DNA of 24,000 nucleotides from Chamaesiphon sp. VAR_48_metabat_135_sub (GTDB taxonomy: Bacteria; Cyanobacteriota; Cyanobacteriia; Cyanobacteriales; Chamaesiphonaceae), in contig NZ_JANOJV010000175.1 of assembly GCF_031418915.1 (NCBI RefSeq), positions 1-24,000 on the forward strand. The letters are read 5' to 3'. The notes under the pieces were generated by a model that searched no databases, was not told where the DNA came from, and saw only the letters and a list, made by a program, of their open reading frames with translations. Shown here piece after piece: positions 1-24,000 of the stretch (positions within the stretch are counted from its first letter, which is position 1; each line of letters begins with the position of its first letter). Position numbers and translations under genes: made by a program.

Positions 1-1
1 C

Positions 2-379
2 AATTCTCTCGTTTTATTAGATGAAATTGGACGAGGAACAGCTACATTTGACGGTTTGTCGATCGCCTGGGCAGTCGCCGAATATCTCGCCACCGAAATC
101 GGTTCTCGCACAATTTTTGCCACCCATTATCACGAACTAAACGAACTCGCCTCGATCCTATCTAACGTCGCAAATTATCAAGTCACAGTCAAAGAACTCC
201 CCGATCAAATTATCTTTCTCCATCAAGTCCAACCAGGCGGAGCAAGTAAATCCTACGGGATTGAAGCGGGAAGACTCGCAGGTCTACCACCAACAGTAAT
301 TAGTCGCGCCCGACAGGTGATGTCGCAGATTGAGGAGCATAGTAAAATCGCATTGGGGCTACGAGAATCGATGTCTTGA
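2..379 (+). CDS. mutS: DNA mismatch repair protein MutS, C-terminal fragment (5' end lies upstream of the window)
   Basis: The frame is open from nt 2. The translation [29 protein letters not shown]...[12 protein letters not shown]...[25 protein letters not shown] is the classic MutS domain V (Walker B DE, THYHEL, C-terminal helix-turn-helix). Stop TGA at 377-379. Confidence 0.9.
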
Positions 380-382
380 GAT

Positions 383-991
383 TCATTCGTTTGATATAAC
401 GTTAAGGATCATTTCAACAACTCGATAGACATGGGAACCTGGAGTTTGCGGCCAGTTTTGATTAGCATTTGGATGTAGCTCTTTTGCCCGTCGAATAGCA
501 TCCTGAATATGTTCAAGAAAAGGAGATACATCAAGATTACTGCCATTATAACTCCCTAAAATAGATCGCAGCCTTGTTTTGAAATCCTTGCTGCTGGTAT
601 CATCGGGATCTAAATCTCCAAGATGTAAACACAACCAAGCTTCAAAACAGGGATTGCTGATCGCTAAATGATATTTTTTCTGTTTGGCTTGGCGACAGAC
701 TGAGCTTAGATTCTTTGCGCCCCAGCGATCTACATCTAATACTAACCATAATGTATCCTCTTCATTTAGATCATACTTTTCAGCAAATTCATCAAGCCTT
801 TTTATTACATATTGTGGTGCAGAGTCATTTTCTACTCCCGTCGTAATGACGGCAATTTTAATGCGGGAATCATTGAATATTTCAAAATAGCTCTCCTCCG
901 TTTTAGCACCTTCAGTAGCAATTACAAATAATCGTGCATCTCGAATGTTATATCGGCGATCGAGCAACTTCGTTCTACGAGCTTTTTGCAT
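383..991 (-). CDS. RloB-like (Toprim-like) protein, partner of the upstream ABC-type ATPase
   Basis: Family hallmarks are present: FVIATEGAKTEESYF (CEGxxTE-type acidic motif), LVLDVDRW (DxD) and AISNPCFEAWLCLHL (SNPCFExWLLLH). ATG at 991 is preferred. The ORF-track start at 1003 is a TTG that overlaps the ATPase stop. Either start implies translational coupling. Confidence 0.75.
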   Translation of the reverse strand: MQKARRTKLLDRRYNIRDARLFVIATEGAKTEESYFEIFNDSRIKIAVITTGVENDSAPQYVIKRLDEFAEKYDLNEEDTLWLVLDVDRWGAKNLSSVCRQAKQKKYHLAISNPCFEAWLCLHLGDLDPDDTSSKDFKTRLRSILGSYNGSNLDVSPFLEHIQDAIRRAKELHPNANQNWPQTPGSHVYRVVEMILNVISNE

Positions 992-999
992 TACTGTTA

Positions 1000-2409
1000 T
1001 CAAGCCTTGACTTTAATAGCAGGAGACTCTGTTTCGCAATTAAGCCAGCCTAAAGTACTAATATCGCCAAAAAATGGAATTGCACCAAACCGCCCATCTA
1101 AATAGCCTTTTCCAACTTTTAAATCGGGTCTAATCTTAAATTCTGCCAATGAATATAGGTGAGATCCCCCTTGCTTGTTTTTTTCTACAAGCCAAATTTC
1201 ATCTCGACGTAAAAGTTTTAAATCAAGTAAATTTGTGTCGTGAGTCGTGAAAATTAGTTGGTTTTTACTTTCTTCAGTTTTACATTGCAAGAAAAATTCT
1301 AGAAACTGACGTGACAACAAAGGATGTAATCGACAATCTAATTCATCCAACAATACAACCTTCTCTGATTTATTTTTGAGGATAAATAAAGCAGGAATCA
1401 AATTAATCAAACGCTGTGTACCTTCTGATTCCTCTTCTATAGAGAATTCTACAAGCTGATCTTTGTCATTTAGATGCTTAGTTTTAAGTTGCATTAAACT
1501 TAGTTGACCTCCATCTCGTTTCATAAGGAGATATCTCTTTCCAGGCATATTTTCAAGCATGATTATAGAATCTTCATTGCTCTCAGCAAGTTGCTGATTA
1601 AGTTCTTCCCTCATGTTTACAGGCATTTCTGGAAAATGAGCATCAAAATCAAGTGCAACTTCCTCGACGCTAATGGAATCAATGCCAGTACCAGAAAATT
1701 TCAAAAACTTACCAAGAAAGCTAGTAAATTCTTCACTACTTAGTATTCCAATCTCTAGACCTATGGAGCGAGGATCTGAAGGAATTATCGTTAGAACTCT
1801 CTTGAACCAATGAACAATAGGCATCAGAATTGTAACATTTCGATCTACAGCTTCTGTCAAGAAAAGTTGATTCGATCTTGTCCCTTTTGCAATAAATTCT
1901 AGAAACTGCTTCTCTTTGTCACCTTTACCTCTAAGTATCGATCCATACTCTATTTTTGTTTCTTTGCTTTCAGAAGTAGTTCTGTCAAAATATTGCACTT
2001 CTCTTTTTTTGTTAGGCGGGACTCCGTAAAGCCATTCTTCAAGTATCTGACCAGAATTGAATGTAAAGCCATAAGAATATAACGCATTTCCATAAGTAAA
2101 TATGAACTCAAATTTACTAGGCTTTTTACTGTAGTCTCCTAGTTTGAATGTAGGGACTAGAATAGCTTTCCCACTGCGCGTTCCTTCGACAATTAAATCT
2201 TGTGCAAAATCAATGGCTTTAATCAGATTAGATTTGCCTGCTGCATTTGCACCATAAATAGCTGCAACAGGCAGCAATGATTTACCTTTGCCAGCTACAT
2301 CGACAGCAAGATGCGCTAGATGGCTTACATCACTATTCGCACCTAACATGCTGAAGGTGGTTTCATCCCTGAAGGATAGAAAGTTTTCGATTGTAACTTG
2401 AACCAGCAT
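1000..2409 (-). CDS. AAA_21/AAA_15-type ABC (SMC-like) ATPase, AbiLi/RloA/AriA-like
   Basis: N-terminal IENFLSFRDETTFSM followed by Walker A GANAAGKSN. Near the C-terminus there is Walker B VVLLDELDCRLHP and an H-loop FTTHDTNLL. It sits immediately upstream of the RloB-like gene. Confidence 0.8.
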   Translation of the reverse strand: MLVQVTIENFLSFRDETTFSMLGANSDVSHLAHLAVDVAGKGKSLLPVAAIYGANAAGKSNLIKAIDFAQDLIVEGTRSGKAILVPTFKLGDYSKKPSKFEFIFTYGNALYSYGFTFNSGQILEEWLYGVPPNKKREVQYFDRTTSESKETKIEYGSILRGKGDKEKQFLEFIAKGTRSNQLFLTEAVDRNVTILMPIVHWFKRVLTIIPSDPRSIGLEIGILSSEEFTSFLGKFLKFSGTGIDSISVEEVALDFDAHFPEMPVNMREELNQQLAESNEDSIIMLENMPGKRYLLMKRDGGQLSLMQLKTKHLNDKDQLVEFSIEEESEGTQRLINLIPALFILKNKSEKVVLLDELDCRLHPLLSRQFLEFFLQCKTEESKNQLIFTTHDTNLLDLKLLRRDEIWLVEKNKQGGSHLYSLAEFKIRPDLKVGKGYLDGRFGAIPFFGDISTLGWLNCETESPAIKVKA

Positions 2410-2516
2410 TACGCCCTCATCTGAGATGAAACTATTAATGATCGAGAATTTAAAATACTAATAATGGAGATTTTTTCTCTTTAAATCATCTTTAATAACA
2501 ATTATATCCTTTAATC

Positions 2517-2702
2517 ATGCCACCAATAACAATTTGCCGTATTGATTATGGCGAAGATCGATGGATGGGGATTGGATTTCTCGGTCTTGGTGTAGCGGTA
2601 GTTGTCTGGACAGAGCGACAAGGGGATATAATCCGAATAATTTCAGCACGAAGAGCAAACCGTCATGAACAAAAACGACTCGAACAATACCTCAGGTACT
2701 AA
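2517..2702 (+). CDS. brnT: BrnT-family (DUF497) toxin, N-terminally short and possibly degenerate
   Basis: C-terminal signature WTERQGDIIRIISARRANRHEQKRLEQY (xRIISARxAxxxExxxY). It is only 61 aa, against roughly 80-100 aa as I recall for the family. An in-frame TAA at 2496-2498 blocks any N-terminal extension. Confidence 0.6.
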   Translation: MPPITICRIDYGEDRWMGIGFLGLGVAVVVWTERQGDIIRIISARRANRHEQKRLEQYLRY

Positions 2703-2940
2703 TTGGGAAGCATTGGCAGAGATGTCTGATGACAACATTGATTACTCAGATATTCCACCATTAACGGATGAATTTTTTGAGCGTGCAACACTACGAATTC
2801 CAGCAGCACAGGCTCATAATTTAGTGCATCTAGATCCCGATGTGATGAAATGGTTTCAGTCTCAAGGTATACAGCCGACAGAAATGATTAATACAGTTCT
2901 ACGCCGATATATTGAAAATAACACCCGACAATCTGCATAA
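2665..2940 (+). CDS. brnA: BrnA-family antitoxin (DUF4415-like)
   Basis: TNWEALAEMSDDNIDYSDIPPLTDEFFERATL ... LDPDVMKWFQSQG ... INTVLRRYIE matches the conserved pattern (DWxxLxxMTDEEIDYSDIPELxxxFF ... LDxDVLEWFKxxG ... INxxLRxY). It overlaps the brnT 3' end by 38 nt. Confidence 0.7.
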   Translation: MNKNDSNNTSGTNWEALAEMSDDNIDYSDIPPLTDEFFERATLRIPAAQAHNLVHLDPDVMKWFQSQGIQPTEMINTVLRRYIENNTRQSA

Positions 2941-3068
2941 AAATAGACATTTCGGTTAATAGTATGGATCATCTTTCCATTTATCCTTTTATCCTTATCG
3001 TATTCAGAGTGAGTTAATACATACTTGATGTAGATTCGCTGAGTATCATTGACACTGAAAAGAAAGTA

Positions 3069-4259
3069 TCAAACAAATTTATGAACGAATTCATAGGTGA
3101 AATCAATTCGTCCTTTACGCAGTAAAGCTGGGTCCATGCGATCGGTTGTATTGCAGGTCATTAATACTACCAATTTCTGTTGAATATGAATCCCCGCTTC
3201 ATCAATTACGCTCTGATAAAGTGTCCCATCTAGCAGACTCAAAATATGTTCGGTTTTACTATTATCTTGGGCGGATTCAAGGGCACGATTTTTGGCGAGG
3301 TTATCAGCTTCATTAATAATCAGACAAATCCGCTCTAAATAACTCGGTGGTACGAAGTTTTCGACAGCATCGTGATCGAGGATAAAGATCACATAACCCA
3401 AGGGCATTAGTACTTCTTTGGCGATCGCTTGCGTCCAGACAGTTTTACCTGTGCCAGGCGCACCGTTGACGAGTACAGCCACTCGATCGTCGTCAATAAT
3501 TGCTTGTTGAACTAGATCGCTAAAGATTTGAATATCGGCTGAGAACGATCGAATGGGATAGTCGCTATTGATTTTACCTACCCGACTTTTATAGCCGCTT
3601 AAAATCACGGCTACATCATAAGTAGCTTTATTAATTAATGGGGCTAAATCCTTGGCACAAATTGTATATTGACGTTTGCCTTTTTCGTATGTCTCCACCT
3701 GTACCCAGATATCATATTCTTTCCAGTAAGCCGAAACATAGCCCAGGACTTCCAGCCGATCCCAACTAGTGAATCGATCGCAAGGATAGTAGAAATACCG
3801 CTCCCAATAGTACTGAGTAATCAGATCGGGTTTGCCCAAAATCTCCAGAATATTCTTGACAGTGATTTCTTCCAATCGATTGAGCACATACTCGATCGGA
3901 ATACTATCGCGACTGACTAATTGAACGATCGGAGTTTGAGCGACGAGGACATCTTTATGTCGGCGATCGGGTGCGGCCGGATCTGGCGTAATATAGTTCC
4001 AGAGTTCGTTAAATTCATACTGCACGCTATCTGAAAATACATTCAGAATATTTGCCCACCATGAATATTGTTTGCGGCTGAGAGCATCGGCGACATCGCT
4101 AAAAAAATCAGCACTCCGTTTCGCTAAATTCCAGGTATCATTAACAACTATATTCGCGAAAAAACCAACATCCAAATCCCGATTTAGCGGTCGCCATCCC
4201 GCTGCTAATAGCCCTTTATTTTGAGCGTTATTATTCTGGTTGAAATCTCCATATCCCAT
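3069..4259 (-). CDS. Classical-clade AAA+ ATPase with an unrecognised ~250-aa N-terminal domain and no C-terminal lid
   Basis: Walker A VNGAPGTGKT. Walker B-like ICLIINEADNL (Asn where Asp is usual). Second region of homology VVLMTCNTTDRMDPALLRKGRID. The protein ends 13 residues after GRID. ATG at 4259. Confidence 0.8.
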   Translation of the reverse strand: MGYGDFNQNNNAQNKGLLAAGWRPLNRDLDVGFFANIVVNDTWNLAKRSADFFSDVADALSRKQYSWWANILNVFSDSVQYEFNELWNYITPDPAAPDRRHKDVLVAQTPIVQLVSRDSIPIEYVLNRLEEITVKNILEILGKPDLITQYYWERYFYYPCDRFTSWDRLEVLGYVSAYWKEYDIWVQVETYEKGKRQYTICAKDLAPLINKATYDVAVILSGYKSRVGKINSDYPIRSFSADIQIFSDLVQQAIIDDDRVAVLVNGAPGTGKTVWTQAIAKEVLMPLGYVIFILDHDAVENFVPPSYLERICLIINEADNLAKNRALESAQDNSKTEHILSLLDGTLYQSVIDEAGIHIQQKLVVLMTCNTTDRMDPALLRKGRIDFTYEFVHKFV

Positions 4260-4311
4260 ATTAATTTTCTGTCTTTAAAATTTGCTTCAAGAGCTTAATG
4301 CTCTAGGCGAA

Positions 4312-4875
4312 TCACGCTGCTAATAGTTGTAGATATTGTGGTGGTACCTCATCAACCAACCACACATCATTTTCGGTGCAGTAGAAGTCATAACCATTGC
4401 TTTCCATTAACAGCGCATTTACACCCAATACAATGCTCTTCCCACGTCTACCACCTACTTGATGAGCCATACTCAAATTTGTGGTGAGATGAACGTGGTG
4501 ACGAGACATTTTTTGCAATCCTGTCTTTAAAATTTCTGTTACTACTTTGACATGAGTCCCATGATAGAGAATGGCAGGAGGAGTGCGAACTGGAAGTTGT
4601 AAATCTACTTCAGTAGAATGTCCCTGATTGGCGCGAATTAAATCGCCGGAATCATCGAAAGAAAAACGTTGTTTCTCATTGGTGGCTACGACTTGTTTGA
4701 GATCGGCTAAACTAATTTCAAATCCATTTTTGGCTGTGGCGGCTAGCAGATCGGCTACATTTACCCATCCACCTGGTGCGAGTTCCAAGCCGATACGTTC
4801 TGGTTGGTGGCGCAAGTGTTTGGATAGGTATTTACTGATTCTAACGTGGCGTTGGGGAATTTGCTGTTTGCTCAT
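4312..4875 (-). CDS. kptA: RNA 2'-phosphotransferase, Tpt1/KptA family (NAD+-dependent)
   Basis: ISKYLSKHLRHQPERIGLELAPGGWVNVADLL, IRANQGHS, LYHGT and MSRHHVHL match the Tpt1/KptA pattern, including the Arg-His-Arg-Arg catalytic tetrad positions. The length of 187 aa is typical. Confidence 0.85.
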   Translation of the reverse strand: MSKQQIPQRHVRISKYLSKHLRHQPERIGLELAPGGWVNVADLLAATAKNGFEISLADLKQVVATNEKQRFSFDDSGDLIRANQGHSTEVDLQLPVRTPPAILYHGTHVKVVTEILKTGLQKMSRHHVHLTTNLSMAHQVGGRRGKSIVLGVNALLMESNGYDFYCTENDVWLVDEVPPQYLQLLAA

Positions 4876-4893
4876 AGGGGAGTTGGGAGAAGA

Positions 4894-4914
4894 GTAAAGG
4901 GTAAAGGGTAAAGG
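4894..4914. repeat. Perfect heptamer tandem repeat (GTAAAGG)x3, read as CCTTTAC x3 in the kptA leader
   Basis: Read directly at 4894-4900, 4901-4907 and 4908-4914. It lies 18 nt upstream of the kptA ATG on the minus strand. Its complement CCCTTTACC recurs at 4940-4948. Confidence 0.9.
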
Positions 4915-4964
4915 GGCATAATCATCAGCCTCCCCCCTGCCCTTTACCTAGAACAGCAGAATGC

Positions 4965-4996
4965 CCCCACCAAAACGGTACTCCGTTTGGTGGTGG
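4965..4996 (+). repeat. Left-end subterminal hairpin of the IS, followed by a second hairpin at 4999-5017
   Basis: CCCCACCAAAACGG-TACT-CCGTTTGGTGGTGG gives about 13 bp with two bulges. Next is TGGTCGGG-TCA-CCCGACCA, an 8-bp stem at 4999-5017. Confidence 0.6.
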
Positions 4997-5173
4997 ATTG
5001 GTCGGGTCACCCGACCAGTAGATGAATGCGAGTGAGGTGACGATTGCCTGCCCGACAATCCCGACAATCAGCAGATCTCGGAAGGAGGGCAGGCATGAGG
5101 AGACGAACAAATTCATTGCTTATTCAATATTTTATCTGGGTTTTTCTAGATAAAATTATGTTATCATAGTTTC

Positions 5174-6466
5174 ATGATAGTTAGAGAAGCCAAGCTAAAA
5201 CACGGTACACCAGAGCAATATTCTGCCATTGATGAAGCCATCCAAACAGCACAGTTCATTCGGAACAAAGCCGTTCGCTATTGGATGAACAATCAAGGCA
5301 CGAGTAAAGCCGATTTGTACAGCATATGCAAAGACCTGGCTAAAGAGTTTGACTTTGCTAAGAAGCTTAACTCCGCCGCTCGTCAAGCTAGTGCTGAACG
5401 TGCTTGGGCTGCTATCTCTAGCTTCTATGCCCGATGCAAAAAGGGTGTAGGAAAGAAAGCGGATGCTTTCCGGTCGGGTTCCCCGACCATGGAAAAGCAC
5501 CAAGCAGGTTTTCCCAAGTTTAAAAAACATTGTCGCTCTGTTGAATATAAGGTTTCAGGATGGAAACTATCAGATGATTGCAAATCGATCGCATTCACCG
5601 ATGGTTTTGAGATTGGAACATTGTCGATATTTTGCAACAATGAAACTCAAGAAGACTTGCAAAGGTTAAAAATTAATCGTGTGCGGATTGTGCGGAGAGC
5701 AGATGGGTATTATGCCCAATTCTGTTTTGATGCAGATCGTAAAGAGCAGGGGGAGTATTCGGGTAATGTTGTCGGATTGGATCTAGGGTTGAAGTTTTTC
5801 ACCAAAGACCAAAATGATAACGCCGTCATCTACCCTCAATTCTTGCGAAAGTCCGAACGCAAATTAAAAAAAGCTGCCAGAAGATTAAGTAAGAAGTTTG
5901 TCAAAGGTGCTAAACCTCAATCAAACAACTACCACAGGGCACGGAAACGACTAGGAAGAGTTCATCTCAAAATTCAACGCCAGCGAAAAGATTGGGCAAT
6001 CAAGCAAGCCCGAAACGTAGTGATATCTAACGATGTCGTGGTGTATGAAAATTTGCAGATTGCGAACATGGTCAAAAATCATCATTTGGCTAAGTCAATT
6101 TCTGATGCTGGTTGGTATCAATACACTCAATGGCTAGACTACTACGGCAAGATTTGGGATAAAGCAGTTGTGGCAGTATCGCCTAACTACACGTCCCAAG
6201 ATTGCTCTAATTGCGGTCATCGGGTCAAAAAATCCCTCAGTACTAGAACACATTCATGTCCTAACTGCAAGATTGAGATTTGTCGCGACACAAATGCGGC
6301 TCTGAACATTCTGCATAAAGGATTGAACATTCTTGGTGTTGAGTGGAACAAACAGCGTGGCGGGTCACCCGCCCAGCACAGTACGTCAGGGCATGACGAA
6401 TCTGGCTCGGAAGCGGAGTTCGTCCGGTCGGGGAACCCGACCATGGAACGAACCCAAGCAGAGTGA
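5174..6466 (+). CDS. tnpB: RNA-guided endonuclease TnpB (IS200/IS605 OrfB) with two in-frame palindromic insertions and a truncated C-terminal tail
   Basis: RuvC triad contexts VVGLDLGL, VVVYENL and CRDTNAALNIL are present. The zinc ribbon CSNCGH...CPNCK is present. The N-terminal pattern AKLKHGTPEQYSAIDEAIQTAQFIRNKAVRYWM and the FPKFKKH motif are present. Confidence 0.9.
   Translation: MIVREAKLKHGTPEQYSAIDEAIQTAQFIRNKAVRYWMNNQGTSKADLYSICKDLAKEFDFAKKLNSAARQASAERAWAAISSFYARCKKGVGKKADAFRSGSPTMEKHQAGFPKFKKHCRSVEYKVSGWKLSDDCKSIAFTDGFEIGTLSIFCNNETQEDLQRLKINRVRIVRRADGYYAQFCFDADRKEQGEYSGNVVGLDLGLKFFTKDQNDNAVIYPQFLRKSERKLKKAARRLSKKFVKGAKPQSNNYHRARKRLGRVHLKIQRQRKDWAIKQARNVVISNDVVVYENLQIANMVKNHHLAKSISDAGWYQYTQWLDYYGKIWDKAVVAVSPNYTSQDCSNCGHRVKKSLSTRTHSCPNCKIEICRDTNAALNILHKGLNILGVEWNKQRGGSPAQHSTSGHDESGSEAEFVRSGNPTMERTQAE
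5459..5509 (+). repeat. Palindromic repeat element, copy A, in frame inside tnpB (encodes ADAFRSGSPTMEKHQAG)
   Basis: GCGGA...GCTTTCC-GGTCGGG-TTC-CCCGACC-AT-GGAAAAGC...CCAAGCAG. The hairpin spans 5465-5498. It sits immediately before the conserved FPKFKK motif. Confidence 0.7.
6413..6466 (+). repeat. Palindromic repeat element, copy B, in frame at the tnpB 3' end (encodes AEFVRSGNPTMERTQAE-stop)
   Basis: GCGGA...GTTCGTCC-GGTCGGG-GAA-CCCGACC-AT-GGAACGAAC..CCAAGCAG. The hairpin spans 6418-6453. It supplies the TGA stop at 6464-6466. Confidence 0.7.
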
Positions 6467-6546
6467 AAGCATGGGGAGAAGATCGCCACTGCTGCTGATA
6501 AGCAATTTGATTCGGTAAGCGAACTTCGATGAACCATGAATAAGAA

Positions 6547-6582
6547 TCCCCCACTGTAGCGGTACTCCGCTCAGTGACGGGA
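6547..6582 (+). repeat. Right-end subterminal hairpin of the IS
   Basis: TCCC-c-CACTG-t-AGCGG-TACT-CCGCT-CAGTG-ac-GGGA. It has the same loop and the same CGGTACTCCG core as the left-end hairpin, with compensatory stem changes. Confidence 0.6.
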
Positions 6583-6599
6583 GTATGTCAATATAGATG

Positions 6600-7110
6600 G
6601 CAAACTAGCACGATCGAACTCACATTATCTCTAGCATACCCACGATCGAATCAAACCATGGCTAGAGAATGCTGCGTCAGATTAAAAGATCGTATGATTT
6701 CTGCGCTGACTCTGACGATCGCGATTATAGTAGAAGCTGATATCGATCGAATATTTCTAACCCCTAAATCCTAATTAGCATGGAAAGCCAAGATTTGCTT
6801 CTATTAGTCGTATTACTCTGCCCAGGTTTGCTGTTATCGGTAACGATCATGCTGACTTTTGCTGCTGGTGGCTGAATTAGTCGCCGAACTGCGTTCTGCT
6901 ACGGATAGATTGATTGCTGTAAAAGTTAAAATGCTCGAATACCAACGACTGGGAGTAAGATTTGGCTCAACCTGTCGATTTTGGGGATAGACAGGTTGAG
7001 CTGTATCGTTTGGGTCGAGAAGTTGAGGCGATTCAATCCCCAGACGCTATTCATTGTGGTGATGTCCTACCCCGAATTTAGTAATCTCAGAAACCAACTT
7101 AACTGTACGC
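6600..7110 (+). pseudogene. Decayed Uma2-family (DUF820) endonuclease gene with multiple frameshifts and stops
   Basis: Pieces in three frames read like Uma2: IVEADIDRIFL; GKPRFASISRITLP...GNDHADF; VAELRSATDRLIAVKVKMLEYQRLGVRFG; DRQVELYRLGREVEAIQSPDAIHCGDVLP(EFSNL). Recognised from memory of the family pattern (PDxAxISxxRL ... APDLxVEIxSxSD ... KMxEYxxxGVxxGWLIDP ... VEIYR ... GEDVLPGF). Confidence 0.45.
6965..7001. repeat. Perfect 12-bp inverted repeat with a 13-nt loop
   Basis: GCTCAACCTGTC (6965-6976) and GACAGGTTGAGC (6990-7001), with loop GATTTTGGGGATA. It lies inside the Uma2 remnant, about 150 nt downstream of the TPR gene stop. Confidence 0.85.
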
Positions 7111-7150
7111 TCGCGCTTTCGCCAACACCCCTACAACTCCCCCAACTCCA

Positions 7151-10100
7151 TTACCAATCTCGCTGTGTCAAACCCCTAGCATGTTGATAGCAGTTTTCAG
7201 CTTCTTGCCACTGTTCGAGACTGCTGTAAACCCTACCCTTATTGAACCATAACTCTGGATTCTCCGGATCTAGTCCAGTGGCTTGCTCAAAGCTGAATAG
7301 GGCATTGTCGAGTCGATGGAGTTCGAGCAGACAATTTCCGCGACTATTCCAGGCGGCTGCTCGATCTGGGTCGAGGTTGAGGACGATTTCATAGTCAGCT
7401 AACGCCGCTTCAAATTCACGTCTCATCAGATGAATATTGCCCCGTCGAGACCAAGCGAGAATATATTCTGGGTCTAATCCTATCGATCGATCGAGACTAA
7501 CGATCGCGGCTTCTACTTGTCCTAGAGCTTGCTGGGCAATCGACTGTTTGTACCAAGTTGGGGCATCATCATCCCTAAGTTGAAGACTGGTCTGATAGCA
7601 CTGGAGAGCCTCAGGATACTGTTGGAGGTTGAGGTGGATTAAACCCTGGTTATTCCAGCCTGTGGGGTCTTGAGGGGCAACCTTGGTGGCTTGGCGATAA
7701 CTGTGGAGGGCACTTTCTAAGTTGCCGAGTTGAAAGAGGGCATTGCCGCGACCATTCCAGGCGTGATGCTCGGAGGAAGAAGCTCCAGTTACGAGCGTGC
7801 GCGATAAGGTCAGGGATCGATCGAAGCTAGCAACAGCGGCTTCCCATTGTTTGAGTTCGAGCAGAGCATTGCCTCGGTGATAATAGGCGTGGCTATCGTC
7901 GGGGTTGATAATCGCACAGTTGTCGTAACAGGCGATCGCATCTTCGTATTTTTGGAGATGAAATAAGGCGATGCCCCGATCGATCCACACGAGGGGATCT
8001 TGGGGATTGACACTGACACTTTGCTCGTAACATGCTAGTGCTTCCTGCCAACAGCCCAGTTGTTTGAGAGAGATCGCTCTACCATTCCAGGCATTGGCAT
8101 CGTGAGGATGGATTTCCAAGCTCTGCTCGTGGGAATGGGCGGCTTCTTCATAACGGTGGAGGTGGAATAGAGCCTTACCCCGATTGTGCCAGCTTTGGTA
8201 GAACAGGGGTTGTAATTTTAAAGCTTTGTCATAACTATCGATCGCCTCCTCATAGCGTTTGAGCGATCCGAGGACGTTACCATGATTGTTCCAGATATAA
8301 TAATCTTCTGGCTCGATCTGTAGTGCGCGTTCGTAGCTATCGAGGGCGCGTTCTCTGTGTCCTAATTGGAATAGCAGATTTCCCTGTTGATACCAAGCTG
8401 GAGCGTAGTCTGGATCTAGTTCCAAACAGCGTTTGTAGCTGTCAAGATTCTCGGTTGTGTCGGTCTGGATCTGAAACTGGACTTGTCCGCGTTGGTACCA
8501 AGCCAGGGCAAAATTGGGATCGGACTCAATTGCTTTGTTGTAACTAGCTAGAGCATCTTCCCAGCGTTCCAAGTGACTGAGTAAATGACCGCGATGGTAA
8601 TATGTATCGGATCGATCGGGTTCTAGCTCCAGTGCTTGACGATAGGCATTTAGAGCCGCGACAAATTCGCCTTGATGGTATTGAGCCTGTCCCAATAGGT
8701 GCCAACTTCTCGCCCGCTCTGGCTGAATTTCGGTGGCTGTTTGAAGGCTATCTACAGCGGTATTGTAATCGCGTAGCTCGATCGAGATGCGTCCATGTTG
8801 TTCCCAAACGTTGGCATTGTTGGGATCGAGTTCGATGGCTTGACAGCAGGATATCAGTGCAGTTTCCCATTCGCCTTGAGCGGCTTGAACTTGGCTTTGG
8901 TTGAAGAAGATCGATGAGTGATTTTGAGGATCGAGACTCAGAGCGCGCTCATAGCAAGCATCAGCACCTTCCCAGCGGTCAAGTCCGGCTAGGGCTAAAC
9001 CTTTGGCATACCAGGCTGCTGGTGCATTTTCATCCAATTCAAGGGCTTTGTCATAGCAGGCGAGAGCTTCTTCCCAGCGTTGTAACTGGGATAGAACGTG
9101 CCCGTGGCTATAGCAGAGATCGTAACTGGGAGAGGTTAAGATGGTGACTCGTTCGTAACAAATTGCCGCACGTTCCCATTCCTGCAATTGTTGGAGAGCC
9201 TTGCCTTGACGATACCAGGCTTCGACACGATCGGGTTGGAGACTCGTTACCTGTTGGTAAGCATAGACAGATTCGGCTAATTCGGCTAATTGCCAGAGTA
9301 AATTGCCCAATCCATACCAGGTATCGGGATCTTGGGGGTGAAATTCGATCGCCCGCTCGTAGGCTCCTCGCGCAGCTTCGGTATCGCCGATTTGGGTTAA
9401 TTCTTTGCCCAAATTATGCCAAGCGGGATGATAGTTGGGTTGAATTTCGATCGCTTTGCGGTAGCTGTCGATCGCTTGGTCTGGTTGACCCAAATGTGCT
9501 AAGGTGAGGCCGCGATCGTTCCAACTGTGGCAATCTTGAGGATTGAGTTCGAGGGCGCGGTCGTAAACATCCAGTGCTGCGGAATAGCGTTGGAGTTTGA
9601 GCAGAGTTTTGCCTTGAAGGTACCAAACAGTCGCCGCATTCTTGTTAATTTTCACAGCTTGCTGATAGCTGTAGAGCGCATCTTCCCATTGTTCTAGGTG
9701 GGAGTAAGCATAGCCGCGTTGATACCAACAATCGAAGCTATTGGGCGCGATCGCTAGGGCTGCATCGTAGCTAGCAATTGCCTCAGGATAGCGGTTAAGC
9801 TTGAATAGTGACTGTCCTTTGCCCTGAATGGCGGGGGCGAAGTTTGGCTCCATGGAGATCGCTCGCTCGTAATTGAGCAGGGCGTATTCATATCTACCTA
9901 ATTCCGAGAGCGCGTTACCGCGTTCGTACCAGGCTTCGTGAAAATTGGAGTTAATCGCGATCGCTCGATCGTAACTTTCTAATGCCGAGCTATACTCTTT
10001 TTGCAATCCTTGGACGATGCCATAACTATGCCAGATTGCCGGATCTTTAGACCTCAGTTTTAGCGTTTGCTCTAGACTGGAAATTGCTTCACAATACTGT

Positions 10101-12142
10101 CCAAGTTCGGCAAAAGTTTTACCGCGCTCGTACCACGGTTCATAGTTTTCGGGGTGGAGGGCGATCGATCGATTGTAGCAGTCTAGAGCTTCCTGCTGTT
10201 GACCTAACGCTGCACAAGCCTGACCCCGACTGTGCCAGGTGTAGGCTTCTTCTGGCTGATAACTCAGAGCTTTATCGTAACTGACGATCGCCTCAGCATA
10301 GTTACCCTGATGCGCCAATGTCATCCCCTGATTGTACCAAGCGGGATAAAATTCGGGATTGAGTTTGAGGGTATGATTGTAGCTACTAATTGCCTCGTCG
10401 TATCTACCTAAATGAAACAGCACGAAGCCTAGATTATTCCAGGCTTGGTGGTAATCTGGCTTGAGCTTGAGAGTTTGGTCGTAACAACCCAAAGCTTGCT
10501 CGTACTTACTCAGGTGAAATAATGCCATCCCTTTGTTGTACCAAGCTTGATGAAATTGGGGGTTGAGCTTAATCGTGCGATCGTAACTGACGATTGCGGC
10601 ATCATAGCGGTGGAGATGAAATTGGGCTACACCCAAGTTATTCCAAGCCGTATAAAAATCTGGGTGCAGCCTAGTCGCTTGTTCATATGCATTAATTGCC
10701 GACTCAAACTTACCGAGTTTGAATAGGGTTTTGCCCTGATTATTCCAAGCATCACTATGATTGGAGTCGAGTTGGGTGGCTTTCCGATAGCAGTCGAGTG
10801 CGTGTTCGTACCGTCCCAGTTGGAACATTGCCTTACCGCGATTATTCCAAGTTTCGGCATCTTTGGGCAAAAGTGTGGTAGCCTGGGTGTAGCAATTAAG
10901 AGCTTCTTGAGGTCGATCGAGCTGCGACAGGATATTACCGCGATTCGTCCAACCTTCAGCTAATTGGGGCTGTAACTTGGTCACGACTTCATATTTGCGG
11001 AGTGCGGTTTCCAATTCGCCCAGATGGAACAGAATATTGCCACAGTGATTCCAGGCTTGATAAAAGTCTGGTTGCAGTTGGGTAACTCTAGTATAAGCTT
11101 TGAGAGCTGCCTCAAAATCACCTAGGAAAAATAATACTTTGCCCTGATTGTACCAAGCTGCTTGAAAATCGGGGGCGATATCGATCGCGCAGCGGTAACA
11201 TCTTAGTGCATCTTGAAAACTTTTTTGCTCGAAGTGGGCAACGCCCAAGTTATTCCAAGCTTGAGAGAATTGCGAATCGAGTTCTGTTGCCTTCTGATAG
11301 GCATGAATTGCTGGTGTGAGCTTATTTAATTGAAATAATACCTGACCTTGATTATTCCAAGCAAATCGATCGCTCGGATCGATCTGCAAACTCTGTTCGT
11401 AACAACTAGCGGCTGCTTGCAGGTGTCCGATCTGAAACAATAACCAGCCCTTATTTGACAGGGTTAGACTATCATCTGGCTTGAGTTCTAGTGCCCGATC
11501 GTAAGCCGATAGTGCTGCATCATACTGTTGTAGCTCGAATAGAGCGCGTCCCTTTTGATAAAGCGCGAACCGCTCATCAGGATGGATCTCGATCGCTCGA
11601 TCGCAGCTCCTAATTGTTTCTTGGTAACGCCCGAGTTGAAATAGCACCCAGCCTCGATTTGCCCAAGCTTCAGCATCTTCAGGCTGGAGATCGATCGCTC
11701 GATCGTAAGCAGTGAAGGCTTCCTCCCATCTTCTCAGCCCAACCAAAACCCAACCTAAACTTGCCCACACTTCTTGCCTGTGGGGTTGTAGCTCGATTGT
11801 CTTATTATAGCAAGCTAAGGCAACATCCAGTTTCCCTGCATTACGATACAAGTTTCCCTGACTGTACCAAGCTTCTGGGTCATCTGTGGCCACGGGAGGA
11901 GTTAGGTATTCGGACTCAGTTAGAAAATCTTGTTTCATTATCTCATGTTCGGCGATTGCTGTCGCAGATGAATCTCCATTTGGGAGAGATCCATTTAGCC
12001 GATCGGCTAAATATTGGGTCGCAGAGACAGATTCACCCGACGATCGACCACGATTTATTGGTGGAATTGCTCCAACAGAAACTCGTTCTTCGATTTGGGC
12101 TGCTTTTTTCTTGTTACTACTGCTCCAAAATTTACTCAGCAT
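7151..12142 (-). CDS. Giant tetratricopeptide-repeat protein (about 1660 aa, roughly 46 consecutive 34-aa TPR units)
   Basis: An uninterrupted 34-residue periodicity with the TPR consensus (W..xG.xL..LGRYEEAL..Y.KAL.L.P....AW.N) runs from about residue 100 to the C-terminus. The N-terminal ~100 aa are Ser/Gly-rich and non-repetitive. ATG at 12142 is preferred over the TTG at 12154 given in the ORF track. Confidence 0.9.
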   Translation of the reverse strand: MLSKFWSSSNKKKAAQIEERVSVGAIPPINRGRSSGESVSATQYLADRLNGSLPNGDSSATAIAEHEIMKQDFLTESEYLTPPVATDDPEAWYSQGNLYRNAGKLDVALACYNKTIELQPHRQEVWASLGWVLVGLRRWEEAFTAYDRAIDLQPEDAEAWANRGWVLFQLGRYQETIRSCDRAIEIHPDERFALYQKGRALFELQQYDAALSAYDRALELKPDDSLTLSNKGWLLFQIGHLQAAASCYEQSLQIDPSDRFAWNNQGQVLFQLNKLTPAIHAYQKATELDSQFSQAWNNLGVAHFEQKSFQDALRCYRCAIDIAPDFQAAWYNQGKVLFFLGDFEAALKAYTRVTQLQPDFYQAWNHCGNILFHLGELETALRKYEVVTKLQPQLAEGWTNRGNILSQLDRPQEALNCYTQATTLLPKDAETWNNRGKAMFQLGRYEHALDCYRKATQLDSNHSDAWNNQGKTLFKLGKFESAINAYEQATRLHPDFYTAWNNLGVAQFHLHRYDAAIVSYDRTIKLNPQFHQAWYNKGMALFHLSKYEQALGCYDQTLKLKPDYHQAWNNLGFVLFHLGRYDEAISSYNHTLKLNPEFYPAWYNQGMTLAHQGNYAEAIVSYDKALSYQPEEAYTWHSRGQACAALGQQQEALDCYNRSIALHPENYEPWYERGKTFAELGQYCEAISSLEQTLKLRSKDPAIWHSYGIVQGLQKEYSSALESYDRAIAINSNFHEAWYERGNALSELGRYEYALLNYERAISMEPNFAPAIQGKGQSLFKLNRYPEAIASYDAALAIAPNSFDCWYQRGYAYSHLEQWEDALYSYQQAVKINKNAATVWYLQGKTLLKLQRYSAALDVYDRALELNPQDCHSWNDRGLTLAHLGQPDQAIDSYRKAIEIQPNYHPAWHNLGKELTQIGDTEAARGAYERAIEFHPQDPDTWYGLGNLLWQLAELAESVYAYQQVTSLQPDRVEAWYRQGKALQQLQEWERAAICYERVTILTSPSYDLCYSHGHVLSQLQRWEEALACYDKALELDENAPAAWYAKGLALAGLDRWEGADACYERALSLDPQNHSSIFFNQSQVQAAQGEWETALISCCQAIELDPNNANVWEQHGRISIELRDYNTAVDSLQTATEIQPERARSWHLLGQAQYHQGEFVAALNAYRQALELEPDRSDTYYHRGHLLSHLERWEDALASYNKAIESDPNFALAWYQRGQVQFQIQTDTTENLDSYKRCLELDPDYAPAWYQQGNLLFQLGHRERALDSYERALQIEPEDYYIWNNHGNVLGSLKRYEEAIDSYDKALKLQPLFYQSWHNRGKALFHLHRYEEAAHSHEQSLEIHPHDANAWNGRAISLKQLGCWQEALACYEQSVSVNPQDPLVWIDRGIALFHLQKYEDAIACYDNCAIINPDDSHAYYHRGNALLELKQWEAAVASFDRSLTLSRTLVTGASSSEHHAWNGRGNALFQLGNLESALHSYRQATKVAPQDPTGWNNQGLIHLNLQQYPEALQCYQTSLQLRDDDAPTWYKQSIAQQALGQVEAAIVSLDRSIGLDPEYILAWSRRGNIHLMRREFEAALADYEIVLNLDPDRAAAWNSRGNCLLELHRLDNALFSFEQATGLDPENPELWFNKGRVYSSLEQWQEAENCYQHARGLTQRDW

Positions 12143-12591
12143 AATTGGTTTCAAAGATGTTCAAAAGACTTCAAAGGTAAAAAATCTCGCGCAGTTTATG
12201 TATCGAAAGTGTAACGTTGACGAAATATTGACTTGGGTGCTGAAGATCGTCTGAATTATTGACGAAAGTAAGTAAAAATCGATGGATGTAGCTAGAGAGT
12301 TACAAGCCATACGCTGGAATGAGTTGAGTGCATTTAGAGTCTAACTGGTCTCAATTCAATTTTTTGTTACTTTGGCAACTTATTTCAATGTATAAAAAAG
12401 GTATCTCCACCAGACATAATCTATGGACTAGTGCCGAATTTCACCAAACTTAAATTAAAGTGAATTATATGGCACAAACACACTAAATTGTCATAATCTC
12501 CTACAAACGATCCAAAAAGACTAGTCTCAGGATTATTCAAGAGGGGTTAGAAATGAGTCTCGATTGTTGCGGGTACAACGATCTCCATCAA

Positions 12592-12849
12592 TTAGCCGTC
12601 TATTTCCCAAGAATTGTAACGATCGGCATAATAGCGGAGTAATCGATCGACCCGAATTTTATCCAGATCTGTCAGTCGATCGGCACCCGTAATTTCTAGA
12701 CCGCCTAACTGACTCTCTGTATAGCTAAATACCCTATCGATCGGCTCTAAAAAAGTTACTGTTATTCCCTCAATTTGCTGCAAGTGAGCGGCTACCTCTC
12801 GGTATACAGCCAGAGGCATTTGGTGGTTGGAGATTGTGAATGTTGGCAT
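12592..12849 (-). CDS. Hypothetical protein, 85 aa
   Basis: Non-repetitive ORF with an ATG start and host-like CGATCG density (4 sites in 258 nt). I recognise no family. Confidence 0.45.
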   Translation of the reverse strand: MPTFTISNHQMPLAVYREVAAHLQQIEGITVTFLEPIDRVFSYTESQLGGLEITGADRLTDLDKIRVDRLLRYYADRYNSWEIDG

Positions 12850-12915
12850 GGGTGTGGGGTGTGGGGTGTGGGGTGTGGGGTGTGGGGGCGTGGGGGTGTG
12901 GGGGTGTGGGGGTGT
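12850..12915 (+). repeat. G-rich tandem repeat: GGGTGT, (GGGGTGT)x4, GGGGGCGT, (GGGGGTGT)x3
   Basis: Read directly. There are nine consecutive G runs of 3-5 G separated by TGT or CGT. The tract abuts the start codon (12847-12849) of the 85-aa minus-strand ORF. Confidence 0.95.
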
Positions 12916-12980
12916 TTCTTACTCCCCTACACCCTTTACGGTGGTACAGCCTACCCCCTTACTCCCCTACTCTCTACCCT

Positions 12981-14123
12981 CTATTTCAACAACACCTGCG
13001 CGGCAGCAGCAACACCAGCACCAGGTGTAAACCCAGTATGACCGAGTTCTAATAAGGTGGCTTCGAGGGCTGCCAGGGCGGTGAGGATATCGCGATCGCA
13101 AACGAAGCCTAAATGACCGATTCTAAAGATTTTACCTTTGAGGTCATCCTGACCGCCAGCTAGGACAATATCAAATTTCTTTTTCATCACACTGCGAATC
13201 TGCTCCGCTGCTACTGAGGAAACAGCCGTAATTGCGGGGCTACCATGTCCTTCAGGCGCGTAGAGAGTCAACCCCATCGCCGTAACTGCGGCGCGGGAGG
13301 CGTGCATATGCCGCTGGTGACGTGCGAAAATGTTTTCTAGTCCTTCAGCCTTCATCATCGTTAAGGCAGCTTGGAGAGCGAAAATCAGGTTAACTGGAGG
13401 TGTAAATGGAGTGGTGTTTTTAGCTGCACCTTTGCTATATTTGCCCAAGTCCATGTAGTAGCGAGGTAATTTAGCTACTTTATAAGCTTCCCATGCCTTG
13501 GGGCTAACGGTAACGAAACCTAAACCAGGCGGAATCATAAAGCCTTTCTGGGAACCAGAACAAACGACATCTAAACCCCAACTATCGATCGGCACATTTA
13601 CTGCACCCATACTAGTCACGGCATCGACGATAATTAGGGCACCATGTGCTTTAACATGTGTAGAAATAGTTTCGAGGTCATTAATGACTCCAGTAGAAGT
13701 CTCACTATGAGTGACGATGACACCTTTAATTGCTTTAGCCGTATCGGCATCTAAAGCCGACTTTACCCCATTTGGATCGATCGGTTGACCCCAGGGTGCA
13801 GTTACTTCTACAACATCTAGGGCGAATGCGTTAGCAACTTCCGCCCAACGTTCGCCAAACTTACCATTATGAACGACTAAGACTCGATCGCCAGGACTGA
13901 AGAAATTAATAATCCCTGCTTCCATTGCGCCCGTACCGGAAACAGTCAACATCAGTACATCATGCTCAGTTTGGTGCAACCACTTGAGATTAGCCGTGAC
14001 ATCTGCCATAATTTGACTAAACTCACCACTCCGATGGCCGATCGGGTGTTTGGCTAGAGCTAATAAAACATTCTCTGGCACTGGTGTAGGCCCAGGAATC
14101 ATCAACATTAATTTGTTTTCCAC
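12981..14123 (-). CDS. Class V aminotransferase, alanine-glyoxylate/serine-pyruvate aminotransferase family (the cyanobacterial 'soluble hydrogenase 42 kDa subunit' type)
   Basis: KLMLMIPGPTPVPENVLLALAKHPIGHRSGEF, THSETSTGV, IVDAVTS and SGSQKG (PLP lysine) closely follow the Anabaena/Synechococcus 42-kDa protein as I remember it. GTG at 14123 gives (M)ENKLMLMIPGP. The ORF-track start at 14174 is a TTG that adds 17 aa. Confidence 0.85.
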   Translation of the reverse strand: MENKLMLMIPGPTPVPENVLLALAKHPIGHRSGEFSQIMADVTANLKWLHQTEHDVLMLTVSGTGAMEAGIINFFSPGDRVLVVHNGKFGERWAEVANAFALDVVEVTAPWGQPIDPNGVKSALDADTAKAIKGVIVTHSETSTGVINDLETISTHVKAHGALIIVDAVTSMGAVNVPIDSWGLDVVCSGSQKGFMIPPGLGFVTVSPKAWEAYKVAKLPRYYMDLGKYSKGAAKNTTPFTPPVNLIFALQAALTMMKAEGLENIFARHQRHMHASRAAVTAMGLTLYAPEGHGSPAITAVSSVAAEQIRSVMKKKFDIVLAGGQDDLKGKIFRIGHLGFVCDRDILTALAALEATLLELGHTGFTPGAGVAAAAQVLLK

Positions 14124-14366
14124 GATCTTTAAATCCCGTTTAAAATAATAGTCAAACTTACGAGCTAGACTCAATCCGCTATTCCAGATGCAAAGTCTAA
14201 CTCAATTTGCAGAACGTCAATTCTAGCTCAAGACCAGCCAATGCCGCTAGGGGTGTGGTTCACGATCGGCAATTTGGACGAGCCTCAGTAATTAAATTTT
14301 GGCGTTCGGGATTGGGCAAGAGGAACGCTAATTTTTATCAGAAGTACAGAATAACGCCTAAATCTC

Positions 14367-14855
14367 CTAACCCCCATTCCCTCGCTCCAAGTACTTCAAA
14401 CCAGTTAGGATCGAGATTGTCATCACAGTTGCCACGATCGCCAATTTCCACAACCCACAGCCAGCGATGACTCCAATCGCCGCAGTTACCCAGATCGAAG
14501 CCGCCGAAGTTAAACCTGTCACTCGAATCGGTGTATCTTGATGAGCAGATGTCGCTGTATGGAGGATTTCCCCAGCACCCAAAAATCCTACACCAGCAGC
14601 AATTCCTTGGACAATTCGACCTAGACTATCAATATCTGTGCGATTCTCATACTGAGAGGCTGTGCCAATGACTAAAGCTATGGGCACAATGGTAAAGAGT
14701 GCCGCTCCCAAACTAACTAGCATATGGGTTCTCAGTCCGCCAGCCTTGTGGTGAATGTATCGATCTAAACCAATCGATCCACCAGCAACAATTGCTATAC
14801 TCAATCGGATAGTGAGATCGAGCAAATTGCTGTCGCTCAGAATAGGTGTATCCAT
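14367..14855 (-). CDS. MgtC/SapB family membrane protein
   Basis: RLSIAIVAGGSIGLDRYIHHKAGGLRTHMLVSLGAALF matches the MgtC signature (GxER...AGxRTHxLVxxGxxLF). It is a multi-TM protein of 162 aa. Confidence 0.8.
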   Translation of the reverse strand: MDTPILSDSNLLDLTIRLSIAIVAGGSIGLDRYIHHKAGGLRTHMLVSLGAALFTIVPIALVIGTASQYENRTDIDSLGRIVQGIAAGVGFLGAGEILHTATSAHQDTPIRVTGLTSAASIWVTAAIGVIAGCGLWKLAIVATVMTISILTGLKYLERGNGG

Positions 14856-14929
14856 AGGGTCTGTTTTGAGGATATCATGGCATCATGTTAATGGTATATA
14901 GTAGTAACCTTTGATCACAAAAAAATGTT

Positions 14930-15397
14930 ATGACAAATAATCTTATTCCTTATGATTGTGGTGACGACGATGTTATTGCCTTTGGTGAGGCAATGTTTCG
15001 TTCTGGTAAGCTAAAAAAGGCGATCGGGCAATCTTTTGATGGTTCGGTTGGTAGAGCGATCGATCAGAAACTACGACAGCATGGTTTAGAGATTCCGATT
15101 CGGATGATCGGTTCGACACGTTTAGCAAACGAACATTGTCAATGGTTCGATGAAGGTATTAGTTGTGAAATTCTCGATCTTGCTACCCGTCGTTGGTGTA
15201 AAGGTAAAGTTCGGGTGAAAGTTGCTGTTGAATTTTATGTAGAAGATCCAGAAGAAAAAATGTTATTACCAGGCGATTCAACAATCCGCGACCGCAATTC
15301 GCCACCAGCATCGCTCCGCGAACGGGAAGATCCATCCGCTGATGAGTATGTCAATAGTGAATATGTATTCACTGGTATTCATCATAACGGTCAATAG
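14930..15397 (+). CDS. KGK domain-containing protein (cyanobacteria-restricted family)
   Basis: CQWFDEGISCEILDLATRRWCKGKVRVKVAVEF contains the eponymous KGK motif in the expected context. The C-terminal tail is acidic. Confidence 0.55.
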   Translation: MTNNLIPYDCGDDDVIAFGEAMFRSGKLKKAIGQSFDGSVGRAIDQKLRQHGLEIPIRMIGSTRLANEHCQWFDEGISCEILDLATRRWCKGKVRVKVAVEFYVEDPEEKMLLPGDSTIRDRNSPPASLREREDPSADEYVNSEYVFTGIHHNGQ

Positions 15398-15553
15398 ATT
15401 TTATCAATTATGAATTATGAGTTATAGATATCTACGGTAGATCGATCGATATAATTAAATATAAAATCTTTCACAATATCAACACTCAAGTTCTACTAAG
15501 AATTTGGGTGTTTTGCGTTGAGAAGACAATTACGATCGACGATACATTCCCTC

Positions 15554-15742
15554 TTATTTTAATACATACACGATCGCCTGATAATAAGGCTGATATTTAA
15601 CATCGTTATCTGTGCAACTATAATAATGAATCAACTTATCGATCTCATCATCAGACAGTGGTAGCTCTAATTCTGGATCGTCATAGATACTCCCGATCGC
15701 ACCTTTTCTTAATCCTTGCAACTTATCAATATTTAATCTCAT
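15554..15742 (-). CDS. Hypothetical protein, 62 aa
   Basis: ATG-initiated ORF in an otherwise empty 550-nt gap. I recognise no family. Confidence 0.3.
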   Translation of the reverse strand: MRLNIDKLQGLRKGAIGSIYDDPELELPLSDDEIDKLIHYYSCTDNDVKYQPYYQAIVYVLK

Positions 15743-15944
15743 TTTCTCGATTGTTTCTGCTGCGGCGGCTACTTTTCCACTCTGCGAGTTGGTAAAATTT
15801 CGCCAATGTCTGTATATTCAAAAAAGTCCTGGAGTCGATCGATCTCAAACAAATGACTTATGCAAGATATTTATCCGAGATCGTTAGTCGAGAATTAATA
15901 CCATCAAATTCAATACAATACTACATTATAGATCTGCGGCTAAA

Positions 15945-17654
15945 TTAGAACAGGAAATAACGCTGCGCCATTGGTAAAACAGTCGCAGGTTCACAGGTAA
16001 GTAACTCCCCATCCGCTCTCACTTCATAAGTTTCAGGATTAACTTCCATCCGTGGCAATGCGTCATTCAACTTCATATCCCGCTTACTCACATTCCGAGT
16101 CCCCGATACAACTAAAGCCTGTTTTTTCAATTGTAATTGGTCTGGTAAATACCGCTCCATTGCAATCTGGGAAATAAAGGTAAACGCAGTATTAGTTCTC
16201 GCACTACCATAACTCCCAAACATCGGTCGTATATGTACTGGTTGAGGTGTGGGAATACTAGCATTGGCATCGCCCATTTGTGCCCAGGCAATCATTCCAC
16301 CCTTAATTACGGTTTCTGGTTTGACTCCAAAAAAGGCAGGTTTCCATAATACTAAATCAGCAATTTTACCAGACTCGATCGATCCCACATAGTTACTAAT
16401 CCCGTGGGTAATCGCCGGATTGATTGTGTATTTAGAAATATAGCGTTTTGCTCGCAAATTATCCGCAGGTTGACGATCGTTTGGTAAACCACCCCGTTGG
16501 ACTTTCATTTTATGGGCAGTTTGCCAAGTCCGAATAATTGATTCGCCAATTCTCCCCATCGCTTGAGAGTCGGAAGAAATCATACTAAATGCGCCCAAAT
16601 CGTGGAGAATATCTTCAGCCGCGATCGTTTCTCTGCGAATTCTGGACTCGGCAAAAGCGACATCTTCAGGGATACTCGGACTCAAATGGTGACACACCAT
16701 TAACATATCCAAATGTTCGTCGAGGGTATTTAAAGTATACGGACGAGTCGGATTAGTAGAAGAGGGTAATACATTTGCTTCCCCACAGACTTTGATAATA
16801 TCTGGCGCATGTCCACCGCCTGCACCTTCGGTATGGTAAGTGTGAATTGTCCGCCCTTTAAACGCCGCAATTGTTGTCTCCACAAACCCCGCTTCATTGA
16901 GCGTATCCGAGTGAATCGCTACCTGAACATCATACTCATCCGCCACATTCAAACAATTATCGATCGCGGCGGGAGTAGTTCCCCAATCTTCATGCAATTT
17001 TAACCCGATTGCGCCTGCTTCTATCTGTTCGACCAAACCTTGAGGCTGACTGCTATTTCCCTTCCCCAATAAACCGATATTCATCGGAAAGGCATCCGCC
17101 GCCTGTAGCATCCTGTACATATTCCACACCCCAGGCGTACACGTCGTTGCACTCGTTCCGGCTGCTGGTCCAGTACCACCACCAATCATCGTTGTAATCC
17201 CCGACGCGATCGCTACATCAATCTGTTGCGGGCAGATAAAATGAATGTGGGTATCAATCCCCCCCGCTGTCAAAATCGACCCCTCCCCAGCGATAATTTC
17301 GGTACCTGGGCCGATAATAATATCAACATTATCTTGAATATAGGGATTCCCTGCCTTGCCTACTTTGTAAATTTTCCCATCCTTAATCCCCACATCTGCC
17401 TTAATAATTCCCCACCAATCCAGAATCACCGCATTGGTAATTACCAAATCCACCGCACCATCGGCGTTAGAAATCGGCGACTGTCCCATCCCATCCCGAA
17501 TTACCTTTCCGCCACCAAATTTTACCTCATCCCCATAGGTCGTCAAATCTCGCTCGATTTCGATGAATAACTCTGTATCCGCAAGCCGGACTCGATCGCC
17601 TGTAGTGGGACCGTATGTCTGAGCGTAAGCACGGCGATCCATTCTATAACTCAT
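15945..17654 (-). CDS. ureC: Urease subunit alpha
   Basis: [63 protein letters not shown] and MVCHHL: all nickel-centre motifs are present. 569 aa. Confidence 0.95.
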
Positions 17655-17761
17655 ATTCAGTCTGGGGAAGAGGTTGGATGATTATCTGGATTTTACTCGG
17701 ATGACGTATTGTCTGCTCGGTATTATGCTGAGTTTGTTTGATACAGGCTATCGGTGCATCG

Positions 17762-20083
17762 TTAATTTTCAGTTTGAGCGAGACGACGAATATTTAGCAC
17801 GTCGCTCATCTGTTTGATTTGAGCAAAACATCGTTCTAATTGGATCTTATCACTAACCTCGATCGACAGATCGATGATTGCGGGTTTAGCATAATGAGTG
17901 ATTACGTTAGCCGATCGCACGTTAATTTTATTATCGGTCAAACGGGACAAGACATCCTTGAGTACGCCGACTCGATCGAGTACTTCCAATTGGACGCTGA
18001 CGGGATAGGTACGTGGTTTCTCTTTGGTGACTTGGGTGTTCCAGCTTACAGGTAATAAGCGATTTCCATCCATCTGTTCGACATTTACGCAGCCTTGGCG
18101 GTGAATCGAAATCCCACTATTGCGCGTGACTAAACCGATAATTGGTTCGCCTGGAATCGGGCTACAACAACCCGCCAAATGATGTAACAGTCCCTCGATG
18201 CCTAGGATTGGGAAGTCGCTATTTTGGGGAGAATTTTGTTTGGGTGCGGTTGTTGGCGGTAGTTCGAGGGTGGGGGTTTGACGATCTTTAACCATCTCGC
18301 GGAGACGATTGACGACCATTTTCTGGGTGATTTCGCCATAGCCCAAACCTGCGAGTAAATCCTCGACGGTGACATAGTTACAGCGTTGGGCGACTGCGAG
18401 CATCGGTTCGGATTTTAACAGGGATTCTAGCCCATTTTTGCCCAGTTCTCGCTCTAAAAGTTCGCGCCCTCTAGCCACATTTTCATCTCGATTGGATTTC
18501 TTGTACCATTGAGTAATTCGGTTGCGTGCGCCAGGGCTGACGACGAAGTTCAACCAATCTAGGCTGGGATGACTATTCTCGCGGGTAATAACTTCGACAA
18601 TATCGCCATTTAGCAGGGTCCGAGAAAGGGGGACAATTCGATCGTTGACCTTGGCTCCAGCACAGTGGTTGCCGACTTCGGTATGAATCCGGTAGGCGAA
18701 ATCGACAGCGGTAGAACCTTGGCGGAGGGAGACGACTTCGCCTTTAGGGGTGAAGACGTAGACATCGCGTTCGAGTAAGTGATCTTTGAGACGATCGTCA
18801 AATTCGATCGCATCTTTGACATCATTTTGCCATTCTAATAGTTGTCGCAACCAGGCGAACTTTTCATCGACTTCGGTGCGTCTAGTCGTTGTGGTTGCTT
18901 TATTCGTTTCGGGTTTTGCTACATCCGATTTAGCTGTTTCTTTGTATTTCCAATGAGCGGCGATTCCGTATTCAGCAACATTATGCATTTCTAGCGTGCG
19001 GATCTGGACTTCTAATGGTGTCCCTGTGAATCCGACGACGGTGGTATGTAGAGATTGGTAGCGGTTGTTTTTTGGCAGTCCGATATAATCTTTAAACCTG
19101 CCAGGAATGGGCTTAAATACATCGTGAATTTCGGCTAGTGCTAAATAGCACTCGTGATTTGATTCAACGATAATGCGGATAGCGGTAAGATCGTAAATCT
19201 CGCTAAATTCTTTTTTCTGATACCGCATCTTTTGATAGATACTGTAGAGATGTTTTGGTCTACCGCTGATATCTACATATTTAATGTTCGCTCGATCGAG
19301 TCGATGCCGAATCATCTCGGTTACGTTGGCAATCCTTGCCTCGCGTGCTGTTCGCTTCTCGGCGACTAAATCTTGGATGCGCCGATAATCTTCAGCTTCG
19401 ATATATTTGAACGAGAGATCTTCTAATTCCCACTTAATTCGACCCAAGCCTAATCTATCTGCTAAAGGTGCAAAAATATCGCGCGTTTCTTGGGAAATTG
19501 CTTGCTGTCGTTCGATTCGTAAATGATCGAGAGTACGCATATTATGCACTCGATCTGCTAACTTAACGACGATCACTCGAATATCCTGCGCCATCGCGAC
19601 AAACATGCGGCGGAAATTCTCCGCTTGTTGCTCCTTCTTACTAGAAAATTCAAACTTAGAAAGCTTCGTCACTCCTTCAACTAAATGCGCCGTTTCCGAA
19701 CCAAATCTCGACTCAATCTCATCGATCGTAATGTCCGTATCTTCCACAATATCATGTAAAAAACCTGCCGCAATCATCGCCGAGCCGCCACCTAAATCTC
19801 GCAGCAATCCGGCGACGGCGACAGGATGACAAATATACGGTTCTCCCGACTTCCGTTTTTGTTCGCCATGTAGATCGTAGGCAAATTGAAAGGCATTCTT
19901 AATTAATTGTTTATCTAGATCGATCGCCAGATCTGGATTTTTCTCTCCATCCAAACACTGTTGCAACCAATCGGGAATATCGCAATCGTATGTCAAAATA
20001 CTACTATCGTTAGCTAGAACAGGTTCAGCGATTTTAGCAACATCTTCAATATCGTTAGCAGAAATAGAGATGGGAGTAGTCAT
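17762..20083 (-). CDS. spoT: Bifunctional (p)ppGpp synthetase/hydrolase, RelA/SpoT homologue
   Basis: HD hydrolase motifs (HPVAVA, FLHDIVEDT), synthetase motifs (RPKHLYSIYQKM, IRIIV, EVQIRT), a TGS region and a C-terminal ACT-like region. ATG at 20083 (MTTPISI...) is preferred. The ORF-track start at 20203 is a TTG that adds 40 hydrophobic, non-conserved-looking residues. Confidence 0.9.
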   Translation of the reverse strand: MTTPISISANDIEDVAKIAEPVLANDSSILTYDCDIPDWLQQCLDGEKNPDLAIDLDKQLIKNAFQFAYDLHGEQKRKSGEPYICHPVAVAGLLRDLGGGSAMIAAGFLHDIVEDTDITIDEIESRFGSETAHLVEGVTKLSKFEFSSKKEQQAENFRRMFVAMAQDIRVIVVKLADRVHNMRTLDHLRIERQQAISQETRDIFAPLADRLGLGRIKWELEDLSFKYIEAEDYRRIQDLVAEKRTAREARIANVTEMIRHRLDRANIKYVDISGRPKHLYSIYQKMRYQKKEFSEIYDLTAIRIIVESNHECYLALAEIHDVFKPIPGRFKDYIGLPKNNRYQSLHTTVVGFTGTPLEVQIRTLEMHNVAEYGIAAHWKYKETAKSDVAKPETNKATTTTRRTEVDEKFAWLRQLLEWQNDVKDAIEFDDRLKDHLLERDVYVFTPKGEVVSLRQGSTAVDFAYRIHTEVGNHCAGAKVNDRIVPLSRTLLNGDIVEVITRENSHPSLDWLNFVVSPGARNRITQWYKKSNRDENVARGRELLERELGKNGLESLLKSEPMLAVAQRCNYVTVEDLLAGLGYGEITQKMVVNRLREMVKDRQTPTLELPPTTAPKQNSPQNSDFPILGIEGLLHHLAGCCSPIPGEPIIGLVTRNSGISIHRQGCVNVEQMDGNRLLPVSWNTQVTKEKPRTYPVSVQLEVLDRVGVLKDVLSRLTDNKINVRSANVITHYAKPAIIDLSIEVSDKIQLERCFAQIKQMSDVLNIRRLAQTEN

Positions 20084-20165
20084 GGCGAAGAGAATAGGGT
20101 AGATAATACCAAATGACTTTAAATAGAGATAATTCGAGCAGATGTAGCGATCGATAGATAGAAGT

Positions 20166-20179
20166 GTAAAATTATTTAC
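20166..20179. promoter_or_regulatory. Perfect NtcA-box consensus GTA-N8-TAC in the spoT/patD-like divergent intergenic region
   Basis: GTAAAATTATTTAC read directly. It lies 32 nt upstream of the patD-like ATG. No canonical TAN3T -10 box sits at the usual ~22-nt spacing on either strand. Confidence 0.25.
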
Positions 20180-20210
20180 AGATATACATTCTATTCTAAC
20201 CAAGTTAGTT

Positions 20211-20555
20211 ATGTTGCCAACCGAACAGATTTTAATGTGGCAACAATTATTTAGTCTGCTCTCTAACTTGCCCGCCGACTCTATTCCTGACTTAAAAACC
20301 AGTCTCAGTCAGGCGGTCGAGTTTTTCGAGCATGAGATCCTCAACCAAGATCTCGATCGCCTTCCCGATCCCATCGCTGGTAAAATGCGATCGTATTTAA
20401 CCGAAAGCCATCGGCTATTACGATTACTCCCGATCGATCTAATGTTTATCGCCGCTGCTCGTAATCCCACGACCAGCCACCAACGCCGTCAAGCCTATCA
20501 AGATAAACTAACTCTACTCCTTCAATATTGCCAAGCTGTCACAAGCAATTCATAA
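20211..20555 (+). CDS. PatD-like protein (family annotated as heterocyst frequency control protein)
   Basis: 114 aa. The pattern ...MRSYLTESHRLLRLLPIDLMFIAAARNPTTSHQRRQAYQDKLTLLLQYCQAV resembles my recollection of PatD-family proteins. This is not verified. Confidence 0.4.
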   Translation: MLPTEQILMWQQLFSLLSNLPADSIPDLKTSLSQAVEFFEHEILNQDLDRLPDPIAGKMRSYLTESHRLLRLLPIDLMFIAAARNPTTSHQRRQAYQDKLTLLLQYCQAVTSNS

Positions 20556-20570
20556 TTCTAATTACTAATT

Positions 20571-20605
20571 CAAAGCCCAAAGCCTAAAGCCCAAAGCCTA
20601 AAGCC
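20571..20605 (+). repeat. STRR-type heptamer tandem repeat (YAAAGCC)x5
   Basis: CAAAGCC CAAAGCC TAAAGCC CAAAGCC TAAAGCC, then TAAA-ATG. A partial sixth unit runs into the start codon of the next gene. Confidence 0.95.
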
Positions 20606-20609
20606 TAAA

Positions 20610-21176
20610 ATGGATTGTCCTAAATGTAAGTCTGAGCTGGTAAATGGGATTCTCAGCGATATGCTATTGACAAAACACTGTCAAGAGTGCGCGGGTGAAT
20701 GGATTTCTAGACGTAATTATCAGAGCTGGAGATCCGAACGCCCAGATATTGCAATAAACCCCGATGTTGTCAGTCAAAATTATCATCTCCCCTATACTCC
20801 TAGTCCACTCGATGCAAAAACAGCTCCCTGCCCAGAATGTGGGCGGATTATGGCGAGAGGAAAGATCTCGCTCAAACAACCATTTTATCTCGAACATTGT
20901 CTCACCTGTGGCGGCATCTGGTGCGATCGAGGCGAATGGGCGGTACTCGAACAATTAAAGCTCGACACGAATATCGCCCAAATCTTCTCTGGCGTTTGGC
21001 AAGCTCAGGTTCGCTCCAGCCATCTAAATGAACTCGAACGTCAATCCGTAATCGATAAAATCGGTGTCGAAATGGCACAACGAGTTTTCGAGCTAGCCGA
21101 TCTTCTCTCTAAACACCCTAATGGTGATTTCGCTGCCGCTTATTTGATGCGCCGATTTCAACGAGATCGTGAGTAG
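20610..21176 (+). CDS. zf-TFIIB-type zinc-ribbon domain protein (two ribbons)
   Basis: Ribbon 1 is CPKC...CQEC. Ribbon 2 is CPECG...CLTCGGIWCDRGEWAVLEQL, the typical CxxC...CxxCgGvWlDxGEl pattern. Confidence 0.6.
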   Translation: MDCPKCKSELVNGILSDMLLTKHCQECAGEWISRRNYQSWRSERPDIAINPDVVSQNYHLPYTPSPLDAKTAPCPECGRIMARGKISLKQPFYLEHCLTCGGIWCDRGEWAVLEQLKLDTNIAQIFSGVWQAQVRSSHLNELERQSVIDKIGVEMAQRVFELADLLSKHPNGDFAAAYLMRRFQRDRE

Positions 21177-21255
21177 GGGATAGGGAAGGGTGGGAGTGGG
21201 GGAGTAAGGGAGTAGGGGAGTAACGGAGTAAGAAACCCCCCAACACCCCAACCCC

Positions 21256-22911
21256 ATGCCTCCACTACTAAGCGTCCAAAACCTCTGGGTAACATATCCC
21301 CAAGCAGAATCGAGTCAGCAATTGGTAAATGCGATTGAGGATGTATCCTTTACATTGGCTGCGGGCGAAAAAATCGGCTTTGTTGGGGAATCAGGCTGTG
21401 GTAAATCTACCCTAGGTAAGGCAATAATGCGCTTGCTGCCCACCAATTCTCGGATTGAGGGTGAAATCTTATTTGAGGGACGATCCGTCCCTCAGATGGA
21501 TGCTGAAGCCATTCGCAGATTTCGGGGCGAAGTTGTGGGATTAATCTTTCAAGATCCGATGACACGATTAGATCCGCTAATGAGCATCGGCAATCACTGT
21601 CTGGAAACACTCCAAGCGCATGAACCAAATCTGACCAAACAACAAGCCAAACAACGCGCTCTAGCCACCCTAGCAGCCGTCAAAATCCCTGAAGAGCGGT
21701 GGAACCAGTATCCCCACGAATTCAGCGGTGGAATGCGCCAGCGGGTGGCGATCGCGTTAGCTTTGCTATTAAACCCTAAGCTGATTATTGCCGACGAACC
21801 GACGACGAGTTTAGATGTGCGAGTATCGGCGGAAATACTGCGAGAATTGATGCGGTTGTGTGAAGAACGTCAAATGGGATTATTGTTGATTTCTCACGAT
21901 CTTGCCACGATCGCGACTTATTGCGATCGCATTGTCGTGATGAATAAAGGACGCAAGGAAGAAGAAGGAAGTGTCGAACAGATTTTTGGCGATCCCCAAG
22001 CTGAATACACCAAAATATTACTGAAATCGGCTCTACACACCCAAAATGACAATCGAGTAGCAGATCTGACAGCCACAGCTCTAGCTGATAGGAAGCCAAT
22101 TTTAACACTCGAAGGACTCCAGAAACATTACACGATCGAGACTAGTTTTCTCCAGCGATTGTTCACCAACGCCAAAACTGAAACGATTAAAGCTGTCGAT
22201 AATATTCAGCTCGAACTCTATGAAGGGGAGATCTTTGGCTTAGTCGGCGAATCTGGCTGTGGTAAAAGCACACTCTCTCGCACGATCCTCCAGTTAATTC
22301 CTGCTACGGGCGGTACAGTTACATTTTGCGGTGAAGAACTCACCAAATTATCGCTCAAACAGATTCGCACTAAACGCCGAGAGATGCAGATGATCTTCCA
22401 AGATCCTAGCGCGTCGCTCAACCCGATGATGACCATTGGCGAAAGCATCGGCGATCCTCTGAATATCCATGAGATTAACGCCACCCCCTTCGAGACAAGA
22501 GCGCAAGTGCTAGCAATGCTAGAACGAGTGGGACTGACTCCAGCTTCAGAATACTTCGATAGATACCCCAACCAGCTCTCAGGCGGACAACAGCAGCGGG
22601 TAGGTATCGCTCGAGCGTTGATTACCAAACCCAAATTAGTAATTTGCGACGAACCAGTCAGCATGTTGGATGCTACCATTCAATCAGAAGTATTAGACCT
22701 GATGCTCGAACTCAAACGCGAAGATAATCTCACTTATCTATTTATCACTCACGATCTATGGCTGGCTAAATTTTTATGCGATCGAATTGCCGTAATGAAT
22801 CAAGGTAAAATCGTCGAAATGGGCGAAACCCGAGAAATTTTTAGCAATCCTCAGCAACCATACACTCAAGAGCTACTCGCCGCCGCTCCCCTCTTGACAA
22901 GACAAGGATAA
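21256..22911 (+). CDS. Fused double ABC ATPase of the peptide/nickel (DppD-DppF, YejF/GsiA-like) class
   Basis: Two full cassettes are present. Walker A GESGCGKST occurs twice. The signatures are FSGGMRQR and LSGGQQQR. The Walker B motifs are LIIADEPTTSLD and LVICDEPVSMLD. The H-loops are ISHDL and ITHDL. Confidence 0.9.
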   Translation: MPPLLSVQNLWVTYPQAESSQQLVNAIEDVSFTLAAGEKIGFVGESGCGKSTLGKAIMRLLPTNSRIEGEILFEGRSVPQMDAEAIRRFRGEVVGLIFQDPMTRLDPLMSIGNHCLETLQAHEPNLTKQQAKQRALATLAAVKIPEERWNQYPHEFSGGMRQRVAIALALLLNPKLIIADEPTTSLDVRVSAEILRELMRLCEERQMGLLLISHDLATIATYCDRIVVMNKGRKEEEGSVEQIFGDPQAEYTKILLKSALHTQNDNRVADLTATALADRKPILTLEGLQKHYTIETSFLQRLFTNAKTETIKAVDNIQLELYEGEIFGLVGESGCGKSTLSRTILQLIPATGGTVTFCGEELTKLSLKQIRTKRREMQMIFQDPSASLNPMMTIGESIGDPLNIHEINATPFETRAQVLAMLERVGLTPASEYFDRYPNQLSGGQQQRVGIARALITKPKLVICDEPVSMLDATIQSEVLDLMLELKREDNLTYLFITHDLWLAKFLCDRIAVMNQGKIVEMGETREIFSNPQQPYTQELLAAAPLLTRQG

Positions 22912-23085
22912 AGTCATATTCACTATTTACTATCCCCTAATTTAAATATCCTGACAGAAATTCTATCCCAATGCATGTTAATATTACTCGCGATATGGAT
23001 TCTCGTTGGGAGATGCTTGGCGATCTAATAAATATTAACGGTCGATCGTGTATTTTAAGAGTTAATAAAAATTGGGGTGCAAAAC

Positions 23086-23637
23086 ATGAATGTCTGGAAT
23101 CTCGGTGCAGGTATTGCCAGTATTGCGTCACTGATTTTTCACCTTAGTGGTAAAGGTTCTCGTCTACGGCAATTTACATTACCTACAACCACCGCATTAG
23201 TGGGATTTACGATCGGTAAAAATCAGGCAGATCTCGAACAGACAGCCAGCCTATTTTTGCAAGATCCACACTTATTGCTGATGTTAGTAGTGATGATGTT
23301 ATTATTTGGGTTGACAATGTATTTAGTTGAATTAACTAAGCCAGACGCTAAAATATCTCTGATATTTTTAGTTTTCTTATCAACTATTGCGATACCGCAA
23401 CTGATCAAAAGCTACAATGATATTGCTCCAATGGTTGCTACCCCAGACTATCTCGCTTTAGCAAGAGTCAAGGAAAGCGATGGCAATACTGAAGATGCGA
23501 TCGAGTATTTAAAAATCTACAGCAGACGAATCGATCGAGTCGAGCTGAAAAAACAAGTTAATGAAAAAATTGCTAATCTTCGCAAACAACAATTCAAGCG
23601 AGAATCTACTGCGAAGATTAAAAATAAAGATAATTAG
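23086..23637 (+). CDS. Hypothetical membrane protein with a Lys-rich C-terminal tail
   Basis: About 4 hydrophobic segments followed by a charged, possibly helical tail. ATG at 23086 is preferred over the GTG at 23077. I recognise no family. Confidence 0.5.
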   Translation: MNVWNLGAGIASIASLIFHLSGKGSRLRQFTLPTTTALVGFTIGKNQADLEQTASLFLQDPHLLLMLVVMMLLFGLTMYLVELTKPDAKISLIFLVFLSTIAIPQLIKSYNDIAPMVATPDYLALARVKESDGNTEDAIEYLKIYSRRIDRVELKKQVNEKIANLRKQQFKRESTAKIKNKDN

Positions 23638-23695
23638 ATATTGAAGAATTGATAATTGATAATTAACAAATTAAATACTTGGTGGTAAACATTGG

Positions 23696-24000
23696 ATGAA
23701 CGAGATAAGATTGAGGATAAAAAATACTAGATCTCATGTCTCGATCGTTTATCTTCTTGCTGCTGTAATTGGGTCGATCTTAATTGGGTGTGAAAGTATC
23801 AATAGTTCTAGTAAGCAGCAATCTACCCAAAGTGCAAATACCATGACCAAAGAGGCTCCAGTCGATCGTGTAGCATCTTCACAAAAGCATCAACCCAAAT
23901 CCAAACCCAAAATTGATACCGCTCGCGGAAATATTCCTGCCACCAGCAACCAGTCTGCAAGTACTGGTGAGGTAGTGGGTATTCAGCAAGGTATGCCATA
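23696..24000 (+). CDS. Putative lipoprotein, 5' partial (runs off the window)
   Basis: Not in the ORF track. ATG at 23696 and open to the window end. MNEIRLRIKNTRSHVSIVYLLAAVIGSILIGC has a positive n-region, a hydrophobic core and an LIGC lipobox. A Ser/Gln/Lys-rich linker follows. Confidence 0.45.
   Translation, partial: MNEIRLRIKNTRSHVSIVYLLAAVIGSILIGCESINSSSKQQSTQSANTMTKEAPVDRVASSQKHQPKSKPKIDTARGNIPATSNQSASTGEVVGIQQGMP

Follow-up and report, generated by a model that had tools for sequence, protein, structure and literature searches.

Tpt1/KptA RNA 2'-phosphotransferases have been studied biochemically for decades, and their cellular role outside fungal and plant tRNA splicing is still debated. 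The 24,000-nucleotide stretch of Chamaesiphon DNA analyzed here, hereafter the window, carries a kptA gene directly upstream of a gene for an AAA ATPase, which raises the question of whether the two gene products work together and, if so, in what process. A first-pass annotation had read the pair as a candidate operon with a role in biological conflict. It had also called the bacterial role of KptA an open question, as bacteria lack the splicing pathway that creates its 2'-phosphate substrate. The view that bacterial KptA has no known substrate is outdated given that KptA erases the 2'-phosphate of tRNA Up47 in vitro and in E. coli (PMC9095486). Candidate substrates named in recent KptA papers include tRNA Up47 and 5'-phosphate ends, and these papers name no bacterial pathway partners (PMC9095486, PMC12678800). 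An ATPase partner of KptA is not mentioned in PMC9503650, PMC9095486, or PMC12678800. In the literature that we searched the kptA-ATPase pair is undescribed, although a prior mention in the RNA-repair survey of Burroughs & Aravind (2016) is possible.

The kptA locus of the window

Both open reading frames were found where the first-pass annotation had placed them, co-oriented on the minus strand and separated by exactly 52 nt. The features that we refer to below are as follows.

4312-4875, minus strand: kptA, RNA 2'-phosphotransferase of the Tpt1/KptA family, 187 aa (PF01885 and NF002014)
4807-4812, minus strand: R22-H23 of the KptA tetrad
4633-4635, minus strand: R81 of the KptA tetrad
4501-4503, minus strand: R125 of the KptA tetrad
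4260-4311, minus strand: spacer between kptA and the AAA gene, 52 nt
3069-4259, minus strand: AAA gene, 396-aa product, downstream of and co-oriented with kptA
3510-4259, minus strand: N-terminal domain of the AAA protein, residues 1-250, matching no known family
4179-4214, minus strand: conserved N-domain motif GLLxxGWRPLxR
3069-3509, minus strand: AAA α/β module without a C-terminal helical lid, residues 251-396 and stop codon (PF00004)
3441-3464, minus strand: Walker A GAPGTGKT, residues 266-273
3300-3320, minus strand: Walker B IINEADN
3144-3158, minus strand: sensor-1 TCNTT
3102-3134, minus strand: Arg-finger motif DPALLRKGRID
3069-3101, minus strand: C-terminal end of the AAA protein, FTYEFVHKFV and stop codon
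2517-2940: BrnT/BrnA flank
383-2409: AbiLi/AbiLii flank
5174-6466: TnpB gene flank

The upstream gene encodes a typical KptA. Its product matches PF01885 with 170.3 bits (cutoff 26), residues 9-175 covering profile positions 2-176 of 177, and the NCBIfam equivalog NF002014 with 252.4 bits (cutoff 239). The catalytic Arg-His-Arg-Arg tetrad of Tpt1/KptA enzymes has been defined previously (PMC12678800), and the LRH, IRANQGHS, and SRHHVHL contexts pointed out in the first-pass annotation are present and supply R22-H23, R81, and R125. The tetrad is kept in at least 97% of 61 AAA-linked orthologs. Judged by these motifs, the window KptA is a catalytically intact NAD+-dependent phosphotransferase, with its activity predicted, and it belongs to the same family (PF01885) as E. 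coli KptA, yeast Tpt1, and archaeal KptA. The characterized enzymes have been studied as stand-alone proteins, whereas here kptA is conserved beside a specific ATPase gene within one bacterial phylum.

On the minus (coding) strand of the spacer (4260-4311) we detected no promoter-like or terminator-like site, and the two genes of the window probably share one transcript, as far as can be predicted from the DNA. Upstream of kptA and in the spacer we detected no NtcA-like or LexA-like site and no shared motif of another kind. The surroundings of the pair contain neither an Rfam family member nor a tRNA gene, and RNA-repair auxiliary genes (NUDIX, Rnl5-type ligase, and the like) are absent from the window. 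The BrnT/BrnA and AbiLi/AbiLii modules reported beside the pair are present; the insertion sequence reported with them is a solo TnpB gene, with no TnpA gene seen beside it.

Conserved adjacency and shared history

We surveyed the gene neighborhoods of the ATPase homologs, as the first-pass annotation had recommended, and found that kptA co-occurs with the AAA gene. In 60 of 80 species loci kptA lies directly upstream on the same strand, in 4 further loci a decayed kptA lies beside the AAA gene, and in one (L058) kptA has been relocated to a distance of 4.3 kb after a rearrangement. The adjacency extends over Chamaesiphon (including C. minutus PCC 6605), Microcoleus, Phormidium, Tychonema, Kamptonema, Okeania, Spirulina, Coleofasciculus, Halomicronema, Aphanothece, and other genera, with a median spacer of 82 nt (range 44-202 nt; 49 loci). 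All flanking genes other than kptA vary between the 80 loci. For instance, the second commonest neighbor cluster, a generic histidine-kinase family, reaches only 23 loci, and at L001, where the ATPase is 97% identical to that of the window, the neighbors are different.

The linkage is not symmetric, as the AAA gene is linked to kptA in 81% of cases and kptA to the AAA gene in roughly 55-60%. kptA is missing from about 15 of the 80 AAA loci, among them an entire clade with ScpB and DUF760 genes before the AAA gene, and the ATPase of this clade is still highly conserved (~72% identity). Intact AAA genes with a decayed or absent kptA are found at L027, L072, L038, L050, and L017-L024. Conversely, 4 or 5 of 10-11 close cyanobacterial kptA copies have no AAA gene; intact examples are L088, L089, L091, L095, and L099, and at L095 kptA is followed by a different AAA protein. 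Because each gene occurs in this way without a functional copy of the other, the pair does not have the dependence of a toxin and its immunity gene. In addition, none of 12 divergent members of the AAA family is accompanied by kptA.

Evolutionary rates point to a common history. Pairwise protein distances of KptA and the AAA protein are correlated (r = 0.83; 1830 pairs), and the dS values of the two genes are 1.0 and 0.8. Purifying selection acts on both and is very strong on the AAA gene, with ω of 0.049 for the AAA gene (0.049 also for its N-domain) and 0.172 for kptA. The first-pass annotation had cautioned that the two genes may have different histories given that kptA contains 0 CGATCG sites and the AAA gene 8. 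We obtained the same counts, but the asymmetry persists in other Chamaesiphon loci with conserved adjacency, and the similar dS indicates a single history for both genes. Separate histories are ruled out by the similar dS together with the correlated distances. By these sequence comparisons the two genes are co-inherited, and the proposal that they are a real unit is borne out: kptA and the AAA gene form a two-gene cassette that cyanobacteria have conserved and inherited vertically. We consider it quite probable that they are also functionally linked.

A lidless family of AAA ATPases

As first described, the 396-aa protein combines an N-terminal domain of ~250 aa that has no family match with a classical AAA module, and its match to PF00004 is confined to residues 262-391. 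It had also been called an orphan, and this description does not hold: we found more than 100 full-length homologs (66-98% identity), and its relatives occur in the genomes of 416 species, nearly all of them cyanobacterial. In a profile search against the PDB, the protein aligns to Cdc48, p97, FtsH, and Rpt only over positions 263-389. Five residues, K272, E317, N370, R381, and R384, are invariant or nearly so across the family. The Walker B motif reads I-I-N-E-A-D-N, in which E317 is nearly invariant and Asn316 replaces Asp in nearly all members. In the second region of homology, which aligns with "DPALRRFGRFD" of Cdc48, N370, R381, and R384 are invariant.

A helical lid is a normal part of AAA proteins. 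The ATPase of the window has no lid since its chain stops right after the Arg fingers, 10 residues past GRID. The same end point, or only a short unconserved tail beyond it, is seen in 56 of 56 aligned family members, and both the motifs and the lidless end are retained even in members at 24-43% identity. We detected no transmembrane anchor in the ATPase; its maximum 19-residue Kyte-Doolittle hydropathy is 1.41, with the peak inside the AAA core. On these sequence criteria the ATPase is a member of a distinct soluble family, a "lidless" branch of the classical AAA proteins. An alternative identity as a STAND NTPase was rejected, as PF25199 (nSTAND_NTPase5) scores 22 bits against a cutoff of 34 and aligns to the P-loop region only.

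Residues 1-250 have no match among Pfam, NCBIfam, or PADLOC families. The N-domain occurs in only 38 clusters among 1.84 billion representatives, every full-length match is ~400 aa long, and no fusion proteins were found, all N-domain matches being ~400-aa proteins or fragments. In the AF2 prediction, helices extend as far as residue ~90, and residues ~100-230 are rich in β-structure. The invariant GLLxxGWRPLxR motif near the N-terminus is a candidate contact site for KptA. With a whole-protein AF2 model of moderate quality (pLDDT 68), the top 10 Foldseek matches in the PDB are all Bcs1 (E 1e-10 to 3e-7; TM 0.28-0.37; 336-412 aligned columns), and in BFVD the top matches are phage and giant-virus ATPases of the BCS1-like type (TM up to 0.44). 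A fold search with the N-domain alone, also recommended in the first-pass annotation, gave nothing significant with a pLDDT 55 model (Bcs1 fourth; E 0.05, probability 0.23), and Pfam BCS1_N does not match the ATPase at E≤0.01. We do not claim that the N-domain is a Bcs1_N domain given the poorer model and the non-significant fold search. Because the N-domain alone has no significant fold match, a role of the ATPase in remodeling folded proteins is an analogy.

Bcs1, together with the BCS1-like ATPases of jumbo phages and giant viruses, is the best whole-length structural match of the window ATPase. Both have a family-specific N-terminal domain followed by a classical AAA module, and presumably they also share a DPALxRxGRxD motif. 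The ATPase differs from Bcs1 in having no transmembrane anchor, no C-terminal helical lid, and no BCS1_N match, in a Walker B motif that reads N-E, and in a distribution limited to cyanobacteria and some phage-like contigs. The ATPase probably forms rings. It has a pI of 5.0 and KptA one of 8.7, and because the ATPase is acidic, direct RNA binding by this protein is not suggested.

Possible functions of the pair

A minority of loci contain neighbors associated with RNA repair. A NUDIX gene separates kptA from the AAA gene in 7 loci and comes after kptA on 3 metagenome contigs, an RNA ligase of the DRB0094/Rnl5 family (TIGR02306; 154.5 bits, above the cutoff) is near the pair in 4-5 loci, a SAM methyltransferase gene is directly upstream of kptA in 13 loci, and an RNase T-type exonuclease occurs in Hormoscilla loci. 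Profiles of three other recurrent neighbors (c3, c4, and c9) had no counterpart in the PDB, Pfam, or NCBIfam. As judged from their families, the NUDIX, Rnl5-type ligase, and methyltransferase neighbors point to the processing of RNA ends that bear 2'-phosphate or ADP-ribose. Combinations of KptA and Nudix have been proposed as RNA-repair modules (PMC9503650), and comparative genomics has delineated KptA-centered modules with 2H, Macro, and Nudix domains and RNA ligases (PMC9503650, PMC7824862). The cyanobacterial cassette resembles these modules where a NUDIX gene lies inside it or a ligase gene nearby. It differs in that no 2H or Macro gene was seen near the pair and in its constant partner, an AAA ATPase that is unreported with KptA in those two studies.

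We propose that the ATPase would spend ATP to remodel, or to present to KptA, an RNA substrate that is bound by protein, such as tRNA or another RNP; alternatively, it might gate KptA activity. In either case the pair would heal RNA ends or erase 2'-phosphates in the service of cellular maintenance or stress repair, and would not be a mobile abortive-infection system. This mechanism of RNA processing by a remodeler draws on analogy, and we advance it tentatively, as a plausible reading. A precedent for a natural KptA substrate outside splicing, with a dedicated partner enzyme, is the ArkI-KptA pair, the writer and eraser of tRNA 2'-phosphouridine 47; the E. coli enzyme is able to erase Up47 in vivo (PMC9095486). 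The partner in that system is a writer with a kinase fold, whereas the ATPase studied here is an ASCE-type AAA protein with Arg fingers, predicted to be a hydrolase and not a phosphotransferase. The chemistry of Arg-finger AAA proteins is hydrolytic, which argues against the ATPase being an RNA 2'-kinase that writes the mark erased by KptA.

Three other explanations have to be weighed against the proposed RNA remodeling. In an anti-phage or abortive infection system, the AAA protein would sense infection and release or activate KptA, and NAD+ depletion or ADP-ribosylation of 5'-phosphate RNA or DNA would stop growth. The pair of the window does lie between AbiLi/AbiLii, BrnT/BrnA, and TnpB genes; flanks that vary even among close relatives (L001) suggest a site that tolerates accessory insertions; and some loci have conflict-type neighbors, such as SUKH-1 (immediately before kptA in 3 loci), a second, IetA-like AAA protein (3 loci), R2K ATP-grasp, ThiF-like, and vWA-like proteins. 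Divergent members of the AAA family have an nSTAND1 NTPase as a neighbor, belong to a TerD/vWA-TerF cluster, or sit on phage-like contigs. Two-gene systems of an ATPase and a nucleotide-modifying enzyme are known, RADAR being an example. However, the conflict role that the first-pass annotation drew from the flanks does not extend to the family, and the pair is not enriched in defense islands. AbiL, RloB, BrnTA, and TnpB adjoin the pair in 0-1 of 80 other loci, and the AbiL, BrnTA, and TnpB flanks are specific to the window genome. Only ~8 of the 140 nearest neighbors match specific defense families; PAS histidine kinases, methyltransferases, DUF760 proteins, and ABC transporters make up most of the 140. 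Neither protein reaches a PADLOC family: KptA has no match to the defense models, and the AAA protein has local Walker A or SRH matches only (TRIP13, 24 bits; IetA, at most 19.5 bits). The AAA family has no match in PLSDB plasmids and no member in IMG/VR, and in INPHARED cultured phages we found matches to the AAA module only and none to the N-domain. This absence from plasmids and IMG/VR, together with ω≈0.05 in the putative sensor domain, makes the AAA gene unlike a typical mobile sensor. Inheritance that looks vertical, a KptA that is an equivalog-level ortholog of the ordinary enzyme, and the occurrence of either gene with the other missing or decayed argue in the same direction. RADAR RdrA-RdrB and IetAS are alike in gene logic, an ATPase with an NAD+ or nucleic-acid enzyme, and the AbiL and BrnTA surroundings in the window are a further likeness. 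The pair differs from them in having no HMM-level kinship, in its vertical, strongly constrained inheritance, in showing no enrichment in defense islands, and in its absence from plasmids and IMG/VR. Taken from sequence and context, the defense reading is poorly supported, and we regard it as unlikely.

It is also conceivable that only synteny has been inherited and that the functions are unrelated, with KptA working by itself, as it does in E. coli, and the ATPase serving another cyanobacterial process. Some cyanobacteria have one of the genes but not its partner, kptA is never linked to the divergent AAA relatives, we found no fusion protein, and the two genes differ in evolutionary rate and CGATCG density. 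Against this, order, orientation, and adjacency persist over many genera while the other flanks turn over, spacers are short, the gene inserted between the pair is a NUDIX hydrolase that fits KptA chemistry, and at L058 kptA is still within 4.3 kb after rearrangement; we hold mere synteny to be rather unlikely. A further explanation takes KptA itself as the client. The ATPase would be its chaperone or gatekeeper, an acidic ring that binds or encloses the basic, folded KptA and limits NAD+ use or off-target ADP-ribosylation of 5'-phosphates through ATP-dependent release. The best fold matches are Bcs1-type ATPases, handlers of folded proteins (PMC7824862), the charges of the two proteins are complementary, the AAA gene relies on kptA more than the reverse, and at L095 a different AAA protein follows kptA. 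However, the clade without adjacent kptA keeps a highly conserved ATPase and phage-like relatives occur without kptA, and we judge this gatekeeper role to be quite unlikely.

As a broader speculation, which we think fairly unlikely to hold in full, the pair may be a hitherto unrecognized ATP- and NAD+-dependent machine specific to cyanobacteria. In this machine, a lidless Bcs1-like ring would capture a folded protein-RNA complex or KptA and thereby control the sites of 2'-phosphate erasure or nucleic-acid ADP-ribosylation, either for RNA-damage surveillance or as a chromosomally fixed conflict module with relatives used by cyanophages. If true, this would be the first in-vivo pathway and partner for a bacterial KptA, and the ATPases would make up a new structural class of AAA proteins able to function lidless. 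All catalytic residues are retained in the ATPase family, the helical lid is missing, and the family would, if active, represent an unusual minimal AAA architecture. For KptA, a conserved, co-inherited, and constrained partner gene provides a genetic handle on what the bacterial enzyme acts on.

The kptA-AAA pair and its surroundings in the window

Two co-oriented ORFs on the minus strand, spanning 3069-4875, form the pair studied here. The features of the window that bear on it are as follows.

383-2409, minus strand: AbiLi/AbiLii (RloB), comprising the AbiLi AAA_21 ATPase (469 aa; PADLOC, 302 bits) and AbiLii/RloB (206 aa)
2517-2940: BrnT/BrnA, with BrnT at 2517-2702 (plus strand, 61 aa) and BrnA at 2665-2940, overlapping the BrnT 3' end
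3069-4259, minus strand: AAA gene, 396 aa, PF00004 match in residues 262-391 only
4312-4875, minus strand: kptA, 187 aa, Tpt1/KptA RNA 2'-phosphotransferase, upstream ORF of the pair
5174-6466, plus strand: solo TnpB, RNA-guided endonuclease family (NF040570, 242 bits), divergent from kptA
7151-12154, minus strand: TPR protein, 1667 aa, nearly all TPR repeats
15945-17654, minus strand: urease α-subunit gene
17213-17498, plus strand: 5_ureB_sRNA Rfam match (67.6 bits), antisense to the urease α-subunit gene

The upstream gene is unambiguously predicted to encode a Tpt1/KptA RNA 2'-phosphotransferase, as its product matches PF01885 (170 bits) and the NCBIfam equivalog NF002014 (252 bits; curated cutoff 239) and carries the Arg-His-Arg-Arg tetrad (R22-H23, R81, R125). 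As the first-pass annotation had stated, the two genes lie on the same strand exactly 52 nt apart, and the coding strand of this spacer shows neither a promoter-like nor a terminator-like site. The computed isoelectric points are basic for KptA (pI 8.7) and acidic for the ATPase (pI 5.0).

The same annotation had placed the pair among an AbiL-like module, a toxin-antitoxin module and an insertion sequence. The first two are present, and the third is represented by a solo TnpB gene with no accompanying TnpA gene. AbiLi/AbiLii looks intact, with stop and start overlapping at 1000-1003; in contrast to the chromosome around it, it has a low GC content (0.36-0.39) and hardly any CGATCG sites. BrnT aligns to positions 36-77 of a Pfam model with 77 positions, has in-frame stop codons just upstream, and looks N-terminally truncated. 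A 63-aa hydrophobic ORF between TnpB and kptA (4925-5116, minus strand) is not conserved elsewhere. The sequence belongs to a Chamaesiphon-like cyanobacterium, and the remainder of the window is ordinary chromosomal DNA, including the mutS 3' end, the TPR protein (GC about 0.49-0.51, above the adjacent accessory patch), urease α, SpoT/RelA and an ABC transporter; the 5_ureB_sRNA match may only reflect urease coding conservation rather than a real antisense sRNA.

Linkage of the two genes across genomes

We searched the 80 best species loci of the AAA gene with the window's KptA (tblastn), a survey of AAA neighbourhoods that the first-pass annotation had put forward. In 64 of the 80 loci there is a co-oriented KptA match immediately upstream of the AAA gene, and 60 of these copies are intact. 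In two loci (L027 and L072) kptA is reduced to a C-terminal remnant. Three Hormoscilla loci retain an intact AAA gene while kptA is frameshifted or interrupted (L038, 5053-5588; L050, 4197-4723) or absent (L049), apparently through gene decay in a lineage of symbionts. In L058, kptA lies 4.3 kb downstream of the AAA gene. Mostly, 55-200 nt separate the two genes, and over 49 loci the spacer has a median length of 82 nt. When neighbouring ORFs were clustered, the AAA gene was found in 79 loci, kptA in 63, and the third-ranked cluster, a generic PAS histidine-kinase family, in 23; no other neighbour is conserved comparably to kptA beside the AAA gene, and the genes that flank the pair in the window reappear in 0-1 of the 80 loci. 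One locus (L032, JBLNEP010000091.1) carries an Actinomycetota MAG label, but its pair is flanked by the same PAS histidine kinases as in Microcoleus loci, and it is probably a mis-binned cyanobacterial contig.

Pairwise distances of KptA and the ATPase are correlated (r = 0.83; 1830 pairs). Among Chamaesiphon genomes, dS is alike for both genes (1.0 versus 0.8) and ω is low (0.049 for the AAA gene, 0.172 for kptA). Therefore, the two genes share a history and both are functional, with the ATPase more constrained; its N-domain (residues 1-250) and its AAA module are equally constrained (ω 0.049 and 0.045). The first-pass annotation had counted 0 CGATCG sites in kptA and 8 in the AAA gene, as do we, and had taken this asymmetry as a possible sign of different histories. 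This caveat falls away because of the shared history, because the same asymmetry (0-2 versus 5-9 sites) occurs in other Chamaesiphon loci that conserve the adjacency, and because, given how often the site occurs in the window overall, a 564-nt gene with zero sites is unremarkable (P≈0.11).

The linkage is a property of a conserved chromosomal clade and is not absolute in either direction, which argues against a dependence of the toxin-antitoxin type. No kptA accompanies the AAA gene in 15 of the 80 loci, most of which fall in one clade (L017-L024, L028, L062, plus L012) where the AAA gene is preceded by ScpB and DUF760 genes. The gene order in L027 (ScpB, DUF760, RNA ligase, kptA remnant, AAA gene) suggests that kptA was lost from an ancestral arrangement. 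In the reverse direction, we examined 80 metagenome contigs with kptA relatives, counting copies that share 58% or more identity with the window's and are followed by roughly 1 kb of sequence or more. The AAA gene is present beside six such copies (L087, L090, L093, L096, L097, L100) and absent beside five, all cyanobacterial-looking (L088, L089, L091, L095, L099); no copy below about 56% identity in these contigs has it. In L095 (3989-5823), a 122-aa ORF and a different, 298-aa classical AAA protein with a lid come in turn after kptA, an independent kptA-AAA association; an LPDDVRE motif is common to the small ORFs on both sides.

Divergent members of the ATPase family (26-44% identity) have kptA in none of 12 loci. 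Those that are 26-37% identical lie inside a phage-like nucleotide-metabolism block with RNR, dUTPase, dNMP kinase, ThyX and a RuvC-like resolvase (L082, 1-13191), in long arrays of small co-oriented ORFs (L169, L170), in a TerD/vWA-TerF/TerC cluster (L171, L172), or next to an nSTAND1 NTPase (L167).

A compact ATPase family without a helical lid

The AAA protein had been called an orphan, a description that does not survive a search of about 5.8 billion proteins, in which it has more than 100 full-length homologues (395-426 aa, 66-98% identity), named ones coming from Chamaesiphon, Halomicronema, Aphanothece and Microcoleus. Scanning one genome per species with family-specific peptide patterns gave relatives in 416 genomes. 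Residues 1-250 have no match in Pfam, NCBIfam or PADLOC, and an exhaustive search of 1.84 billion representatives with the N-domain alone returned only 38 clusters, in which all full-length matches are proteins of about 400 aa with identical architecture. The family is therefore compact and phylum-restricted. It is absent from PLSDB plasmids and IMG/VR.

The PF00004 match scores 48.5 bits, and the family profile matches PDB entries only over the α/β core (positions 263-389), those of Cdc48/p97, FtsH and the proteasomal Rpt subunits. The protein ends 10 residues past the GRID of the Arg-finger motif and therefore lacks the helical lid subdomain. We rejected truncation as an explanation, as the absence is a family trait: members only 24-43% identical have the same F-x-H-x-[FY]-V end or just short unconserved tails. 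Conserved residues include K272 (Walker A), a Walker B of N316-E317-x-D319 with Asn replacing the usual Asp, N370 (sensor-1), and R374, D376, R381, G383 and R384. The conserved trans-acting arginines imply that the ATPase would be oligomeric and catalytically active.

The AlphaFold model, built on an alignment of 42 sequences, has moderate quality (pLDDT 68; about 75-88 for residues 130-300). With the whole model as query, the top Foldseek matches are Bcs1 in the PDB (E 1e-10, TM 0.34-0.37, 336-412 aligned columns) and, in BFVD, BCS1-like ATPases from jumbo phages and giant viruses (TM up to 0.44). However, a separate model of the N-domain (pLDDT 55) gives no significant fold match, Pfam BCS1_N does not match and the protein has no transmembrane segment, so the ATPase is predicted to be Bcs1-like in overall fold yet not a member of the Bcs1 family.

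Recurrent neighbours and the likely role of the cassette

Other loci of the pair contain recurrent RNA/ADP-ribose, uncharacterised and conflict-flavoured neighbours, none of which is in this window. A NUDIX hydrolase gene (PF00293) lies between kptA and the AAA gene in seven loci (L033, for example at 1511-1945, L047, L051, L057, L060, L063, L066) and after kptA in three metagenome contigs (L092, L096, L100), an insertion that suggests processing of ADP-ribose derivatives made by KptA. A DRB0094/Rnl5 ATP-dependent RNA ligase (TIGR02306, 154.5 bits; cutoff 151) is near the pair in 4-5 loci, a SAM methyltransferase gene immediately precedes kptA in 13, and an RNase T-type exonuclease is present in Hormoscilla loci. 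An uncharacterised block also recurs, comprising c4, c9, DUF6847, c3, a ThiF-like protein and DUF924 (c-numbers denote neighbour-ORF clusters). In several filamentous genera it is larger, in the order L7/L12-like, c12, c4, c19, c9, DUF6847, kptA-AAA, c3, ThiF-like, DUF924 (L025, L029, L030, L035, L037, for example at 349-8136, L039, L041, L042, L044, L054, L060, L066). Neither c4 (about 480 aa, vWA-like C-terminus, 86% mean column identity), c3 (about 280 aa) nor c9 (135 aa) has a match in Pfam, NCBIfam or PDB. Homologues of c9 (52-56% identity) adjoin kptA genes less than 50% identical to the window's on three contigs that are probably non-cyanobacterial (L146:2232-2612, L147:2679-3023, L149:671-1006), and c9 may be a second, wider KptA-associated family.

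The first-pass annotation had raised enrichment in defence islands, which the domain and PADLOC content of the 140 nearest neighbours of the pair loci does not bear out. These are mostly PAS histidine kinases (12), methyltransferases (11), DUF760 proteins (8) and ABC transporters (5), and about 8 of 140 match specific defence families. The frequent PADLOC hits to mad2, mad3 and AriA match the methyltransferase and ABC-transporter neighbours in number, and we therefore read them as generic-domain matches. That the pair is a defence system is possible, and SUKH-1, an R2K ATP-grasp and an IetA-like second AAA protein are occasional neighbours, but the few defence-family neighbours and the strong constraint on the N-domain make this less probable than an RNA-processing cassette. 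The ω values suggest that the ATPase, N-domain included, may face a cellular partner that is conserved, not a phage trigger that evolves quickly. A further possibility, also of lower probability than the RNA-processing cassette, is that the adjacency is synteny only; loci that lack one partner stand on one side of this question, and on the other an adjacency kept across many genera despite turnover of the remaining flanking genes.

In the best-supported reading, we infer a conserved cassette in which the NAD+-dependent chemistry of KptA would be coupled to an ATP-driven, Bcs1-like remodeller, with a likely role in RNA end-healing or 2'-phosphate erasure. The ATPase might present a protein-bound RNA substrate or gate KptA. 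Comparative genomics has assigned KptA to RNA repair, together with RNA ligases and with Nudix, 2H and Macro domains (PMC9503650; PMC7824862), and KptA enzymes, including that of E. coli, erase the 2'-phosphate of tRNA Up47 in vivo (PMC9095486). The literature we searched, with the survey likeliest to report such a link outside its scope, does not connect KptA/Tpt1 to an AAA partner or to cyanobacteria. KptA-centred RNA/ADP-ribose processing is of a known kind, and what is new here is the structurally unusual ATPase partner. The kptA-AAA pairing is solid and, with a function that we infer, makes the old question of KptA's role in bacteria testable.
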